In this document: positions 1 through 64,000 of the stretch, in pieces
How positions within the stretch are numbered: the first letter of the stretch is position 1
How the letters are laid out: every line of letters begins with the position of its first letter
Assembly: GCF_009931435.1 (NCBI RefSeq)
Contig: NZ_CP043414.1
Reading direction: 5' to 3' (one strand)
Length of the DNA: 64,000 nucleotides
Origin: Escherichia coli
GTDB taxonomy: Bacteria; Pseudomonadota; Gammaproteobacteria; Enterobacterales; Enterobacteriaceae
Position numbers and translations under genes: made by a program
Notes under the pieces: model-generated
Database searches by the model: none
What the model saw: the letters and a program-made list of their open reading frames with translations, nothing else
Told to the model about the DNA's origin: nothing

Positions 1-1560
1 TATAGCTTCAACTATATGCTACCCGCTGCAGGCGTGCGTGGCGCAGCAATCACCCGTACCGCCGGGCGTTATTTTGAACGTCTGGTGAGCCATGACGCGA
101 CTTTCCGCGTGTTGCAGCATCTGCGCATTTACACCTTCAGCAAATTGCTCCCCCTCTCCCCTGCCGGACTGGCGCGCTATCGTCAGGGCGAATTGCTCAA
201 CCGCGTGGTGGCGGATGTTGATACGCTCGATCATCTTTACCTGCGCGTTATCTCGCCGCTGGTGGGCGCTTTTGTGGTGATTATGGTGGTGACAATCGGG
301 TTAAGTTTCCTTGATTTCACCCTCGCCTTTACGCTGGGCGGCATTATGTTACTGACGCTTTTGCTGATGCCACCGCTGTTTTATCGTGCGGGAAAAAGCA
401 CCGGGCAAAATCTGACTCATCTTCGCGGGCAGTATCGCCAACAACTGACAGCCTGGCTGCAAGGGCAAGCTGAGCTGACCATTTTTGGTGCCAGCGATCG
501 TTATCGCACGCAATTAGAGAATACTGAAATTCAGTGGCTGGAAGCGCAACGCCGTCAATCTGAACTGACAGCTTTGTCGCAAGCAATAATGCTGTTAATT
601 GGCGCGTTAGCGGTGATCCTGATGCTGTGGATGGCGTCTGGCGGCGTTGGTGGCAATACTCAACCAGGCGCGTTAATTGCCCTGTTTGTCTTCTGTGCGT
701 TAGCCGCGTTTGAAGCACTGGCACCAGTAACGGGTGCATTTCAGCATCTGGGGCAAGTCATTGCCTCTGCCGTACGGATCACCGATTTAACGGATCAAAA
801 ACCTGAAGTCACCTTCCCTGATACCCAAACCCGTGTTGCCGATTGCGTTTCGCTGACGTTACGGGATGTTCAGTTCACTTATCCGGAGCAATCCCAACAA
901 GCACTGAAAGGGATTTCTCTTCAAGTAAACGCCGGAGAACATATTGCGATTCTCGGGCGAACCGGATGCGGTAAATCAACATTGTTACAACTGCTGACCC
1001 GCGCATGGGACCCGCAACAGGGCGAGATTTTACTTAACGATAGCCCCATAGCCAGCCTGAACGAAGCAACTCTACGACAGACCATCAGCGTTGTGCCACA
1101 GCGAGTGCATCTGTTTAGCGCCACACTGCGTGATAATCTGTTACTCGCCTCGCCTGGCAGTAGTGATGAAGTTTTGGCGGAGATCTTGCGTCGAGTTGGT
1201 CTGGAGAAGCTGCTCGAGGATGCAGGTCTCAACAGTTGGTTAGGTGAAGGCGGACGCCAGCTCTCCGGTGGTGAACTGCGCCGTCTGGCTATCGCCCGTG
1301 CGCTGTTACATGATGCGCCACTGGTATTGCTGGATGAACCTACCGAAGGCTTAGATGCCACAACTGAAAGTCAGATCCTTGAATTACTTGCAGAAATGAT
1401 GCGTGAGAAAACGGTGTTAATGGTCACCCATCGACTTCGCGGGCTCTCTCGTTTCCAGCAAATAATAGTGATGGACAACGGGCAAATTATTGAGCAAGGT
1501 ACTCACGCAGAACTGCTTGCCCGACAGGGGCGTTATTACCAGTTTAAGCAGGGTTTGTAA
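1..1560 (+). CDS. cydC: ABC-type cysteine/glutathione exporter subunit CydC, 5' end outside window
   Basis: ORF 16..1560 stays open in frame back to position 1; Walker A LGRTGCGKST, signature LSGGELRR, Walker B LLDEPT; lies immediately upstream of aat as in the cydDC-aat arrangement. Confidence 0.8.
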   Translation, partial: YSFNYMLPAAGVRGAAITRTAGRYFERLVSHDATFRVLQHLRIYTFSKLLPLSPAGLARYRQGELLNRVVADVDTLDHLYLRVISPLVGAFVVIMVVTIGLSFLDFTLAFTLGGIMLLTLLLMPPLFYRAGKSTGQNLTHLRGQYRQQLTAWLQGQAELTIFGASDRYRTQLENTEIQWLEAQRRQSELTALSQAIMLLIGALAVILMLWMASGGVGGNTQPGALIALFVFCALAAFEALAPVTGAFQHLGQVIASAVRITDLTDQKPEVTFPDTQTRVADCVSLTLRDVQFTYPEQSQQALKGISLQVNAGEHIAILGRTGCGKSTLLQLLTRAWDPQQGEILLNDSPIASLNEATLRQTISVVPQRVHLFSATLRDNLLLASPGSSDEVLAEILRRVGLEKLLEDAGLNSWLGEGGRQLSGGELRRLAIARALLHDAPLVLLDEPTEGLDATTESQILELLAEMMREKTVLMVTHRLRGLSRFQQIIVMDNGQIIEQGTHAELLARQGRYYQFKQGL

Positions 1561-1601
1561 GCTATTATTGAACGATCCGACTTGCGTGGAGTTTTGCGGT
1601 C

Positions 1602-2306
1602 ATGCGCCTGGTTCAGCTTTCTCGCCATTCAATAGCCTTCCCCTCCCCGGAAGGCGCATTACGTGAGCCTAACGGCCTGCTGGCACTGGGGGGCGATCTT
1701 AGCCCTGCGCGCCTGTTAATGGCTTATCAGCGTGGTATTTTTCCGTGGTTTTCTCCAGGCGACCCCATCCTCTGGTGGTCGCCCGATCCTCGCGCGGTAC
1801 TATGGCCTGAATCATTGCATATCAGCCGTAGTATGAAACGATTTCATAAACGCTCGCCCTATCGTGTCACGATGAATTACGCCTTTGGTCAGGTCATTGA
1901 AGGCTGTGCCAGCGATCGCGAAGAAGGAACCTGGATCACGCGTGGCGTGGTCGAAGCCTACCATCGCCTTCACGAACTCGGTCATGCCCACTCCATCGAA
2001 GTCTGGTGTGAAGATGAGCTTGTCGGCGGTATGTACGGCGTGGCCCAGGGAACGCTATTTTGTGGCGAGTCTATGTTCAGCCGGATGGAAAACGCGTCCA
2101 AAACAGCGCTACTGGTCTTCTGTGATGAATTTATCCGTCACGGTGGCAAACTTATCGACTGCCAGGTCCTTAACGATCACACAGCTTCGCTTGGTGCCTG
2201 CGAAATTCCCCGCCGGGATTATCTAAATTATCTCAATCAAATGCGCCTCGGACGATTGCCGAATAATTTCTGGGTACCACGGTGCTTGTTTTCACCACAA
2301 GAATGA
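1602..2306 (+). CDS. aat: leucyl/phenylalanyl-tRNA--protein transferase
   Basis: 234-aa ORF, size and sequence match recalled Aat; position between cydC and infA. Confidence 0.9.
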
Positions 2307-2587
2307 ATGTTTTCGGCACATTTCTCCCCAGAGTGTTATAATTGCGGTCGCAGAGTTGGTTACGCTCATTACCCCGCTGCCGATAAGGAATTTTTCGCGT
2401 CAGGTAACGCCCATCGTTTATCTCACCGCTCCCTTATACGTTGCGCTTTTGGTGCGGCTTAGCCGTGTGTTTTCGGAGTAATGTGCCGAACCTGTTTGTT
2501 GCGATTTAGCGCGCAAATCTTTACTTATTTACAGAACTTCGGCATTATCTTGCCGGTTCAAATTACGGTAGTGATACCCCAGAGGAT

Positions 2588-2809
<222 letters not shown>

Positions 2810-2850
2810 TTGTTTTACCGCCTGATGGGCGAAGAGAAAGAACGAGTAAA

Positions 2851-2878
2851 AGGTCGGTTTAACCGGCCTTTTTATTTT
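2851..2878 (+). terminator. putative rho-independent terminator downstream of infA
   Basis: imperfect GC hairpin aggtcggttTAAaccggcct followed by a T-rich run. Confidence 0.55.
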
Positions 2879-3067
2879 GTGATATGTATGAAGTACTTTG
2901 GAAGTATAAGTCCATAACATAACTTGTCTCGATGTAGATATACTGCACAACTTGTTTACAGTATGAGCAAACAATAATTATCATTAAAATTCTTCTTGAC
3001 CGTTTTACTCCAACTCCCTATAGTAGCGCCCCGTTGCCCCCCATGAGGTCAGGCAGCAAAACAATTT

Positions 3068-3155
3068 GGTGAGGTGTCCGAGTGGCTGAAGGAGCACGCC
3101 TGGAAAGTGTGTATACGGCAACGTATCGGGGGTTCGAATCCCCCCCTCACCGCCA
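3068..3155 (+). tRNA. serW: tRNA-Ser (anticodon GGA), long variable arm
   Basis: 88-nt sequence GGTGAGGTGTCCGAGTGGCTGAAGGAGCACGCCTGGAAAGTG...GGTTCGAATCCCCCCCTCACCGCCA with anticodon loop CUGGAAA and class II extra arm; encoded CCA end. Confidence 0.92.
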
Positions 3156-3168
3156 TATTTGAAGAAGA

Positions 3169-3197
3169 GCTCGTACGAAAGTACGGGCTTTTTTTTC
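3169..3197 (+). terminator. rho-independent terminator after tRNA-Ser
   Basis: hairpin gctcgtac-GAAA-gtacgggc followed by a T8 run. Confidence 0.65.
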
Positions 3198-3206
3198 GCA
3201 TTTTAT

Positions 3207-3286
3207 CTGCCTGTACGGCAGTGAACGGTATAAAAATCGAGTTTTTCTTTCGGTTGGCTTTCTAAGCTGCCTGTACGGCAGTGAAC
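3207..3286. repeat. two copies of a 20-bp motif ctgcctgtacggcagtgaac (internal palindrome CTGCC-GTAC-GGCAG) spaced 60 bp
   Basis: exact direct repeat at 3207..3226 and 3267..3286, read directly from sequence. Confidence 0.7.
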
Positions 3287-3498
3287 TCAAATACTACACG
3301 TTTAGCTCGTTGTTAATAAAGAAAAATCATCTCATTTTCCTGCTGCCACCCTTTTTTATTCTTACCTTCCAGCACCATTAATTATCAACAACTTACCTTC
3401 ACCTCCAAAAATAGGGTTTTCACCATTCCACCCTACAAATAAAAAGTCCGTAACCCCTGACGAGATTACGGACTTCACAAACCTACCTAACAATCAGA

Positions 3499-5775
3499 TT
3501 AATGCGCTGCTTCCGCCTTGTGCTTTTGTGCACTCTGGAATCCGTAAGTCAGCTCATTTTTCTCTTTATCCAGCGCAACCGTCACCTGACCGCCGTCCAC
3601 CAGCGAACCAAACAACAGTTCGTTGGCGAGCGGTTTTTTCAGGTTGTCCTGGATGACACGCGCCATCGGACGTGCGCCCATTGCCCGGTCGTAACCTTTC
3701 TCGGCCAGCCAGTTACGCGCTTCCTGGCTCACTTCCAGAGAAACACCTTTCTGATCCAGCTGAACCTGTAACTCGACGATGAACTTATCCACCACCTGAT
3801 GGATCACGTCGGTTGACAGATGATCAAACCAGATAATGTTGTCGAGACGGTTACGGAATTCCGGTGTAAAGATCTTCTTGATCTCTTCCATCGCATCGGT
3901 GCTGTTATCCTGGTGGATAAGACCAATGGATTTACGCTCAGTTTCCCGTACCCCGGCATTAGTGGTCATCACCAGCACCACGTTACGGAAGTCCGCTTTG
4001 CGTCCGTTGTTATCGGTCAGCGTACCGTTGTCCATCACCTGCAACAGAATATTGAACACGTCCGGGTGCGCTTTCTCGATTTCGTCCAGCAGCAGCACCG
4101 CATGAGGATGCTTGATGACCGCATCAGTCAGCAAACCGCCCTGATCAAAACCAACGTATCCCGGAGGCGCACCAATCAGACGGCTGACGGTATGGCGTTC
4201 CATATACTCGGACATATCAAAGCGCAGAAGCTCAATGCCCAAAGCTTTCGAAAGCTGTACCGTCACCTCTGTTTTCCCGACCCCGGTAGGGCCGGCAAAC
4301 AGGAACGAACCGACTGGTTTATGTTCGTGACCTAAACCTGCACGCGCCATCTTAATGGCTTCAGTCAGCGCCTCAATGGCTTTATCCTGACCGAAGACCA
4401 GCATTTTCAGGCGATCGCTGAGGTTTTTCAGGGTATCGCGGTCACTCTGAGAAACACTCTTCTCTGGAATGCGCGCAATACGGGCCACCACGGACTCAAT
4501 ATCCGCCACATTAACGGTTTTCTTGCGTTTGCTTACCGGCATCAGGCGTGCGCGAGCGCCCGCTTCGTCGATAACGTCAATGGCTTTATCCGGCAGATGA
4601 CGATCGTTAATGTATTTCACCGCCAGCTCTACCGCTGCACGCACCGCTTTTGCGGTATAACGCACGTCATGGTGCGCTTCGTACTTCGGTTTCAGGCCGT
4701 TGATGATCTGTACGGTTTCTTCAATCGACGGTTCAGTAATATCAATTTTCTGGAAGCGACGCGCCAGAGCACGGTCTTTCTCGAAAATGTTGCTGAACTC
4801 CTGATAGGTTGTCGAACCAATTACGCGAATTTTACCGCTTGAGAGCAACGGTTTGATCAGGTTAGCCGCATCAACCTGACCACCAGAGGCTGCACCCGCA
4901 CCGATAATGGTGTGGATCTCATCAATAAACAGGATGCTGTTAGTGTCCTGCTCCAGCTGCTTGAGCAACGCTTTAAAACGTTTTTCAAAGTCGCCGCGAT
5001 ATTTTGTGCCCGCTAACAGAGAACCGATATCGAGAGAGTAAATCGTACAGTCAGCCATCACTTCCGGCACATCGCCCTGAACAATTCGCCAGGCAAGACC
5101 TTCCGCAATCGCGGTTTTGCCGACACCGGATTCCCCCACCAGCAGCGGGTTGTTTTTACGGCGACGGCAGAGAACCTGAATAGCACGCTCCAGCTCCTTC
5201 TCACGACCAATCAGTGGGTCGATTCCGCCCACACGCGCAAGCTGATTCAGGTTCGTCGTGAAATTCTCCATACGTTCCTCCCCACCAGCTTGTTCTTCGC
5301 TGTTTGGCTGGCTGCCAGGATCAGAAGACTGTGTCGGCTCGTCTTTACGCGTGCCATGAGAGATAAAGTTCACCACATCGAGACGGCTGACTTCATGTTT
5401 GCGCAACAGATATGCCGCCTGCGACTCCTGTTCGCTAAAGATAGCGACCAGAACGTTTGCACCGGTAACCTCATTGCGACCGGAGGACTGGACATGGAAG
5501 ACCGCACGTTGCAGTACACGCTGAAAACTCAGCGTTGGCTGTGTGTCGCGCTCCTCTTCACTGGCAGGCAGAACGGGTGTGGTTTGTTCAATAAAGGCTT
5601 CCAGTTCCTGACGGAGCGCAACCAAATCCACAGAACACGCTTCCAGCGCCTCCCGGGCAGATGGGTTACTGAGCAGCGCCAGTAACAAGTGCTCGACGGT
5701 CATAAACTCATGACGGTGCTCGCGCGCTCTGGCGAAAGCCATATTTAAACTGAGTTCCAGTTCTTGATTGAGCAT
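3499..5775 (-). CDS. clpA: ATP-dependent Clp protease ATP-binding subunit ClpA
   Basis: 758-aa product from ATG at 5775 ([10 protein letters not shown]...); two AAA+ modules with Walker A GESGVGKT and GPTGVGKT; ORF-track start at 5790 judged to be an upstream extension. Confidence 0.95.
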
Positions 5776-5805
5776 AGGCACCTCCCCCAATTTTTATGCC
5801 TGCAT

Positions 5806-6126
5806 TCAGGCTTTTTCTAGCGTACACAGCAATGGATGCTCATTCTCCCTCGCGTACTTGTTCACCATCGCCACTTTGGTTTCTGCAACCTCGGCGGTAA
5901 AGACTCCGCAAATGGCCTTCCCCTGGTAGTGAACAGCGAGCATCAATTGCGTTGCACGTTCTACATCATAAGAAAAGAATTTTTGTAACACGTCAATAAC
6001 AAACTCCATCGGAGTGTAATCATCATTGACTAATATCACTTTATACATAGATGGCGGTTTTAGCGCGTCGCGAACTTTTTCTTCCGCCAGTTGATCAAAG
6101 TCCAGCCAGTCGTTCGTTTTACCCAT
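5806..6126 (-). CDS. clpS: ClpA adaptor / N-degron recognin ClpS
   Basis: 106-aa ORF immediately upstream of clpA on the same strand; sequence matches recalled ClpS. Confidence 0.93.
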
Positions 6127-6448
6127 TGTCAGTTATCATCTTCGGTTACGGTTATCGGCAGAACGCCCTGCCGCTGACAAGAGCTTATTTGCCTGACCAA
6201 TCTACTCCACATGATAGATAACTATCATCTATCGTTGGCATCAGCGACATCTGTCACATTCCTGTCAATAGCGTTAACTGCTTCAAATTTTTGATTCATA
6301 CCTGCCCCCTGGCCCCTGTCAAATGCTTGACGGCTCGCCCTAATTCTCTAAATTGTATTTCTAGAGTTGGCGAGGTTTTGAACAGCCCCCTCTCTGACCC
6401 CGGTTTATTCCATCTTACTTGTATAAGATTTGCGAAGGATGTCGAAGC

Positions 6449-6673
6449 ATGGAAAAGGGTACTGTTAAGTGGTTCAACAATGCCAAAGGGTTTGGTTTCA
6501 TCTGCCCTGAAGGCGGCGGCGAAGATATTTTCGCTCATTATTCCACCATTCAGATGGATGGTTACAGAACGCTAAAAGCTGGACAATCCGTTCAGTTTGA
6601 TGTCCACCAGGGGCCAAAAGGCAATCACGCCAGTGTTATTGTGCCCGTCGAAGTAGAAGCGGCAGTCGCATAG
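6449..6673 (+). CDS. cspD: cold-shock-domain protein CspD
   Basis: 74-aa product from ATG 6449 (MEKGTVKWFNNAKGFGFI...), RNP1 motif KGFGFI; ORF-track start 6419 is a TTG extension. Confidence 0.92.
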   Translation: MEKGTVKWFNNAKGFGFICPEGGGEDIFAHYSTIQMDGYRTLKAGQSVQFDVHQGPKGNHASVIVPVEVEAAVA

Positions 6674-6708
6674 CTCTTCTGTCTCATTGTGTACATCCTA
6701 CAGGCAAA

Positions 6709-6736
6709 ATGCCAGCCCGATCGGCTGGCATTTTTA
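6709..6736. terminator. hairpin terminator between convergent cspD and macB, possibly bidirectional
   Basis: stem tgccagcc / ggctggca followed by T5 on plus strand. Confidence 0.6.
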
Positions 6737-6745
6737 TCTCAAAAA

Positions 6746-8692
6746 TTACTCTCGTGCCAAAGCATCTACTGGATCCAGTCGTGCCGCATTTCGTGCGGGT
6801 AACCAGCCAAATAAAATCCCGGTGACCGTCGAGCAGAGAAACGCCAGCAGCAGTGCCAACGGTGAAAAACCGATCTCCCAACCGGGTAAGAAAAGCTGCA
6901 AGGTGAAAGCAATTAACAGTGACAGTGTTATTCCCAACGCACCGCCGACCAGACAAACCAGCACGGCTTCGATCAGAAACTGTTGCAAAACATCGCTTGC
7001 TCGCGCACCTACAGCCATGCGAATGCCAATTTCCCGCGTCCGCTCGGTCACTGACACCAGCATAATATTCATTACACCAATACCGCCCACCACCAGCGAA
7101 ATCACCGCCACCAGCGTCAGAAACAGTTGTAAAGTACGTGTGGTCTTTTCAACGGTTTTCAAGACGCCGTCCATGTTCCAGGTAAAGAAATCCTTCTTAC
7201 CGTGGCGCAGTGAAAGTAAACGCGTGAGTTGCTGTTCCGCCTCGGCGCTGTCAAAGCCCTCTTTCACCCTGACAGTAATAGAGTTCAGCCACGACTGGCC
7301 CATAACTCTCCCGGACATCGTGCTGTAAGGTAACCACACGCGCAGCACTTTACTACTGCCAAACATCGACTGTTTTTCCTCTGCCACGCCGATGACTCTC
7401 GCTGGCATATTACCAACCAAGATAACCTCGCCAACCACATTTGCTTTATGGGGGAAAAGCTGACGGCGAGTATTACTGTCGAGAACCACGACTTGCGCAC
7501 GGCCATTCAGCTGTTCCTGATTAAAGGTGTTCCCTTCACTGAAGGTCATGCCATAGACATTAAAATAATCGCCGCTCACGCCATTGGCACTGGCAGCCAC
7601 ATCGACATTGTTATAACGCAGGCGCAGGTTTTGCGAGACGGCAGGTGTGGCTGAGGCGACCCACGGTTGTTTTTGGATGGCGATTAAGTCGTCGTACTTC
7701 AGCGCCTGCTGATATTGCGGATCGTCATCGCCAAAATCTTTCCCGGGATAGACATCAATAGTATTCGTACCAATAGAACGAATATCCGCCAGCACCATTT
7801 GTTTGGCGGCGTCGCCGACCACGACAATGGAAACCACCGACGCAATACCGATAATAATCCCCAGCATGGTCAGTAAAGTACGCATTTTATTCGCTGCCAG
7901 CGCCCGCCACGCCATCGTCAGCGCCTCGTTAAAACCGCTGACAAACTGCCGCCAGCCAGACGCCGTGTTGATAACAGGCTCCGTCCCGCCAGCAACATTC
8001 ACTTTTTCAATGGCGGGAGGATTGCGCACAATTTCGCCGTCGCGAATTTCGATCACCCGCTCGGCCTGAGCAGCGACCTGCGGATCGTGGGTAACGATAA
8101 TCACCGTATGCCCGCGATCGCGCAGCTGATGCAGGATCGCCATTACCTCCTCACCGGAATGGCTGTCCAGTGCGCCTGTCGGTTCATCGGCAAGAATTAC
8201 CTGACCGCCGTTCATCAATGCCCGCGCGATGCTGACGCGCTGTTGCTGACCACCCGAAAGCTGTGCCGGATAATACTCTGTACGGTCTTCAAGCCCCAGT
8301 CGTTGCAATAACTTCTGGGCACGAAGCAGTCGCTGTTTCCGCTCAAGACCCGCATAGACGGCGGGTACTTCAACATTCTGCTCGGCGGTTAAATGTGAAA
8401 GCAAATGGTAACGCTGGAAAATAAAGCCGAAGTGTTCGCGACGCAGTTGCGCCAGCGCATCGGCGTCCAGCATGGCAACATCCTGACCGGCGACGCGATA
8501 GGTGCCGCTGGTGGCCTTATCCAGGCAGCCGAGAATATTCATCAGGGTCGATTTACCGGAACCCGAAGCGCCGACAATCGCCACCATCTCACCAGCATAA
8601 ATATCGAGGGTGATGCCCTTCAGCACCTCAACCTGCTCATCACCGGCAGGATAGCTGCGACGAATATCCTTTAATTCGAGCAAGGGCGTCAT
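6746..8692 (-). CDS. macB: macrolide export ABC transporter, fused ATPase-permease MacB
   Basis: 648 aa; N-terminal Walker [10 protein letters not shown], signature LSGGQQQR; C-terminal FtsX-like permease; ATGA overlap with macA stop. Confidence 0.93.
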
Positions 8693-9804
8693 TGTGCAGC
8701 TCCTGGTTTGGCCTCACCAATCACCACTTCATCGCCCGCTTCCAGCCCTTTGACAATCTCAACATCGGTGTCGTTACGTGCACCAATCGTCACTTCACGC
8801 TCGCGTGTTTCACCATTACGCAACAATTTGACTTTATAACGATTATCGCCAACCGGATCGCCTAACGCCGACAGAGGGATCGTCAGCACATTTTTCACAT
8901 CGGTGAGCTGAATATGCACTTGCGCGGTCATATCCAGCCGCAGCAAACCATTGGGGTTGGGTACTTCAAAACGGGCGTAATAGAAAATAGCGTCGTTAAC
9001 CTTTTCCGGCGTCGGTAGCACATCCTTGATTTGCCCCTCATAGCGCGTCAGCGGATCGCCAAGCACCGTAAACCAGGCTTTTTGCCCCGGCTTCAGGTGG
9101 ATTACATCCGCTTCAGAAACCTGCGCTTTTACCAGCATGGTGCTCATATCTGCCAGCGTCAGAATGTTCGGTGCTTGTTGTGCGGCAATCACCGTCTGGC
9201 CTTGCAGAGTGGTGATTTGCGTGACTTCCCCGGCCATCGGGGCAACGATGCGGGTGTAATCGAGATTGGTTTTAGCCGTATCGAGTGAGGCCTGATTACG
9301 CTTGATTTGCGCGTCAATGGTGCCAATTTGCGCCTGTTTCACAGCCATCTCCGTCGCGGCGGTATCGAGATCCTGCTGTGAAACCGCCTGCGTTTGTGCA
9401 AGACGTTGCTGACGGGAATACGTCACCCGCGCCAGTTTCAGCTCCGCTTCCGCCTGCTGCCGCTGCGCGCGTAGCTCCATCAGCGTTGCTTCCACCTCCT
9501 TGATCTGGTTTTCAGCTTGTTCAGGATCAATAACCCCTAAAAGCTGGTCTTTTTTTACTTTATCGCCAATCGCCACCGACAGCGTTTTCAACTGACCGCT
9601 GACCTGCGCGCCCACATCAACCTTACGCAGCGCGTCCAGCTTTCCGGTCGCCAGCACGCTTTGCTGTAAATCACCGGGGCGCACAATCAGCGTCTGATAA
9701 GTCGGCACGGGTGCGTTAAGAATTCTCCATAACGTAATCAGCCCGGCAATGACTATCACCAGCGCAATAACGTAACGCTTCTTCACGGTTTTCCGCTTTT
9801 TCAT
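8689..9804 (-). CDS. macA: macrolide efflux membrane fusion protein MacA
   Basis: 371-aa product from ATG 9804 ([16 protein letters not shown]...), HlyD-type periplasmic adaptor with coiled coil. Confidence 0.9.
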
Positions 9805-9918
9805 AAATATTCTGAATACTCCATATGCCAATCCGGGTCATTAACTTCAACGAAATATCAACAAAACCCTAAAATTTACGTTAGTAATCACACTATTGAT
9901 GTTTGGTTAAGATACGCC

Positions 9919-10911
9919 ATGGTGAAATCGACGTTATGTACAACCATTGATTTCATGAATATGTCGCAGCTAACTGAACGGACCTTTACGCCATCTGAAT
10001 CTCTCAGCAGCCTGTCACTTTTTCTTAGTCTGGCACGTGGACAGTGTCGGCCGGGTAAATTTTGGCATCGCCGTAGTTTTCGCCAGAAATTTTTGCTGCG
10101 CTCGTTGATTATGCCGCGTTTAAGCGTTGAGTGGATGAACGAACTTTCCCACTGGCCGAATCTCCATGTGTTGTTAACGCGCCAGCCGCGACTGCCTGTG
10201 CGTCTGCATCGCCCTTACCTTGCGGCGAATCTTAGCCGCAAGCAATTGCTGGAGGCGTTACGTTACCATTATGCATTGCTTCGTGCCTGCATGTCGGCAG
10301 AAGAATTCAGCTTATATTTGAATACTCCCGGGCTGCAACTGGCGAAGCTGGAAGGCAAAAACGGCGAGCAGTTCACACTTGAGCTGACCATGATGATCTC
10401 AATGGATAAAGAAGGTGACAGCACAATCCTGTTCCGCAACAGCGAAGGTATTCCTCTGGCAGAGATCACCTTTACTCTGTGTGAATACCAGGGGAAAAGA
10501 ACAATGTTTATTGGCGGGCTGCAAGGTGCGAAATGGGAAATTCCACATCAGGAAATCCAGAATGCGACGAAAGCCTGCCACGGGCTATTTCCCAAACGTC
10601 TCGTGATGGAAGCGGCCTGTCTGTTTGCCCAACGTTTGCAGGTAGAGCAGATCATTGCCGTCAGCAATGAAACACATATTTACCGCAGCCTGCGTTATCG
10701 CGATAAAGAAGGCAAGATCCATGCTGATTACAACGCGTTCTGGGAGTCGGTTGGCGGCGTATGTGATGCTGAACGCCATTACCGCCTTCCGGCACAGATA
10801 GCACGAAAAGAGATTGCCGAAATCGCCAGTAAAAAACGGGCTGAATACCGTCGGCGCTATGAGATGCTCGACGCTATTCAGCCACAAATGGCCACGATGT
10901 TTCGCGGTTAA
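9919..10911 (+). CDS. ybjX: YbjX (VirK/DUF535 family) protein
   Basis: 330-aa ORF with ATG at 9919; identity by recalled sequence and synteny next to macA. Confidence 0.8.
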   Translation: MVKSTLCTTIDFMNMSQLTERTFTPSESLSSLSLFLSLARGQCRPGKFWHRRSFRQKFLLRSLIMPRLSVEWMNELSHWPNLHVLLTRQPRLPVRLHRPYLAANLSRKQLLEALRYHYALLRACMSAEEFSLYLNTPGLQLAKLEGKNGEQFTLELTMMISMDKEGDSTILFRNSEGIPLAEITFTLCEYQGKRTMFIGGLQGAKWEIPHQEIQNATKACHGLFPKRLVMEAACLFAQRLQVEQIIAVSNETHIYRSLRYRDKEGKIHADYNAFWESVGGVCDAERHYRLPAQIARKEIAEIASKKRAEYRRRYEMLDAIQPQMATMFRG

Positions 10912-12566
10912 TCCGCGCGACCGCGCGCCAGCCACAGCACGCGTGAGAACATTTTTTTCAGCAGCGTCGGTACGGAGTCCACACCACGACGGCCGGCCTC
11001 CATTGCCACTTCAATGGCAAGATCGGGTTTGGAAGAGCGATGGATCGCTTTCGAGATAATTTTACGCAGATTCATCGGCACATTTTCCGGGATCTGCGCC
11101 ACGCGGTGGAACACATCGGAAAATCCCTGGCGATACATAAAATGTTCCATATCCAGCGCCGGTAACGCCGTTAAATGTTCTCGTTCGGCTTCCCGATCGT
11201 TATTCAACAGGCTGCGTACCGTAGCGGCATACTTCTTCCCGGCTTCATCGCCATCGACCAGCACATGCCATTCAATCCCCATTCGACGGGCGAATTTAAC
11301 CAGTGGCTTTAGCCCGGACTGGGCAAACTCAATGACCTTGATCCCTTCGGCATCAAAATGATGTCCACACTGACGCGCCAGTTCATTGATAACCCAGGTT
11401 TCCGTTTCGCCTTCCACCAGCAGCCAGCAGCGAGCAAACAGCGATGACGGACGGTTAAAACGAATGTGGAAAGAGATACGTCGGCTATCTTCGGTACTCA
11501 AGCCACTCGGCCCCAGACGCCAGGCGGCAACGCGAGAGGACTCACGTACCAGTCGGCAAACATGCTCTACCGGCGTTAACGAAAGCAGCTCGCCAGAGTT
11601 GGTGGTGGCAATGCGCTGCAATGGCAGAAGATTCAACAGATGCCAGGCAACTGAAAGCATAATGGGGTGTAAACGCGTTTCTGGATCTTCAATCAGCAAT
11701 AATGGACGTGCGTCTTTATCCAGCCGCAATGTGCCTTTTGCCTGCAATAAAGTAGCAAACAGGCCGAGCAAAATAACCCGATACGAGCGCCCTCCAGGCC
11801 GGTCAATCATCCGGTTGATGATATCCAGATAGCGCCAGCTTCGTTGCTCATTACTGGCCCGCCGCCGCATTAAACGATATCGCGCTTGTCCGGCCCCCTG
11901 CTCAGAGAAATAATGCTCAAGCAGCTGCACCATTGCGGAAAGTCCCTGACGAATCTGTCCATCAGAGAGATTTTGCGGATGTGAGGATAATTCACGGGCG
12001 AGGAAATCGAGTTGGCGCGCGGTGACTTCCACATTAGGGACATTTGGCACCGTGCCGTTACGAATACGGCGCATAAAACGGGCATCACGCAAGCGCAGCA
12101 CCGGCATTAAACGCACCAGATGGCGTGCCTGATCGTTAATATCCTCGACATCAATCGGATGTCCGTCTTTATCGAGAAAACTGCGGAGTGTCATCACACT
12201 GCCATCTTCCGCACTCTCCCCTTCCAGGCGATAAAAAATTCGATGATAACCATCGGTGCATGGCGTCCAGCATGCTTCCAACGGTCGATAGCGGCGTACC
12301 CGATGACGGCCTGGCAGCGATTCGCGGAAGGTCAAAATAATATGCAGATGATGTTCCCGCCCGTTGATATCTCCCGGCGGAAACCAGAAATCGTCGCGCT
12401 CAAAATGGTAGAGATCTGATTCTGGCGATAGCAGCAGGGTTAAGGCGTCCAGCAAGCTGGATTTACCCCACGCGTTCTCCCCAATCAGGACGTTGTTTTG
12501 TTCCAGCATCAACGATAAACGGTTGATACCGCGAAAACCCACAATTTCAACGCGCTCAAGAATCAT
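10908..12566 (-). CDS. ybjD: OLD-family ATPase/TOPRIM nuclease YbjD
   Basis: 552 aa; N-terminal Walker A GENAWGKSS; C-terminal TOPRIM-like motifs LLVEGETE and VLVDGDEAG. Confidence 0.85.
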   Translation of the reverse strand: MILERVEIVGFRGINRLSLMLEQNNVLIGENAWGKSSLLDALTLLLSPESDLYHFERDDFWFPPGDINGREHHLHIILTFRESLPGRHRVRRYRPLEACWTPCTDGYHRIFYRLEGESAEDGSVMTLRSFLDKDGHPIDVEDINDQARHLVRLMPVLRLRDARFMRRIRNGTVPNVPNVEVTARQLDFLARELSSHPQNLSDGQIRQGLSAMVQLLEHYFSEQGAGQARYRLMRRRASNEQRSWRYLDIINRMIDRPGGRSYRVILLGLFATLLQAKGTLRLDKDARPLLLIEDPETRLHPIMLSVAWHLLNLLPLQRIATTNSGELLSLTPVEHVCRLVRESSRVAAWRLGPSGLSTEDSRRISFHIRFNRPSSLFARCWLLVEGETETWVINELARQCGHHFDAEGIKVIEFAQSGLKPLVKFARRMGIEWHVLVDGDEAGKKYAATVRSLLNNDREAEREHLTALPALDMEHFMYRQGFSDVFHRVAQIPENVPMNLRKIISKAIHRSSKPDLAIEVAMEAGRRGVDSVPTLLKKMFSRVLWLARGRAD

Positions 12567-12991
12567 ATCCCCTCCAGAAATATGTGACTTATCCTTTACG
12601 CTGGCAGTATAACGGGAAAGGCCGTGCTAATACGTGATGACATCACATTTAAGCATGGCAAATGTCTGAAAAATGAGCGAATAATCGCGTTATACTCCCT
12701 CTTGCTGATAAGTCTGCAAAAACAACAAAATCAAATAATTAGCATGATAAATTATTTTTTATTACGCCTAAAGGATTAAATCTTTTGCTTGCACTACACT
12801 GTCAATCAGACAAATGACTATATGGGGCAACCCGCTGTTGCCCTAAATCAAATTTACTGGATTTATTTATCTGGTGAATGACTCGCCTTCGTTTTTAAAA
12901 TAGCCGCGCATTATTTCCGTCGTCACTTTTTTACGACGACCCTATAAAACGACCATATTTTTCACAGGGTCAATTTTTAATTGAGGTGGAT

Positions 12992-13687
12992 ATGTTCAGA
13001 AAATTAGCAGCTGAATGTTTTGGTACTTTCTGGCTTGTTTTTGGTGGCTGTGGTAGTGCCGTACTGGCCGCAGGCTTCCCGGAATTAGGCATTGGTTTTG
13101 CCGGCGTGGCGCTGGCATTCGGTTTAACCGTTCTGACGATGGCCTTCGCTGTTGGTCATATTTCTGGTGGTCATTTTAACCCGGCGGTCACTATTGGCTT
13201 ATGGGCTGGCGGACGTTTTCCGGCAAAAGAAGTCGTTGGCTACGTAATTGCCCAGGTTGTCGGCGGTATTGTTGCAGCGGCGCTGCTGTATTTAATTGCC
13301 AGTGGTAAAACGGGATTTGACGCGGCAGCCAGCGGTTTTGCTTCTAACGGTTATGGCGAGCATTCACCAGGCGGTTATTCCATGCTTTCCGCGCTGGTAG
13401 TTGAACTGGTATTGAGTGCAGGTTTCTTGCTGGTGATCCACGGCGCAACCGACAAATTCGCTCCGGCGGGTTTTGCGCCAATTGCCATTGGTCTGGCATT
13501 AACGCTGATTCACTTAATCAGTATTCCGGTGACTAACACTTCCGTTAACCCGGCGCGCAGTACTGCGGTTGCCATCTTCCAGGGCGGCTGGGCGTTAGAA
13601 CAACTGTGGTTCTTCTGGGTGGTGCCAATTGTCGGCGGCATTATCGGTGGTCTGATTTACCGGACTCTGCTGGAAAAGCGTAATTAA
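12992..13687 (+). CDS. aqpZ: aquaporin Z
   Basis: 231-aa product from ATG 12992 preceded by GAGGTGGA; two NPA boxes ([14 protein letters not shown]). Confidence 0.93.
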
Positions 13688-13696
13688 TTAACGCAG

Positions 13697-13725
13697 AAGG
13701 CCTGGCGCAATGTCAGGCCTTTTTT
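13697..13725 (+). terminator. rho-independent terminator after aqpZ
   Basis: hairpin aaggcctg...caggcctt followed by T5. Confidence 0.6.
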
Positions 13726-13788
13726 AAATATATTGATTCATCTTCCTGTTGCGCTCCTTGATGTGTTAAGCCACATATAGTCACTGGC

Positions 13789-13990
13789 GCAGGGGGCGGC
13801 CAATCGCCGCCGCCCCCTGCACCCCCGGGCTCTGGCGAACAAAATCGCCGCTGCGCGGTGCCCTCGACTTATCCCTTGCGGCTACCGGGTCGGGCGCGAG
13901 GTAACATCCCGGTAAAACGCGCCCTCAGCCCACATCCATGTGGGCTGCCCCGGCCTTCAGGGAACACCTCGGCGATTTTGACGCCACCAA
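13789..13990. repeat. GC-rich intergenic element with nested palindromes
   Basis: perfect 12-bp inverted arms gcagggggcggc / gccgccccctgc (13789..13820); 8-bp palindrome gcccacat/atgtgggc (13928..13945); outer inverted arms caaaatcgccg (13840..13850) / cggcgattttg (13970..13980). Confidence 0.5.
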
Positions 13991-14160
13991 CACCGGTGCG
14001 GTTTGTAATTAAAGCGCAAGAATATCTTTAAATGAAAATGAATACCCTACCGATCCTTATGCATAACATTTCCTTTTAATTGCAACTTTACTCGTCCTTC
14101 CGCTTTCAGTAGTGTGTCATCGCGCATTTCGACTTCTTTCTTTGCAAGGACTGGTTTTTC

Positions 14161-15060
14161 ATGTTTTCTGGGCTGTTAATCATTCTGGTTCCCCTGATTG
14201 TGGGTTACCTCATTCCGCTTCGCCAAAAAGCTGCATTAAAAGTTATTAATCAGCTATTAAGTTGGATGGTTTACCTCATTCTCTTTTTTATGGGTATCAG
14301 TCTGGCGTTTCTCGATAACCTCGCCAGTAACCTGTTGGCGATTCTGCATTATTCCGCCGTCAGTATTACCGTTATTTTACTGTGTAATATTGCCGCCCTG
14401 ATGTGGCTGGAGCGAGGCCTACCGTGGCGCAACCACCATCAGCAAGAAAAACTCCCGTCACGTATTGCGATGGCGCTGGAGTCCCTCAAGCTCTGCGGTG
14501 TGGTGGTGATTGGCTTTGCTATTGGCCTTAGCGGATTAGGTTTCTTACAACACGCTACGGAAGCCAGCGAATACACGTTAATTCTGCTACTTTTCCTCGT
14601 CGGTATTCAGTTGCGCAATAATGGCATGACCTTAAAGCAGATTGTCCTTAATCGCCGGGGAATGATTGTCGCTGTGGTGGTGGTGGCCAGTTCTTTAATT
14701 GGTGGTTTAATTAACGCCTTTATTCTTGATCTTCCCATCAATACCGCGCTGGCAATGGCTTCCGGTTTCGGCTGGTATTCTCTTTCCGGTATTTTATTGA
14801 CCGAATCTTTTGGTCCGGTAATCGGGAGCGCGGCGTTTTTTAATGATCTGGCCCGTGAGCTGCTTGCTATTATGTTGATCCCTGGGCTGATTCGCCGTAG
14901 CCGCTCTACTGCACTGGGCTTATGCGGTGCGACGTCGATGGATTTCACACTGCCCGTTCTTCAACGTACTGGCGGACTGGATATGGTCCCGGCGGCGATT
15001 GTTCACGGTTTTATTCTTAGCCTGTTAGTGCCGATCCTCATCGCCTTTTTCTCTGCATAA
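14161..15060 (+). CDS. lysO: lysine exporter LysO (YbjE), inner membrane protein
   Basis: 299-aa hydrophobic ORF with ATG at 14161; synteny between aqpZ and hcp. Confidence 0.85.
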   Translation: MFSGLLIILVPLIVGYLIPLRQKAALKVINQLLSWMVYLILFFMGISLAFLDNLASNLLAILHYSAVSITVILLCNIAALMWLERGLPWRNHHQQEKLPSRIAMALESLKLCGVVVIGFAIGLSGLGFLQHATEASEYTLILLLFLVGIQLRNNGMTLKQIVLNRRGMIVAVVVVASSLIGGLINAFILDLPINTALAMASGFGWYSLSGILLTESFGPVIGSAAFFNDLARELLAIMLIPGLIRRSRSTALGLCGATSMDFTLPVLQRTGGLDMVPAAIVHGFILSLLVPILIAFFSA

Positions 15061-15093
15061 TACCTCTCTGGCGGTAGATCCCTGCCGCCAAAA

Positions 15094-15107
15094 TTGCGCT
15101 AAATCAA
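15094..15107 (+). promoter_or_regulatory. FNR-like half-site pair upstream of hcp
   Basis: TTGCG-ctaa-ATCAA resembles FNR consensus TTGAT-N4-ATCAA (one perfect half-site). Confidence 0.35.
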
Positions 15108-15166
15108 TCTCCCTTAAAGTTGCATGAAAAATCCCTTTTATCCCCGCGTTAAGCGTCTTAACCTTA

Positions 15167-15189
15167 AACATGTATATTAAATATAACTT
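15167..15189 (+). promoter_or_regulatory. NsrR-like operator overlapping the hcp promoter
   Basis: AACATGTATAT-T-AAATATAACTT, an 11-1-11 AT-rich inverted repeat resembling the NsrR consensus, about 15 bp upstream of the hcp ATG. Confidence 0.45.
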
Positions 15190-15203
15190 TAAAAGGTGTG
15201 ATC

Positions 15204-16856
15204 ATGTTTTGTGTGCAATGTGAACAAACTATCCGTACTCCGGCAGGAAACGGCTGCTCATACGCGCAGGGGATGTGTGGTAAAACGGCGGAAACCTCTG
15301 ACCTTCAGGATTTACTCATCGCGGCGCTGCAAGGGCTTTCAGCCTGGGCGGTAAAAGCGCGTGAATACGGCATCATCAACCATGACGTTGACAGCTTCGC
15401 GCCGCGCGCATTTTTCTCAACCCTGACCAACGTTAATTTCGATTCTCCGCGTATTGTCGGCTACGCCCGTGAAGCAATTGCCCTGCGTGAGGCGCTGAAA
15501 GCACAGTGCCTGGCTGTAGATGCCAACGCCCGCGTCGATAACCCGATGGCTGACCTGCAACTGGTGAGTGACGATCTCGGCGAGCTGCAACGTCAGGCGG
15601 CGGAATTTACTCCCAATAAAGATAAAGCGGCGATTGGCGAAAACATTCTCGGCCTGCGTCTGCTCTGCCTGTATGGCCTGAAAGGTGCTGCCGCCTATAT
15701 GGAACACGCGCACGTTCTCGGTCAATATGACAACGATATTTACGCCCAGTACCATAAAATCATGGCATGGCTGGGTACCTGGCCTGCCGATATGAACGCA
15801 CTTCTCGAGTGCTCCATGGAAATCGGCCAGATGAACTTCAAAGTGATGAGCATTCTGGACGCAGGCGAAACAGGTAAATACGGTCACCCGACGCCAACTC
15901 AGGTCAACGTCAAAGCGACGGCGGGTAAATGCATTCTGATTTCCGGTCACGATCTCAAAGATCTCTACAACTTGCTGGAACAGACCGAAGGCACGGGTGT
16001 TAATGTCTACACCCACGGCGAAATGCTGCCTGCCCACGGCTACCCGGAGCTGCGTAAATTCAAGCATCTGGTCGGTAACTACGGCAGCGGCTGGCAGAAT
16101 CAGCAAGTAGAGTTCGCTCGCTTCCCTGGACCTATCGTGATGACCTCGAACTGCATCATCGACCCAACCGTAGGGGCTTATGACGATCGTATCTGGACCC
16201 GCAGCATCGTTGGCTGGCCGGGTGTGCGTCATCTGGATGGTGATGATTTCTCAGCAGTCATCGCCCAGGCGCAACAAATGGCGGGCTTCCCGTACAGCGA
16301 AATTCCGCACCTGATTACCGTGGGCTTTGGTCGTCAGACGCTGCTTGGCGCGGCGGATACGCTGATTGATCTGGTGAGCCGTGAAAAACTGCGTCATATC
16401 TTCCTGCTCGGTGGCTGTGACGGCGCACGCGGCGAGCGCCACTACTTCACCGATTTCGCCACCAGCGTACCAGATGACTGCCTGATCCTGACTCTCGCCT
16501 GCGGTAAATATCGCTTTAACAAACTTGAGTTCGGCGATATCGAAGGTCTGCCGCGTCTGGTAGATGCTGGTCAATGTAACGATGCTTACTCAGCGATTAT
16601 TCTGGCTGTCACTTTGGCAGAAAAACTGGGCTGCGGTGTCAACGATCTGCCGTTGTCGCTGGTACTCTCCTGGTTCGAACAAAAAGCGATTGTTATTCTG
16701 CTGACGCTGCTTTCTCTGGGCGTGAAAAATATCGTTACCGGCCCGACTGCACCTGGCTTCCTGACGCCAGACCTGCTGGCGGTACTGAACGAGAAATTCG
16801 GCCTACGTTCTATCACCACTGTTGAAGAAGACATGAAGCAACTGTTGAGCGCGTAA
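15204..16856 (+). CDS. hcp: hybrid-cluster protein (hydroxylamine reductase / NO-stress protein)
   Basis: 550-aa product from ATG 15204 (MFCVQCEQT...), N-terminal Cys cluster; ORF-track start 15198 is GTG. Confidence 0.93.
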
Positions 16857-16867
16857 GGAGTTTGTCG

Positions 16868-17836
16868 ATGACGATGCCAACCAATCAATGCCCGTGGCGG
16901 ATGCAGGTTCATCACATTACGCAAGAAACGCCGGATGTGTGGACGATTTCCCTGATTTGCCACGATTACTACCCGTATCGCGCCGGGCAATATGCGCTGG
17001 TCAGCGTGCGTAACTCAGCGGAAACGCTGCGTGCTTACACCATTTCCTCCACACCAGGCGTGAGTGATTACATCACTCTGACCGTGCGGCGGATTGATGA
17101 CGGTGTCGGTTCCCAGTGGCTGACCCGCGATGTAAAACGCGGTGACTACCTCTGGCTTTCGGACGCGATGGGGGAATTTACCTGCGACGATAAAGCAGAA
17201 GATAAATTCCTGTTGCTGGCGGCCGGCTGCGGCGTCACGCCGATTATGTCGATGCGTCGCTGGCTGGCGAAAAACCGTCCGCAGGCTGATGTGCAGGTGA
17301 TCTACAACGTGCGTACGCCGCAGGATGTCATTTTCGCGGATGAGTGGCGTAATTACCCGGTGACACTGGTGGCGGAAAATAATGTTACCGAGGGATTCGT
17401 TGCCGGACGCCTGACTCGCGAACTGCTGGCCCGCGTTCCTGATTTAGCCTCGCGTACTGTAATGACCTGTGGCCCGGCTCCGTATATGGATTGGGTAGAA
17501 CAGGAAGTGAAAGCGCTCGGCGTGACGCGTTTCTTTAAAGAGAAGTTCTTTACGCCAGTGGCGGAAGCAGCAACCAGCGGTCTGAAATTCACCAAACTGC
17601 AACCGGCGCAAGAATTTTACGCACCTGTTGGCACCACACTGCTGGAGGCTTTGGAAAGCAACAAAGTTCCGGTTGTCGCCGCCTGCCGTGCAGGTGTTTG
17701 CGGCTGCTGTAAGACGAAAGTGGTTTCCGGTGAATATACGGTGAGTAGCACAATGACGCTGACCGACGCCGAAATCGCAGAAGGTTATGTACTGGCCTGC
17801 TCCTGCCATCCGCAGGGGGATTTGGTTCTCGCATAA
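16868..17836 (+). CDS. hcr: NADH oxidoreductase for Hcp
   Basis: 322-aa product from ATG 16868 preceded by AAGGAG; C-terminal 2Fe-2S Cys cluster CRAGVCGCCKTKV. Confidence 0.9.
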   Translation: MTMPTNQCPWRMQVHHITQETPDVWTISLICHDYYPYRAGQYALVSVRNSAETLRAYTISSTPGVSDYITLTVRRIDDGVGSQWLTRDVKRGDYLWLSDAMGEFTCDDKAEDKFLLLAAGCGVTPIMSMRRWLAKNRPQADVQVIYNVRTPQDVIFADEWRNYPVTLVAENNVTEGFVAGRLTRELLARVPDLASRTVMTCGPAPYMDWVEQEVKALGVTRFFKEKFFTPVAEAATSGLKFTKLQPAQEFYAPVGTTLLEALESNKVPVVAACRAGVCGCCKTKVVSGEYTVSSTMTLTDAEIAEGYVLACSCHPQGDLVLA

Positions 17837-17968
17837 TCGTATTATGCCCGATGATATACCTGTCATCGGGCAGTTTAACCGTTAGTGCCTCATTTTTCTC
17901 CCACCCCATCCCCCTCCGTCAGATGAACTAAACTTGTTACCGTTATCACATTCAGGAGATGGAGAACC

Positions 17969-19687
17969 ATGAAACAAACGGTTGCAGCTTATATCGCCAA
18001 AACACTCGAATCAGCAGGGGTAAAACGCATTTGGGGAGTCACGGGCGACTCTCTGAACGGTCTTAGCGACAGTCTTAATCGCATGGGCACCATAGAGTGG
18101 ATGTCCACCCGTCATGAAGAAGTGGCGGCCTTTGCCGCTGGCGCTGAAGCCCAACTTAGCGGGGAACTGGCGGTCTGCGCCGGATCATGCGGACCTGGCA
18201 ACCTGCACTTAATCAACGGTTTGTTCGATTGTCACCGTAATCACGTTCCGGTACTGGCAATTGCCGCTCATATCCCTTCCAGCGAAATTGGCAGCGGCTA
18301 TTTCCAGGAAACCCACCCGCAAGAGTTATTCCGCGAATGTAGCCATTATTGCGAGCTGGTTTCCAGCCCGGAGCAGATCCCACAAGTGCTGGCGATTGCT
18401 ATGCGTAAAGCGGTGCTAAACCGTGGCGTTTCCGTTGTCGTGTTACCGGGCGACGTGGCGTTAAAACCGGCACCGGAAGGGGCAACCACGCACTGGTATC
18501 ATGCGCCACAACCAGTCGTCACCCCAGAAGAGGAAGAGTTACGCAAACTGGCGCAACTGCTGCGTTACTCAAGCAATATCGCCCTGATGTGCGGTAGCGG
18601 CTGCGCGGGGGCGCATAAAGAGCTCGTCGAGTTTGCCGGAAAAATTAAAGCGCCTATTGTTCATGCCCTGCGCGGTAAAGAACATGTCGAATACGATAAT
18701 CCGTATGATGTCGGAATGACGGGATTAATCGGCTTCTCGTCAGGTTTTCATACCATGATGAACGCCGACACGTTAGTGCTGCTCGGCACCCAATTCCCCT
18801 ACCGTGCGTTCTACCCGACCGATGCCAAAATTATTCAGATTGATATCAACCCGGCCAGCATCGGCGCGCACAGTAAGGTGGATATGGCACTGGTCGGTGA
18901 TATCAAATCGACTCTGCGTGCATTGCTGCCTTTAGTGGAAGAAAAAACCGATCGAAAATTTCTGGATAAAGCGCTGGAAGATTACCGCGATGCCCGCAAA
19001 GGGCTGGACGATTTAGCTAAACCGAGTGAGAAAGCCATTCACCCGCAATATCTGGCGCAGCAAATTAGCCATTTTGCTGCCGATGACGCCATTTTCACTT
19101 GTGATGTCGGCACACCAACGGTATGGGCGGCGCGTTATCTGAAAATGAACGGCAAGCGCCGCCTGTTAGGTTCGTTTAACCACGGTTCAATGGCCAACGC
19201 CATGCCGCAGGCGCTGGGTGCTCAGGCGACAGAGCCAGAACGTCAGGTGGTCGCCATGTGCGGTGATGGTGGTTTCAGTATGTTGATGGGCGATTTTCTC
19301 TCAGTGGTACAAATGAAGCTGCCAGTGAAAATTATCGTCTTTAACAACAGCGTGCTGGGCTTTGTAGCGATGGAGATGAAAGCCGGAGGCTACCTGACAG
19401 ACGGCACCGAACTGCACGACACCAACTTTGCCCGTATCGCTGAAGCGTGCGGTATTACGGGCATCCGCGTAGAAAAAGCCGCTGAAGTCGATGAAGCCTT
19501 GCAACGCGCCTTTTCCATCGACGGCCCGGTGCTGGTGGATGTGGTAGTCGCGAAAGAAGAGTTAGCCATTCCGCCGCAGATCAAACTCGAACAGGCCAAA
19601 GGATTTAGCCTGTATATGTTGCGCGCAATCATCAGCGGACGCGGTGACGAAGTGATCGAACTGGCGAAAACGAACTGGCTAAGGTAA
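17969..19687 (+). CDS. poxB: pyruvate oxidase (ubiquinone-dependent pyruvate dehydrogenase)
   Basis: 572 aa; TPP-binding motif [12 protein letters not shown]...NN. Confidence 0.95.
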
Positions 19688-19724
19688 AAAGGGTGGCATT
19701 TCCTGTCATAAATAAGGACATGCC

Positions 19725-20726
19725 ATGATTGATTTACGCAGTGATACCGTTACCCGACCGAGCCGCGCCATGCTCGAAGCAATGATGGCCGCCCCGGTTG
19801 GGGACGACGTTTACGGAGACGACCCTACCGTTAATGCTCTGCAGGACTATGCGGCAGAGCTTTCCGGGAAAGAAGCCGCCATTTTTCTGCCTACCGGCAC
19901 TCAGGCCAACCTGGTCGCTCTGCTCAGTCACTGCGAACGCGGCGAAGAGTATATTGTCGGTCAGGCCGCGCATAACTATCTGTTTGAAGCCGGTGGCGCA
20001 GCGGTGCTGGGCAGTATTCAGCCGCAACCCATCGATGCTGACGCCGACGGTACGCTACCGCTGGATAAAGTGGCGATGAAAATCAAACCCGACGATATCC
20101 ATTTCGCCCGCACCAAATTACTCAGTCTGGAAAACACCCACAATGGAAAAGTGCTGCCGCGGGAATACCTGAAAGAAGCATGGGAATTTACTCGCGAGCG
20201 CAATCTGGCACTGCATGTTGACGGTGCGCGCATCTTTAATGCCGTGGTGGCTTACGGCTGCGAACTGAAAGAGATCACGCAATATTGTGATTCGTTCACC
20301 ATTTGTCTGTCGAAAGGTCTTGGTACGCCAGTCGGTTCATTACTTGTCGGTAATCGTGATTACATTAAACGCGCCATCCGCTGGCGGAAAATGACTGGCG
20401 GCGGGATGCGCCAGTCCGGGATTCTGGCCGCCGCCGGAATGTATGCGCTGAAAAATAACGTTGCACGCTTGCAGGAAGACCACGATAACGCCGCCTGGAT
20501 GGCGGAGCAACTGCGTGAAGCAGGCGCGGATGTCATGCGCCAGGACACCAATATGCTGTTTGTCCGCGTCGGACAAGAAAATGCTGCCGCATTAGGCGAA
20601 TACATGAAAGCGAGAAACATACTGATTAACGCCTCGCCGATTGTCCGCCTGGTAACCCATCTCGATGTCTCGCGTGAACAACTGGCAGAAGTCGCAGCCC
20701 ACTGGCGCGCTTTCCTGGCGCGTTAA
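19725..20726 (+). CDS. ltaE: low-specificity L-threonine aldolase
   Basis: 333-aa PLP-dependent aldolase-like ORF immediately after poxB. Confidence 0.9.
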
Positions 20727-20736
20727 GGAGAGAGAC

Positions 20737-22167
20737 GTGCCGCAACGCATTTTAGTTCTCGGTGCCAGTGGCTACATTGGTCAGCATCTGGTGCACGCGC
20801 TTAGCCAACAAGGGCATCAGATCCTGGCGGCGGCACGTCACGTCGACAGGCTTGAAAAGCTGCAACTGGCAAACGTCAGTTGCCATAAAGTCGATCTCAG
20901 CTGGCCGGATAACCTTCCGGCCCTGTTGCAGAATATCGATACCGTCTATTTTCTGGTGCACAGCATGGGCGAAGGCGGCGATTTTATCGCTCAGGAGCGC
21001 CAGGTGGCTCTTAACGTCCGCGATGCGCTGCGCGAAGCACCGGTTAAACAATTAATCTTTCTCAGTTCATTGCAGGCCCCGCCTCACGAGCAGTCGGACC
21101 ATCTGCGCGCCCGTCAGGCTACGGCGGATATTCTTCGTGAAGCGGGTGTTCCGGTGACCGAATTGCGTGCCGGAATTATCGTTGGCGCAGGTTCAGCGGC
21201 GTTCGAAGTCATGCGCGATATGGTGTACAACCTGCCAGTGTTAACGCCGCCACGCTGGGTTCGTTCACGCACCACGCCCATCGCGCTGGAAAACTTGCTG
21301 CACTATCTGGTGGCGCTGTTAGATCATCCGGCCAGCGAACACCGCATCTTCGAAGCCGCCGGACCAGAGGTGCTCAGTTATCAGCAACAGTTTGAACATT
21401 TTATGGCGGTGAGCGGTAAGCGCCGCTGGTTAATCCCCATCCCCTTTCCCACCCGCTGGATTTCGGTGTGGTTTCTCAATGTGATTACTTCCGTACCGTC
21501 AACCACCGCCAAAGCGTTGATTCAGGGGCTGAAACATGATCTGCTGGCGGATGACACCGCGCTACGTGCACTCATCCCACAACGGCTGATCGCTTTCGAT
21601 GACGCGGTACGTCGCACCCTGAAAGAAGAAGAAAAGCTGGTCAACTCCAGCGACTGGGGATACGACGCTCAGGCCTTTGCCCGCTGGCGACCGGAGTACG
21701 GTTATTTCGCCAAACAGGCGGGGTTTACCGTTAAAACGTCCGCCAGCCTTGCGGCTTTATGGCAGGTGGTGAATCAAATCGGCGGTCAAGAGCGTTATTT
21801 CTTTGGCAATATTTTGTGGCAAACCCGGGCGTTGATGGACCGCGCGATCGGTCATAAGCTGGCGAAAGGCCGCCCGGAGCGTGAATATTTGCAGACCGGA
21901 GATGCGGTGGATAGCTGGAAAGTGATTGTCGTTGAACCGGAAAAACAACTTACGCTGTTATTTGGCATGAAAGCGCCGGGGCTGGGACGACTGTGTTTTA
22001 CCCTGGAAGATAAAGGTGACTATCGTACTATCGATGTTCGCGCATTCTGGCATCCGCACGGTATGCCGGGGCTGTTTTACTGGTTACTGATGATCCCCGC
22101 GCATCTGTTTATTTTTCGCGGAATGGCAAAACGAATCGCCAGACTGGCAGAACAAAGCACAGATTAA
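20737..22167 (+). CDS. ybjT: NAD(P)-binding Rossmann-fold protein YbjT
   Basis: 476-aa product from GTG at 20737 preceded by AAGGAG (6-nt spacer); N-terminal [12 protein letters not shown]; ORF-track start 20665 overlaps ltaE and is rejected. Confidence 0.8.
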
Positions 22168-22265
22168 TCGACAAAACCTGCGTTATTCTTTCATGTTTCC
22201 CATTGCATCAAGGGGGAAATCACGGAAGAATGCGCACGTCATTTTCTCAACAACAGTGGATTGAT

Positions 22266-31859: not shown

Positions 31860-32985
31860 ATTGCTTCACCAACAGTGTCAGCACTTCATAGTGCGCGGTG
31901 TGCGGGAACATATCAAAAAGCTGTACCCGTTCAATACGATAACCTGACAGTTCGCGGATATCTTTGGCCATCGTTTGGGCGTTACAGCTGGAGTAGATGA
32001 TAAAACGCGGAGCCATCGTTGAAAGATAATCACACAGCGGTTTACCAATACCTCGGCGCGGCGGGTTAACCAGCACCAGCTCCGGCACCTCTCCCTGAGT
32101 GGTGACAAACTGAGTGGAGTCCAGCGCCTGAAATTGCAAACGCGTTAAGCCCAGTTCAGCAGCTGACTGCTTCGCACAGGCAATGGCCTCTGGCGCAATT
32201 TCGATCCCGGTTAACTGCATGTCAGGCGTCGCGCAGTGTAAACCAAAGCCGCCCACGCCACAGAACAGATCCCACATATGTTTAACCGGCAACTGTCGTA
32301 CCCAGTCGCGCGCAGTAGCGTACAGCTGGCTGGCGACTACCGGATTAGTCTGGAAGAAACTTTGTGGACGGATCCACAGCGGCACATCGTTAAAACGCTC
32401 AGCCAGCGCCTGTTGTTCGCTCAGATAAATCTCCGTCTCCCCTTCCATAATCGCCATATGTATCGGCTGAATATTGGCGGTAATGACTTTCAGCTGCGGC
32501 AGTTGTTCCTGTAACCACGGCAGCGCCTTACGCAGTTGTGCCAGCTTGGTTTCGGAACGCAGTACAAAGCGCAACATCATGCCACCATCACTTTGGCTTT
32601 CAGTCAGCAGAATGTATTTCAGTTCGCCACGCTTACGCGCCACATTGTAGGGGGTTAGCCCCGCACGGGCGATAAACGGTTTTAACGCCGCAAAAACGGG
32701 CGCAAATGAGGAGGGATAAAGCGGACAATCGCAAAGGTCTTCTGGTGTGCCGTCGCGATGCAGCATACCGAGCAGTGGTTTTTCAACGCTACCACTCACC
32801 ACCATTTTGGCTTTATTACGAAACCCTTGCTCCGGGCCTGACACCGGCTCGCACCATTCCTCAACCGAAAAGTCGGCGAGCAGATTTTTAAGATCGGCGG
32901 TTTTAGCGGAGAGTTGCTCTGGAATCAGCTGCGTTATCCACTGACAGGAACGACAGCGACCCGCGTCGTAAAGTGCGCACTGCAT
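31858..32985 (-). CDS. rlmC: 23S rRNA (uracil747-C5)-methyltransferase RlmC
   Basis: 375 aa; N-terminal Cys cluster [14 protein letters not shown]; SAM-dependent methyltransferase body. Confidence 0.9.
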
Positions 32986-33025
32986 ACATTGACCTTCACA
33001 TCATCAGGGGCGACGATTATACACA

Positions 33026-33514
33026 TTATTGCAACTGGAAGAACCGCCGACTGGTCGAGGGAACGAACAGTAGCAACAGGATGAGCATATCCGGCAACTT
33101 CTGCAGCATCAGACTATGGAAGATTTCACGTTTTGATTCACCGGGAATGCTGAACAGCTCCGGATAACCATACCCCAGCGAAGCCGCCCACAAATAACTG
33201 GCGGCCGTGATTTGTGTCAACAGATACAGCCAGCGCGCCCAGCGACGCCCTTTCACCAGTGAAAACGCACACCAGATCTCAATGAAAACCAGCACCAGGC
33301 TGCTTAAAAAGACCAGTGTTAAACTCCAGGTTTGTACACTGCGATGAATGAACTCGCCAATACCGCGCACGCCCAGCGTATTGAAAATCATCAGCACGTC
33401 GAGGCCACGGATCATAATAATGGCGAGCGCCGCCACCTGCACCAGCGCAGGCACATTCAGGCGAGCATGAGATGAAGATGTTTTCTTAAAAAATCCCAAC
33501 GTTTCGTCTTCCAT
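33026..33514 (-). CDS. ybjO: inner membrane protein YbjO
   Basis: 162-aa hydrophobic ORF; synteny. Confidence 0.8.
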   Translation of the reverse strand: MEDETLGFFKKTSSSHARLNVPALVQVAALAIIMIRGLDVLMIFNTLGVRGIGEFIHRSVQTWSLTLVFLSSLVLVFIEIWCAFSLVKGRRWARWLYLLTQITAASYLWAASLGYGYPELFSIPGESKREIFHSLMLQKLPDMLILLLLFVPSTSRRFFQLQ

Positions 33515-33573
33515 GAAAACAATGCCGCGACATGCGCGGCATTATGTAGCCAGGTTGGCAAATTTTAGTGTCT

Positions 33574-34419
33574 TCAGCCACGTCTTGCACGCTGGATGTC
33601 GCGTATCCGCTGTTTTTCTGCGCGCGCCATCAGATACCAGGCGATAAATCCGACAATTCCGACTGCGCCGAGGATTAATGTTGCCAGGGCGTTGATTTCC
33701 GGATTCACCCCCATCCGCACGCTGGAGAAGACCAGCATCGGTAACGTGGTGGCTCCTGGCCCGGAAACAAAGCTGGCAATCACCAGATCGTCGAGCGACA
33801 GAGTAAAAGCCAGTAACCAGCCAGAAATGATCGCGGGCATGATCATCGGTAGCGTAATGACGAAAAACACTTTCAGCGGCGTCGCACCGAGATCCATCGC
33901 TGCTTCTTCAATGGAACGGTCCAGCTCCCGCAGACGCGACGAAATAACGACTGCCACATAAGCCGTACAGAAAGTGACATGCGCCAGCCAGATGGTGAGC
34001 ATGCCTCGCTCCGCAGGCCAGCCGATGGCATGTGCAAGTGCGACGAATAACAACAACAGCGACAAGCCCGTGATGACATCTGGCATCACCAGCGGCGCGG
34101 TGATCATAAAGGCAAAACCATTTGATCCGCGAAACCTGCCAAAGCGCACCAGCACGACCGCCGCAATCGTCCCGAGGATCGCCGCCGCCGTTGCCGCACA
34201 GGCAGCTATTGTCAGGCTTAAACCAACCGCACTCATCATCGCGTCATCGCGCAATAATTCGCCATACCAGCGCGTTGACCAGCCGGCCCACACCGTCACC
34301 AGCTTCGAGCTGTTGAATGAATAGATCACCAGCATCAGCATTGGCGCGTAGAGAAAGGTGAAGCCCAACAGCAAAATCACAATTCGCCAGGGCGAACGAA
34401 CCACCGGTAAATTATTCAT
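33574..34419 (-). CDS. potI: putrescine ABC transporter permease PotI
   Basis: 281-aa product from ATG 34419 (MNNLPVVRSPW...), ATGA overlap with potH. Confidence 0.9.
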   Translation of the reverse strand: MNNLPVVRSPWRIVILLLGFTFLYAPMLMLVIYSFNSSKLVTVWAGWSTRWYGELLRDDAMMSAVGLSLTIAACAATAAAILGTIAAVVLVRFGRFRGSNGFAFMITAPLVMPDVITGLSLLLLFVALAHAIGWPAERGMLTIWLAHVTFCTAYVAVVISSRLRELDRSIEEAAMDLGATPLKVFFVITLPMIMPAIISGWLLAFTLSLDDLVIASFVSGPGATTLPMLVFSSVRMGVNPEINALATLILGAVGIVGFIAWYLMARAEKQRIRDIQRARRG

Positions 34420-35369
34420 CCGTGTTCTCCCACGCTTTTTTGCTGATGCTTGTGGAACCACATTATCGGCACAATTAGCAGCAACAACATGATGATCGCC
34501 ACTGCCGAGGCCACCGGCCAGTCACGGTTGTTAAAGAACTCCTGCCACAGCACGCGTCCGATCATGATGCTATCCGGACCGCCGAGCAGCTCCGGGATTA
34601 CAAACTCTCCCACTGCCGGAATAAAAACCAGCATCGATCCGGCAATAATACCCCCTTTGGTGAGCGGCACGATCACAGTAAAGAATGTTTTCAGCGGTCG
34701 AGCGCCGAGATCCAGTGCCGCTTCCACCAGCGAATAATCAATACGAATCAAGGCGGTGTAGATCGGCAGCACCATAAACGGTACATAGGCATAAACAATG
34801 CCAATATAAACGGCCAGGTTTGTATGCAGAATGGTCAGCGGCTGGTCGATAACCCCCAGCCACAGCAGAAAATTATTCAGCACGCCGTTATTTTTTAATA
34901 TTCCCATCCAGGCATAAACGCGGATCAGAAACGAGGTCCACGACGGCAGGATCACCAGCAGCAATAAGATATTGCGGGTCGAAGGCTTACTGTGCGCCAC
35001 CGCCCACGCCAGCGGATAGCCGATCAGTAAACAACAAATTGTCGAAATCGCCGCTACCTGTAACGACTGGAGATATGCATCGAAATAGAGCGGATCGTCA
35101 GTCAGTTGCAGGAAATTACCAAGATTGAGGGTGATGGAAAGTTGCCCGTCAGCCCACTCCATCAGTTCGGTATAAGGTGGAATAGCGCGCGCCATCTCCG
35201 CCAGACTTATTTTAAAGACGATCAGAAATGGCAGCAGAAACAGCAAGATCAACCAGATATACGGCAACGCAATGACCAGTTTGCGCCCATGCTTCATTTG
35301 CAGCTGCGACAACCACAGCTTAAATCCGCCCGGCGGTTTCGACTGGGCAGCAGGTTCAAGTGTACTCAT
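34416..35369 (-). CDS. potH: putrescine ABC transporter permease PotH
   Basis: 317-aa multi-TM permease. Confidence 0.9.
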   Translation of the reverse strand: MSTLEPAAQSKPPGGFKLWLSQLQMKHGRKLVIALPYIWLILLFLLPFLIVFKISLAEMARAIPPYTELMEWADGQLSITLNLGNFLQLTDDPLYFDAYLQSLQVAAISTICCLLIGYPLAWAVAHSKPSTRNILLLLVILPSWTSFLIRVYAWMGILKNNGVLNNFLLWLGVIDQPLTILHTNLAVYIGIVYAYVPFMVLPIYTALIRIDYSLVEAALDLGARPLKTFFTVIVPLTKGGIIAGSMLVFIPAVGEFVIPELLGGPDSIMIGRVLWQEFFNNRDWPVASAVAIIMLLLLIVPIMWFHKHQQKSVGEHG

Positions 35370-35378
35370 CTTTGCTCC

Positions 35379-36512
35379 TTAAACCGTCAGCACCACACAA
35401 CTGTCCACTTCCCAGCACAAGCGCACTTCATCGCCCCAGGTGGGTAATCCTTTACGATAACGATGGGCATTTTGTAGCTGGGCGCTGATCATCTGCCCGC
35501 TTTTCAGGCGAACGTGATAGACCGAAAGATCGCCGAGATAGGCAATGTGCATCACCTCCCCCACCGCGAAGTTACAACCATTGGCGGGCGGTTCTTCACA
35601 AAGCATGATTTTTTCCGGACGCAGCGCCACATGCACCGGCACGTTATCGACCACCGAAGCATCTACATCAACTTTCAGTGGATGCACCAGCCCCGGCGAA
35701 TAAAGCACCAGACCATCTTCCTGACGCTCTTTGAGTACACCTTCAAAGACGTTTACCGAACCGATAAATTCAGCACTGTAGCGCGTGGTCGGATGCTCGT
35801 AGATCTCTTCCGGCTCGCCAATCTGGACAAATTTCCCACGATTCATAATGGCGATGCGCCCCGCCATGGTCATCGCCTCTTCCTGATCGTGAGTGACCAT
35901 TACGCAGGTCACACCGACGCGCTCCAGAATATCCACCACTTCAAGCTGCATCCGGTCACGCAGCTTTTTATCCAGCGCGCCCATCGGCTCATCGAGCAGT
36001 AATAGTTTCGGGCGCTTGGCAAGGCTTCGGGCCAGCGCCACACGCTGTCGCTGACCGCCGGAAAGCTGGTGCGGTTTGCGTTTGGCGAACTCCTGCATAT
36101 GCACCAGCCCAAGCATCTCATTGACCCGGCTGGCAATTTCCGCTTTCGGTAGTTTGTCCTGTTTCAGGCCAAAAGCGATGTTCTGTTCCACGGTCATATG
36201 CGGAAACAGCGCGTAAGACTGAAACATCATATTGATGGGGCGCAGGTAAGGCGGCACCTGTGACAAATCGACGCCATCGAGCATAATCTGCCCGGCAGAA
36301 GGTTGTTCGAAACCTGCCAGCATACGCAGCAGCGTGGACTTGCCACAGCCGGATGCGCCCAGCAGCGCGAAGATTTCGCCTTTATAGATGGTCAGGCTGA
36401 CATCATCGACCGCATGCTGACCATCGTAAGATTTAGTCAGATTACGGATTTCTAATAGCGGCGTCAGCGCCTTACGGGTTTTCGCCTGGGGGCGAGGGAT
36501 AGCGTCATTCAC
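35379..36512 (-). CDS. potG: putrescine ABC transporter ATP-binding protein PotG
   Basis: 377-aa product from GTG at 36512; Walker A GASGCGKST, signature LSGGQRQRVALARSL; the longer ORF-track N-terminus is not supported. Confidence 0.88.
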   Translation of the reverse strand: MNDAIPRPQAKTRKALTPLLEIRNLTKSYDGQHAVDDVSLTIYKGEIFALLGASGCGKSTLLRMLAGFEQPSAGQIMLDGVDLSQVPPYLRPINMMFQSYALFPHMTVEQNIAFGLKQDKLPKAEIASRVNEMLGLVHMQEFAKRKPHQLSGGQRQRVALARSLAKRPKLLLLDEPMGALDKKLRDRMQLEVVDILERVGVTCVMVTHDQEEAMTMAGRIAIMNRGKFVQIGEPEEIYEHPTTRYSAEFIGSVNVFEGVLKERQEDGLVLYSPGLVHPLKVDVDASVVDNVPVHVALRPEKIMLCEEPPANGCNFAVGEVMHIAYLGDLSVYHVRLKSGQMISAQLQNAHRYRKGLPTWGDEVRLCWEVDSCVVLTV

Positions 36513-36606
36513 GGCTGCTCTCCGGCATTGAATGTGTGCAAGCGCACCCTGATGGTGCGAATTGCCGGCGGGTGTGGTGCGCCCGTCCGGCATCTACGGC
36601 TGCGGA

Positions 36607-37719
36607 TTATTTTCCGCTCTTCACTTTGGTCCACGCGCGGGTGCGCACACGGTCGATTTTCGGATCCTGCACTTTCAGAGTGAACAGCTTCGCACGGACA
36701 TCCGCAGGCGGGTAAATACCGGGGTTATCACGCACTTCCGCGCTTACCAGCGGCGTAGCTTCTTTGTTCGCGTTGGCATAGAACACATGGTCAGAGATAT
36801 GCGCTACGACATCCGGACGCAGCAGGTAATTCAGGAACTGATAAGCTTCGTCTTTATTTTTGGCATCCGCAGGCATGGCAAATACATCAAAGAATGCCAT
36901 CGCCCCTTCTTTCGGAATCGAGAACGAGACATTCACGCCATTCTTTGCTTCCTTCGCGCGGTTTGACGCCTGCCAGACATCGCCCGCCCAGCCGATAGCG
37001 ACGCAAATATCGCCGTTTGCCAGGTCGTTAATGTATTGAGATGAATGGAAATAACGAATGTTCGGGCGCAGCTTTAACAGCAGATCGGTTGCCGGTCCGG
37101 TGTAATCATCTGCTTTAGTGCTGTTGGGATCTTTACCGAGATAATTCAGCATGGTAGCAAACACTTCTTCCGGTGCATCAAGGAAAGAGACGCCGCAGCT
37201 TTTCAGTTTTTCCAGATTTTCAGGTTTGAGGATCAAGTCCCAGCTATCGACGGGCGCGTTTTCACCCAGTACCGCTTTGACTTTATCGACGTTATAGCCA
37301 ATCCCGGTCGTCGCCCACATATAGGGCATAGCAAATTTATTATCCGGGTCATGTTTAGCGACCAGCTTCAGCAGTTCCGGGTCGAGATTCTTCCACTCCG
37401 GCAATTTGTTTTTATCCAGTGGCTGGAAAACTCCCGCAGTCAACTGGCGCTCCAGAAAGCTGGCAGATGGAACCACCAGGTCAAAGCCGGTGCTCCCCGC
37501 CATTAATTTTCCTTCCAGTACTTCGTTGGAATCGAAAACATCGTAAACGACTTTAATACCGGTTTCTTTTTCAAAATTGGCCACCGTATCCGGGGCGATA
37601 TAATCAGACCAGTTATAAATGTGGAGTGTTTTTTGTTCAGCCGCGAGCGTGCCGACAGAGACGGCCATCAGAGCACCCGCAACCAGACCCGATAGCCATT
37701 TTTTATTTAAGGCGGTCAT
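36607..37719 (-). CDS. potF: putrescine-binding periplasmic protein PotF
   Basis: 370-aa product from ATG 37719 with signal peptide MTALNKKWLSGLVAGALMAVSVGTLA. Confidence 0.9.
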   Translation of the reverse strand: MTALNKKWLSGLVAGALMAVSVGTLAAEQKTLHIYNWSDYIAPDTVANFEKETGIKVVYDVFDSNEVLEGKLMAGSTGFDLVVPSASFLERQLTAGVFQPLDKNKLPEWKNLDPELLKLVAKHDPDNKFAMPYMWATTGIGYNVDKVKAVLGENAPVDSWDLILKPENLEKLKSCGVSFLDAPEEVFATMLNYLGKDPNSTKADDYTGPATDLLLKLRPNIRYFHSSQYINDLANGDICVAIGWAGDVWQASNRAKEAKNGVNVSFSIPKEGAMAFFDVFAMPADAKNKDEAYQFLNYLLRPDVVAHISDHVFYANANKEATPLVSAEVRDNPGIYPPADVRAKLFTLKVQDPKIDRVRTRAWTKVKSGK

Positions 37720-38068
37720 ATCTCTTTCCTTCTGAAAGTTCGTTAACAAACGAACAAAAGTTGTCACACTGAAAGATATGCAATATTCGTGCATATTTTT
37801 ATCGGCTCGGTGTAAGAAAAGAGAACTCTCTCCCGGCCAGCACTGCTCGCTATATAAAAGCATCGCAAGAATAACTTTAGCCAGGGTTTGAGACTATAGC
37901 TCGGATTAAAAAACGGTATTTAACAAATTTTTATGCGTATTTGCTCTATGTGATAAAGCCAAATCGGCACAAGAGAAGTGAAATAATCTTTAATAAAAGG
38001 TTAAAAACAGCAGATAATTTTGCAGCACGCAGTCACTGCGGCAGCGACTGCGTACTCGAAAGGAGTTA

Positions 38069-38545
38069 TCAGTGGAGGAAATAGTTTTCGGTAACGTTGT
38101 TTTGCCCTTCATCGTCAGTCGGTAACAGCAGTTGATGGGCATTAGCTTCAAGAATGACCATCGAAATCTGCTCTTCGCTCTGACGCACGAACCATGCAAA
38201 CTGCTCATAGGTTACGCCCTGCATAACGGATAAAGACTGGCAAACCACCAGCTTTGGCAGATTATCATCCTGCATATCAAGAAATGCTTTCACGGTCAGC
38301 GAACTGGCATTGATGGCGGATAAATCCGCCGCCAGCGGCAATACGGCTGAAGGTCGGACTTCCGCCATGGCAGAAAACAGGATCGTGTTATCGATCAGAT
38401 CGATTTTGGCATCAAAGACACCGTCGAAATTCTGCATATGGGGCAGATGCAGAGCCTGACAGTTATCACATTCAAAAAAACTCATCCCCAGGTCATCGAG
38501 CCATTGACGCAACGTATCCAGACCAGGAACGACCAGCGATGTCAT
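38069..38545 (-). CDS. ybjN: YbjN (putative sensory transduction regulator family)
   Basis: 158-aa product from ATG 38545 (MTSLVVPGLDTLRQW...). Confidence 0.85.
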   Translation of the reverse strand: MTSLVVPGLDTLRQWLDDLGMSFFECDNCQALHLPHMQNFDGVFDAKIDLIDNTILFSAMAEVRPSAVLPLAADLSAINASSLTVKAFLDMQDDNLPKLVVCQSLSVMQGVTYEQFAWFVRQSEEQISMVILEANAHQLLLPTDDEGQNNVTENYFLH

Positions 38546-38632
38546 AATTTTGTACAACCTCTTCCGATAAAAAGACCGGCACAGCTTACGCAAAAAGCGC
38601 AGGCAAAACCATGATCAGTAATGTGATTGCGA

Positions 38633-39535
38633 CTAACCACCCGTTTTCAGGCAATATTCTGTCGTGGCGTTGCGTTCGATCCAGCGGATCATTTTACTCG
38701 CGATGTCGATACCGGTGGTTTTTTCTATTCCTTCCAGCCCCGGCGACGCATTCACCTCCATCACCAATGGCCCGCGATTAGCACGCAGAATATCCACACC
38801 AGCAACGTCCAGCGCCATCGTTCGCGCGGCTTTTATCGCGATTTCACGCTCCTGTGGTGTGATACTGGCGACGCTTGCCGCGCCTCCACGATGCAAATTG
38901 GAACGAAAATCGCCCTCTTTCGCCCGCCGTTCAATCGCAGCGACCACTTCATCGCCAACAACCAGACAGCGGATATCGCACCCTTGCGCCTCTTTGATAT
39001 ATTCCTGCACCAAAATATGCGCGTTCAGACCGCGAAAGGCGTCAATCACGCTTTCCGCCGCCTGACGCGTCTCCGCCAGCACGACACCAATTCCCTGCGT
39101 ACCTTCAACCAGCTTAACCACCAGCGGCGCACCACCGACCATGTCGATTAAATCGCTGGTATCATCCGGCGAATGCGCAATGCCCGTGACAGGCAGGTCG
39201 ATGCCCTGACGCGCCAGCAGTTGCATGGAACGCAATTTGTCACGCGCCCGGGCAATGGCGACCGACTCATTGAGCGGATAGCTCCCCAGCATCTCGAACT
39301 GGCGCAGTGCCGCCGTCCCATAAAAGGTAATGGCGGTGCCAATACGCGGGATCACAGCGTCAAAATGGGGTAACTTGCGGCCTTTGTAGTGAATTGAAGA
39401 CGCCGCAGGATTTATGTTCATGTAGCAAGAAAGCGGATCAAGAATTTCAACCAGGTGACCACGCTGTATAGCGGCTTCACGCAGCCGCTTACACGAATAG
39501 AGCGTTCCATCCCGGGACAATATGGCAATTTTCAC
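38633..39535 (-). CDS. rimK: ribosomal protein S6 modification enzyme RimK (ATP-grasp)
   Basis: 300-aa ATP-grasp ligase sequence. Confidence 0.93.
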
Positions 39536-39595
39536 CCTGCACCTCTCTGTCAGACCTGGTCAAAAGCCCGCGTATCATACATCGGCGTGGCGATT

Positions 39596-40318
39596 TTAGC
39601 GCGTAGCCCAACCCTGTTTGTGCAAATAATCCAGTATAAATGGGCGGCTTTCTTTAATGATTGTTCGGCGGATATGATCGCTCCAGGTATCCCGGCGATT
39701 ATTGCTGCCACGGGTGAGGTAATATTCCGCCAGTTGTTCGTCATACTGCGCCAGTGCGTCTTTATCCAGCGGTTGATAGCTGTTTTCATGCACCAAAATG
39801 GAAGCCGGTAAACGCGGCTTAAGATCTGGATTATCCGCAGGCCAGCCAAGGCACAGCCCAAACAGCGGCAGAACATGCTGCGGTAATTTCAGCAGTTCCG
39901 TCACCGCTTCAATATTATTGCGCAGGCCGCCGATATATACCCCGCCCAATCCCAGCGATTCCGCTGCGGTTAACGCATTCTGCGCCATCATTGCCGTATC
40001 AACGACACCGAGCAACAGTTGTTCCGCCAGGCCAAGTTGTGCATCCGGACAGATCTGTAAATGGCGGTTAAAGTCGGCACAGAACACCCAAAACTCCGCC
40101 GCTTTCGCTACGTGTTTTTGCCCGCCGGTCAGCGTCACCAGTTCATCACGTAACGCTTTGTCGGTAATGCGAATAATGCTACTGCACTGCAAAAAACTGG
40201 AACTGGACGTCGCACGGGCGCTGTTAATAATCGCCTCACGCTGCGCTTCGGAAATGGGTTCATCAGTGAAATGGCGAATGGAGCGATGGCCACAAATAAG
40301 TTCAATGGTTGGCGTCAT
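39596..40318 (-). CDS. nfsA: oxygen-insensitive NADPH nitroreductase NfsA
   Basis: 240-aa nitroreductase-family ORF. Confidence 0.93.
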   Translation of the reverse strand: MTPTIELICGHRSIRHFTDEPISEAQREAIINSARATSSSSFLQCSSIIRITDKALRDELVTLTGGQKHVAKAAEFWVFCADFNRHLQICPDAQLGLAEQLLLGVVDTAMMAQNALTAAESLGLGGVYIGGLRNNIEAVTELLKLPQHVLPLFGLCLGWPADNPDLKPRLPASILVHENSYQPLDKDALAQYDEQLAEYYLTRGSNNRRDTWSDHIRRTIIKESRPFILDYLHKQGWATR

Positions 40319-40589
40319 TATCTTTTTCTCTTTCTGAACGTGAATATTGCGGTGGACGGTTCATCAGCTGTGGGGCAAGACGTTTTGCCACCTGAAGAAT
40401 AACCACCACCGCAGCGGGAAGCATGAGCAAAACACCGAGAAAAATCATCAGAATCTGCACTTCTGGCCGAGAAAATGGCTCAGGCAGCGACAGGGAGTCG
40501 CTTACCGACAGCAGCGCCACCGCCAGCAACATCATTCCGATAAATTCCAGTATCAACACGCTTTTAGGCAATTTACCGATCGCGCGCAT
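40302..40589 (-). CDS. ybjC: small membrane protein YbjC
   Basis: 95-aa hydrophobic ORF whose 3' end overlaps the nfsA start by 17 nt. Confidence 0.8.
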   Translation of the reverse strand: MRAIGKLPKSVLILEFIGMMLLAVALLSVSDSLSLPEPFSRPEVQILMIFLGVLLMLPAAVVVILQVAKRLAPQLMNRPPQYSRSEREKDNDANH

Positions 40590-40748
40590 ACGCTTCCCTC
40601 TGCAAAGTGAGCCTTCAGTCTAAAACTTTTCACTGTATTGTGTTTAACAGTTATAGCTTTTAGCAATTAATGCAACAGGTTAAACCTACTTTCAGCGAAT
40701 ACATTTTAGCGTGATCATTACAGGCATAAGTCTATGAGGGGAGAAATA

Positions 40749-41006
40749 ATGCAAACCGTTATTTTTGGTCGTCCGGGTTGCCCTTACTGTGTGCGTGCAA
40801 AAGATCTGGCTGAGAAGTTGAGCAATGAACGCGATGATTTTCAGTATCAGTATGTAGATATTCGTGCGGAAGGGATCACTAAAGAAGATCTACAACAAAA
40901 GGCAGGTAAACCCGTAGAAACCGTGCCGCAGATTTTTGTCGATCAGCAACATATCGGCGGCTATACCGATTTTGCTGCATGGGTGAAAGAGAATCTGGAC
41001 GCCTGA
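40749..41006 (+). CDS. grxA: glutaredoxin 1
   Basis: 85-aa product from ATG 40749; active site CPYC (GRPGCPYCVRA). Confidence 0.93.
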   Translation: MQTVIFGRPGCPYCVRAKDLAEKLSNERDDFQYQYVDIRAEGITKEDLQQKAGKPVETVPQIFVDQQHIGGYTDFAAWVKENLDA

Positions 41007-41016
41007 GCGTCTGACA

Positions 41017-41046
41017 AGCCCTCGTGTTGAGGGCTTAATTAATTTT
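41017..41046. terminator. hairpin terminator between convergent grxA and ybjM
   Basis: agccctc-gtgtt-gagggct stem with flanking T-rich run. Confidence 0.55.
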
Positions 41047-41413
41047 TTCTGTGCTGTGATTTAAACAAACTGCTGATAAATAAGAAACACAATGCCCCCA
41101 ACGCACACCAGAACACCGCACTTAATAACCATGCCAGCTCTTGCCAGAATGAGCGCGTTGGTGAAAAAAACAGCCGCATTATGAGCATCGAACAGGGTGC
41201 CGCCAGCATTGCGCCAAACAGAGGTTTCAGGACTTCTCTACGCTGTGAAAAGAAGCTGGCAACCGCTCCAGGAAGAATGAAAAACAGCAAACCAATTTCA
41301 GGATGCCCGGCAGCCCGAAAAGCGCCTTTCATGTGCGTCGCCAGAAAAAGGCACACCACAATGAAGAGGACAAAACAGCAGATTGCCCCCGCCCAACGTT
41401 GTTTATGTTTCAC
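41039..41413 (-). CDS. ybjM: inner membrane protein YbjM
   Basis: 124-aa hydrophobic ORF; synteny. Confidence 0.8.
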   Translation of the reverse strand: MKHKQRWAGAICCFVLFIVVCLFLATHMKGAFRAAGHPEIGLLFFILPGAVASFFSQRREVLKPLFGAMLAAPCSMLIMRLFFSPTRSFWQELAWLLSAVFWCALGALCFLFISSLFKSQHRKN

Positions 41414-41682
41414 TCGTTCCTCCTGACACTGCGTCTATCGAACACATTTTTCGCCAGTGTGGCGTTCAGTAAGATAAAGCCGCTTCGCATTCCATGCTAA
41501 TATAGGCCAACGCAATTCATATAGCCGTTGATACCTAATGTGATTACACTAGTAAAATATATTGTTACTTTACTATCGTTTAGGTGCGCTGAATGAATCT
41601 GCGCCCTGAATTCTGGTAAAAAACATTATCGTAAATTACCATTTCTTTCAACAGCTTACTAGTAAACAAGAAGTTAGCCTCC

Positions 41683-43368
41683 GTGAATATAAACGTCGCC
41701 GAATTGTTAAATGGGAATTACATTCTGTTATTATTTGTGGTCCTCGCGCTTGGGCTATGTCTCGGGAAATTACGACTTGGTTCGATCCAACTGGGTAATT
41801 CCATTGGCGTTTTAGTCGTATCGCTGTTATTAGGCCAACAACATTTCAGCATTAACACCGACGCGCTTAATCTTGGCTTTATGCTGTTTATTTTCTGCGT
41901 CGGGGTCGAAGCTGGACCGAACTTTTTTTCCATTTTTTTTCGCGATGGGAAAAATTACCTAATGTTAGCACTGGTGATGGTTGGCAGTGCGCTGGTGATC
42001 GCCTTAGGGTTAGGTAAGCTGTTTGGCTGGGATATTGGCCTGACGGCCGGTATGTTAGCAGGCTCTATGACGTCAACACCGGTTTTGGTCGGTGCTGGCG
42101 ATACACTGCGTCATTCCGGCATGGAAAGCAGGCAGCTCTCACTGGCACTGGATAATCTGAGCCTCGGGTATGCCTTAACCTATTTAATCGGTCTGGTGAG
42201 TTTGATTGTTGGTGCGCGTTACTTGCCGAAATTGCAGCATCAGGACTTACAGACCAGCGCCCAGCAAATCGCCCGCGAACGTGGCCTGGACACAGATGCC
42301 AACCGTAAGGTTTATTTGCCGGTGATCCGCGCCTACCGCGTCGGCCCGGAGCTGGTAGCCTGGACCGACGGCAAAAATCTGCGTGAACTGGGTATTTATC
42401 GACAAACTGGCTGTTACATTGAACGTATTCGTCGTAACGGGATTCTGGCAAATCCAGACGGTGATGCCGTACTACAAATGGGCGATGAAATAGCGTTGGT
42501 AGGCTATCCCGACGCCCACGCCCGACTCGATCCCAGTTTCCGTAATGGCAAAGAAGTTTTTGATCGCGACCTCCTCGACATGCGTATCGTCACTGAAGAA
42601 GTGGTCGTTAAAAACCATAACGCTGTTGGCAAACGTCTCGCACAACTGAAGTTGACCGATCACGGCTGCTTCCTCAACCGCGTCATTCGTAGTCAGATTG
42701 AGATGCCGATTGATGACAACGTCGTGCTTAACAAAGGTGACGTTTTACAAGTCAGCGGCGATGCCCGTCGCGTAAAAACCATCGCCGATCGCATCGGCTT
42801 TATCTCGATTCACAGCCAGGTCACTGACTTGCTGGCATTCTGCGCCTTCTTTGTTATTGGGCTGATGATCGGGATGATCACCTTCCAGTTCAGCACATTC
42901 AGTTTCGGCATGGGGAACGCTGCCGGGTTGTTATTCGCCGGAATTATGCTGGGCTTTATGCGCGCTAACCACCCGACCTTCGGTTACATTCCGCAGGGTG
43001 CATTAAGCATGGTGAAGGAGTTCGGCTTGATGGTGTTTATGGCAGGCGTTGGTCTGAGCGCTGGTAGCGGTATTAATAACGGCCTGGGCGCGATTGGCGG
43101 TCAAATGTTGATTGCCGGATTGATTGTCAGTCTGGTGCCAGTGGTTATCTGCTTCTTGTTCGGTGCTTATGTATTGCGAATGAACCGCGCACTGTTGTTC
43201 GGCGCAATGATGGGCGCACGCACCTGCGCGCCGGCAATGGAGATCATCAGTGATACAGCTCGCAGTAATATCCCGGCGCTGGGCTATGCGGGCACCTACG
43301 CAATCGCCAACGTTCTGCTAACGCTGGCTGGGACAATCATCGTCATGGTATGGCCAGGATTAGGATAA
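41683..43368 (+). CDS. ybjL: putative transporter YbjL (AAE family)
   Basis: 561-aa two-repeat membrane protein with central soluble region. Confidence 0.85.
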
Positions 43369-43411
43369 AACTGAAGTTGCCCTGAAAATGAAATTTTTTT
43401 GCACAACCGCA

Positions 43412-43440
43412 GAACTTTTCCTCAGGGCATCAGTCTTAAT
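43412..43440 (+). promoter_or_regulatory. sigma-E-type promoter for rybB
   Basis: -35 GAACTT (43412..43417) and -10 TCTTAA (about 43434..43439), about 16-bp spacer, ending 6 nt before the RybB 5' end. Confidence 0.6.
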
Positions 43441-43444
43441 TAGT

Positions 43445-43523
43445 GCCACTGCTTTTCTTTGATGTCCCCATTTTGTGGAGCCCATCAACCCCGCCATTTT
43501 GGTTCAAGGTTGGTGGGTTTTTT
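43445..43523 (+). ncRNA. rybB: RybB small RNA (sigma-E-dependent, Hfq-binding)
   Basis: GCCACTGCTTTTCTTTGATGTCCCCATTTTGTGGAGCCCATCAACCCCGCCATTTTGGTTCAAGGTTGGTGGGTTTTTT matches recalled RybB including the terminator hairpin and U-tail; lies between ybjL and rcdA as expected. Confidence 0.88.
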
Positions 43524-43542
43524 GTTATCTAAAATTTATCTA

Positions 43543-44079
43543 CTACCCTGCAACCCTCTCAACCATCCTCAAAATCTCCTCGCGCGATAGCGGCTTACGG
43601 TCGGTGACAAAATGCAGCGTCATCCCCTCAATAAACGCATCAAGCGCGCGGGCGGTTCCGGGTTCAAACCATTGTTCGAGCGTTTGCTGACTGCGCTGCA
43701 TCCAGTTTTGCATTACCGTTTTTAATAGCGGTTTTCGGCTAGCCAGCGCGTAGAGCTGGTACATCAGCTCCATGTTATCCGGCGTTGCAACCTGTGAGCT
43801 GTAGATCATATCGGTGATAGCCTGGCATGCGCCCGGAGCATCACTAACATCGCTAAAAAATGCCTGATATTGCCGGGACATGATCTCAGTAAAACTGCTG
43901 AACGCCTCCAGCAACAACTCATCAATTCCTGAAAAATAGTAGGTCATCGACCCCAACGGTACCCCGGCAAGGGTAGCAATTTTGCGGTGCGTAACGGCAT
44001 GTATTCCGTAAAGTTTCACCGCCTCCAGCGTGGCCTGGATAATTTTTTCTCGCCGTTGCGGATCGTTAGCGCGACGCAT
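43543..44079 (-). CDS. rcdA: TetR-family transcriptional regulator RcdA (YbjK)
   Basis: 178-aa product from ATG 44079 ([21 protein letters not shown]...), N-terminal HTH. Confidence 0.85.
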
Positions 44080-44162
44080 GTCATTTCCTCTCTCTGCAAT
44101 TGTGTACAAATGTACACAACCTTGCTAATGTTGTCTTCCCTCTTCTTATTTTGACGTGATCT

Positions 44163-45371
44163 ATGACCGTAAATTCTTCACGTAATGCATTGAAACGCCG
44201 AACCTGGGCGCTGTTTATGTTCTTCTTTTTGCCGGGCCTGTTAATGGCGTCCTGGGCAACTCGTACACCTGCTATCCGCGATATTCTTTCTGTTTCGATC
44301 GCTGAAATGGGCGGAGTCCTCTTTGGTCTGTCGATCGGTTCAATGAGCGGTATTCTCTGCTCGGCGTGGTTAGTGAAACGCTTTGGGACGCGTAATGTCA
44401 TCCTGGTCACGATGTCCTGCGCATTGCTCGGGATGATGATATTAAGCCTGGCGCTCTGGCTGACATCGCCCGTGCTCTTTGCCGTTGGTCTCGGCGTCTT
44501 TGGGGCTAGTTTTGGTTCTGCAGAAGTGGCGATAAACGTTGAGGGTGCCGCCGTTGAGCGAGAAATGAATAAAACGGTTTTACCGATGATGCACGGTTTT
44601 TATAGCCTGGGCACGCTGGCAGGCGCTGGTGTCGGGATGGCACTGACGGCCTTTGGCGTTCCGGCAACGGTGCATATTTTATTGGCGGCGCTGGTAGGCA
44701 TCGCGCCTATTTATATCGCCATTCAGGCAATCCCTGACGGTACGGGCAAAAATGCTGCCGATGGCACCCAGCATGGTGAAAAAGGCGTACCTTTTTATCG
44801 GGATATCCAGTTGCTGCTGATTGGTGTTGTGGTACTGGCGATGGCCTTTGCCGAAGGTTCTGCCAACGACTGGTTACCCTTATTAATGGTTGACGGTCAC
44901 GGTTTTAGCCCTACTTCCGGCTCGCTGATTTATGCCGGTTTTACCCTGGGGATGACTGTTGGACGCTTTACCGGCGGTTGGTTCATCGACCGTTATAGTC
45001 GCGTTGCCGTGGTTCGGGCCAGTGCACTGATGGGAGCGTTGGGTATTGGGCTGATTATTTTTGTCGATAGCGCCTGGGTCGCTGGGGTGTCTGTTGTACT
45101 TTGGGGACTGGGTGCCTCGCTGGGCTTCCCGCTGACCATTTCTGCCGCCAGCGATACCGGACCCGATGCACCAACCCGCGTCAGCGTAGTGGCAACGACC
45201 GGTTATCTGGCTTTCCTCGTCGGGCCTCCGCTACTGGGCTATCTCGGCGAACATTATGGATTACGTAGTGCAATGTTGGTTGTACTGGCGCTGGTTATTC
45301 TTGCGGCTATTGTCGCGAAAGCCGTCGCCAAACCCGATACCCAAACGCAGACGGCGATGGAGAATAGTTGA
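44163..45371 (+). CDS. ybjJ: MFS transporter YbjJ
   Basis: 402-aa 12-TM-like ORF. Confidence 0.85.
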
Positions 45372-46186
45372 TGAGCATTAAATTAATTGCGGTAGACATG
45401 GATGGTACTTTCTTAAGCGATCAAAAAACCTATAACCGTGAGCGGTTTATGGCTCAGTATCAGCAGATGAAAGCACAAGGCATTCGCTTTGTGGTCGCCA
45501 GCGGGAATCAATATTATCAGTTGATCTCTTTCTTCCCTGAAATTGCTAATGAAATTGCCTTTGTGGCAGAAAACGGCGGTTGGGTAGTGAGCGAAGGCAA
45601 AGATGTTTTTAATGGCGAGCTGTCGAAGGATGCGTTTGCTACTGTCGTGGAACATTTGCTGACGCGCCCGGAAGTGGAAATTATTGCCTGCGGAAAAAAT
45701 AGCGCCTATACCCTCAAAAAATATGACGATGCCATGAAAACGGTGGCGGAAATGTATTATCACCGTCTGGAATACGTCGATAACTTTGATAATTTAGAAG
45801 ATATCTTCTTTAAGTTTGGCCTGAATCTTTCCGATGAACTGATTCCACAAGTGCAAAAAGCATTACATGAGACCATCGGCGATATTATGGTGCCGGTCCA
45901 CACCGGCAACGGCAGCATCGATCTGATTATCCCCGGCGTACATAAAGCGAATGGCCTGCGCCAACTTCAGAAATTATGGGGAATAGACGACAGCGAAGTG
46001 GTGGTCTTCGGCGATGGTGGTAACGATATTGAGATGCTGCGTCAGGCAGGCTTTAGTTTTGCGATGGAAAATGCCGGCAGCGCGGTCGTCGCAGCGGCAA
46101 AATACCGGGCAGGCTCCAATAATCATGAAGGTGTACTGGATGTGATCGATAAAGTTCTTAAACACGAAGCGCCTTTTGATCAATAA
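45371..46186 (+). CDS. ybjI: HAD-family (Cof-type) phosphatase YbjI
   Basis: 271-aa product from ATG 45371 (TGATG overlap with ybjJ); HAD motif I VDMDGT; ORF-track start 45368 is TTG. Confidence 0.85.
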   Translation: MSIKLIAVDMDGTFLSDQKTYNRERFMAQYQQMKAQGIRFVVASGNQYYQLISFFPEIANEIAFVAENGGWVVSEGKDVFNGELSKDAFATVVEHLLTRPEVEIIACGKNSAYTLKKYDDAMKTVAEMYYHRLEYVDNFDNLEDIFFKFGLNLSDELIPQVQKALHETIGDIMVPVHTGNGSIDLIIPGVHKANGLRQLQKLWGIDDSEVVVFGDGGNDIEMLRQAGFSFAMENAGSAVVAAAKYRAGSNNHEGVLDVIDKVLKHEAPFDQ

Positions 46187-46271
46187 AAACGGTAGCACGC
46201 CCGGCAACACAAAGCCTGAATGCAGGCTGCATAATTCGCGGAAATTAACCCGCTGCATTATTTCAGGCGAA

Positions 46272-46556
46272 ATGATTATGAAAAATTGTCTACTGTTGGG
46301 CGCGCTTTTAATGGGCTTTACTGGTGTGGCGATGGCGCAAAGTGTCACCGTCGATGTGCCGAGTGGATACAAAGTGGTTGTGGTTCCTGATTCAGTCAGC
46401 GTTCCACAAGCAGTCAGCGTCGCGACTGTGCCGCAAACCGTCTATGTGGCTCCTGCGCCAGCTCCGGCTTACCGCCCGCATCCGTATGTTCGCCATCTTG
46501 CCAGCGTAGGTGAAGGGATGGTTATCGAACACCAGATTGATGACCATCACCATTAA
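46272..46556 (+). CDS. ybjH: small secreted protein YbjH
   Basis: 94-aa product from ATG 46272 with signal peptide MIMKNCLLLGALLMGFTGVAMA. Confidence 0.75.
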   Translation: MIMKNCLLLGALLMGFTGVAMAQSVTVDVPSGYKVVVVPDSVSVPQAVSVATVPQTVYVAPAPAPAYRPHPYVRHLASVGEGMVIEHQIDDHHH

Positions 46557-46563
46557 TTTGAAA

Positions 46564-46598
46564 ATGCCTGATTGCTTTGCGCAACCAGGCATTTTTTT
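46564..46598. terminator. bidirectional hairpin terminator between convergent ybjH and mdfA
   Basis: aatgcctg...caggcatt stem followed by T7 on the plus strand. Confidence 0.6.
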
Positions 46599-47829
46599 AC
46601 CCTTCGTGCGAATTACCCATCTGTTTATCTTTTAAAAAGATAACCATCAGCAGCAGCCACAAAATCCCGTTGGCAAGGTTGAAGAGATTAAACAGGCCGT
46701 TGCCCCCATTCAGCCAGGCATGTTTGCTGATTTCAATACCGACGGTAAAAATAAGCATTTGCAACATTCCCATCGCCGCAGAAACCGTACCTTTACTCAT
46801 ATCGCTGGCAAACAGGGTCAATCGCACCAATCCCGCATTCGCCAGGCCAATACCGAAAGCATAAATACTTAACCCGGCGGTCATCCACAAATACGCGTGC
46901 GATGAGATAACCGTTGCCGCAGCAGCGACCAACAGGCCAATCATAATCGGCCAGCCGCCCATAATAATCAATGAACGTACGGTGCGGCGCGAGGTCAGAC
47001 GCGCTAGCAGCAAGTTACCCGCAATTAATGCCCCGAAAATAGGCACTTGCAGCAAGCCATATTCATAGCTACTCAACTGCTCGCCGGTAATGATGATAAT
47101 CGGCGACTGGGCGATCCACGCCAGCAACGGCAGGCTAACGAATCCCAGCGCCAGTGCCCCTGCCACAAAGCGACCGTTCTTCAGCACCAGCTTATAGTCA
47201 CGACCGAGTTCTTTCAGCGACAGTTTCTCGCCTATACGCGTCGCGGTTTCAGGCATGGCTCGTTGCAGACCGAAAAAGGAGATCGCTGCCAATGCGGCAA
47301 ACAAAACAAACATCCCCTCCCAGGGCAGCACATGGATCCACGCCGCGCCCACCAGCGGACCAAGTAGCGGAGCAATCAGCGCCACGTTCGCCATCAGCGC
47401 GGTGATCTTGATACAAACCGCCTCTTCGAAGGACTCCTGAATTGCGGCGTAACCCACAGCGCCAATGAAACAGAGGCTTATGCCCTGCAAGAAGCGCAAC
47501 AGCGTGAATTGTTCAATGTTTTGCGCCAGTAATATCGCCAGACAAGTGATGATAAACCACACTACTCCCGCCAGCATCACCGGACGGCGACCAATACGAT
47601 CCGACAGTGGTCCCAGCAGCCACTGTAAAAACATCCCGCCCGCCAGATACGCGGTCATCGAAGTAGGAACCCAATCAATGCCCGCCTGATATTGTTCCAC
47701 CACGGCCAACATACCGGGTTGAATCATATCGTTGCCGATATAGGTTGAAAATTCGTAAAGCACCAGACAGAGAGGGAAAAGTAACGCCTGACGTCCAAGC
47801 CTGGCACCGGAAGCTAATCTATTTTGCAT
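46597..47829 (-). CDS. mdfA: MFS multidrug efflux transporter MdfA
   Basis: 410-aa product from ATG 47829 ([21 protein letters not shown]...). Confidence 0.93.
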
Positions 47830-48114
47830 GCAATTTCTTCGCCAATAATAATCGCGCAAAGTTTAATAAAAGCGCAGCTAACGAGAAAGCGAATTTTGTA
47901 GCTGAAACTTCGGTTAAGCACATTCTTACATTATTGCGAGTATAGCTACGCTTTCTTTAAGTTTTATTTAACCTATGCTCGTTACAATCAGCCACCGTAA
48001 ACAGGGCCGCTTGAGGGAAATAAGACGATGCCGCTTTACCCAGTTTAACCTGCACTTTATTCTCAACGACTTGCCTGTATTGGCTCCCTTTTAATCACTT
48101 TGCGTCGGGAAGTT

Positions 48115-48711
48115 ATGCTGGAAAATTTGAATCTCTCTCTATTCTCTCTTATTAACGCGACGCCAGACTCTGCGCCGTGGATGATCTCGTTGGCGATTTT
48201 TATTGCTAAAGATTTGATTACCGTGGTGCCGCTGCTGGCCGCAGTACTTTGGTTGTGGGGGCTTACAGCACAACGGCAACTGGTGATAAAAATCGCAATC
48301 GCGCTAGTCGTCAGCCTGTTAGTGTCCTGGACGATGGGGCATCTTTTCCCACACGACCGACCCTTTGTCGAGAATATCGGCTATAACTTCCTGCATCATG
48401 CGGCGGATGACTCATTCCCGAGCGATCACGGTACGGTGATTTTCACCTTTGCACTGGCATTTTTATGCTGGCATCGCCTGTGGTCCGGCTCACTTTTAAT
48501 GGTGCTGGCCGTCGTCATTGCCTGGTCGCGCGTTTATCTTGGCGTCCACTGGCCGCTGGATATGCTCGGTGGATTGCTGGCAGGTATGATTGGCTGCCTT
48601 AGCGCCCAGATTATCTGGCAAGCGATGGGGCATAAACTCTATCAACGTCTGCAATCGTGGTATCGTTTCTGTTTTGCATTACCGATCCGCAAAGGCTGGG
48701 TGCGTGACTGA
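48115..48711 (+). CDS. ybjG: undecaprenyl-pyrophosphate phosphatase YbjG (PAP2 family)
   Basis: 198-aa product from ATG 48115; PAP2 motifs PSDH and SRVYLGVHWPLD. Confidence 0.9.
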   Translation: MLENLNLSLFSLINATPDSAPWMISLAIFIAKDLITVVPLLAAVLWLWGLTAQRQLVIKIAIALVVSLLVSWTMGHLFPHDRPFVENIGYNFLHHAADDSFPSDHGTVIFTFALAFLCWHRLWSGSLLMVLAVVIAWSRVYLGVHWPLDMLGGLLAGMIGCLSAQIIWQAMGHKLYQRLQSWYRFCFALPIRKGWVRD

Positions 48712-48768
48712 TCTCTGCTAAAAAGTGTAGTATTGAGCGGCTCGCTTCAATAACTATTCAGAGGGATT

Positions 48769-49527
48769 ATGGAAACACGTCGCGAAGAGCGTATCGGGCA
48801 GCTGCTGCAAGAATTAAAACGCAGCGATAAGTTACATCTTAAAGACGCCGCCGCCCTGCTTGGGGTTTCGGAGATGACGATTCGTCGCGATCTGAATAAC
48901 CACAGCGCCCCCGTCGTTTTGCTTGGCGGCTATATTGTTCTGGAACCGCGCAGCGCCAGCCATTATCTGTTAAGCGATCAAAAATCCCGTCTGGTAGAGG
49001 AAAAACGCCGGGCGGCAAAACTGGCTGCGACGCTGGTAGAACCCGATCAGACCCTCTTTTTTGACTGTGGCACCACCACACCGTGGATTATTGAAGCGAT
49101 TGATAATGAAATCCCTTTTACCGCCATTTGTTATTCGCTAAATACCTTTCTGGCACTGAAAGAGAAACCTCATTGCCGCGCGTTTCTTTGCGGTGGTGAA
49201 TTTCACGCCAGCAACGCCATTTTCAAACCCATCGATTTTCAGCAAACGCTGAATAATTTTTGCCCGGATATCGCTTTTTATTCCGCGGCGGGGGTGCATG
49301 TCAGTAAGGGCGCTACCTGTTTTAATCTTGAAGAGTTGCCGGTAAAACACTGGGCCATGTCGATGGCGCAAAAGCATGTGCTGGTTGTCGACCACAGTAA
49401 ATTTGGCAAGGTGCGTCCGGCGCGCATGGGTGACCTGAAACGCTTTGACATTGTGGTGAGCGATTGTTGCCCGGAAGATGAGTATGTGAAGTACGCGCAG
49501 ACGCAGCGTATTAAGTTGATGTATTAA
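48769..49527 (+). CDS. deoR: DeoR transcriptional repressor
   Basis: 252 aa; N-terminal HTH LLGVSEMTIRRDL. Confidence 0.93.
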   Translation: METRREERIGQLLQELKRSDKLHLKDAAALLGVSEMTIRRDLNNHSAPVVLLGGYIVLEPRSASHYLLSDQKSRLVEEKRRAAKLAATLVEPDQTLFFDCGTTTPWIIEAIDNEIPFTAICYSLNTFLALKEKPHCRAFLCGGEFHASNAIFKPIDFQQTLNNFCPDIAFYSAAGVHVSKGATCFNLEELPVKHWAMSMAQKHVLVVDHSKFGKVRPARMGDLKRFDIVVSDCCPEDEYVKYAQTQRIKLMY

Positions 49528-49574
49528 TGATGCATAACCGGATGACGTTTCCACGCCATCCGGTTATCACAAAA

Positions 49575-50777
49575 TCAAGAGAACCAGCTGCCGAACCACT
49601 GATGGAATTTCATCATCACGAAATCCCACATCCGACCAAAGAATCCACCCTCTTCCACATTTTCCATCACGATCAGCGGGCGCTGTTCAATGGATTTACC
49701 GTTAAGCTGGAAATCAATGGTGCCGACAACCTGACCTTTTTTCAGCGGTGCGGTAAGCTGCGGTTCCGTTAACGTATAACTCGCTTTCAGGTTTTTCAGC
49801 TGCCCACGCGGTATGGTCACGGATCCCGCTTCGCCTGCCCCGAGATTCACTTCGCTCTTATCACCAAACCAGACGCGCTGAGTCACAAAGGTGGCATCAG
49901 GTTTAATTGGCGTCACGGTTTCAAAGAAGCGGAAACCCCAGGTCAATAATTTCTCAGACTCATTAAAACGGATACGGTCAGTTTTCGCCCCCAGCACTAC
50001 GGAGATTAAACGCATATCGCCCTGGGTAGCCGAAGCAACCAGATTATATCCCGCGCCTGCCGTGGTTCCTGTCTTCATGCCATCAACATTCAGATTGCTG
50101 CTCCATAGCAGACGGTTACGGTTAGGCTGACGAATTTTGTTGAAGGTGAACTCTTTCTCTTTATGAATGGCGTACTCTTCTGGCACATCGTGAATCAGTG
50201 CTTTACCCAGCAATGCCATATCGCGCGCGGTACTGAACTGCCCCGGCGCATCCAGACCGTGCACCGTCTGGAAGGTCGTGTTGGTCAGCCCCAGTTTTTT
50301 GGCATAACCATTCATCAAACCAATAAATGACTCCTGGCTCCCGGCAACGTAATCAGCCAGCGCAATACAGGCGTCATTACCGGACTGGATAATCACGCCT
50401 TTGTTCAAGTCTGCCACCGAAACCTGATCGCCTGGTTTGAGGAACATTACCGACGAACCACGCAGTGCCGGGTTTCCCGTCGCCCAGGCATCTTTACCGA
50501 CCGTCACCATATCGGTGAGTTTAATCTTATCGGCCTTAAGCGCCTGCCCAACCACATAGCTGGTCATGATTTTAGTCAGGCTCGCGGGGTCCAGTTTCTC
50601 ATCCGCATTGCCTTCTGCCAGCACTTTACCGCTGGCGTAATCCATTAAAATCCATGCACGCGCATCCACGCTCGGCGCTTCAACGGTTTGTTCCGCCGCG
50701 AATGCCGTTGGGGCAAAAAGGAATAAAAATGCAGAACCCGCTGCAAGACCACGAAGGAGAGAGGAGTATTGCGTCAT
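49575..50777 (-). CDS. dacC: D-alanyl-D-alanine carboxypeptidase DacC (PBP6)
   Basis: 400-aa product from ATG 50777; active-site motifs SLTK, SGND, KTGT. Confidence 0.93.
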
Positions 50778-51023
50778 AAATGCCACCCGAGTATCCATTC
50801 AAAAAAAATACGTTATATCGCCGTATGATAAGTTCGGTGATTAATAACGCACACACAAACTTAAAGAAACCGTAAGTTGGTAAAGTTTTTAAAGTTTATG
50901 CAATATCCTGCCGCTTCGCTGCTTCTGCCGTCATTTTTTTGCCAGCTGTTGCTTAAAAGTTAACTTTACTTCACCATCAAAGTCCTGTTCAGCCTGTGGC
51001 TGCCTGTCGGAAAAGGAGTAAGT

Positions 51024-51650
51024 ATGATTACGCTGTGGGGTCGGAATAATTCAACCAACGTAAAAAAAGTATTGCTGACGCTCGAAGAACTGGAACTACC
51101 TTATGAGCAAATTCTCGCGGGCCGTGAGTTTGGGGTAAACCACGATGCTGATTTTCTGGCGATGAACCCTAACGGGCTGGTGCCGTTATTGCGTGACGAC
51201 GAAAGTGATCTCATTCTTTGGGAATCAAACGCCATTGTCCGCTATCTGGCGGCACAGTATGGGCAAAACCGCCTGTGGATCGACTCACCGGCACGCCGTG
51301 CAGAAGCGGAAAAATGGATGGACTGGGCAAACCAGACGCTCAGTAATGCCCATCGCGGGATCCTGATGGGATTAGTCAGAACACCACCGGAAGAGCGCGA
51401 TCAGGCCGCCATTGATGCCAGTTGCAAAGAGTGCGACGCCCTGTTTGCCCTGCTCGATGCGGAACTGGCAAAAGTAAAATGGTTCTCTGGCGACGAGTTT
51501 GGTGTGGGCGATATCGCTATCGCTCCGTTCATCTACAATTTATTTAACGTTGGCCTGACCTGGACACCGCGTCCAAATCTGCAACGCTGGTATCAGCAAC
51601 TCACTGAACGCCCCGCAGTGCGCAAAGTGGTGATGATCCCCGTTAGCTAA
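51024..51650 (+). CDS. gstB: glutathione S-transferase GstB
   Basis: 208-aa GST-fold ORF. Confidence 0.9.
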
Positions 51651-52762
51651 TTGCGTGGGCTAACTTTAAGTAATTCCCCACTGGACTCGTCGGTGAGAAC
51701 GTATAAATAACCGTCGGGTCCAGTGCGAACATCACGAATTCGCTGCCCTCTGTCCGTTAAAATACGGCCATCTTCTGTCACTTTGTCGCCGTTGACGCTC
51801 ATCACAATGACATCTTTATCTTTCAGCGCGCCAATAAATAATTTTTGCTGCCACTGGGGGAATTTATCGCTGTTATAGAAGGCCATGCCGCTCACGGCGG
51901 GCGAATCTTTCCAGTAAAAAATAGGTTGCTCGGTCCCGGCGACGATCTCCCCTTTCGCTTCCGGTATTTTAAAGCCTGAATAATTGATTCCCCAGGTTGC
52001 CAGCGGCCAGCCGTAGTTTTTGCCTTTTTGCGGGATATTAATTTCATCACCACCGCGTGGGCCATGTTCATTCAGCCACAGTGCATTACTCCACGGATTC
52101 ATCGCCATTCCTTGCGGGTTACGAATACCATAAGACCAGATCTCGGCGCGTGCATCGGATCTCCTGGCAAAAGGATTATCATCCGGGATCTCGCCCTGGT
52201 CAGTAAGACGCACCAGTTTGCCCTGTAATTTATCCAGATCCTGCGCCGTCGGGCGCTGATTGTTTTCGCCCAGAGCAATAAAAAGATAACCTTTACCGTC
52301 GAATACCAGCCGCCCGCCAAAATGGTTGCCGGTAGACAGTTTTGGCATCTGGCGAAAGACGGTGCGGAAGTCGGTCACTTTTGAGAGATCATCACTTAAG
52401 CGGCCATAACCCACAGCAGTTCCGGCTTTGCCATCATCGCCAACTTCGGAATAACTTAACCAGATGCGGCGCGACTGGGCAAAATCAGGCGCTAAAGCCA
52501 CGTCCAGCAGACCGCCCTGCCCGTGCGCCCAAACTTCCGGCACTCCGGAAAGCGGCGCAGATAATCCTTTTCCTGCTTGCCAGTGACGCAACTCGCCGCC
52601 GCGCAGAGTGATTAACATACCGTGATTATCGGGTAAAAAGGCCAGCGCCCAGGGGTGATCGAGTTTGTCTTGCAGTACTTCGACATTTACCGTTGCAGGA
52701 GCTGCCCAGAGAGCAGAAGAAAGACAGATAAGGGGCACAAGGAAAAAGGATTGTCTCTGCAT
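51647..52762 (-). CDS. yliI: soluble aldose sugar dehydrogenase YliI
   Basis: 371 aa with signal peptide; sequence recalled as YliI (PQQ-dependent beta-propeller family by established knowledge). Confidence 0.9.
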
Positions 52763-52872
52763 AACGCCTCCAGATTGACTCTGGCTTAAAGCGTAGTCAG
52801 TGGAGGAGATAACAAATTCATTTTTACAAAAACTTAAACATGAAGGGGGAGACGCTTTCTCCCCCTTAGTTT

Positions 52873-53256
52873 TCAGGCCTTCTCAAGCATGGCGTGCTTC
52901 TGCAGGCTCTGGATACTCAGCGTTAAGCTCATCAGACAATTTTCAAGCTTATCGGCGTTGACGGTAATAACAGTCGGGCAATCATGGTGCCCACTCATCA
53001 AACATACTGCGGCTGTCGCTAATGCTTCTTCAGCATGATGAAGAGCACTCCACTCTTCCTGATCCAGATGAAGATTCAACCGCAGCGATTTATCGTGCAG
53101 TTCGCGATTCAGTTTAAAAAAGTTATCTCGTAGATGATTGCTTTCGCTGACGGACATGTATCCTTTTGCCTTCCTCAGTTGCACGTATGCAGCGAGGTCA
53201 ACGCGTGCGTCGATCAACCGGTTCAGCAGATCGATTCGCTGTCTGTCAACGAACAT
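52873..53256 (-). CDS. bssR: biofilm regulator BssR
   Basis: 127-aa product from ATG 53256 (MFVDRQRIDLLNRLIDARVD...), GAGGAGG Shine-Dalgarno upstream. Confidence 0.85.
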   Translation of the reverse strand: MFVDRQRIDLLNRLIDARVDLAAYVQLRKAKGYMSVSESNHLRDNFFKLNRELHDKSLRLNLHLDQEEWSALHHAEEALATAAVCLMSGHHDCPTVITVNADKLENCLMSLTLSIQSLQKHAMLEKA

Positions 53257-53468
53257 ACTTCGATCCTCCTCTTTCCAGCCTTGTTGCAATTAAATAGTAT
53301 GGCTATTTATTGAGCAAAATGCTGTCCAGGATCAATTCTTCACGCCGAATTAACAAAATTTACATTTCCTTCGCCTCCGCCAGCGAATGAGATTGCGATA
53401 CAAATTTTATCCAGAACTCTGTAGAATCCCTGCCCTGACCTTTCCTGTAACTGAATATTTTTTAAGCT

Positions 53469-54794
53469 ATGAGCAAAGTAACTCCCCAGCCGAAAATCGG
53501 CTTTGTTTCCCTTGGCTGTCCGAAAAACCTTGTCGATTCAGAGCGAATTCTCACCGAACTACGCACCGAAGGTTATGACGTGGTACCGAGCTATGACGAT
53601 GCGGACATGGTGATCGTCAATACCTGCGGCTTTATTGACAGCGCGGTACAAGAATCACTGGAAGCCATTGGCGAAGCGTTGAATGAAAACGGCAAGGTAA
53701 TTGTGACCGGTTGTCTGGGGGCGAAAGAAGATCAGATCCGCGAAGTCCACCCGAAAGTGCTGGAAATCACCGGGCCTCATAGCTATGAGCAGGTTCTTGA
53801 GCACGTTCATCACTACGTACCAAAACCGAAACACAACCCATTCCTGAGCCTGGTGCCAGAACAAGGTGTGAAACTGACGCCGCGTCATTATGCCTATCTG
53901 AAAATTTCTGAAGGCTGTAACCACCGCTGCACCTTCTGCATTATTCCGTCTATGCGCGGCGATCTGGTGAGCCGTCCGATTGGCGAAGTGTTAAGTGAAG
54001 CGAAACGTCTGGTTGATGCGGGCGTTAAAGAGATTCTGGTGATCTCGCAGGATACATCCGCCTATGGCGTCGATGTTAAACATCGTACTGGCTTCCACAA
54101 CGGCGAGCCGGTAAAAACCAGCATGGTCAGCCTGTGTGAACAGTTATCGAAACTGGGGATCTGGACACGTCTGCACTACGTTTACCCTTATCCACACGTG
54201 GACGACGTCATCCCACTGATGGCGGAAGGCAAAATCCTGCCGTATCTGGATATCCCGTTGCAACACGCCAGCCCGCGCATTCTCAAACTGATGAAGCGTC
54301 CGGGTTCTGTAGATCGCCAACTGGCGCGCATCAAACAGTGGCGCGAAATCTGCCCGGAACTGACCCTGCGCTCAACCTTTATTGTCGGCTTCCCTGGCGA
54401 GACGGAAGAAGATTTCCAGATGCTACTCGATTTCCTGAAAGAAGCACGTCTGGATCGCGTTGGCTGCTTTAAATACAGCCCGGTTGAAGGCGCAGATGCC
54501 AATGCCCTGCCTGACCAGGTTCCGGAAGAAGTGAAAGAAGAACGCTGGAACCGTTTCATGCAGCTACAGCAGCAGATTTCCGCCGAGCGCCTGCAAGAGA
54601 AAGTGGGCCGTGAAATTCTGGTGATTATCGACGAAGTGGACGAAGAAGGTGCGATTGGCCGCAGCATGGCAGATGCACCAGAAATCGACGGCGCGGTTTA
54701 TCTCAATGGTGAAACTAACGTTAAGCCGGGTGATATCCTGCGAGTGAAAGTCGAGCACGCCGATGAGTACGATTTGTGGGGTAGCCGGGTTTAA
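53469..54794 (+). CDS. rimO: ribosomal protein S12 methylthiotransferase RimO (radical SAM)
   Basis: 441 aa; radical-SAM CxxxCxxC (CNHRCTFC). Confidence 0.93.
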
Positions 54795-54840
54795 TTAATT
54801 CAGGCAGGGCAACATCATTTGCCCTGCCTGCTAATAATGA

Positions 54841-56169
54841 TTACTGCCAGCTAATCTGCGCCCTGCCGTTTTTCTTACTCTTATACAGCCGCTCATCCGC
54901 CAGCATTTTCAAACGTTCAACGGTGGTACATTCATTTGAATGCGCTACGCCGATACTGGTGCTCAAGTTAATACTCCCCACCTGGAAATGGACGATTTCT
55001 TTTAGAATCGATAGCAACTCCTCCAGCGTTCCGCCAGTATAAATCACCGCAAATTCGTCACCGCCGAAGCGGTAGACTTTACCTTTATCTACCGGGATCT
55101 GTGATTTAAGGATTTTCACCACTTTCATCAACACTTCATCGCCCAGCAAATGACCGAAGGTGTCGTTAATGTTTTTGAATTTATCGACATCAAAAAGACA
55201 CAGATAGCCCCCTTTTTCCGGCAGGGCTTTTAAATCTTCATCAAAGGATTTTCTGCCCATTGCTTTGGTCAGGTCGTCCAGAAACGCCGAGTTATACATA
55301 CTGTAGAGTTTTTTGACATCGGCAGCCGAGAAGAAAAGCCCACCGTCCAGGACGCGTTCAAAATGGTTATTAATAATGGCTTCTTTCTCCACAATGCCAC
55401 GATTAATCACTCTGCGCACCAGATAAAGGCAGCTAGCACCCGATATCACTGCCACCAATGCAGCAAAGAAAATAATCAACATACATACCTGAAAATAAAC
55501 GTCTTTTTTATACGAAAATACGTACAATCCGGTCGGCAAATAGGCGAAGTGCTCCATTGCTTCCGAAACGGTGAAGATGGCGTTTTTAGCATTATATTCA
55601 TCACCGGTCACCGGTTTACCGTTCTTAAACAGAGAGAACATCAGGTTCTCGCTATCCATCGCCAGCGATTTTGACAGTAAAGAAAAACGCTCCAGACCAA
55701 GCAAAAATATCAGACTGCGATTGTGAGTTACCGGATAGAGGTAATAGACGAAGGTTTTACCGTCAAAAGAGATAAACCCTGTATTTTTGACATGTCGATA
55801 CTTAACAACCTGCATAATATCTGCACAATAATTTTTCTCGAACTCCTTTACCTGAATACATTCGTCACTGGAAATCAGATAAGGACCGACATCGTACAAA
55901 TAAGAGGGTGAAACCGAGTCGGCGTAAGCTGTGCGCAAGCCAACCAACAGCTGTTCCTCCGTGGGATTTAGCGTGTTGATGAGATCAATTGCCACGCTAC
56001 GCCGATATTCAGCAATATTTGCCACCGCAAAAGCAGTATCAATAACGGACTGTTTCAGGCCATACACCCGTTCCTTTACCATTTGAGTGTAGATCCCGCA
56101 GGCAACTGCTGAAATCATGATAAAAATCAGCAGACTGACTGTAAGTACGAACTTATTGATTCTGGACAT
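54841..56169 (-). CDS. dgcI: membrane diguanylate cyclase DgcI (YliF)
   Basis: 442 aa; N-terminal TM/periplasmic region and C-terminal GGDEF motif (RFGGDEFAV). Confidence 0.85.
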
Positions 56170-56176
56170 ACGTAAA

Positions 56177-64000: not shown

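Follow-up and report, generated by a model that had tools for sequence, protein, structure and literature searches.

Stop/start overlaps between macA and macB and at four other gene pairs of Escherichia coli as likely sites of translational coupling

The window, by which we mean the whole 64,000-nucleotide stretch of the Escherichia coli contig NZ_CP043414.1 (assembly GCF_009931435.1) that was analysed, is collinear with the cydC-to-iaaA region of the E. coli chromosome, lies in reversed orientation relative to K-12, and shares 98.6-99.2% identity with complete RefSeq E. coli genomes. The gene models were transferred to the window from the closest genome, NZ_ABACVG020000001, as annotated by PGAP. 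An intact frame with a canonical start and stop was obtained for 59 of the 60 transferred models, and cydC and iaaA run past the window ends. The only model that did not transfer intact is that of a pentapeptide-repeat gene; a frameshift makes it a pseudogene in the reference, and in the window it is intact. Here the gene encodes 613 amino acids (ORF 24636-26477, minus strand; Pfam PF13599 and PF00805) and lies inside a segment of approximately 2.6 kb (24430-27060) between ybjQ and ybjP, where the K-12 table lists no gene between ybjP (b0865) and ybjQ (b0866). The segment was found in 1,128 of 5,426 complete E. coli genomes, in 17 of them at an identity of at least 99% and in 1,109 at 80-90%. 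Its distribution and this split in identity therefore identify it as an accessory, allelically divergent locus.

At five places in the window, the stop codon of one gene overlaps the start codon of the next gene on the same strand (Table 1). All five upstream genes (macA, potH, ybjQ, artQ and ybjJ) end in TGA, and the stop and start codons share two bases in the three ATGA junctions and one base in the two TGATG junctions. The initial annotation, which was made from the letters of the sequence, had listed these five overlaps, and every one of their positions is borne out by the sequence read in gene orientation and by the RefSeq models. One pair had been named there as amiD/ybjQ; the overlap exists, and the order of the two genes must be reversed, with ybjQ upstream and amiD downstream. 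The list is also complete, in that the same five pairs, and no others among the 38 co-directional adjacent pairs of the window, have a spacing of -4 or -1. The gene ends at the junctions agree both with the transferred RefSeq/PGAP models and with a mechanical list of open reading frames, and Pfam domains are present in YbjQ, AmiD, YbjJ and YbjI.

Table 1. Coordinates of the five stop/start junctions, of macA and macB, and of the Shine-Dalgarno (SD) sequences preceding the downstream starts (window positions).
Feature	Position	Strand	Description
macA/macB junction, ATGA	8689..8692	-	macA stop TGA and macB start ATG, spacing -4; TCAT on the plus strand
potH/potI junction, ATGA	34416..34419	-	potH stop and potI start, spacing -4
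ybjQ/amiD junction, ATGA	24103..24106	-	ybjQ stop and amiD start, spacing -4
artQ/artM junction, TGATG	29991..29995	+	base 29993 common to artQ stop and artM start, spacing -1
ybjJ/ybjI junction, TGATG	45369..45373	+	base 45371 common to ybjJ stop and ybjI start, spacing -1
macA	8689..9804	-	371 aa; periplasmic adaptor of the MacAB-TolC pump; upstream member
macB	6746..8692	-	648 aa; ABC transporter; downstream member
macB SD, AGGAG	8700..8704	-	in the last macA codons, 7 nt before ATG; anti-SD duplex -6.6 kcal/mol
potI SD, GGGAG	34427..34431	-	inside potH, 7 nt before ATG; anti-SD duplex -7.3 kcal/mol
amiD SD-like, GGTGA	24117..24121	-	weaker; inside ybjQ, 10 nt before ATG; anti-SD duplex -6.3 kcal/mol
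artM SD, GGAGG	29980..29984	+	inside artQ, 8 nt before ATG; anti-SD duplex -9.5 kcal/mol
ybjI SD, GGAG	45359..45362	+	inside ybjJ, 8 nt before ATG; anti-SD duplex -6.4 kcal/mol

Other arrangements of closely packed genes are also found in the window. Two longer overlaps, neither of them in the initial annotation, join ybjC to nfsA (17 nt, 40302-40318, minus strand; the K-12 table also gives -17) and iaaA to gsiA (14 nt, 63971-63984, minus strand; the annotated start of gsiA is TTG). In both pairs, the downstream gene is in the other relative reading frame from that of the -4/-1 class. A gsiA start at -4 or -1 on the iaaA stop (GTGATG) was rejected because neither codon is in the gsiA frame. 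Three of the 11 convergent pairs of the window have stop/stop overlaps of 4 nt, namely ybjX and ybjD (TTAA, 10908-10911), ybjS and amiD (CTAA, 23276-23279), and gstB and yliI (CTAA, 51647-51650). Because the second of these adds to the junction with ybjQ, amiD is overlapped by its neighbours at both ends. In addition, hcp/hcr (15204-17836), ltaE/ybjT (19725-22167) and potG/potH (35379-36512) are spaced by +9 to +11 nt, with an SD sequence within the tiny spacer. These three pairs belong to a small E. coli-specific peak at +9 to +12, and all of them are found in Table S3 of Huber et al. (2023; PMC10666635).

The five overlaps could be artefacts of annotation if the true downstream starts lay further in and the genes did not overlap at all. 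In favour of this reading, alternative in-frame starts exist in macB (TTG, codon 4), potI (GTG, codon 6) and artM (ATG, codon 9). However, later starts would remove functional parts of two of the proteins. The overlapping ATG of amiD gives a lipoprotein signal peptide with a lipobox, and the sole alternative, TTG at codon 12, would delete the n-region of this signal peptide. With the overlapping ATG of ybjI, the HAD catalytic motif DMDGT (DxDGT) falls at residues 9-13, and the next ATG, codon 10, would delete the catalytic Asp9. MacB residues 1-648 match PDB chain 5nik_J from end to end, and the macB ATG is the aligned residue 1 in five Enterobacterales species. Moreover, a correctly spaced SD sequence precedes all five ATGs, and the PGAP and K-12 annotations concur on these starts; in potI and artM, the overlapping ATG is the start that has the correctly spaced SD sequence and that both annotations give. 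On this evidence, the overlapping ATGs appear to be the true initiation codons; the case is strong for amiD, ybjI and macB, and for potI and artM it is drawn from SD spacing and annotation only. We regard an origin of the overlaps in misplaced starts as extremely improbable. Confirmation of the start codons of macB, potI, amiD, artM and ybjI is of value mainly for correct annotation. At the ybjJ/ybjI junction, the plus-strand sequence at 45368-45373 is TTGATG, so that a TTG at 45368 gives a TTGA (-4) alternative to the annotated ATG (-1).

The predicted duplexes of the anti-SD sequence with the region upstream of the downstream starts reach -6.3 kcal/mol or lower at all five junctions, vs 6.3% of the 7,152 positions scored in the interior of the window's coding sequences. 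The five starts also equal or beat the median (-6.3 kcal/mol) of the 57 annotated starts that were scored. Because such energies are rare at internal coding positions and typical of annotated starts, we consider the SD sequences embedded in the upstream genes to be real ribosome-binding signals.

According to a count of both strands, the bare motifs occur 573 times (ATGA) and 237 times (TGATG) in the window. They also lie on stop codons at which no annotated gene starts, ATGA on those of aat and yljB, and TRATG on those of ybjO, deoR, iaaA and the pentapeptide gene. Either motif alone is uninformative. The deoR stop forms TAATG (49525-49772, plus strand), and its ATG opens an unannotated ORF of 81 aa at 49527-49772, which is wholly antisense to the 3′ end of dacC and is probably spurious; it follows that the motif by itself is no mark of a coupled gene. 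The spacing of genes provides a different type of information. The window has 16 co-directional pairs with a spacing within +/-20 nt, and five of these have a spacing of exactly -4 or -1, vs 0.78 expected under uniform spacing (binomial P = 7.7e-4); real starts thus do not fall on real stops at random. Compared with the entire E. coli genome, the window is unremarkable: 7 of its 38 co-directional pairs are spaced within -8 to +6 nt, vs 9.0 expected from the genome-wide figure of 707 among 2,987 unidirectional pairs (Huber et al., 2023; PMC10666635). All five overlaps are already present, with the same distances, in the K-12 list of the same study (Supplementary Table S2), where macA/macB, potH/potI and artQ/artM, unlike ybjQ/amiD and ybjJ/ybjI, are marked as pairs of complex subunits. 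The five junctions are of the ordinary type that is most common in bacterial operons, and they were already known.

These observations bear on a reading in which genome compaction, together with the ease with which overlaps evolve, yields them as a by-product, and in which the downstream genes are translated mainly independently by free 30S subunits directed by the SD sequences. The occurrence of ATGA and TRATG on stops where no gene begins agrees with this reading, and a start codon followed by A already yields an out-of-frame TGA. Since three of the four bases of the -4 arrangement come from the start codon, it arises easily in evolution. Furthermore, the SD sequences of the five downstream genes are as strong as those of typical independent starts. 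This is a point against coupling, since with a good SD sequence on each downstream gene, free 30S subunits could initiate there independently.

The conservation of the junctions has to be weighed against such a by-product. The overlap of macA and macB is retained in five of five Enterobacterales relatives (Escherichia albertii, Citrobacter, Enterobacter, Photorhabdus and Yersinia), three with ATGA and two with TAATG, at MacB identities of 64-96%. The letters AATGA are invariant in the alignment of the window with these five relatives, and the -1 and -4 forms differ by a single C>T change, by which the last macA codon, CAA, becomes TAA. All six aligned species retain a G-rich SD-like block, whereas the C-terminal residues of MacA vary. 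The persistence of the overlap across this range of protein identity, while the adjacent codons of the MacA tail change, argues against a mere effect of compaction. Beyond the Enterobacterales, a scan of genomes for MacB gave 80 loci from many phyla, 64 of which have a MacA-like adaptor gene directly upstream. The adaptor and MacB genes are spaced at -4 or -1 in 18 of the 64 if the start nearest the aligned N-terminus is called, or in 30 of the 64 if the longest ORF with an overlap of no more than 8 nt is called, and they fall within -8 to +6 nt in 32-43 of the 64, depending on the start-calling rule. Outside the Enterobacterales, the two genes are separated at many of these junctions by a small gap (+1 or +2) or by a longer spacer, as independent translation of compacted genes would allow. 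Overlap is the modal class at adaptor-MacB junctions and is not universal. Stacked starts like those of ybjJ/ybjI are also seen at the adaptor-MacB junction of locus L009 (GTGATGATG). For two of the other pairs, published statistics on syntenic COG pairs in 1,695 species give a central distance of -3.1 for PotB@PotC (range -4 to 3, n=2,075) and of -1 for ArtQ@ArtM (range -4 to 2, n=434).

In a second alternative, of the atpH/atpA type, RNA structure would lock the downstream ribosome-binding site, upstream ribosomes would melt the structure, and new 30S subunits would then bind. As reported by Rex et al. (1994), translation of atpA depends on that of atpH within the same operon, as is proposed for the pairs described here, and a structure sequesters the downstream ribosome-binding site; in contrast, no structure above background is predicted at our five junctions. 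None of the five 101-nt junction segments folds better in silico than its dinucleotide shuffles (z from -1.36 to +1.12, with 22 to 178 of 200 shuffles folding at least as well), although short folds of this kind cannot exclude structure in vivo. Unfolding is a recognised model, and in the minimum-free-energy fold of macA/macB the SD region lies inside a local hairpin. However, in reporter assays of native ATGA pairs from E. coli, the region between -99 and +30 sufficed for coupling, which was read as evidence against long-range structure (PMC6728339). We consider coupling by unfolding improbable at these junctions.

With regard to transcription, macAB and potFGHI are termed operons in the literature. 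There is no space for a terminator between the genes of a pair because they overlap. On the coding strand of macAB, a consensus scan detected neither promoter-like nor terminator-like sites in macA or at its junction with macB, which is weak evidence, and the sole hits on this strand were two sites resembling terminators close to the 3′ end of macB. A programmed frameshift fusing MacA to MacB was also considered and was rejected, given that no slippery heptamer precedes the stop (GCA CAA TGA) and that solved structures show MacB as a separate protein.

Coupling linked to gene overlaps has been studied with regard to its frequency and its mechanisms since the work on the trp operon, and the subject was reviewed in 2025. 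The stop/start overlaps trpB/trpA and trpE/trpD of E. coli, which belong to an operon other than those of the five pairs, were reportedly described by Oppenheim and Yanofsky in 1980 and by Das and Yanofsky in 1989. Two mechanisms of coupling are established, termination-reinitiation and RNA unfolding (PMC12548453). According to the first, RF2 would terminate translation at the upstream gene's UGA, and the terminating ribosome, or its 30S subunit, would be incompletely released from the mRNA, being retained by pairing of the 16S rRNA anti-SD sequence with the SD sequence 7-10 nt upstream. The retained ribosome could then step back a few nucleotides onto the AUG and reinitiate, and the output of the downstream protein would track the translation of the upstream gene. 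Such a mechanism would fit the 1:1 permease pairs PotH/PotI and ArtQ/ArtM and, for MacA/MacB, a roughly equimolar synthesis.

The spacing that permits reinitiation extends from approximately -8 to +6 or +10 nt (PMC10666635), and the five pairs, at -4 and -1, lie inside this range. Close spacing is required, since approximately 20 nt of extra spacing nearly abolishes coupling (PMC10666635). Termination-reinitiation is the best-supported mechanism because the spacing and the SD sequences are present and there is no sign of a masking structure, and we think it probable that it couples the five pairs to a substantial degree. The initial annotation had held that the overlaps indicate coupling. This claim can be retained in part: the genes are co-directional, are spaced at -4 or -1, have embedded SD sequences and, for macA/macB, keep the overlap in related species, which together are the structural prerequisites of coupling. 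However, an overlap is no guarantee of coupling, as bioBF and the variable translation-efficiency ratios of overlapping pairs demonstrate. By analogy with the assayed pairs, an overlap is likely to be accompanied by coupling but is no demonstration of it.

The closest experimental parallels are native E. coli ATGA pairs that were studied in dual reporters with mRNA normalisation, in which four of five were strictly or substantially coupled (Huber et al., 2019; PMC6728339). In that study, hyfHI, astDB and ydbH/ynbE were strictly coupled, menDH was coupled at approximately 60%, and bioBF was uncoupled; removal of the SD sequence lowered reinitiation in four of the five pairs. As at our ATGA junctions, hyfH/hyfI, astD/astB, ydbH/ynbE and menD/menH combine a -4 AUGA with an SD sequence in the upstream gene. 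The difference is that their coupling, which varies in strength, was demonstrated with premature-stop reporters, whereas the five pairs described here are known from sequence. The pair bioB/bioF has an overlap architecture identical to that of the ATGA pairs here, yet it exhibits no coupling and full de novo initiation despite a weak SD sequence, and it is a documented counter-example to inferring coupling from overlap (PMC6728339). A literature search found no relevant coupling experiment on macAB, and the pairs assayed by Huber et al. (2019; PMC6728339) include none of the five; no published coupling test of any of the five pairs came to light in the sources searched. The supplements of Burkhardt 2017 contain none of the six genes that were sought, and among the junction genes, a kasugamycin translatome supplement contains ybjI only, in a form that is uninformative on coupling.

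The example of bioBF is what would be expected if compaction alone produced the overlaps. The same is true of ribosome profiling data in which translation-efficiency ratios varied to about the same extent among 73 overlapping pairs and among 253 non-overlapping ones (K-S p = 0.06; PMC5318159). In addition, no interaction or complex is known between the products of ybjQ and amiD or between those of ybjJ and ybjI, so that there is no stoichiometric rationale for coupling in these two of the five pairs. However, the four coupled ATGA pairs were coupled despite their SD sequences (PMC6728339), and subunits of heteromeric complexes show a 4.5-fold enrichment among E. coli gene pairs that overlap or lie close together (PMC10666635); three of the five pairs here encode such subunits. 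Together with the conservation of macA/macB, this evidence makes mainly independent, SD-driven translation of the downstream genes seem rather unlikely, and termination-reinitiation remains the reading that we prefer.

The abundance of the pump proteins provides a further view of the macA/macB junction. Chromosomally tagged MacA and MacB are each present at approximately 60 +/- 25 copies per cell, which corresponds to a ratio of approximately 1:1 (less than 1.5:1) vs the assembly ratio of 6:2 (PMC11905320). This abundance fits near-equimolar, coupled synthesis better than the 6:2 stoichiometry of the assembly, with the caveats that the MacA count comes from a C-terminal fusion that may itself disturb the macA/macB junction and that protein stability is uncontrolled in the copy ratio. 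According to the same study, the copy numbers of MacA and MacB "did not change much" upon deletion of the partner gene (PMC11905320); the meaning of these numbers depends on the design of the deletions, and they neither support nor exclude coupling of macA to macB. It is a tentative possibility, and one that we hold with some doubt, that the ATGA of macA/macB enforces synthesis at approximately 1:1, sets expression away from MacA6:MacB2, and is itself the cause of the reported "transporter excess". If this were true, coupling of macA and macB would work against the stoichiometry of the complex, contrary to the usual rationale by which overlaps match the supply of subunits.

For work on these genes, the overlaps have a practical meaning. 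Nonsense or polar mutations or C-terminal tags in macA, potH, ybjQ, artQ and ybjJ may lower or alter the expression of the downstream gene, and when any of these genes is engineered or deleted, it is advisable to keep the last approximately 20 nt of the upstream gene.

Follow-up and report, generated by a model that had tools for sequence, protein, structure and literature searches.

YbjD (OldB) of Escherichia coli, a stand-alone OLD-family ATPase-nuclease encoded in the core genome

Introduction

YbjD of Escherichia coli served as the query by which the OLD family was defined, and was itself placed in Class 1 (PMC6755086; Schiltz, 2019). The gene was recently renamed oldB in a study that combined phage challenge, deletion and mutants (PMC13261556; Atahualpa, 2026). 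The gene is expressed, its transcript having been detected; the deletion is viable, with no growth defect reported, ybjD being dispensable in laboratory culture, and at native expression it caused no change over 68 BASEL phages. Overexpression was toxic, lowered the plaquing of Bas18 and Bas20 and made the plaques of T7-like phages smaller. The anti-phage effect was kept upon deletion of the Toprim domain, lost upon deletion of the ATPase domain, and kept in the K35A mutant, the toxicity of which was greater. YbjD did not kill the recBC(ts) strain that is killed by P2 Old (PMC13261556). The phage challenge with deletion and overexpression strains, which the first-pass annotation of the DNA considered here had proposed as a check, has been run in that study, with an effect of overexpression and none of deletion.

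A literature search on DUF2813, b0876 and oldB yielded nothing further. In papers on translesion synthesis and gap repair the aqpZ-ybjD spacer is merely an integration site, in those on SGI1 the label "ybjD" is applied to a helicase-linked, Gabija-like gene, and two omics tables include ybjD with no follow-up.

Here, we describe ybjD as found in a window of 64,000 nucleotides (the whole stretch of E. coli DNA that was analysed, contig NZ_CP043414.1). The family assignment made at first pass is correct but had already been published, and no new entity is added. Our additions to the literature are the core position and vertical inheritance of the gene together with its dN/dS values, the conservation of the two-metal site set against the phenotype, and the Class 2-like C-terminus.

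Results

Gene identity and neighbours

The open reading frame at positions 10908..12566 of the minus strand (ATG start, 552 amino acids and a stop codon) is ybjD (oldB), labelled in RefSeq as "ybjD: ATP-dependent endonuclease", and encodes a stand-alone ATPase-nuclease of the OLD family. The motifs on which the first-pass annotation had relied were all located in the protein, namely GENAWGKSS at residues 29-37, LLVEGETE at residues 382-389 and VLVDGDEAG at residues 435-443, and a chance match is excluded by the Pfam scores of DUF2813 (2e-160) and OLD-like_TOPRIM (4e-16). A Shine-Dalgarno sequence, GGAGG (12571..12575, minus strand), can be read 4 nt ahead of the ATG. This 552-residue start is preferred over the 525-residue variant P0002, because the N-terminal strand is conserved in the family alignment (L3, F11 and R12, at least 90%).

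The adjoining ybjX, noted at first pass as VirK-like, was found to be a convergent gene of the VirK/YbjX family; the stop codons of ybjX (plus strand) and ybjD (minus strand) overlap in TTAA (10908..10911), and the pair appears as a convergent excludon in an RNA-seq list (PMC12288877). On the other side, aqpZ is divergent from ybjD and lies 419 bp upstream. The intergenic region between them (12567..12985) is the presumed site of the ybjD promoter; a sigma-70 consensus scan of this spacer gave 0 matches, and no LexA-box-like CTGT-N8-ACAG was seen in it by eye. An Rfam search over positions 9800-13100 returned nothing.

Fold and ATPase domain

The OLD architecture proposed at first pass was recovered by Pfam, the family alignment, profile matching and an AlphaFold model (pLDDT 85.7, pTM 0.84), all of which place a Toprim domain C-terminal to an ATPase of the ABC type. 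The comparison of structures and profiles suggested there as a check found the OLD/Toprim fold in YbjD and a likeness to solved OLD proteins over the whole protein: the family profile matched the Thermus scotoductus OLD (Ts OLD, PDB 6P74) at 2.3e-21, spanning residues 2-442, and GajA at about 1e-19, and the PADLOC models of GajA and Old also matched YbjD.

Alignment and model together show the N-terminal part as a predicted Rad50/SMC-like ABC ATPase, with K35, E293, H300 and an Asn in the H-loop. The Walker A motif, or P-loop, G29-E-N-A-W-G-K35-S36 (12459..12482, minus strand) fits the pattern GxxxxGK[ST] and is well conserved in 95 family representatives (G29 97%, G34 96%, K35 85% with Arg in 10%). 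The Walker B motif and D-loop occupy residues 289-301, LLLIEDPETRLHP (11664..11702, minus strand), in which E293 (86% conserved, Asp in 9%) and H300 (98%) are aligned by profile to E276 and H283 of Ts OLD, residues with published roles. In the H-loop T-T-N-S (residues 321-324; 11595..11606, minus strand) Asn323 stands at the usual position of His. It was considered as a new feature and rejected, as the position is variable across the family (N 57%, H 18%, Q 14%, Y 8%) and the replacement of His by Asn had already been noted for Class 1 OLDs (Schiltz, 2020).

A helical insertion interrupts the ATPase domain at residues ~161-280 (11727..12086, minus strand), where four helices (180-195, 202-220, 238-255 and 260-277) are modelled between two ATPase strands. 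Ts OLD has a four-helix dimerisation domain at the same position within its ATPase, and the insertion appears to be its counterpart; the helices are placed as in OLD proteins, but pLDDT falls below 50 at residues 163-179 and 222-241. This insertion is the least conserved segment of YbjD (0.31 in the family alignment).

Toprim nuclease site and C-terminal region

According to alignment and model, the C-terminal part is a predicted Toprim nuclease in which both metal sites are complete, and the helical region beyond it carries the invariant lysine K513. The Toprim core (residues 376-475; 11142..11441, minus strand) includes the match to Pfam PF20469 (4e-16, over residues 376-440), and no other segment of YbjD is as well conserved (0.73 vs 0.31-0.53 elsewhere). 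The predicted ligands are E385, D438 and D440 for metal A and E389, D472 and E474 for metal B. In 72-95 representatives drawn from clusters at 50% identity, E385, D440, E389 and E474 are invariant, while D438 (99%), D472 (95%) and K513 (99%) are nearly so. The ligands map to E377/D431/D433 and D381/S478/E480 of Ts OLD and fit the E379/E383/D432/D434/D511/D513 pattern of GajA; the equivalences of metal B to Ts OLD D381/S478/E480 and of K513 to K562 of the Burkholderia pseudomallei OLD (Bp OLD) and K541 of GajA are drawn from alignment and spacing rather than coordinates.

Such a site could in principle act on RNA, for example tRNA, and not on DNA, YbjD then being either a translation shut-off enzyme triggered by stress or infection or an enzyme of RNA processing. 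P2 Old cleaves the anticodon arm of tRNA, AriB of PARIS is a Toprim tRNase, and RNase M5 is also a precedent; the full conservation of the two-metal site and the toxicity of overexpression would agree with such an activity. The sequence, however, gives no distinction of substrate, of the relatives with solved structures the closest (Ts OLD, GajA and Bp OLD) are DNA cutters, and the RecBC-linked killing by P2 Old is not reproduced by YbjD, so we regard an RNA-cutting YbjD as improbable.

Downstream of the core, the C-terminal helical region (residues 476-552; 10911..11141, minus strand) contains the invariant pair K513-P514, with K513 a candidate catalytic lysine lying inside the modelled helical tail (residues 500-549). 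In Class 1 proteins of the Ts type the C-terminus has no helical domain and a basic residue stands about 7 residues past the metal-B Glu; in YbjD the tail is helical, the residue at +7 is the invariant Gly481, and R479 is only 22% conserved. HMMs of the GajA type extend across the YbjD tail, and that of the P2-type Old ends at residue 473. By alignment and model, the C-terminal region thus resembles Class 2, or GajA, more closely than it resembles Ts OLD.

This resemblance would be expected if YbjD were an orphaned Gabija-type (Class 2) GajA that lost GajB in an ancestor of Enterobacterales and Vibrionales and was kept for another use. The best PADLOC models are GajA subfamilies (PDLC00094, 7e-80), aligned through the C-terminus, and residues 471-552 alone match a GajA model. 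K513 lies 39 residues past the metal-B Glu, as do its Class 2 counterparts, whereas the basic residue of Ts OLD (R487) and P2 Old (K550) sits 7 residues past it, and 164 residues superpose on the C-terminal region of the Class 2 Bp protein. On the other hand, the family profile ranks Ts OLD slightly over GajA, the PADLOC "GajA" models may themselves contain orphan proteins, and only 32 residues separate DxD from the metal-B motif, fewer than in the structures of either class, so that there is no large Toprim insert. Since, moreover, a helicase neighbour was found in 0 of about 90 contexts, descent from a two-gene Gabija system has a low probability in our view.

Core-genome status, synteny and selection

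The core-backbone position indicated at first pass holds: 5424 of 5426 complete E. coli genomes carry one full-length copy of ybjD, the locus of which is fixed in Enterobacteriaceae and Yersinia. The order hcp-ybjE-aqpZ-ybjD-(ybjX)-macAB is kept in 80 Enterobacteriaceae species, and Yersinia carries the same block, with ybjX 137 bp away. Serratia, Proteus, Aeromonas, Vibrio and Salinivibrio have full-length orthologues with 42-65% identity. The neighbours of ybjD differ between orders; variable gene neighbourhoods have been described for Class 1 OLDs (PMC12796447). In Enterobacterales, common descent has kept the locus fixed, an unusual situation for a gene of the defence type. No full-length relative was found in phage genomes, in which the matches were P2 Old (28% identity) and a host-like fragment within a 2-kb record.

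The gene has no partner, as had been stated at first pass. None was found at the 80 loci of Enterobacteriaceae or in the contexts examined from Yersinia, Vibrio and Salinivibrio, of Acidobacteriota type and from metagenomes, and no GajB or UvrD-like helicase stood beside ybjD or its relatives in the about 90 contexts examined. The distant contexts were drawn from a plasmid/chromid collection and from contigs encoding relatives; the scan of genome contigs with the YbjD protein as the query, rather than an alignment, retrieved only close Enterobacteriaceae relatives. As it lacks any conserved partner, such as a helicase or a reverse transcriptase, YbjD is stand-alone in the sense of Class 1. The possibility that ybjX is a hidden partner was considered and rejected, as it is missing from 16 of the 80 syntenic loci, its identity is 46-74% compared with 80-91% for ybjD, and its dN/dS is higher.

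For ybjD, dN/dS was 0.009-0.016 within Escherichia and 0.03-0.07 between genera, equal to or below the values for macA, macB and aqpZ and 3-5 times below those for ybjX. Relative to a laboratory E. coli copy there are 57 nucleotide differences, of which 56 are synonymous and one causes the amino-acid change V489M. On this comparative evidence ybjD is a vertically inherited core gene under purifying selection of, as estimated, housekeeping level. The lack of a known deletion phenotype could be explained if ybjD were a relic, decaying or already inactive, that no longer has a function; however, the near-absence of non-synonymous change, the dN/dS of about 0.01, the full-length copies in 5424 genomes, the invariance of active-site residues in distant taxa and the detected transcript speak against decay. 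Judged by the selection data, a relic is effectively refuted and can be given next to no probability.

Discussion

Our preferred reading, to which we assign a probability of about 0.6, is that YbjD is a dimeric, ATP-restrained nuclease of the core genome, selected for a cellular task, with phage restriction secondary at most. In chemical terms the protein would be a dimeric, nucleotide-gated, Mg/Ca-dependent nickase or nuclease, a prediction based on homology. The binding of ATP would restrain YbjD and not power it; we propose this because the K35A mutant is more toxic, the H-loop His is variable in the family, and GajA behaves in this way. The selected function would depend on the nuclease and lie in the metabolism of the cell's own nucleic acids or in a stress response, any phage restriction being at most secondary. 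A cellular role is proposed because ybjD is fixed in the core genome under housekeeping-level purifying selection, conservation is highest at its nuclease site, and the anti-phage effect is independent of Toprim and confined to overexpression. The native function thus probably uses the nuclease, and it may be other than phage defence; the archaeal OLD protein Cran1, which apparently has a non-defence role, provides a precedent. As the deletion is viable, any housekeeping role would be dispensable or redundant in the laboratory.

The principal competitor is that YbjD is primarily an anti-phage protein, a Class 1 OLD like that of Vibrio cholerae (Vc OLD) or P2 Old, which senses infection and then nicks or cuts, its fixation in the core genome being incidental. 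Membership in the OLD family, the GajA and Old models as the top matches in the defence library, the reduced plaquing of Bas18 and Bas20 and the shrunken T7-like plaques upon overexpression, and the example of Vc OLD, which shows that a stand-alone bacterial OLD can defend, are all in keeping with such a role. Deletion at the native level, however, is without effect on 68 phages, and the effect of overexpression outlasts both Toprim removal and K35A, whereas Vc OLD and P2 Old need both sites. In addition, a locus fixed across Enterobacterales, with no mobile or defence-island neighbours and with dN/dS of 0.01-0.07, is unlike accessory defence genes with their fast turnover, and counts of the DefenseFinder type place Class 1 OLDs in only 0.45% of genomes, from which it follows that the ubiquitous YbjD clade is apparently not counted as defence. 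We therefore consider a primarily anti-phage YbjD unlikely, if still a serious candidate. Against a cellular role it counts that almost every bacterial OLD protein characterised so far is anti-phage and that YbjD, when overexpressed, restricts some phages. Strictly, a conserved core gene could still have an immune role, and the 68 tested phages are a small sample of natural ones.

More tentatively, and with somewhat less than even confidence, the selected cellular task favoured above may be extended to the whole DUF2813 clade, which could consist of non-immune housekeeping or stress enzymes and form a bacterial counterpart of Cran1. Each would be a Toprim nickase, gated by ATP, with the DNA or RNA of the cell itself as its substrate, and the anti-phage effect would be incidental to overproduction of the ATPase domain. 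If true, this would set a ubiquitous, vertically inherited branch of OLD proteins apart from the defence branches.

The analysis sharpens a contradiction, as the nuclease site is the most conserved part of the protein, yet the sole known phenotype does not need it, and the core gene that carries this contradiction is common to Enterobacterales, Vibrionales and beyond. Its resolution would tell whether the OLD family has a bacterial housekeeping branch, and would provide a function for an E. coli gene that is among the last to be wholly uncharacterised.

Comparison with known systems

YbjD (OldB, b0876) of E. coli K-12 is the same gene with the same neighbours, aqpZ and ybjX, and differs from the gene of the window in host lineage only; at ybjD the window DNA shares 95-97% identity with most E. 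coli, and at another locus 90-95%. Ts OLD is the structural archetype of Class 1. Its H-loop contains His where YbjD has Asn323, its catalytic Arg lies 7 residues past the metal-B Glu where YbjD has an invariant Gly, and it has no C-terminal helical domain, whereas K513 of YbjD lies in a helical tail of roughly 75 residues.

The Class 2 proteins, GajA of the Bacillus cereus Gabija system and Bp OLD, are only 13-17% identical to YbjD, in which, unlike in them, no large insert separates the DxD motif from the metal-B motif. Unlike in Gabija, no GajB/UvrD-like helicase adjoins ybjD and the two-gene system is absent, so the scores of the PADLOC GajA models on YbjD (PDLC00094, 7e-80; PDLC00062, 8e-41; PDLC00070, 7e-38) express similarity only.

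P2 Old of bacteriophage P2 and Vc OLD are, like YbjD, single-gene OLDs, and their anti-phage activity has been shown; P2 Old has 28% identity to YbjD by tblastn across residues 252-440. Both need the ATPase and nuclease sites, whereas the YbjD phenotypes need neither Toprim nor K35; P2 Old kills recBC cells, whereas the YbjD phenotypes are RecBC-independent; and both are encoded on prophage or accessory DNA, whereas ybjD is a core gene. Finally, Cran1, the OLD-family ATPase-nickase of Saccharolobus islandicus, is archaeal and essential, is regulated with the cell cycle and carries a helical insert within Toprim, whereas YbjD is dispensable in laboratory culture; like YbjD, it is conserved within its lineage, keeps all catalytic residues and apparently serves a non-defence role.

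Genomic context and lineage

The gene ybjD (positions 10908-12566, minus strand; recently renamed oldB) is a single ORF coding for 552 aa, its ATG start being preceded in the window sequence by GGAGG. It contains all three motifs quoted in the first-pass annotation: GENAWGKSS (residues 29-37), LLVEGETE (382-389) and VLVDGDEAG (435-443). One flank comprises clpS, cspD, macB, macA and ybjX, the other aqpZ, ybjE/lysO, hcp, hcr and poxB; aqpZ is divergent from ybjD, 419 bp apart. The neighboring ybjX (9955-10911, plus strand) is convergent with ybjD, and the stop codons of the two genes overlap in TTAA (10908-10911); therefore, their transcripts must overlap, and the pair is given as a convergent excludon by ExcludonFinder. 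Up-regulation of ybjD, together with arn, mar, and evgS genes, was reported in uropathogenic E. coli given a cathelicidin peptide (PMC6737244); as ybjX is convergent and overlapping, this rise could reflect unstranded reads from ybjX read-through. RefSeq places the ybjX start 36 nt inside its ORF, counted from the first ATG.

Of the 5426 complete E. coli genomes compared, 5424 carry full-length ybjD, annotated as "ybjD: ATP-dependent endonuclease", at a median copy number of one. A single residue (V489M) separates the protein from its counterpart in a laboratory E. coli strain, although the genes differ by 57 nucleotides. Identity at ybjD reaches at least 99% in only one of the 5424 genomes and is 95-99% in the others (95-97% in the sampled ones). 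At positions 30000-33000 most genomes show 90-95% identity, and 95-99% is reached by only 19 records, the best at 98.6%. Compared over 12 kb, the nearest species representative is Escherichia sp. MOD1-EC7003 (95%). The source of the window is an Escherichia lineage uncommon in RefSeq and untypical of E. coli; the identity values at ybjD and at 30000-33000 suggest a cryptic-clade Escherichia. The latter region (rlmC-artJ-artM), as a 3-kb query, matches a median of 20 places per E. coli genome and hence includes a short dispersed repeat, most likely a REP/BIME one.

Inheritance and selection

The order hcp-ybjE-aqpZ-ybjD-(ybjX)-macA-macB is kept in 80 species-representative Enterobacteriaceae loci, and the Yersinia block reads poxB-hcr-hcp-lysO-ybjD-ybjX-macAB-cspD-clpSA. 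Of these 80 loci, 16 lack ybjX (Klebsiella, Raoultella, Superficieibacter, some Enterobacter); outside Escherichia, ybjX, where present, is 46-74% identical, compared with 80-91% for YbjD. Serratia, Proteus, Aeromonas, Vibrio, and Salinivibrio have full-length orthologs (42-65% identity), and remoter relatives extend to Acidobacteriota. In distant contexts (Vibrio, Salinivibrio, another gammaproteobacterium, an Acidobacteriota-type contig, and the metagenome contigs read) the gene stands among unrelated housekeeping genes, and no helicase or reverse transcriptase was found beside it there. The earlier description of a single gene with no partner thus holds from the Enterobacteriaceae loci and Yersinia to the distant contigs; the present analysis adds that ybjD is a vertically inherited core gene.

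Several peculiarities of these loci may be mentioned. In most ybjX-bearing Enterobacteriaceae ybjX and ybjD abut within about 0-30 nt, the distance in Yersinia being 137 bp. The aqpZ gene is missing or truncated in several of the species compared (loci L004, L022, L043, L045, L057, L064, L073, L075, L076), e.g., in Salmonella enterica subsp. diarizonae, Superficieibacter, and Escherichia sp. MOD1-EC7003, with ybjD intact in all. Locus L039 (CACSKA010000002.1), labelled Chryseobacterium sp. 18061, carries a complete Enterobacteriaceae hcp-ybjE-aqpZ-ybjD-ybjX-macAB block (YbjD 86% identical); this assembly is probably mislabelled or contaminated.

The gene is under strong purifying selection: dN/dS (Nei-Gojobori) of the window copy is 0.009-0.016 when compared with other Escherichia species and 0.03-0.07 with other genera. 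These values do not exceed those of macA, macB, and aqpZ, and are several-fold under that of ybjX. Constraint acts on both halves of the protein; at larger distances, non-synonymous change in the Toprim half amounts to about half of that in the ATPase half. Selection of this kind marks an ordinary core gene rather than an accessory one for defence.

Fold and conserved residues

YbjD has the domain architecture and fold of OLD-family ATPase/Toprim proteins with a complete set of catalytic residues. Pfam DUF2813 matches residues 1-375 (2e-160) and OLD-like_TOPRIM residues 376-440 (4e-16). The best defence-library matches are GajA models (down to 7e-80), the P2-type Old model matching at 2e-24. 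A single-sequence search matched solved structures weakly; a profile of 72 relatives matched Thermus scotoductus OLD (Ts OLD, 6P74; 2.3e-21, residues 2-442) and Bacillus cereus GajA (about 1e-19). The same alignment yielded a confident AlphaFold model (mean pLDDT 85.7, pTM 0.84), in which low confidence is confined to parts of the helical insertion 161-280. The profile matches and the model therefore confirm, by structural comparison with OLD proteins, the family proposed in the first-pass annotation.

Conservation was calculated from 95 full-length family representatives, one per 50%-identity cluster, by averaging the frequency of the most common residue over each segment. It is highest in the Toprim core (0.73), followed by the ATPase C-lobe (0.53), C-terminal tail (0.49), ATPase N-lobe (0.42), and helical insertion (0.31). 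The residues kept in all or nearly all sequences include E385, G386, E387, E389, D438, G439, D440, D472, E474, K513, and P514. The profile alignment pairs E385/D438/D440 with the metal-A ligands of Ts OLD (E377/D431/D433) and E389/D472/E474 with its metal-B ligands (D381/S478/E480); mutations of these Ts OLD residues cripple its cleavage. The GajA active site (E379/E383/D432/D434/D511/D513/K541) follows the same pattern as YbjD. Among the ATPase residues, conservation is 85% for K35 (replaced by Arg in 10%), 86% for E293 of Walker B, and 98% for H300 of the D-loop. YbjD carries Asn in the H-loop, at a position that varies across the family (N 57%, H 18%, Q 14%, Y 8%); this Asn-for-His replacement was rejected as a new feature, having already been noted (Schiltz 2020).

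Giant relatives of YbjD, 1050-1870 aa (P0149, P0162, P0163, P0165, P0175, P0196; locus L090, 2068-7671), carry Walker A right at the N-terminus, followed by an insertion of 200-600 aa, the rest of DUF2813, Toprim, and 400-1100 aa without a Pfam match; Anaerobiospirillum (Succinivibrionaceae) is the source of one such cluster (1187 aa). Placed inside an ABC head, the long insertion recalls Rad50/SMC coiled coils. A second group (590-670 aa) has a smaller insertion past about residue 50. Among phage sequences, phrog_4747 (PHROGs; function unknown) matches residues 233-538 (2.9e-116), and no full-length relative was found in the GenBank phage collection. A fragment of OR845570.1 ("Escherichia phage ECO95 1-6-1", 2060 bp), 91% identical to residues 1-98, looks like host DNA.

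Published phenotype and probable role

The gene is already named, classified, and partly characterized, so that the original observation, real and correctly read, is not novel. E. coli YbjD (b0876) served as the query with which the OLD family was assembled, and the E. coli and Salmonella genes were put in Class 1, i.e., single isolated genes (Schiltz et al., 2019; PMC6755086). The phage challenge suggested by the first-pass annotation is also available (Atahualpa et al., 2026; PMC13261556): ybjD is transcribed, and its Keio deletion left plating of 68 BASEL phages unchanged; arabinose-driven expression reduced plaquing of Bas18 and Bas20 and plaque size of T7-like phages. The effect was kept upon deletion of the Toprim domain, lost upon deletion of the ATPase domain, and retained in K35A, with higher toxicity. 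A recBC(ts) host was killed by P2 Old, but not by YbjD; the name oldB was proposed there. Our literature search found no nuclease assay of YbjD. What is added here is core-gene inheritance, dN/dS, the conservation map, and a mixed class assignment.

Dedicated phage defence would account for the reduced plaquing; however, the effect is seen on overexpression only and is independent of Toprim and K35, and the gene evolves like a housekeeping one, which makes this role distinctly less probable. We favor a role in the cell that depends on the nuclease (repair, recombination, chromosome maintenance, RNA processing, or stress response; roughly 55% jointly), because the published phenotype dispenses with the most conserved part of the family and ybjD evolves as a housekeeping gene. 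A precedent is Cran1, the OLD-family ATPase-nickase of Saccharolobus islandicus, which has a non-defence role. For specialists, the point is that the Toprim site is invariant, yet dispensable in the sole assay so far; this conflict, together with the core-genome behavior of the DUF2813 clade as a whole, allows a non-defence function to be tested.

Comparison with known OLD systems

As the most likely mechanism, YbjD would act as a dimeric ABC-type ATPase restrained in its nucleotide-bound state, similarly to GajA, in which ATP keeps the Toprim domain closed; its output would be that of a two-metal Toprim nickase or nuclease. Both DNA and RNA are possible substrates, as P2 Old and PARIS AriB cut tRNA.

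The class of YbjD is mixed: Class 1 by gene context, with a C-terminal region unlike the Class 1 structure. The catalytic basic residue of Ts OLD and P2 Old is 7 positions past the metal-B glutamate, whereas YbjD has an invariant glycine there. Ts OLD lacks a C-terminal helical domain, while the tail of the YbjD model forms three helices spanning 500-549. Invariant K513, a candidate catalytic lysine judging from the alignment, lies 39 residues downstream of the metal-B glutamate at a helix start, as in the Class 2 arrangement (K562 in Burkholderia pseudomallei OLD, K541 in GajA). GajA-type PADLOC models align through to the YbjD end, and residues 471-552 alone match one of them; the P2-type Old model ends at residue 473. 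On the other hand, the DxD-to-metal-B spacing is only 32 residues, hence YbjD has no large Toprim insert, which counts against Class 2.

Follow-up and report, generated by a model that had tools for sequence, protein, structure and literature searches.

The GC-rich palindromic block between aqpZ and lysO of Escherichia coli is most probably the core of the known repeat TRIP1a (RRS-lysO) and probably akin in structure to the TwoAYGGAY motif

Between aqpZ (12986-13687) and lysO (14161-15060), two open reading frames on the plus strand of a 64,000-nucleotide stretch of Escherichia coli DNA (contig NZ_CP043414.1, called the window in the following), the intergenic spacer contains a GC-rich palindromic block at 13789-13990. 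What kind of element is it? An earlier note had considered an intergenic repeat family other than REP, a structured RNA element or a terminator complex. With 68% GC the block stands out from the adjacent spacer (37-40%) and from the whole window (50%). Three inverted repeats within it are all far beyond chance. The perfect hairpin with 12-bp arms described earlier was found as GCAGGGGGCGGC (13789-13800) and GCCGCCCCCTGC (13809-13820) around a loop of 8 nt, and its arms stretch to 15 nt at 93% (13786-13800 / 13809-13823). The outer perfect arms of 11 bp, CAAAATCGCCG (13840-13850) and CGGCGATTTTG (13970-13980), are separated by 119 nt, in accordance with the spacing of about 120 bp initially given. 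The palindrome that had been assigned arms of 8 bp is also present, but its perfect arms CAGCCCACAT and ATGTGGGCTG are 10 bp long (13926-13935 / 13938-13947, 2-nt spacer).

Both strands fold far better than shuffles. RNA folding of 13780-13995 gave z-scores of -4.6 for the plus and -5.6 for the minus strand, and DNA folding of 13748-14002 gave -4.3 and -4.9, all relative to dinucleotide-preserving shuffles; in each of the four runs (RNA and DNA, both strands) none of the 200 shuffles folded as well. A 57-aa open reading frame with a GTG start at 13858-14031 on the plus strand, inside the repeat and its right flank, is almost certainly spurious.

Homology to K-12 extends the block to a unit of 255 bp with 65.5% GC (Table 1). 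The extent of about 200 bp proposed for the GC-rich block was therefore too short for the repeated unit. This unit ends exactly 158 bp before the ATG of lysO and starts 60 bp past the aqpZ stop, compared to 70 bp in K-12, because the K-12 spacer has 10 extra bases. The block first reported is essentially the RRS core, which measures 211 bp instead of 222 bp because of an 11-bp deletion. Since this deletion lies between direct repeats of GCGCA, its exact position is ambiguous. It takes out one arm of the GCGCUCC/GGAGCGC tail stem and is rare: of 5426 complete genomes, only about 7 give an unbroken match over the junction. Strain C4 (L004) also carries the deletion allele.

Table 1. Features of the aqpZ-lysO element and of related copies. 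Positions refer to the window, or to the locus where a locus handle (L number) is given.
Feature	Position	Strand	Basis and remarks
Full TRIP1a unit, 255 bp	13748-14002	-	Homology to the K-12 aqpZ-lysO and yohP-dusC copies, from GTTGCGCTCC to GGTGCGGT
RRS core, 211 bp (222 bp in K-12)	13782-13992	-	Near-identical stretch of the lysO and dusC copies (window aligned with the two K-12 copies)
AT-richer TRIP1a tail	13748-13781	-	Extra stem GCGCUCC...GGAGCGC in other copies (alignment pairs 237-243 with 280-286)
GC hairpin	13786-13823		12 perfect pairs; 8-nt loop, GGCGAUUG on the minus strand
11-bp deletion site relative to K-12	13787-13792		K-12 CACTGGCGCAAGGAGCGCGCAGGGGG, here CACTGGCGCAGGGGG
G-quadruplex-forming RRS motif GGGGGTGCAGGGGGCGGCGG	13807-13826	-	Exact-string search (both strands); shared in part with an arm of the 12-bp hairpin
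TwoAYGGAY-like domain	13832-13990	-	Closed by the outer stem: 11-bp arms and the extension 13832-13836 / 13986-13990
Hairpin B, GGGCGCG...CGCGCCC stem	13892-13924	-	Minus-strand apical region UUUUACCGGGAUGUUACC
Hairpin A, 10-bp stem	13926-13947	-	Minus-strand loop region ACAUGGAUGU; AYGGAY / CsrA-type GGA loop
Opposite-orientation loci, aqpZ-lysO	L005 1904-2178; L034 3881-4156
Opposite-orientation loci, yohP-dusC	L006 1899-2183; L035; L068; L079
yegH-asmA copies	L094 2046-2314; L021 8745-9012; L078; L087; L067
Paired copies	L017 1965-2123 and 2181-2334	- and +
Paired copies	L084 5417-5575 and 5633-5786	- and +
Paired copies	L075 3852-4009 and 4067-4219	- and +
Paired copies	L030 1849-2005 and 1541-1698	+ and -
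Paired copies	L043 9517-9671 and 9308-9460	+ and -

The comparison with catalogued E. coli repeat families led to an element that is already known, so that our analysis is a rediscovery: TRIP1a entered the catalogue of repeats in 1999, and functional work on it as RRS began in 2023. In the intergenic-repeat survey of Rudd 1999, TRIP1 is listed as a separate family with 3 copies in K-12. According to Li et al. 2024 (PMC10888264), TRIP1a has 266 bp and 62-65% GC, with 70 bp between it and the aqpZ stop on one side and 158 bp to the ybjE/lysO start on the other; TRIP1c adjoins yohI/dusC, and TRIP1b is the internally deleted third K-12 copy at putP-efeU (also written putP-ycdN); 1-5 copies per genome occur in both orientations. 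Pham et al. 2023 (PMC10287960) and 2024 (PMC10592627) described RRS, GC-rich repeats of 222 bp located near lysO and near dusC at a distance of about 650 kb from dif in each case, and explicitly equate them with TRIP1. RRS-lysO is one of two replication risk sequences flanking the E. coli terminus region and one of only two programmed gap-forming sites.

The window copy shares with TRIP1a the homology to K-12 over the whole unit, the position downstream of aqpZ, the high GC content and the occurrence in few copies. BLAST alignment of 13740-14015 with the K-12 locus revealed 91.3% identity over 288 aligned columns with gaps counted, nhmmer gave E = 2e-71 for the element, and the core at 13831-13990 (160 nt) is 98.1% identical to K-12-lineage strains. 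Additionally, the G-quadruplex (G4) motif quoted in Pham et al. 2024 (PMC10592627), GGGGGTGCAGGGGGCGGCGG, occurs exactly on the minus strand. Because locus, boundaries, GC content and G4 motif agree with the published description, the block can be assigned to TRIP1a/RRS-lysO; another locus is excluded by the flanking open reading frames and the exact motif match, and none of our results contradicts the assignment. Taken as a whole, the data are best explained by the core of TRIP1a, identical with RRS-lysO, that would act by folding of the template strand and gap formation, to which we assign a probability of roughly 0.9.

The suggestion of a repeat family distinct from REP was thus to the point, the family being TRIP1/RRS. 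With a unit of 255 bp and 1-9 copies per genome the element is unlike REP, and a true REP array, the gltP-yjcO spacer (L091), has no similarity to the TRIP1a unit. This spacer had been considered as the third K-12 copy following a lead from a mutation table and was rejected. BoxC (a 56-bp triplex motif with 33 copies), RSA (150 bp, 6 K-12 copies) and ERIC were set aside as names by their descriptions, as size and copy number do not fit.

The multi-copy nature is evident from BLASTN searches. Of 5426 complete E. coli genomes, all but one (5425) gave megablast matches to the block, at a median of 3 and a maximum of 8 places per genome. A more sensitive search raised the maximum to 9, with the same behaviour for either half of the block. 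K-12 has another complete copy, between yohP and dusC, and its records show the two copies as an inverted pair on opposite replichores; they lie in the regions 915,004-915,288 and 2,229,115-2,229,400. A single-copy sequence without conserved arms, the case that would have spoken against a repeat family, can clearly be dismissed, as the block is multi-copy and its arms are kept via compensatory changes. Neither the RefSeq K-12 record nor any matching E. coli genome record has an annotated feature at the repeat loci. Annotation pipelines leave the locus blank, and flagging it as TRIP1a/RRS-lysO is worthwhile. The identity also explains recurrent low-frequency "mutation" calls in resequencing studies. 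Intergenic mutations of this kind were reported at K-12 positions 915,226 (ybjE/aqpZ), 2,229,177 and 2,229,205 (both yohP/dusC; PMC11510482). These positions fall within TRIP1a and TRIP1c, and the calls are probably due to gene conversion between these copies or to reads mapped to the wrong one. A gltP/yjcO call in the same mutation tables sits in the REP array mentioned above.

Very stable hairpins between two co-oriented genes could also be taken for a transcription terminator or insulator. However, no hairpin of the block is followed by a T-run (the tails are ACCCCCGGG on the plus and GCGCCAGTG on the minus strand), and a scan of 13600-14200 on both strands revealed no terminator-like site; for the element itself, promoter-like sites were likewise absent from either strand. 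Moreover, aqpZ has a hairpin with T-run of its own at 13697-13727, upstream of the element, and the same element is found between convergent genes at yohP-dusC and yegH-asmA. We therefore see next to no likelihood for this function, and the terminator complex of the earlier note was abandoned. The terminator-like hairpin of aqpZ has the form AAGGCCTG-(9 nt)-CAGGCCTT followed by TTTTTT and lies 31 nt upstream of the repeat; it escaped the consensus scan because its loop has 9 nt.

To what extent the fold itself is maintained can be judged from the other copies. The RNAalifold consensus of 26 copies contains 65 pairs, 25 of them with compensatory changes. The stem of the GC hairpin is kept in this way, with GGGGGAGGA/UCCUCCCCC in O157 and CAGGGUGGU/GCCACCCUG at yegH-asmA. 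In hairpin A the loop is invariant and the stem covaries (CCCAC/GUGGG compared to CCGCC/GGCGG and UCGCC/GGCGA), and the tail stem GCGCUCC...GGAGCGC changes to CGUUCAC...GUGAACG at yegH-asmA. At the level of sequence comparison, these compensatory changes show selection on the fold. Such conservation is silent on the strand and on the type of molecule, because pairing is equally preserved for DNA hairpins. G-U outnumbers A-C by 18 to 11 in the pairs shared by both strand predictions and by 105 to 89 in their union. In each of the 26 sequences the minus strand has the more stable fold (mean -141 compared to -125 kcal/mol), which may only reflect its richness in G and U.

The element is variable in orientation. 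At aqpZ-lysO, yohP-dusC and yegH-asmA, Escherichia strains carry it in opposite directions (Table 1); O157:H7 is among many strains with the whole element reversed at yohP-dusC. About 40-60 nt of flank on each side of the reversed alleles are unrelated to the K-12 type. A clean inversion in place was discarded as the origin of these alleles, as the flanks are not reverse complements beyond about 20 nt. The orientation polymorphism at TRIP1a and TRIP1c has already been counted by Li et al. 2024 (PMC10888264), who found 1255 of 4703 TRIP1a copies reversed, documented inversions between TRIP1a and TRIP1c and reported 156 rearrangements.

A further locus, yegH-asmA, is absent from the five TRIP1 loci of that study. 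It holds a more divergent family member of about 84% identity in both orientations, flanked by inverted REP units; K-12 possesses only a truncated, inverted half there (L093 3503-3657). The REP units beside one of these copies (L094 2322-2401 and 1975-2055) gave sub-threshold matches to the Rfam family naRNA4 (37.1 and 29.7 bits, threshold 59.5). In three aqpZ-lysO alleles (L008 1967-2105, L009 1967-2105 and L007 2922-3061) about 137 bp are deleted internally between direct repeats of CCGGGG, which removes the entire two-hairpin domain and retains the GC/G4 hairpin. One of them, L007, is deposited as the 42-kb plasmid pZ1323HEC0475-2, yet contains the chromosomal genes hcr-hcp-lysO-aqpZ-ybjD-ybjX. 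A natural allele of the strain LI60C3 type lacks the TwoAYGGAY core. In Pseudocitrobacter, Kluyvera and an Enterobacteriaceae genome, a copy similar to that of E. coli lies 50-150 nt from a far more diverged inverted copy, so that the pair makes one large composite palindrome. The 11 loci examined in Edaphovirga cremea DSM 105170 (L044-L054) contain over 35 related elements of two subtypes, which form clusters with spacings of a few hundred bases and occur in either orientation; these copies resemble a proliferating miniature repeat and not a two-copy chromosomal landmark.

An essentially selfish or neutral dispersed repeat, similar to a miniature mobile element and devoid of host function, would have recombination between its copies as the main effect. 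The varying copy number, the occurrence of both orientations at one locus with unrelated immediate flanks, the internal deletions, the additional locus at yegH-asmA, the dozens of clustered copies in Edaphovirga cremea and the rearrangements reported by Li et al. (PMC10888264) are in line with this idea. It is opposed by the presence of at least one copy in all complete E. coli genomes but one and by the conserved positions of the two main copies on either side of dif. The two K-12 RRS could also not be deleted jointly without compensating amplification (Pham et al. PMC10287960, PMC10592627). Terminal inverted repeats, target duplications and empty sites were not found, and the compensatory changes described above speak for selection on the fold. 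A purely selfish repeat is hence distinctly unlikely, and TRIP1a/RRS-lysO as a replication element remains the preferred explanation.

Its mode of action has been worked out on the K-12 copies. There, the G-rich strand blocks DNA polymerases when it is the lagging-strand template (Pham et al. PMC10287960, PMC10592627; Kusi-Appauh et al. 2026 PMC13308219), and the resulting gaps of 1.4-2.5 kb load RecA and SSB. Pham et al. (PMC10287960, PMC10592627) reported that the RecA and SSB peaks on single-stranded DNA at lysO and dusC depend on RRS, that RRS stops polymerases at the G4 site, that ectopic RRS give new peaks, and that deletion or inversion of RRS alters global supercoiling. An inverted RRS gave no RecA peak in vivo (Pham et al. 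2024 PMC10592627). In single-molecule experiments, gaps formed at essentially every encounter with the G strand as the lagging-strand template and more rarely in the opposite orientation, which implies folding of the complementary strand as well (Kusi-Appauh et al. 2026 PMC13308219).

For the window allele we infer the same mechanism, which others have shown on the K-12 copies. Once unwound by the replication fork, the G-rich strand of the element, i.e. the minus strand of the window, would fold into a very stable structure, in which a G-quadruplex-prone tract overlapping the 12-bp GC hairpin would be joined by a multi-branched domain of further hairpins. With the folded strand as the lagging-strand template, the polymerase would stall and synthesis would restart downstream, leaving a single-stranded gap of about 1.4-2.5 kb on the lysO side, onto which SSB and RecA would be loaded. 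According to the authors' hypothesis, such programmed gaps may serve as swivels that ease topological stress near replication termination. Separately, the multi-copy repeat is also a substrate for large chromosomal inversions. The G4 strand runs antisense to aqpZ and to lysO, as it does in K-12. The GC skew of the plus strand is -0.04 over the 64-kb window, from which the minus strand is G-rich, nascent-leading-strand sequence, so that the G4 strand should be the lagging-strand template in the window copy. A gap should then run from about 13826 rightwards over the rest of the element and lysO. A possible objection to the mechanism in this allele is the rare 11-bp deletion, which adjoins the GC hairpin.

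The G4 does not universally keep a strict lagging-strand role, because natural strains carry either orientation and the inverted RRS gave no RecA peak. The canonical G4 pattern of four runs of at least three G is absent from both strands of the E. coli copies; the published G4 call for RRS rests on another predictor. In addition, the G tract overlaps a perfect hairpin that is itself kept by compensatory changes. Since the tract is non-canonical and overlaps a preserved hairpin arm, it is a reasonable question whether hairpins may contribute to the polymerase blockage.

The remaining interest of the element lies in a hitherto unreported kinship. The full length of the Rfam model RF01731 (TwoAYGGAY) aligns with 13840-13986 of the minus strand at 27.7 bits (E = 0.066), below the curated gathering threshold of 43 bits. 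The two K-12 copies (30.6 and 30.9 bits) and that of O157 (25.9 bits) are below the threshold as well. Above it are a TRIP1-like copy in Kluyvera genomosp. 3 (L043), which is 82% identical to the window element and reaches 54.2 bits over the full model, and the diverged neighbour copies beside the main copy in Pseudocitrobacter and Kluyvera with 49.2 bits. The closing stem P1 of the motif is present in the window with 11 perfect pairs and an extension of 5 pairs. Of the two AYGGAY loops the window copy has one: the loop of hairpin A, AUGGAU, fits this pattern, whereas that of hairpin B, CGGGAU here and AGGGAU in K-12, does not. Kluyvera has AUGGAU in both hairpins; the apical region of hairpin B reads ACAGGGAUGU in K-12 and CACAUGGAUGUG in Kluyvera.

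Genuine TwoAYGGAY RNAs of Lachnospiraceae (72-79 bits) share an identical hairpin A, CAGCCCACAUGGAUGUGGGCUG. A scan of 100,044 species genomes with the hairpin A 18-mer GCCCACATCCATGTGGGC returned 81 stretches, compared to about 9 expected by chance in 298 Gb, many matches being the single hairpin only. These stretches (L011-L089) span Lachnospiraceae, Shewanella, Thiotrichaceae, Methylobacterium, Rhizobium/Agrobacterium and thaumarchaeal MAGs. When the RRS core was turned into a covariance model, relatives over the whole length were detected in Edaphovirga cremea, with dozens of copies, in Shewanella and in a Thiotrichaceae MAG; in the Lachnospiraceae RNAs the model recognised the two-hairpin part. 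All full-length members have GGA in both loops on differing stems. In the covariance alignment, which was fitted to the model on loci baited with hairpin A and in which most Edaphovirga copies have different stems, 47 of 49 pairs changed on both sides and 87% of the cells were paired, compared to 66% in shuffles and 29-40% in slid controls.

We conclude that the RRS core is probably structurally akin to TwoAYGGAY. That the RRS/TRIP1 core is a diverged member of this class whose GGA loops have a function of their own is a bolder claim, and we consider it doubtful. If true, what selection keeps in Enterobacterales, Shewanella and Thiotrichales would be the two GGA-loop hairpins and the GC hairpin downstream of them, and not the G-quadruplex itself, and many "TwoAYGGAY RNAs" may be elements of DNA whose folding on a single-stranded template disturbs replication. 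Alternatively, RRS would have an additional role, as transcripts or single-stranded gaps that bind proteins of the CsrA type.

A structured RNA is a competing explanation. Transcription of the G-rich strand would give a TwoAYGGAY-class RNA whose GGA loops, in two to three hairpins, bind CsrA or another loop-reading protein, and which would be either a small decoy or a cis-acting element of adjacent transcripts. The SELEX consensus of CsrA is RUACARGGAUGU, which the loop region ACAUGGAUGU resembles. TwoAYGGAY has been proposed as a CsrA binder (PMC4333381). The end-to-end minus-strand match to RF01731, the above-threshold copies of Kluyvera and Pseudocitrobacter, the hairpin A shared with Lachnospiraceae and the covarying stems under constant GGA loops in Edaphovirga, Shewanella and Thiotrichaceae point in the same direction, as does the K-12 dusC copy, whose GGA strand is sense and lies 43 nt past the dusC stop. 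The window copy, however, scores below the Rfam threshold, and its hairpin B loop, CCGGGAUG, is not AYGGAY. Relative to aqpZ and lysO the GGA strand is antisense, neither strand has promoter- or terminator-like sites, and the orientation of the element flips between strains. The covariation comes from the model-fitted, baited alignment and holds equally for DNA hairpins, with the G-U to A-C ratio of 18 to 11 noted above. The literature search yielded no usable data on CsrA binding or transcription at these loci, and the function demonstrated experimentally, that of a replication gap trigger, is at the DNA level. A CsrA-binding RNA thus appears rather unlikely compared to TRIP1a/RRS-lysO acting as a DNA element.

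Neither the RRS paper nor the TRIP1 paper mentions TwoAYGGAY, hairpins or CsrA, and among the papers that mention TwoAYGGAY none concerns RRS or TRIP1. In the part of the Weinberg TwoAYGGAY alignment that was examined, none of six enterobacterial accessions was found, the gamma-proteobacterial members in that part being Psychromonas. The TwoAYGGAY match, the covariation of the fold with kept GGA loops and the yegH-asmA locus were not found in the literature searched. For both fields, the link is a testable lead on which sub-structure (G4, GC hairpin or GGA hairpins) makes the gaps, and it asks whether TwoAYGGAY elements elsewhere are replication elements and not small RNAs.

In comparison with known systems, the closest is TRIP1a of K-12, with which the window copy has locus, boundaries, GC content and multi-copy distribution in common; the 266 bp of K-12 are shortened here by the 11 bp beside the GC hairpin. 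RRS-lysO of K-12 has the same exact G4 motif in the same orientation relative to lysO and has been studied experimentally. REP/BIME, ERIC/IRU, BoxC and RSA are, like TRIP1, intergenic, palindromic and dispersed enterobacterial repeats; REP/BIME differ by hundreds of copies and by units far shorter than 255 bp that are often arrayed. The pilE G4 of Neisseria gonorrhoeae, named by Pham et al. as the sole further gap trigger in bacteria, is G-rich, structure-forming and gap-linked like RRS, but is unrelated in sequence and serves pilin antigenic variation. The RNAs of the CsrB/CsrC type, which sequester CsrA and belong to the same clan as TwoAYGGAY (CL00106), present GGA in hairpin loops as the RRS core does; the window element differs by having only 2-3 GGA sites, no identified promoter or terminator and a variable orientation. 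Similar to the RRS core, TwoAYGGAY (RF01731; Weinberg et al. 2010) consists of a long closing stem with two adjacent GGA-loop hairpins. Its members have AYGGAY in hairpin B, where the E. coli copies have ARGGAY (K-12) or CGGGAU (window), and the E. coli element additionally possesses the GC/G4 hairpin and the tail. Finally, TwoAYGGAY is a class of RNA motifs, whereas the demonstrated activity of the E. coli element is on DNA replication.

Follow-up and report, generated by a model that had tools for sequence, protein, structure and literature searches.

The DNA between lysO and hcp is almost certainly a sigma-70 promoter that depends on an activator, serves the hcp-hcr operon and integrates oxygen and NO signals. 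The initial annotation had read this region as combining anaerobic activation with NO-responsive repression of the operon, and that reading is borne out by weight matrices for both factors, by the footprint of conservation in 85 species and by published ChIP-seq data on identical sequence. The FNR/NsrR architecture of the hcp-hcr promoter is already known in detail, both sites having been mapped experimentally before; Rodionov et al. (2005) had predicted the two after aligning the upstream regions of eight enterobacterial hcp genes. The present data concern the presence of both sites in this DNA, their scores, their conservation and their fixed geometry.

The lysO-hcp intergenic region

The 64-kb stretch of DNA analysed here (the window) carries lysO, hcp, hcr, poxB and ltaE on its plus strand, the same gene order as in E. 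coli K-12 but in the reverse orientation of b0874-b0870. Both the FNR-like and the NsrR-like box fall inside the 143-bp region separating lysO from hcp (15061-15203). The hcp start codon is the ATG at 15204-15206, 14 nt past the NsrR-like box. Coordinates of all features are collected in Table 1.

Comparison with E. coli K-12 MG1655 revealed no difference at any of the 143 positions, the regulatory DNA being base-for-base the same. Identity to K-12 is 92.8-95.2% for the genes on either side and 92.4% for the next intergenic region; against the 5.2% divergence of the flanking genes, a complete lack of mismatches in the intergenic region has a probability of about 5e-4. The segment free of differences measures 238 bp (15058-15295) and takes in the intergenic region together with the initial 92 bp of hcp. 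The intergenic region was found in 5424 of 5426 complete E. coli genomes. Identity of the window as such to K-12 is about 95%; E. albertii is more distant (92%), and two genomes labelled E. coli are closer (99%). Since the surrounding genes are so much less similar to K-12, the window derives from a more divergent Escherichia lineage. Both boxes are also identical in the window and in strain CFT073. Thus, with an intergenic region equal to that of K-12 and boxes equal to those of CFT073, the FNR and NsrR results published for these strains apply to the window. Neither fnr nor nsrR is found within the 64 kb, and their presence in this strain is assumed.

Table 1. Features of the hcp-hcr promoter region. 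Numbers in parentheses are relative to the inferred transcription start.
Feature	Position	Strand	Basis
lysO	14161-15060	+	Upstream neighbour of hcp
Candidate NarL/NarP 7-2-7 site TACCTCT-CT-GGCGGTA	15061-15076, centre 15068.5 (-104.5)	+	Heptamer match
Stem-loop TGGCGGTAG-ATCC-CTGCCGCCA	15069-15090	+	Just after the lysO stop codon
FNR activator site TTGCG-CTAA-ATCAA (TTGCGCTAAATCAA)	15094-15107, centre 15100.5 (-72.5)		Matrix, conservation, published ChIP-seq
Conserved block AAGTTGCATGA-AAAATCCC	15117-15135	+	Left part is an NsrR-like 11-mer; function inferred
Probable -35 hexamer TTTTAT	15136-15141	+	17 bp upstream of -10; TTTTCA or TTTTTA in many relatives
Probable -10 hexamer TAACCT	15159-15164	+	Column conservation, fixed FNR spacing
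NsrR operator, 11-1-11, AACATGTATAT-T-AAATATAACTT (23-mer AACATGTATATTAAATATAACTT)	15167-15189 (about -6 to +17)		Matrix, conservation, published ChIP-seq
Inferred transcription start, plus or minus 2 nt	15173	+	Published -72.5 and FNR centre 15100.5
hcp	15204-16856	+	NCBIfam hydroxylamine reductase/hybrid-cluster protein, 815 bits, far above cut-off; RefSeq annotation
hcr	16868-17836	+	NCBIfam NADH oxidoreductase, 640 bits, far above cut-off; RefSeq annotation
hcp-hcr regulated operon	15204-17836	+	NCBIfam and RefSeq annotation

The NsrR operator

A matrix was derived from the 25 sites of the 11-1-11 type listed in Table 4 of the CFT073 NsrR study, leaving out the hcp site. Scored with this matrix, the 23-mer preceding hcp matches the AAGATGCATTT-N-AAATGCATCTT motif with 25.46 bits, which places it first among 63,978 positions of the window and above 23 of the 25 training sites. 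The per-position probability of this score is about 8e-10 and 5e-5 occurrences are expected per 64 kb; the match is far beyond chance. The AT-rich 11-1-11 element was present just upstream of hcp as the initial annotation had placed it. Its designation as an NsrR-like operator stood on account of the motif match, while the inverted repeat that had been cited for it turned out to be weak: only 7 of the 11 positions pair, a degree of pairing that 628 windows of the 64 kb equal. Symmetry by itself is therefore unremarkable and was rejected as evidence for NsrR.

Such weak symmetry, together with the AT-rich composition of the region and its overlap with the start point, could be accommodated if the 23-mer were simply AT-rich core-promoter or leader DNA, or the target of another Rrf2-family or nucleoid protein. 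(The box begins 3 nt past the conserved -10 hexamer, and its overlap with the start rests on the inferred position of the latter.) We regard this explanation as extremely improbable. Besides the rank and score of the 23-mer with the NsrR matrix, the way in which the sequence varies speaks against it: relatives alter the box yet retain 20-30 bits, and the only base that varies freely is the unspecified central one (48% conserved in the 85 Enterobacterales promoters described below, with 84% and 93% for the two arms). The location of the NsrR ChIP-seq summit and the strong derepression of hcp in nsrR mutants are further arguments for an NsrR operator.

In CFT073, the summit falls within the box, 22 nt before the hcp start, and nitrate induces hcp 43.7-fold (Mehta et al. 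2015). In Table 4 of the same study the box of the window appears as its reverse complement, AAGTTATATTTAATATACATGTT, and ranks as the second-best 11-1-11 site, with ln(P) of -23.87 against a cut-off of -14.28; the top site is that of ytfE (AAGATGCATTTAAAATGCATCTT) and hmp comes sixth (Mehta et al. 2015). The hcp promoter was also a target in ChIP-chip analysis of NsrR in K-12, hcp is up 284-fold in a Salmonella nsrR mutant, and a plasmid carrying Phcp::lacZ is a routine reporter of NsrR derepression by cytoplasmic NO. Occupancy of the box by NsrR and the NO- and nsrR-dependent derepression of hcp are thus taken from the literature on identical sequence, and presumably hold for the strain at hand.

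The ytfE and hmp promoters carry the same class of 11-1-11 motif and, like hcp, are derepressed by NO or by deletion of nsrR. Compared with theirs, the hcp operator has a higher AT content and less symmetry, and reads TGTAT/ATATA where they have TGCAT. Moreover, hcp also requires class I activation by FNR from upstream, according to the FNR table of Myers et al. (2013).

Two further NsrR-like 23-mers were observed elsewhere in the window: ACATTTCCTTTTAATTGCAACTT (14066-14088; 15.2 bits), 73 nt upstream of the lysO ATG, and AAGTTGCCCTGAAAATGAAATTT (43374-43396; 16.8 bits), about 50 nt upstream of rybB. Their scores fall in the range of weak published NsrR sites.

Conservation of hcp promoters

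A pattern scan of species-representative genomes with the conserved hcp 5' end yielded 120 loci. At least 250 bp of upstream sequence was available for 113; 84 were of the Enterobacterales type and, with the window added, made up the 85 promoters analysed. In this set the FNR box is the best conserved segment of the intergenic region, TTGCG, CTAA and ATCAA being 97%, 91% and 100% identical to the window, respectively; the spacer at 15140-15158 is only 35% conserved. Nearly all 85 promoters have an FNR-type box at about -108 to -118 and an NsrR-grade 23-mer (20-30 bits) at about -35 to -44 from the ATG. The centres of the two boxes are separated by 76.5-79.5 bp in most species, Rahnella having a larger distance (82.5-83.5 bp). 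At 77 of the 85 loci a TAnnnT hexamer occurs exactly 65 nt downstream of the position where the FNR box begins. This constant spacing ties the FNR site firmly to the core promoter; for the NsrR box, displacements of a few base pairs with respect to the -10 hexamer may occur.

Outside the Enterobacterales, the hcp promoters of Aeromonas (L008, L015, L030 and others) have a near-consensus FNR box (TTGATCTGCATCAA, 18.8 bits; 18.8-19.6 bits in the Aeromonas promoters of the sample) at the same distance from the ATG; at the start point they are without an NsrR-grade site (at most 13.8 bits). Most Shewanella loci (L032, L053 and others) give weaker matches to both matrices, and one (L061) has a consensus FNR box of 20.9 bits. 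The NO-sensing arm of hcp control appears to have been swapped or lost outside the Enterobacterales.

The FNR site

The motif TTGCG-N4-ATCAA that the initial annotation had reported upstream of hcp was found exactly where it had been placed. The term operator did not suit it, as the site is an activator site. For scoring, a matrix was built from the 62 ChIP-seq-bound sites of Table S6 in Myers et al. (2013), again without the hcp site. The box scores 13.19 bits, fifth in the window. This value lies in the lower part of the training range (11.8-21.1 bits), with 6 of the 62 training sites scoring lower. The box matches 8 of the 10 core bases of TTGAT-N4-ATCAA; ATCAA is a perfect half-site, and the match on sequence alone would have to be called weak, with a left half, TTGCG, that is non-consensus.

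Could the box be a chance match, or a site for another member of the CRP/FNR family such as CRP, with the anaerobic control of hcp being indirect? The score is modest, four other positions of the window do at least as well, and the number of matches expected by chance at this score is about one for a sequence of this length (0.85-1.3 per 64 kb), although 0.002-0.005 for a 144-bp intergenic region. Sites with two mismatches to the FNR consensus are also frequent in the window (54 versus 36 expected). Taken alone, the box would fail a window-wide test of significance; the match is significant only given its position and conservation, and it is conservation and geometry that rescue the FNR call. 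The box surpasses all other intergenic segments in conservation across the 85 species and keeps a fixed distance from the -10 hexamer, its perfect right half is that of FNR and not the CRP half-site TCACA, and FNR occupancy as well as FNR-dependent expression have been reported on identical sequence (Myers et al. 2013). In the light of these data we give next to no credence to a chance or CRP-type site and conclude in favour of FNR.

The published evidence consists of the sequence TTGATTTAGCGCAA, the reverse complement of the box in the window, which is listed for hcp in Table S6 under an FNR ChIP-seq peak with ln(P) of -11.6 (cut-off -10.75), and of an entry in Table 1 that centres the FNR site of hcp at -72.5 and gives expression as FNR-dependent (Myers et al. 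2013). Binding of FNR and FNR-dependent anaerobic expression of hcp are taken from these studies of the identical K-12 sequence and would extend to the window. The initial annotation had suggested weight-matrix scans for the two factors; by the published values, neither site falls below threshold (-11.6 versus -10.75 for FNR; -23.87 versus -14.28 for NsrR).

In 77 of the 85 species the FNR site is centred 58.5 bp upstream of where the TAnnnT -10 hexamer begins, a class I-type spacing, upstream of -60. The TTGCG half and the CTAA spacer are nearly unchanged from Escherichia to Serratia and Pectobacterium. Such preservation of a non-consensus half and its spacer hints that selection, rather than drift, has kept the FNR site weak or has maintained one shared with another factor.

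The best match to the FNR matrix in the window is TTGCCCTAAATCAA (12838-12851), upstream of aqpZ (start at 12986). It corresponds to the aqpZ/ybjD FNR ChIP-seq site of Table S6 in Myers et al. (2013). A NarL-like 7-2-7 match is found near this box, at 12763-12778. The FNR boxes of hcp and aqpZ are one base apart; a longer repeat shared by the two was considered and rejected, since the flanks are unrelated.

Probable core promoter and transcription start

Adding the published distance of -72.5 to the FNR centre puts the transcription start at about 15173. With this start, the -10 hexamer TAACCT would occupy -14 to -9 and the -35 hexamer TTTTAT -37 to -32. The start is in agreement with a -10 element ending at 15164, yet the 8-nt gap after this element is unusually long. 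Conservation supports both hexamers. In the -10 element, T15159 is present in 85 of 85 loci, A15160 in 83 and T15164 in 77. The CTTTT run at 15135-15139 is invariant or nearly so (T15136, 85/85), and hexamers of the type TTTT(C/T/A)(A/T) occur 17 bp upstream of -10 across the 85 loci.

A simple scan of the interval 14950-15300 for sigma-70 promoters and terminators returned nothing. This outcome is expected because the promoter is activator-dependent, and the scan is uninformative in such a region. Myers et al. (2013) noted that a sigma-70 ChIP peak is absent from the hcp promoter in glucose minimal medium and cited a dependence on sigma-E. The latter was not traceable in the text or supplements of the paper that they cite, and inspection of the hcp promoter by eye revealed no element resembling GGAACTT-N16-TCAAA. 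We infer that repression by NsrR in NO-free medium could account for the missing sigma-70 peak, and do so more simply than sigma-E.

The segment between the FNR site and the -35 hexamer

The second-best match to the NsrR matrix in the window is the 23-mer AAGTTGCATGAAAAATCCCTTTT at 15117-15139 (17.7 bits, P about 5e-7; 0.03-0.05 expected per 64 kb), which is kept at a fixed offset from the FNR box. Its presence raises the question of whether hcp has two NsrR sites, the main operator and a second element that blocks the alpha-CTD and -35 contacts or cooperates with the main site. Besides the score, this is suggested by the CFT073 form of the 11-mer at 15117, AAGTTGCATTA, which is listed as a third NsrR motif under the hcp peak (Mehta et al. 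2015), and by scores of 19-22 bits at the same offset in Yersinia, Pectobacterium and Symbiopectobacterium. Against it, only 29 of the 85 species reach the score of the weakest training site at this position, the median being 5.8 bits, and two sites 50 bp apart are beyond the resolution of ChIP-seq. Furthermore, the best conserved columns of the block are T15120 (invariant, 85/85) and AAA at 15129-15131 (nearly invariant); the latter and CTTTT are explained equally well as an UP-like A-tract and the -35 hexamer. The A-tract (15127-15131) covers -46 to -42, where a proximal UP element or a contact with alpha-CTD would fall.

Part of the 15117-15139 segment is probably the -35 element plus an UP-like A-tract. 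Because so few species maintain an NsrR-grade score, and because the columns under the strongest constraint are those of the -35 and the A-tract, we consider an auxiliary NsrR site, and with it a two-site arrangement, rather unlikely. A broader conjecture, that either AAGTTGCAT (15117-15127) is an auxiliary NsrR half-site or the FNR box is tuned to be weak or shared with another factor, seems to us similarly doubtful. If AAGTTGCAT were such a site, NsrR would interfere directly with activation through FNR and alpha-CTD, at least in Escherichia, Yersinia and Pectobacterium.

The NarL/NarP candidate and the stem-loop

Sequences next to the lysO stop codon include a candidate 7-2-7 site for NarL/NarP. 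The left heptamer is a perfect match to TACYYMT and the right one matches at 5 of 7 positions; seven such sites occur in the window versus 2.7 expected, so that the match by itself is not significant. The candidate is conserved in Enterobacteriaceae, but its right heptamer overlaps the hairpin, which could explain the conservation of that heptamer. A 7-2-7 arrangement is described in the literature for hcp-hcr, which counts among the NarL/NarP targets. The NarL/NarP site of hcp was reportedly placed at -104.5 by Filenko in 2005 and by Chismon in 2010.

The stem-loop has a folding energy of -16.5 kcal/mol (z -3.7). Its arms are 71-73% conserved and its loop 21%, and it is present at 58 of the 85 loci, with switches between G.U and A-U pairs. 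It may belong to the lysO 3' end or serve another purpose. No U-tract was found after it, and an Rfam search of the lysO-hcp intergenic region returned no RNA family.

Other features of the window

Next to tRNA-Ser(GGA) (3068-3155), the minus strand at 3207-3287 seems to carry the remnant of a very small type I-F CRISPR array. GTTCACTGCCGTACAGGCAG occurs there twice, the copies being separated by about 41 nt; with a full I-F repeat of 28 nt this would leave a single spacer of about 32 nt. Rfam CRISPR-DR4 matches at 3259-3286. We take this remnant to resemble the vestigial CRISPR array between clpA and infA in E. coli. Matches at the Rfam gathering level were obtained for the sRNA RybB (43448-43526, 104.8 bits), naRNA4 (30694-30774, 75.9 bits) and ES036 (31731-31773, 38.8 bits). 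A very GC-rich, repeat-like segment occupies 13790-13990, between the aqpZ terminator and the lysO promoter.

Discussion

In enteric bacteria, Hcp serves as the high-affinity NO reductase under anaerobic conditions; hcp is also activated by OxyR-SNO. The hcp-hcr promoter of E. coli K-12 is said to have been studied by Filenko and colleagues in 2005 and 2007 and by Chismon and colleagues in 2010.

In the model that we favour, dimers of [4Fe-4S]-FNR would bind the imperfect box during anaerobiosis, about 72.5 bp upstream of the start, and activate the weak core promoter formed by TTTTAT and TAACCT through a class I mechanism. FNR would probably act by recruiting the C-terminal domain of the RNA polymerase alpha subunit to the A-rich stretch upstream of the -35 hexamer. 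[4Fe-4S]-NsrR bound to its operator would cover the start point and the early transcribed region; given the extent of the box relative to the start, the bound protein should occlude polymerase, blocking it sterically. NO would nitrosylate the NsrR cluster and so release NsrR from the operator, an established property of this repressor (Mehta et al. 2015, and work with the Phcp::lacZ reporter). Finally, the NarL/NarP candidate may add stimulation by nitrate or nitrite.

The same gene is governed by the same nitrogen-oxide-responsive logic in the hcp promoters controlled by HcpR, NorR2 or DNR (Rodionov et al. 2005). In those promoters the place of the NsrR repressor is taken by activators, either FNR-like ones (HcpR, DNR) or one of the sigma-54 class (NorR2).

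The hcp promoter is a standard reporter of cytoplasmic NO. The canonical, conserved FNR/NsrR architecture found here allows the promoter of this Escherichia lineage to be annotated with confidence, and adds no new biology. A quantitative by-product of the analysis is that across the Enterobacterales the FNR site keeps an invariant spacing to the -10 hexamer, whereas the position of the NsrR box can vary by a few base pairs.

Follow-up and report, generated by a model that had tools for sequence, protein, structure and literature searches.

Within the window, a 64,000-nucleotide stretch of the Escherichia coli chromosome reaching from cydC to beyond dacC (contig NZ_CP043414.1), ybjT is very likely (probability about 0.95) translated from the GTG codon following the ltaE gene by means of a Shine–Dalgarno sequence placed on the ltaE stop codon, is co-transcribed with ltaE, and makes no use of the in-frame ATG at position 20665. 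This GTG had already been proposed by the sequence-only reading, and the current annotation, the comparison with 80 further loci, the substitution pattern, the in-frame stops upstream, the origin of the rare ATG, and the profiles of the SDR family all agree on it. The conclusion as such is not new, because this start is already known as the current public annotation. The existing 476-aa model of YbjT is hence confirmed, and the relevance of the result lies mainly in annotation quality. The features discussed below are listed in Table 1.

Table 1. Features at the ltaE–ybjT junction, with positions counted from the first nucleotide of the window
Feature	Position	Strand	Basis
ltaE, low-specificity L-threonine aldolase, 333 aa	19725..20726	+	Open reading frame list; N96 annotation with the same coordinates
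Spurious 24-codon extension of the longest open reading frame, inside ltaE in another frame	20665..20736	+	Not coding in the ybjT frame, judged by its substitutions
Predicted local RNA hairpin, UGGCGCGUU / GACGUGCCG	20716..20742	+	Minimum-energy fold
Shine–Dalgarno sequence AAGGAG of ybjT	20725..20730	+	Pairing with the 16S 3′ end, −9.2 kcal/mol
Start codon GTG of ybjT	20737..20739	+	RefSeq annotation; conserved position; switch of the codon-position pattern
ybjT, 476 aa, N-terminal NAD(P)-binding Rossmann/SDR and C-terminal DUF2867 domains	20737..22167	+	Pfam; identity to K-12

Read directly, the junction is GCG CGT TAA GGAGAGAGAC GTG CCG CAA CGC ATT TTA GTT CTC GGT GCC AGT GGC TAC ATT GGT, that is, ltaE ends in CGT and the stop codon TAA at 20724–20726, GGAGAGAGAC comes next, and the GTG follows. 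The tight junction described by the sequence-only reading is thus present, with a gap of 10 nt between stop and start. Its further statement, that AAGGAG and a GTG come after the ltaE stop, holds for the presence of both elements and fails in its strict wording, as the first two bases of AAGGAG are the last two of the stop codon (TAAGGAG); AAGGAG and the GTG are separated by 6 nt. Shine–Dalgarno strength was scored by pairing the 3′ end of 16S rRNA with the 18 nt that precede a candidate start, and equals −9.2 kcal/mol for the GTG at 20737, −2.8 kcal/mol for the ATG at 20665, and 0.0 kcal/mol for a GTG at 20674. Among all 6,045 ATG, GTG, and TTG triplets on both strands of the whole window, pairing as strong as −9.2 kcal/mol is seen for 0.93%, and AGGAG at a spacing of 4–9 nt for 0.3%. 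The ybjT GTG, with its AAGGAG, 6-nt spacer, and strong pairing, is a canonical Shine–Dalgarno-led start, and ltaE–ybjT is a standard operon junction with a stop-overlapping Shine–Dalgarno sequence and a distance of +10 nt. The only repeat at the junction is an 8-nt direct repeat, CTGGCGCG, with two copies in the 3′ end of ltaE and no evident role; an Rfam scan of positions 17500–23500 yielded no credible RNA family, the single match (E = 0.71) being located elsewhere.

The RefSeq start of K-12 MG1655 ybjT (b0869, NP_415390.4) is a GTG 10 nt past the ltaE stop, giving 476 aa, and the same start and length are annotated in N96, R32_14_1F, Z0117EC0005, and 2013C-4282, the close relatives whose annotation was compared. 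The K-12 junction has the stop-to-start sequence of the window (TAAGGAGAGAGACGTG), the same gap, and a product of the same length; but an Asp codon of ltaE that reads GAT in the window is GAC in K-12, which hence lacks the upstream ATG. At a junction of the K-12 type (E. coli locus L019), the longest open reading frame would begin at a TTG. As for experimental mapping of initiation sites or protein N-termini, no entry for ybjT (b0869, P75822) is present in the supplements of TRAINSPOTTER (PMC13245402), TetRP (PMC4909307), or the Salmonella riboproteogenomics study (PMC11005335). The gene order poxB–ltaE–ybjT–ybjS is conserved between the window and K-12. Strain N96 is collinear to the base with the window for these four genes and 97% identical to it over the 4.4-kb locus; in the 1 kb around the junction, identity to the window is 99% for N96 and about 94% for the majority of E. 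coli genomes.

A scan with one genome per species yielded 80 enterobacterial loci (Escherichia, Citrobacter, Enterobacter, Klebsiella, Kluyvera, Kosakonia, Leclercia, Lelliottia, Raoultella, Buttiauxella, and other genera), or 81 junctions with the window included. A GTG is found exactly 24 nt before the GASGYIG motif in 76 of the 80 loci, and in 74 of these 76 the Shine–Dalgarno pairing ranges from −8.3 to −12.8 kcal/mol, the exceptions being L043 (−5.3) and L053 (−6.0). The remaining four loci, from Atlantibacter (L075), a genome labelled Citrobacter freundii (L078), Buttiauxella (L080), and Dryocola (L082), instead begin two codons earlier, at an ATG 30 nt before the motif, each with a Shine–Dalgarno sequence of its own. 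At 58 of the 81 junctions, the arrangement of TAA, 10 nt, and GTG is retained exactly; the distance from the end of GGAG to the start is 6 nt at 62 junctions and 5 nt at 11.

Neither TAA nor GTG varies across the 58 loci of identical spacing, and the entropy of GGAG is 0–0.13 bits; in the spacer, five of the six positions are variable (1.1–2.0 bits) and position −1 less so (0.53 bits). A conserved Shine–Dalgarno sequence and GTG separated by a variable spacer form the pattern expected of a functional ribosome-binding site. Starting at the GTG, the three codon positions of the ybjT frame have entropies of 0.45/0.31/1.10 bits, and residues 1–18 of YbjT show conservation of the coding type. None of the 77 junctions with this N-terminus has lost the GTG; at comparable four-fold degenerate G sites, G is seen in 68% of loci and A in 8%. 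Such retention weakly suggests that the start codon, or coupled and low expression of YbjT relative to LtaE, is under selection; weakly, because the sequences are phylogenetically related and not independent.

LtaE matches the NCBIfam equivalog NF007825 over its full length (711 bits, 1–333 of 333). YbjT is an orthologue of K-12 YbjT, with 463 of 476 residues identical (97.3%) and both proteins 476 aa long, and has Pfam matches above the cut-offs to NAD_binding_10 (61.6 bits), Epimerase (58.1), NmrA (48.7), and DUF2867 (55.8). All NCBIfam matches for YbjT are far below their cut-offs, hence only the generic label “SDR family oxidoreductase” is justified; YbjT is a predicted NAD(P)-binding protein of the SDR fold with a C-terminal DUF2867 domain. 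The expectation of a Rossmann motif near the N-terminus of the GTG-started protein is borne out, GxxGxxG (GASGYIG) occupying residues 9–15. Position 1 of the Pfam models Epimerase, 3Beta_HSD, Sacchrp_dh_NADP, and GDP_Man_Dehyd falls on residues 29–30 of the 500-aa open reading frame, that is, on residues 5–6 of the GTG-started protein; similarly, positions 1–2 of the NCBIfam models GalE, yfcH, HpnA, OleD, and ThyD align to YbjT residues 4–5, and residue 2 of 3dqp_A and residue 4 of 5f5l_A, two solved relatives, align to YbjT residue 4. Judged by these alignments, members of the family normally start a few residues ahead of the first beta-strand and the glycine motif, and a 24-residue leader would depart from this norm. 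Methionine aminopeptidase generally removes the initiator Met before Pro. Since Pro follows it in YbjT, the initiator Met is probably removed, giving a mature N-terminus PQRILV….

If the longest open reading frame were the gene, ybjT would start at the ATG at 20665 and encode 500 aa, with 24 additional residues inside the 3′ end of ltaE. In favor of this reading, ATG is preferred as a start codon, and no stop interrupts the frame between 20665 and 20737 in the window. The earlier description of this frame, as overlapping ltaE by about 60 nt and having no ribosome-binding site, proves accurate, with 62 nt of overlap in the list of open reading frames and, for the ATG, pairing far weaker than that of the GTG. 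However, no ATG occurs at that position in K-12 or any of the 80 related loci: an uninterrupted ATG is specific to the rare E. coli allele of the window, and is seen in no other species. At 68 of the 81 junctions, the 24 codons before the start are interrupted by one or more in-frame stops. In the overlap (−72 to −14), the entropy by codon position in the ltaE frame is 0.42/0.39/1.28 bits, indistinguishable from that of upstream ltaE (0.39/0.30/1.19 bits); read in the ybjT frame, the same region would be most variable at codon position 2. The window differs from K-12 at six sites of the 72-nt extension; all six are third codon positions of ltaE, and the changes are synonymous there, non-synonymous in the extension, and leave the last 25 residues of LtaE identical; the hypothetical extension is 75% identical to K-12, vs. 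97.3% for YbjT itself. By this pattern of substitutions, with no constraint in the extension frame, the 24 codons ahead of the GTG are non-coding in the ybjT frame. The domain profiles begin after it, and PGAP does not call the ATG even where it is present, namely in N96 and three further strains carrying the allele of the window. The longer protein, then, appears effectively refuted by the comparison across genomes, and we consider it highly improbable.

Use of both starts in the rare ATG lineage, yielding a minor extended form of YbjT, is hardly more probable. The frame between the two codons is open in this lineage, and E. coli is known to use in-frame alternative starts, the subject of the Ribo-RET paper (10.1101/520783). 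But the upstream ATG, besides its missing ribosome-binding site, lies inside the actively translated ltaE, with ribosomes passing in another frame, and nothing indicates selection for an allele that is recent, rare, and due to a change synonymous in ltaE. A start further downstream, e.g., at the GTG at 20791, would make the GTG at 20737 only apparent, and in-frame GTG, CTG, and ATT triplets do exist there; their pairing, however, is weak (−2.2 to −4.2 kcal/mol), and such a start would delete GxxGxxG, matched by Pfam and NCBIfam from profile position 1, and disregard the coding-type conservation of the first 18 residues, so that its probability is negligible. Initiation at the GTG at 20737 remains the preferred reading.

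As for transcription, an operon of poxB, ltaE, and ybjT is conserved in enterobacteria (PMC2759082), and the transcription start assigned to “ybjT” by Reg-Seq was experimentally determined at K-12 position 909320 (PMC7567609, supplement). By the K-12 gene coordinates, this position falls in the poxB–ltaE spacer, at a distance of 26 nt from the ltaE ATG. Given the operon and a “ybjT” transcription start upstream of ltaE, ybjT is always co-transcribed with ltaE: the two are the distal genes of the poxB–ltaE–ybjT operon, with a second transcription start just upstream of ltaE. An internal ybjT promoter was considered and rejected, as the Reg-Seq “ybjT” promoter turned out to be the one upstream of ltaE. 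A consensus scan of the plus strand between ltaE and ybjT gave no promoter-like site, and terminator-like matches between the two genes were not convincingly above the shuffled background. The poxB operon depends on RpoS and is expressed in stationary phase.

In the proposed mechanism, the strong Shine–Dalgarno sequence overlapping the ltaE stop would direct initiation at the ybjT GTG, and a ribosome terminating at the ltaE TAA would cover both elements; by clearing local structure or by re-initiating, it may couple ybjT to ltaE to some extent. Some translational coupling, suggested by the 10-nt gap and the Shine–Dalgarno sequence on the stop codon, is plausible because the terminating ribosome would cover this Shine–Dalgarno sequence and the GTG. 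The pair has two features expected of coupled pairs, co-transcription (the reported operon) and a very short stop-to-start distance (10 nt). Unfolding and re-initiation, the two models of coupling, have been reviewed (PMC12548453). The abstract of Huber et al. (2023, PMC10666635) describes a class of E. coli gene pairs with intergenic distances around +10 nt, which ltaE–ybjT resembles in being co-transcribed, on the same strand, and +10 nt apart from stop to start; the link between this distance class and a Shine–Dalgarno sequence on the upstream stop codon is our own reading and goes beyond that abstract. According to the same abstract, reinitiation becomes far less efficient as the distance grows, with almost none left at about 20 nt, and therefore a gap of 10 nt may give only partial coupling. 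Pairs whose coupling has been demonstrated by experiment mostly overlap by 4 or 1 nt; ltaE–ybjT, at +10 nt, is a putatively coupled pair.

The predicted hairpin at the junction has 9 bp; its loop holds the Shine–Dalgarno sequence and its stem includes the GTG, and the 91-nt region has a z-score of −0.95. All nine pairs can form in 3 of the 58 loci with the same spacing, the consensus fold omits the hairpin, and it is confined to Escherichia, without covariation support. It was accordingly rejected as a conserved coupling element on the grounds of its distribution, z-score, and absence from the consensus fold, and is probably a weak, lineage-specific structure.

The conserved junction provides a small lead, in that LtaE and YbjT may be co-expressed and possibly functionally linked. 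One might go further and take TAAGGAG-N6-GTG as a trace of selection for coupled and low translation of YbjT relative to LtaE, and hence of a functional partnership of the two proteins; we regard this as unlikely. If it held, the partnership might consist, e.g., in the handling of an aldehyde or beta-hydroxy-amino-acid product by the threonine aldolase and the SDR/DUF2867 protein, which is reportedly membrane-tethered.

Over-extension of starts to the longest open reading frame is a common artefact of gene calling, and the ATG at 20665 resembles it in preceding the true start in frame, having no ribosome-binding site, and overlapping the preceding gene; it differs in being confined to a rare allele. 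The ATG arises from the synonymous change of GAC to GAT in the Asp codon of ltaE, as compared with K-12. Of 5,425 matching records, 18 reach 95% identity or more to the window across the 95-nt junction, 3 of them at ≥99% and 15 at 95–99%, and the allele is carried by at most about 18 of 5,424 complete E. coli genomes; the ATG is present in the three of these 18 whose sequence was examined (L084–L086), and the junction of N96 is identical to that of the window, ATG included. In this rare lineage, the longest-frame rule would mis-call the start of ybjT and add 24 false residues overlapping ltaE; more generally, a gene can acquire a misleading upstream ATG through a synonymous substitution in the gene before it. 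As predicted from the sequence, the peptide VNNWQK would be readily detectable if the extension were translated, and the tryptic N-terminal peptide of the GTG-started protein, (M)PQR, with 3–4 residues, is too short to detect. The same artefact is seen at the neighboring gene ybjS, where the longest open reading frame runs from a TTG at 22203 and the annotated start is the ATG at 22266.

The GTG start of ybjT is retained in all junctions with a shared N-terminus (77/77, among the window and the related enterobacterial loci L003–L082), and ATG is found at this position in none of them. For comparison, at G-majority four-fold degenerate sites within the first 100 codons, only 68% of loci carry G, and 8% carry A. 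This difference hints, weakly, at constraint on the non-ATG start of ybjT, the evidence being weak since the compared sequences are phylogenetically related and not independent.

One genome shows a divergent junction, L055, with approximately 125 nt between ltaE and ybjT. Here, the C-terminus of LtaE deviates (...HWKSFLSST); the genome is labeled Chryseobacterium sp. 18061, while its sequence is clearly enterobacterial. The proximal TTAAGGAGAACAACGTG is still present despite the gap, hence, the ybjT ribosome-binding site persists in this locus without the overlying ltaE stop. In the window, the last ltaE codons contain two copies of an 8-nt direct repeat, CTGGCGCG, 13 nt apart; the second copy provides the 5′ side of the hairpin, specific to this lineage, that surrounds the Shine–Dalgarno sequence, and no function for the repeat is evident.

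The Reg-Seq "ybjT" promoter (K-12 transcription start 909320) does not lie in front of ybjT itself but 26 nt ahead of the ltaE ATG; its -10 and -35 elements fall within the poxB 3′ end, and it is effectively an ltaE–ybjT promoter.

Coordinates of the features (window positions, except for L055)
Feature	Position	Strand	Start	Length	Location
Reg-Seq "ybjT" promoter region	~19688–19724				poxB–ltaE spacer
CTGGCGCG repeat, two copies	20702–20722			8 nt each	ltaE 3′ end
ybjT start	20737		GTG		
ybjS, mechanical ORF	22203–23279		TTG 22203	358 aa	
ybjS, annotated start (N96)			ATG 22266	337 aa	
AT-rich island	24500–27000				between ybjQ and ybjP
Intact ORF	24636–26477	minus		613 aa	inside AT-rich island
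L055 divergent junction	1375–1501 (L055)			~125 nt	between ltaE and ybjT

Across RefSeq genomes, two names are in use for the 476-aa ybjT product, "DUF2867 domain-containing protein" and "SDR family oxidoreductase", as noted for the hits in E. coli R32_14_1F (H26) and RMDEC465 (H29). The coordinates relative to ltaE are identical in H26, the one genome compared. This is a naming inconsistency and not a distinct gene model. A longest-ORF artefact, as in ybjT, is also seen in ybjS, whose start annotated in the close relative N96 sits immediately ahead of the Rossmann motif.

The island between ybjQ and ybjP has a GC content of 31–34%, compared to ~53% in the flanks, and looks horizontally acquired. 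Among 5,426 complete E. coli genomes, only 543 carry its ORF region, 18 of them at an identity of at least 95% and 525 at 80–90%. The ORF is intact in the window, whereas its counterpart in N96, the closest genome, is annotated as frameshifted. Pentapeptide-repeat matches in this ORF are weak; the ORF may be related to pentapeptide effectors of the EspX or PipB type.

Follow-up and report, generated by a model that had tools for sequence, protein, structure and literature searches.

The 17-nt overlap between ybjC and nfsA in Escherichia coli: anatomy, distribution and possible translational coupling

Background

[quoted passage not shown] According to a 2025 review, the efficiency of coupling is best at spacings of -4 to +3 nt and falls progressively as the overlap is lengthened from -4 to -25, where none is left. 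Spacings of -8 to +6 have been used as the window indicative of reinitiation by Huber et al. 2023 (PMC10666635), who also described a series of long co-directional "phase 1" overlaps (-8, -11, -14) that are about four-fold rarer than the short ones (-4, -1, -8) and several-fold commoner than those in the other phase. The overlap of ybjC and nfsA in Escherichia coli has a spacing of -17; it belongs to this long series and falls outside the reinitiation window. As in the classical coupled pairs, the two genes are co-directional, lie in one operon and have a Shine-Dalgarno-like motif within the upstream gene. Unlike in those pairs, the ybjC stop codon does not abut the nfsA start but lies 14 nt beyond it, and coupling is putative. 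Whereas Huber et al. treat long overlaps statistically, the ybjC/nfsA overlap is traced here to particular codons conserved in nfsA.

Much of this locus has been described before. Coordinate control of ybjC and nfsA by SoxS, acting on a class I ybjC-nfsA promoter, was found by Paterson et al. 2002 (as summarised in PMC11936445), nfsA shares an operon with ybjC and is driven by the ybjC promoter (PMC6375286), and the four-gene operon ybjC-nfsA-rimK-ybjN is listed in several studies (PMC2648988, PMC3948049, PMC4421995). Both nfsA and ybjC are repressed in stationary phase by the small RNA SdsN (PMC10953011). Annotation and earlier papers already cover both the overlap and the operon, and the junction is the ordinary E. 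coli arrangement. What is added here is the age of the overlap across genera, the out-of-frame origin of the YbjC tail and the open nfsA start with its own Shine-Dalgarno-like motif, which together amount to a small evolutionary footnote. Nitrofuran antibiotics are activated mainly by NfsA, and loss of nfsA is the first step to nitrofurantoin resistance; because of this role, the way in which nfsA expression is wired to ybjC is of some practical interest.

The two genes and their junction

The window analysed is a 64,000-nt stretch of E. coli DNA, in which both genes lie on the minus strand. The upstream gene, ybjC (40302..40589, from the ATG at 40589 to a TGA), encodes a 95-aa protein of the DUF1418 family. 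Residues 1-92 of the 95 match the Pfam profile PF07214 (E 1e-42; 144 bits against a gathering cut-off of 22), the hydrophobic segments of the protein fit its annotation as an inner-membrane protein, and E15, G18 and P58 are invariant in alignments of its homologues. Its start codon is preceded by a good Shine-Dalgarno sequence, AGAGGG, with a 6-nt spacer. The downstream gene, nfsA (39596..40318, minus strand, from the ATG at 40318 to its stop), encodes a 240-aa oxygen-insensitive NADPH nitroreductase (Pfam Nitroreductase). The protein aligns over residues 1-240 with the E. coli NfsA structure 1F5V (E 2e-159), from which it differs at five residues, and with the Vibrio Frp structure 1BKJ (E 8e-77), residue 1 to residue 1; by similarity, it is a full-length NfsA/Frp-type oxygen-insensitive nitroreductase. 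The ATG at 40318 is the earliest start codon following an in-frame stop. Given this, the DUF1418 match and the alignments from residue 1 with 1F5V and 1BKJ, both boundaries of the overlap, that is, the end of ybjC and the start of nfsA, are secure as judged by sequence comparison.

The sequence, the open reading frames and the RefSeq annotation agree that the 3' end of ybjC and the 5' end of nfsA share 17 nt, ATGACGCCAACCATTGA, at 40302-40318 on the minus strand. The initial annotation had placed this same-strand overlap exactly, and its gene names also proved right. The minus strand reads GAT A/ATG ACG CCA ACC ATT GA/A across the junction, where the slashes mark the limits of the overlap. In the ybjC frame this is GAT AAT GAC GCC AAC CAT TGA, corresponding to D N D A N H and the stop, and in the nfsA frame it is ATG ACG CCA ACC ATT GAA, corresponding to M T P T I E. 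On the ybjC side, the overlap contains the final five sense codons and the TGA; on the nfsA side, it covers the first five codons, start codon included, plus two bases of codon 6. The TGA of ybjC (40304-40302) straddles two nfsA codons: its T is the third base of codon 5 (ATT, Ile), and its GA opens codon 6 (Glu or Asp). Since the ybjC frame overruns the nfsA start before reaching this TGA, the whole ribosome-binding region of nfsA, from an AGAGA/GGAG-type motif and an A-rich spacer to the ATG and the first codons, is encoded within the C-terminal codons of ybjC. In the window, the putative initiation signals (40319..40331, minus strand) comprise a Shine-Dalgarno-like AGAGA at 40331-40327 and an A-rich 8-nt spacer at 40326-40319. 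A reading frame that runs past the start of its neighbor will on average stay open for about 21 codons, so an overlap of 17 nt is not improbable by chance.

The same overlap is annotated by RefSeq in a strain that is 99.4% identical, as well as in K-12 MG1655 (ybjC b0850, 890913-891200; nfsA b0851, 891184-891906), which resembles the window in its genes, their order, their strand relation and the 17-nt overlap. The differences between the window and other E. coli are strain-level substitutions only. A 179-aa open reading frame on the opposite strand (39798-40337, plus) spans nfsA and the overlap; nothing supports it and it is most likely a chance open frame.

The lengths of both proteins vary in the databases. 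In E. coli, YbjC is also found with 89 aa (720 contigs), 92, 91 and 86 aa, and the shorter variants have lost residues in frame from the loop around LSVSDS (40480-40515, minus strand). The ybjC gene of the window contains two copies of CTGTCG placed 18 nt apart (40511-40506 and 40493-40488); read from the window sequence alone, slippage between these copies would explain the 6-aa deletion. As for nfsA, the protein is shortened from 240 to 221 aa in E. albertii NBRC 107761 and to 197 aa in a contig of Erwinia amylovora. These short records, in which the overlap with ybjC is retained, suggest premature stops and possible natural losses of the nitroreductase.

Distribution of the overlap and origin of the YbjC tail

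Of 5386 E. coli records, 4976 share an identical 71-nt stretch across the junction. The larger ybjC-nfsA region (1.26 kb, 39500-40760) finds a match of 99% identity or more in only 16 E. coli records, and 5405 fall at 95-99%, which indicates that the window comes from a less commonly sequenced E. coli lineage. Among the matches to this region, seven places are on records labelled as plasmids.

Other genera were reached by protein searches combined with look-ups of contigs carrying the exact proteins; with one YbjC protein as the query against species-representative genomes, Escherichia alone had come up. The sequence ATGACNCCNACCATTGA and the 17-nt overlap are found in five Escherichia (E. albertii, E. 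whittamii and three other lineages), in Salmonella, Citrobacter amalonaticus, C. braakii, Mangrovibacter and Erwinia amylovora, and in three metagenomic lineages. In the more distant lineages that keep the overlap, YbjC identity goes down to 30-49%. The identity of the junction within E. coli and its recurrence in distant genera indicate that the overlap is not an accident peculiar to this strain, and this distribution places its origin before the split of Enterobacteriaceae and Erwiniaceae.

Three lineages depart from this arrangement. Pantoea is the only exception that bears nfsA: its ybjC ends at TAATG, with a 1-nt overlap, and since its nfsA Ile5 codon is ATC there is no ybjC TGA at nfsA codons 5/6. 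In the other two, nfsA is missing: ybjC is directly followed by rimK, 47 nt away, in GCA_000307305.1 and by ybjN in Yersinia aldovae. In GCA_000307305.1 (2268-2320), the bases right after the ybjC stop are TGAtaATGACGagtaag, which look like what remains of the nfsA start ATGACG, and the deletion of nfsA in this lineage may have been almost exact.

The N-terminus of NfsA, MTPTIE, is conserved in orthologues from 11 enterobacterial lineages, and the conserved C-terminal motif of YbjC, D-x-[N/D]-H, is this MTPTIE read one frame off. The motif is absent in both lineages devoid of nfsA. Since the tail is missing where nfsA is missing, it is best seen as a shadow of nfsA: the conserved C-terminus of YbjC is, to judge from this comparison, an out-of-frame reading of the NfsA MTPTIE and of the ribosome-binding region, and is not needed by YbjC itself. 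Users of the DUF1418 profile should be cautious with its final residues, which reflect the neighboring gene and not the function of YbjC.

Operon context and transcription

The genes ybjC, nfsA, rimK and ybjN follow each other on one strand, divergent from grxA, according to the open reading frames, Pfam and the RefSeq annotation. The third gene, rimK (38633..39535, minus strand; Pfam RimK and Rimk_N; RefSeq), starts 60 nt downstream of nfsA, and the fourth is ybjN (38069..38545, minus strand; Pfam YbjN; RefSeq). The ybjC-nfsA-rimK-ybjN unit proposed in the initial annotation is borne out by this arrangement. The same annotation had deduced co-transcription from the overlap. Co-transcription itself stands, as it is supported by published experiments known through secondary citations (PMC11936445, PMC6375286, PMC2648988, PMC3948049, PMC4421995) and not by the present computation; gene overlap by itself implies co-transcription only weakly.

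As the genes overlap, there is no space for a terminator between ybjC and nfsA. A terminator scan of 37500-41100 gave hits on that strand which all lie within coding sequence and are not more numerous than in shuffled sequences. The SoxS/MarA/Rob-responsive ybjC promoter is placed by the literature only in the divergent grxA-ybjC intergenic region (40590..40748, minus strand). In a sigma-70 promoter scan of 37500-41100, sites were not more numerous than in shuffles and nothing exceeded chance in that region. A promoter-like match at 40344-40317 was rejected as an nfsA promoter, as its -10 element covers the nfsA ATG and it would produce no mRNA with a leader. The marbox consensus AYNGCACNNWNNRYYAAAY with at most 2 mismatches gave 14 matches where 17 are expected, none of them in the ybjC promoter region; a candidate found by eye has 3 mismatches, and no position is claimed for the SoxS site.

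For SdsN137 (K-12 1996921-1997057), the best predicted pairing of the 5' region falls at the ybjC start (40566-40593, minus strand) and not at the nfsA start. A crude duplex calculation over 1038 tiles, which takes the 5' part of the sRNA only, ignores intramolecular structure and provides a lead only, gives this site -23.4 kcal/mol; the tiles average -11.7 (sd 3.8), so that the site lies about 3 sd lower. The prediction with the whole SdsN137 was discarded as meaningless because it produced long artificial duplexes involving the terminator hairpin.

Initiation of nfsA translation

A Shine-Dalgarno-like motif precedes the nfsA start in all 11 lineages compared. Its predicted duplex with the anti-Shine-Dalgarno sequence is weak in the window (-2.9 kcal/mol) and likewise in Escherichia, Salmonella and Citrobacter; in six other lineages it ranges from -4.3 to -7.4 kcal/mol, and the spacing is always 5-8 nt. 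The start region is predicted to be among the most open stretches of the mRNA in all 11 lineages. In the window, a 111-nt fragment spanning the junction folds at -12.5 kcal/mol against -16.0 for its shuffles (z = +1.19), that is, it is less structured than the shuffles, and 4.3 kcal/mol is enough to open the region from -18 to +12 around the nfsA ATG, where the background averages 13.6. Across the 11 lineages, opening this region takes 4.3-8.6 kcal/mol and the background means are 12-16; every lineage is at or below the 14th percentile.

The spacing of -17, the Shine-Dalgarno-like motif of its own and the open start site suggest that nfsA is initiated mostly independently, with coupling that is weak at most; the possible translational coupling put forward in the initial annotation would thus be reduced to a minor role. 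Nevertheless, with a Shine-Dalgarno match as weak as that of Escherichia, Salmonella and Citrobacter, coupling could still make a real contribution. Taken together, the junction is probably best explained as the normal one of the E. coli ybjC-nfsA-rimK-ybjN oxidative-stress operon, in which nfsA would be mainly self-initiated and the overlap built from constrained nfsA codons. According to the literature, both genes are transcribed from the ybjC promoter under SoxS/MarA/Rob control. Most NfsA would be made by ribosomes that bind the open nfsA start site directly, and those that finish ybjC 14 nt downstream and re-initiate at nfsA would make at most a small contribution. The overlap would persist mostly because of the constraint on the nfsA codons that form it, and some extra selection may hold the ybjC stop codon in place.

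Selection on the ybjC stop and alternative explanations

The strongest competitor of this explanation, a serious possibility that we rate somewhat below even chances, is that the overlap is a frozen accident in which the TGA persists only through the conservation of NfsA Ile5 and Glu/Asp6 and the fact that ATT is a common Ile codon. The stop is indeed made wholly of conserved nfsA residues, lineages without nfsA do without the YbjC tail, and the spacings -8, -11, -14 and -17 form the commoner class of long overlaps, a predominance that Huber et al. (PMC10666635) attribute to the difficulty of shortening them by point mutation. Synonymous sites offer some evidence against a purely passive persistence. 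They were compared over nfsA codons 1-155 in the 11 lineages, at the 89 columns where the amino acid is invariant and its codon degenerate. Thr4 ACC is the sole column of the 89 that is identical in 11/11 lineages, and Ile5 ATT is one of six that are identical in 10/11, which puts it among the top 7; the neighboring codons, those of Thr2 and Pro3, show free variation. In ybjC, the third base of the Thr4 codon serves as the first base of the last sense codon, and that of the Ile5 codon as the T of the TGA. By comparison with the 10/11 of Ile5, the three other invariant Ile codons of nfsA are identical in 6-8 of 11 lineages, and the only lineage with ATC at Ile5 is Pantoea, in which ybjC stops elsewhere. 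A query carrying the ATT>ATC change showed that at most 2 of 5372 E. coli records at 99% identity or more could contain it, and these two, neither of which is among the full-length top matches, are probably partial alignments. The extended ybjC frame that this change would create, with 12 codons added in E. coli by the loss of the stop, was seen in none of the lineages compared.

These observations hint at an extra selection keeping the ybjC stop in its position. The synonymous-site signal is modest, and Thr4 was noticed after the fact. Moreover, Thr4 ACC is also kept in Pantoea, which lacks the 17-nt overlap; the signal may therefore reflect selection on the initiation of nfsA rather than on ybjC.

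It is less likely, and on the whole doubtful, that the genes are tightly coupled by termination and reinitiation, so that most NfsA would come from ribosomes that finish YbjC and slide back about 14 nt, the overlap tying both outputs together. Such coupling would fit a co-directional overlapping pair with a Shine-Dalgarno-like motif, an arrangement shared by many coupled pairs, and it could account for the maintenance of the overlap across genera, for the weak Shine-Dalgarno match in E. coli and for the conserved synonymous sites under the last codon and stop of ybjC. Yet -17 is outside the -8 to +6 window of Huber et al. (PMC10666635), and in systematic constructs coupling is progressively lost between -4 and -25. 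The open start region of nfsA can also recruit ribosomes directly, and the shift to -1 in Pantoea and the loss of nfsA in other lineages imply that the -17 spacing is not obligatory. Finally, no reason is known why YbjC, a small membrane protein, and NfsA, a soluble flavoenzyme, should be made in a fixed ratio; to our knowledge, they are not subunits of one complex.

A related and still less probable possibility is that the -17 overlap is a selected regulatory device, in which ribosomes that finish ybjC would run across the nfsA start, occupy it transiently and so make the output of NfsA depend on the translation of YbjC. If that were true, YbjC translation would act on NfsA either positively, by re-initiation, or negatively, by occlusion, and anything that blocks ybjC translation would also set the level of NfsA; the stationary-phase sRNA SdsN137 would be a candidate for such an effect.

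A very improbable mechanism is coupling by RNA unfolding, in which the nfsA start would be locked in a structure opened only by the ribosomes that translate ybjC. Although coupling of this kind is known in general from other operons, the start region of nfsA is open in the 11 lineages and the junction folds worse than its shuffles; both the fold z-score and the opening energy contradict the sequestered start that this mechanism requires, and coupling by the unfolding of an inhibitory structure is therefore unsupported.

An annotation artefact, with ybjC ending earlier or nfsA starting later and no true overlap, is scarcely credible: mis-called starts sometimes produce long overlaps (a general caveat; PMC10666635), but the frame determines where a gene stops, and that of ybjC is set by the DUF1418 match and the homologues, which also disposes of the shorter ybjC frame that the initial annotation had considered, while MTPTIE is conserved in the 11 lineages, NfsA aligns with Vibrio Frp from its first residue and the first 60 nfsA codons, as displayed, contain no second ATG.

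Other features of the window

A single match to the Rfam CRISPR-DR4 repeat (3259-3286, minus strand; 50 bits against a gathering score of 35) adjoins a tRNA-Ser(GGA) at 3068-3155 on the plus strand. An orphan repeat persists between clpA and infA in E. coli strains that lack a type I-F system, and the match may be this remnant. Three small RNAs were also matched by Rfam above their gathering scores: RybB (43448-43526, plus strand; 105 bits), naRNA4/CssrE (30694-30774, minus strand; 76 bits) and ES036/CssrF (31731-31773, minus strand), the last one at 38.8 bits, just over its cut-off of 37.6.

Follow-up and report, generated by a model that had tools for sequence, protein, structure and literature searches.

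Within the window, by which we mean the whole 64-kb stretch of Escherichia coli DNA that was analysed, positions 43445-43523 of the plus strand almost certainly represent rybB, the gene for a 79-nt Hfq-associated sRNA with a sigma-E promoter at 43411-43439 and its own rho-independent terminator. Our very high confidence in this assignment is based on the Rfam family, the boundaries of the RNA, synteny, the conservation of the promoter, covariation in the terminator and the complementarity of the seed to ompC. From the literature, RybB is known as an Hfq-associated RNA that represses outer-membrane-protein mRNAs, and on the strength of that work the present strain would be expected to express the gene in a sigma-E-dependent manner, with binding of Hfq and repression of the targets. 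A rybB gene with a sigma-E promoter at this locus is already known; it is a well-known gene in its usual place, offers nothing new and raises no new biological question. Its recognition from raw sequence matters as a check of annotation quality and is useful for annotating the window. PGAP had placed no feature over rybB (43402-43530) in any of the listed E. coli records that carry its automatic annotation, and among the records listed the gene was annotated only in that of the curated K-12 MG1655.

Identification of RybB and delimitation of the RNA

A scan of the whole 64-kb window with Rfam 15 at gathering thresholds revealed a match to the RybB model RF00110 at 43448-43526 (+), with a score of 104.8 bits as compared to a gathering score of 40 (E = 1.7e-20). 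The original prediction had named an Rfam match to the RybB family as its check, and the match obtained is full-length, covering model positions 1-79 of 79 without truncation at 2.6 times the gathering score. No family other than RF00110 was reported by the scan at the RybB interval. The start of the model lies 3 nt inside the 5' end of the RNA. In the curated record of K-12 MG1655, the ncRNA rybB (b4417) is located at 887979..888057, has a length of 79 nt and lies between rcdA and ybjL, and alignment to b4417 sets the limits of the RNA in the window at 43445-43523 (+). From position 43445, the RNA sequence opens with GCCACTGCTTTTCTTTGATGTCCCC, and a TTTTTT tail at 43518-43523 follows a G+C-rich inverted repeat. 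The length of about 79 nt that had been predicted is therefore borne out by the K-12 alignment, with agreement in the end coordinate, and the predicted span of 43402-43523 covers promoter and RNA exactly. The features of the locus are given below in order of position, with their basis in brackets.

41683..43368, + strand: ybjL CDS, aspartate:alanine antiporter family (ORF list; RefSeq annotation of a 100%-identical record)
43411..43419, + strand: -35 element AGAACTTTT, 8/9 identical to the consensus GGAACTTTT (pattern scan; cross-species conservation)
43420..43432, + strand: promoter spacer of unconstrained sequence, which holds the -23 G>T difference from K-12 (column information; K-12 alignment)
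43422, + strand: G>T at -23, within the spacer of the promoter (K-12 alignment)
43433..43439, + strand: -10 element GTCTTAA, consensus GTCAAA (invariant columns across species)
43445..43523, + strand: RybB sRNA, 79 nt, from the G at +1 through the final U of the terminator (RF00110; K-12 b4417 alignment)
43445..43460, + strand: single-stranded target-recognition seed domain GCCACUGCUUUUCUUU (K-12 identity; Rfam conservation)
43470..43478, + strand: A/U-rich linker AUUUUGUGG, just 5' of the terminator (sequence read)
43479..43523, + strand: rho-independent terminator with a 12-pair stem, a 17-nt loop containing a small inner helix, and U6 (MFE fold; covariation)
43500, + strand: C56U, in the terminator loop (K-12 alignment)
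43513, + strand: A69G, on the 3' side of the stem, U41-A69 to U41-G69 (K-12 alignment)
43543..44079, - strand: rcdA (ybjK) CDS, convergent and downstream of rybB (ORF list; RefSeq annotation mapped from locus L001)

Genomic context of rybB

When a 1,201-base query (window positions 43000-44200) was used, matches were obtained in 5,422 of 5,426 complete E. coli genomes. Strain R32_14_1F was 100% identical to the query, and its flanking genes are annotated as ybjL, rcdA and ybjJ, so that the predicted identity of the two neighbours, ybjL and rcdA, is confirmed by the RefSeq annotation of an identical record. For rybB, a matching place with the same synteny was found in 5,418 of the 5,426 genomes, at a median of one per genome, and a match was absent in 8 of the 5,426 genomes searched. 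The end of ybjL is located 77 nt upstream of the RybB transcription start on the same (+) strand, and the stop codon of rcdA lies 20 nt past the RybB 3' end. The gene in the window is thus found in the ybjK(rcdA)-ybjL intergenic region on the ybjL strand, in a layout identical to that of K-12, and this intergenic region is the published site of rybB (PMC1804206).

The PLSDB plasmid collection contained 16 matches to rybB, for example in NZ_CP134663.1 (4.9 Mb) and NZ_CP019246.1 (45 kb). Most of the 16 records are Mb-sized or short non-mobilizable fragments labelled as plasmid; they are probably mislabelled chromosomal sequence, and mobile copies of rybB on plasmids were therefore discarded as an interpretation.

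The sigma-E promoter of rybB

Upstream of the RNA, GAACTT (43412-43417) is followed by a 16-nt spacer and by TCTTAA (43434-43439), exactly as the original prediction had described, and a gap of 5 nt separates the end of TCTTAA from +1 (43445). The consensus for sigma-E promoters consists of GGAACTTTT at -35 and GTCAAA at -10 (PMC1804206). Besides the 8/9 agreement of its -35 element and a discriminator of 5 nt, the promoter in the window has a -10 element which, read as GTCTTA (43433-43438), agrees with the consensus in 4/6 positions; the N16 spacing applies to the framing used in the prediction. The interpretation as a sigma-E promoter is supported by a comparison of 112 loci (see below) and by published work (PMC1804206), but the -10 element is better framed one base further to the left, as GTCTTA rather than TCTTAA, since GTCAAA is the frame in which the consensus was published. 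Both elements are identical to those of K-12.

The motif alone performs weakly better than chance, is weak evidence and does not discriminate. With one mismatch allowed, GAACTT-N16-TCTTAA had a single match in the 64-kb window when 0.25 were expected by chance, and 24 of 100 shuffled windows contained at least one match. With the relaxed pattern GAACTT-N15-17-TCNNA, 2 matches were found in the window versus 1.19 expected. What makes the promoter significant is its placement 5 nt before +1 together with its conservation across other species. A simple scan of 43200-43800 detected no sigma-70-like promoter on the plus strand. Elsewhere in the window, a second sigma-E-like motif, GAACTT-N17-TCAAA, is present at 6072-6099 (+); as a promoter it is probably fortuitous, in view of the 1.19 matches expected by chance.

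According to published work, rybB matches the sigma-E consensus, and in a delta-rpoE strain the activity of the rybB promoter was near background, indicating a strict dependence on sigma-E (PMC1804206). For the E. coli and Salmonella genes, transcription has been demonstrated to depend on sigma-E (PMC1804206; PMC4102768). The rybB promoter belongs to the strongest of the sigma-E regulon (PMC4102768). According to a 2025 study, NsrR dampens rybB transcription through sigma-E and not by robust promoter binding in vitro (PMC12249550). An NsrR operator at the rybB promoter was left out of our model, robust binding in vitro not having been reported in that study.

Conservation of the locus across Enterobacterales

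Species-representative genomes were scanned with an exact 23-nt seed pattern, which yielded at least 120 loci across Enterobacterales. Of these, 112 could be extracted together with their flanks, and they comprised 106 distinct upstream sequences, which were anchored on the transcription start; the genera represented include Citrobacter, Salmonella, Enterobacter, Serratia, Yersinia, Proteus, Providencia and Xenorhabdus. Due to the retrieval by exact seed, nucleotides 4-26 of the RNA are conserved by construction, and independent information comes from the promoter, nucleotides 1-3 and the 3' half.

In 110 of the 112 loci from other species, GAACTT is located at -33 to -28, and columns -33 to -27 hold 1.86-2.0 bits. 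G-12, T-11, C-10 and A-7 are invariant among the 106 distinct upstream sequences, and the exact GTCTTAA variant occurs in 28 of the 112 loci. Over the same 112 loci, the spacer columns -25 to -14 contain 0.06-0.61 bits, with 0.16 bits at position -23, where the most frequent base is T. The homologous RNAs vary in length from 76 to 83 nt.

Fold and terminator of the RNA

In the MFE fold, which has -25.0 kcal/mol for the whole RNA, nucleotides 35-46 pair with nucleotides 64-75 in a 12-pair stem that is followed by UUUUUU, as would be expected from the GC hairpin and U-tail of the original prediction. The 5' half of RybB is essentially single-stranded in this fold, and for this reason the modest folding z-score of the whole RNA (-2.17) is to be expected. 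The consensus structure obtained from 12 diverse homologues comprises 16 pairs, 6 of which show two-sided changes that keep the pair, such as A-U/G-C, U-A/A-U and C-G/U-A. Counting of pair types in 59 distinct homologues is in accord with this covariation. When RNAalifold was run on the 59 sequences after unguided alignment with MAFFT, part of the stem was one base off register, and the pair counts were taken from the cleaner 12-sequence alignment. The hairpin with its U-tail is thus supported by covariation. A simple terminator scan of 43200-43800 gave no terminator; it misses loops longer than 8 nt, the RybB hairpin included, and is uninformative on the terminator.

A deviating terminator was encountered in E. 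coli AR_0017 (NZ_CP024886.1; L004), in which a 9-nt deletion of GAGCCCATC, aligned to window positions 43477-43485, takes out the greater part of the stem's 5' arm. Either a naturally occurring loss of function or a mistake in the assembly may explain this deletion.

Seed domain, Hfq module and proposed mode of action

The seed (nucleotides 1-16) is identical to that of K-12, an identity that extends over nucleotides 1-55. It carries the invariant 5' sequence GCCACUGCUUUUCUUUGAUGUCCCC, is highly conserved (upper-case) in the Rfam consensus and, apart from a weak closing helix of 4 pairs, is unpaired in the MFE fold. Nucleotides 1-8 are perfectly complementary to positions -49 to -42 of the K-12 ompC leader, forming a duplex of -17.4 kcal/mol, and 10 of 1,000 shuffled seeds paired with ompC as well as the genuine one. 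The RybB seed domain has been described as conserved and functional; its motif is common to MicV and VrrA of Vibrio and was selected in randomised-seed experiments (PMC6694218). In the same work, the 3' portion of RybB from E. coli served as a scaffold providing an Hfq binding domain and a rho-independent terminator (PMC6694218). We infer that the linker AUUUUGUGG is part of a putative Hfq-binding module. Together with this A/U-rich linker, the U-tail and the ompC-complementary seed are the sequence features of Hfq-dependent sRNAs that are present here.

Published studies have shown that RybB accelerates the decay of omp mRNAs (PMC1804206) and that MicA and RybB jointly target 31 messages (PMC4102768). 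The mode of action that can be proposed for the gene in the window follows the literature on rybB in each step. Misfolded outer-membrane proteins would cause sigma-E to be freed from RseA, and RNA polymerase containing sigma-E would transcribe rybB from a promoter that would rank among the regulon's strongest. Hfq would then present the single-stranded 5' end of RybB for pairing with many omp mRNAs (ompC, ompA, ompW and others), such pairing would lead to their faster decay, and consequently fewer new porins would enter the stressed envelope, which would constitute a negative feedback on sigma-E activity.

The rybB allele of the window

Over 129 bases, the window differs from K-12 in three single bases, two of them within the 79 nt of the RNA (C56U and A69G) and one in the promoter spacer (-23 G>T). 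The predicted energy of the terminator amounts to -20.9 kcal/mol for the window and to -21.1 kcal/mol for K-12, a difference of 0.2. Since 151 of 5,420 E. coli records contain the 79-nt sequence in identical form, an example of a strain with this allele being NZ_CP074749.1, the window carries an established minority allele rather than a lesion. There is a small chance that the changes (-23T, U56 and G69) have a measurable effect on how efficiently transcription terminates, on the loading of Hfq or on the strength of the promoter; if they had, the feedback loop of the envelope-stress response would operate at a shifted set-point in this E. coli lineage.

Alternative explanations for the interval

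The close spacing of rybB and ybjL invites the question of whether the interval might simply be the 3' UTR of ybjL with its intrinsic terminator, in which case there would be no promoter of its own and the sRNA would arise from read-through or processing of the ybjL mRNA. The common strand and the short distance from the end of ybjL to +1 are compatible with this explanation, and between the ybjL stop codon and the RybB hairpin no other terminator-like site was seen in a scan limited to loops of up to 8 nt. However, the -35/-10 register is fixed in nearly all of the loci compared (110/112) while the surrounding bases drift freely, and such register-locked conservation of a promoter is not expected in a plain 3' UTR and contradicts it. 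In addition, promoter fusions revealed an autonomous, sigma-E-dependent transcription of rybB (PMC1804206), and we consider an origin from the ybjL transcript very unlikely. As no other terminator-like site was found before it, the RybB hairpin may also end ybjL transcripts. Even more improbable is that rybB has decayed or become inactive in the window. This idea could be derived from the number of differences from K-12, one of which falls into the terminator stem, and from the clearly damaged gene of AR_0017 with its stem deletion. Against it, the exchange of U-A for U-G in the stem costs only 0.2 kcal/mol and the other change in the RNA lies in the loop, -23T is placed in an unconstrained column in which T is the commonest base across species, the seed is that of K-12, the Rfam match is full-length with a high score, and precisely this allele is fixed in 151 records of E. 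coli.

Two plus-strand ORFs of 43 and 71 amino acids (43459-43590 and 43475-43690) overlap the interval, and formally the region could encode a small protein instead of an ncRNA. Both ORFs, however, cross the terminator into the convergent rcdA, and conservation tracks base-pairing and not codons. Furthermore, the loop indels that account for length differences among the homologues are not multiples of three, so that there is no conserved reading frame, and the probability of a protein-coding function here is negligible. A 79-nt rybB transcribed from its own sigma-E promoter is the reading that we retain, and no observation spoke against it.

Comparison with known envelope-stress sRNAs

The gene in the window shares with RybB of E. 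coli K-12 (b4417) the locus, the strand relative to ybjL, the length of 79 nt and the architecture of the terminator; seed, -35 and -10 elements are identical, and the predicted stability is essentially unchanged despite the three differences. Family, seed, layout of the sigma-E promoter and synteny are also as in RybB of Salmonella enterica (PMC1804206; Salmonella arizonae locus L082), but the -10 element of Salmonella RybB is of the GTCATAC/GTCATAA type, in contrast to GTCTTAA in the window, and the sequence of the spacer differs.

MicA and MicL, the remaining sigma-E-dependent sRNAs of E. coli, as well as MicV and VrrA of Vibrio, have a sigma-E promoter like RybB and, like RybB, repress mRNAs of abundant envelope proteins as part of the repressor arm of the envelope-stress response (PMC4102768; PMC6694218). 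MicA, MicL and MicV are associated with or dependent on Hfq (PMC4102768; PMC6694218). Nevertheless, these four sRNAs are separate genes at other loci with different overall sequences, and they had no match at the interval studied here.

Other RNA elements and repeats in the window

In the original prediction, RybB was held to be the only non-tRNA RNA gene that could be supported in the window. RybB itself was confirmed, but its exclusiveness has to be qualified, as Rfam also reports naRNA4, ES036 and a lone CRISPR repeat. The hit to naRNA4 (nucleoid-associated RNA) at 30694-30774 (-) reached 75.9 bits and that to ES036/CssrF at 31731-31773 (-) 38.8 bits, the latter barely above its cut-off of 37.6. 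We take naRNA4 to be derived from REP repeats.

A remnant type I-F CRISPR array is located at 3199-3286 (-) and adjoins tRNA-Ser(GGA) at 3068-3155 (+). It consists of the following elements.

3259-3286, - strand: perfect 28-nt CRISPR repeat GTTCACTGCCGTACAGGCAGCTTAGAAA (Rfam CRISPR-DR4, 50.1 bits)
3227-3258, - strand: 32-nt CRISPR spacer (sequence between the repeats)
3199-3226, - strand: degenerate second CRISPR repeat, 23/28 identical (comparison to the perfect repeat)

Further copies of the perfect repeat with up to 3 mismatches were absent from the window. The array at 3199-3286 is presumably similar to the orphan CRISPR3/4 remnant that E. coli carries close to clpA-serW-infA.
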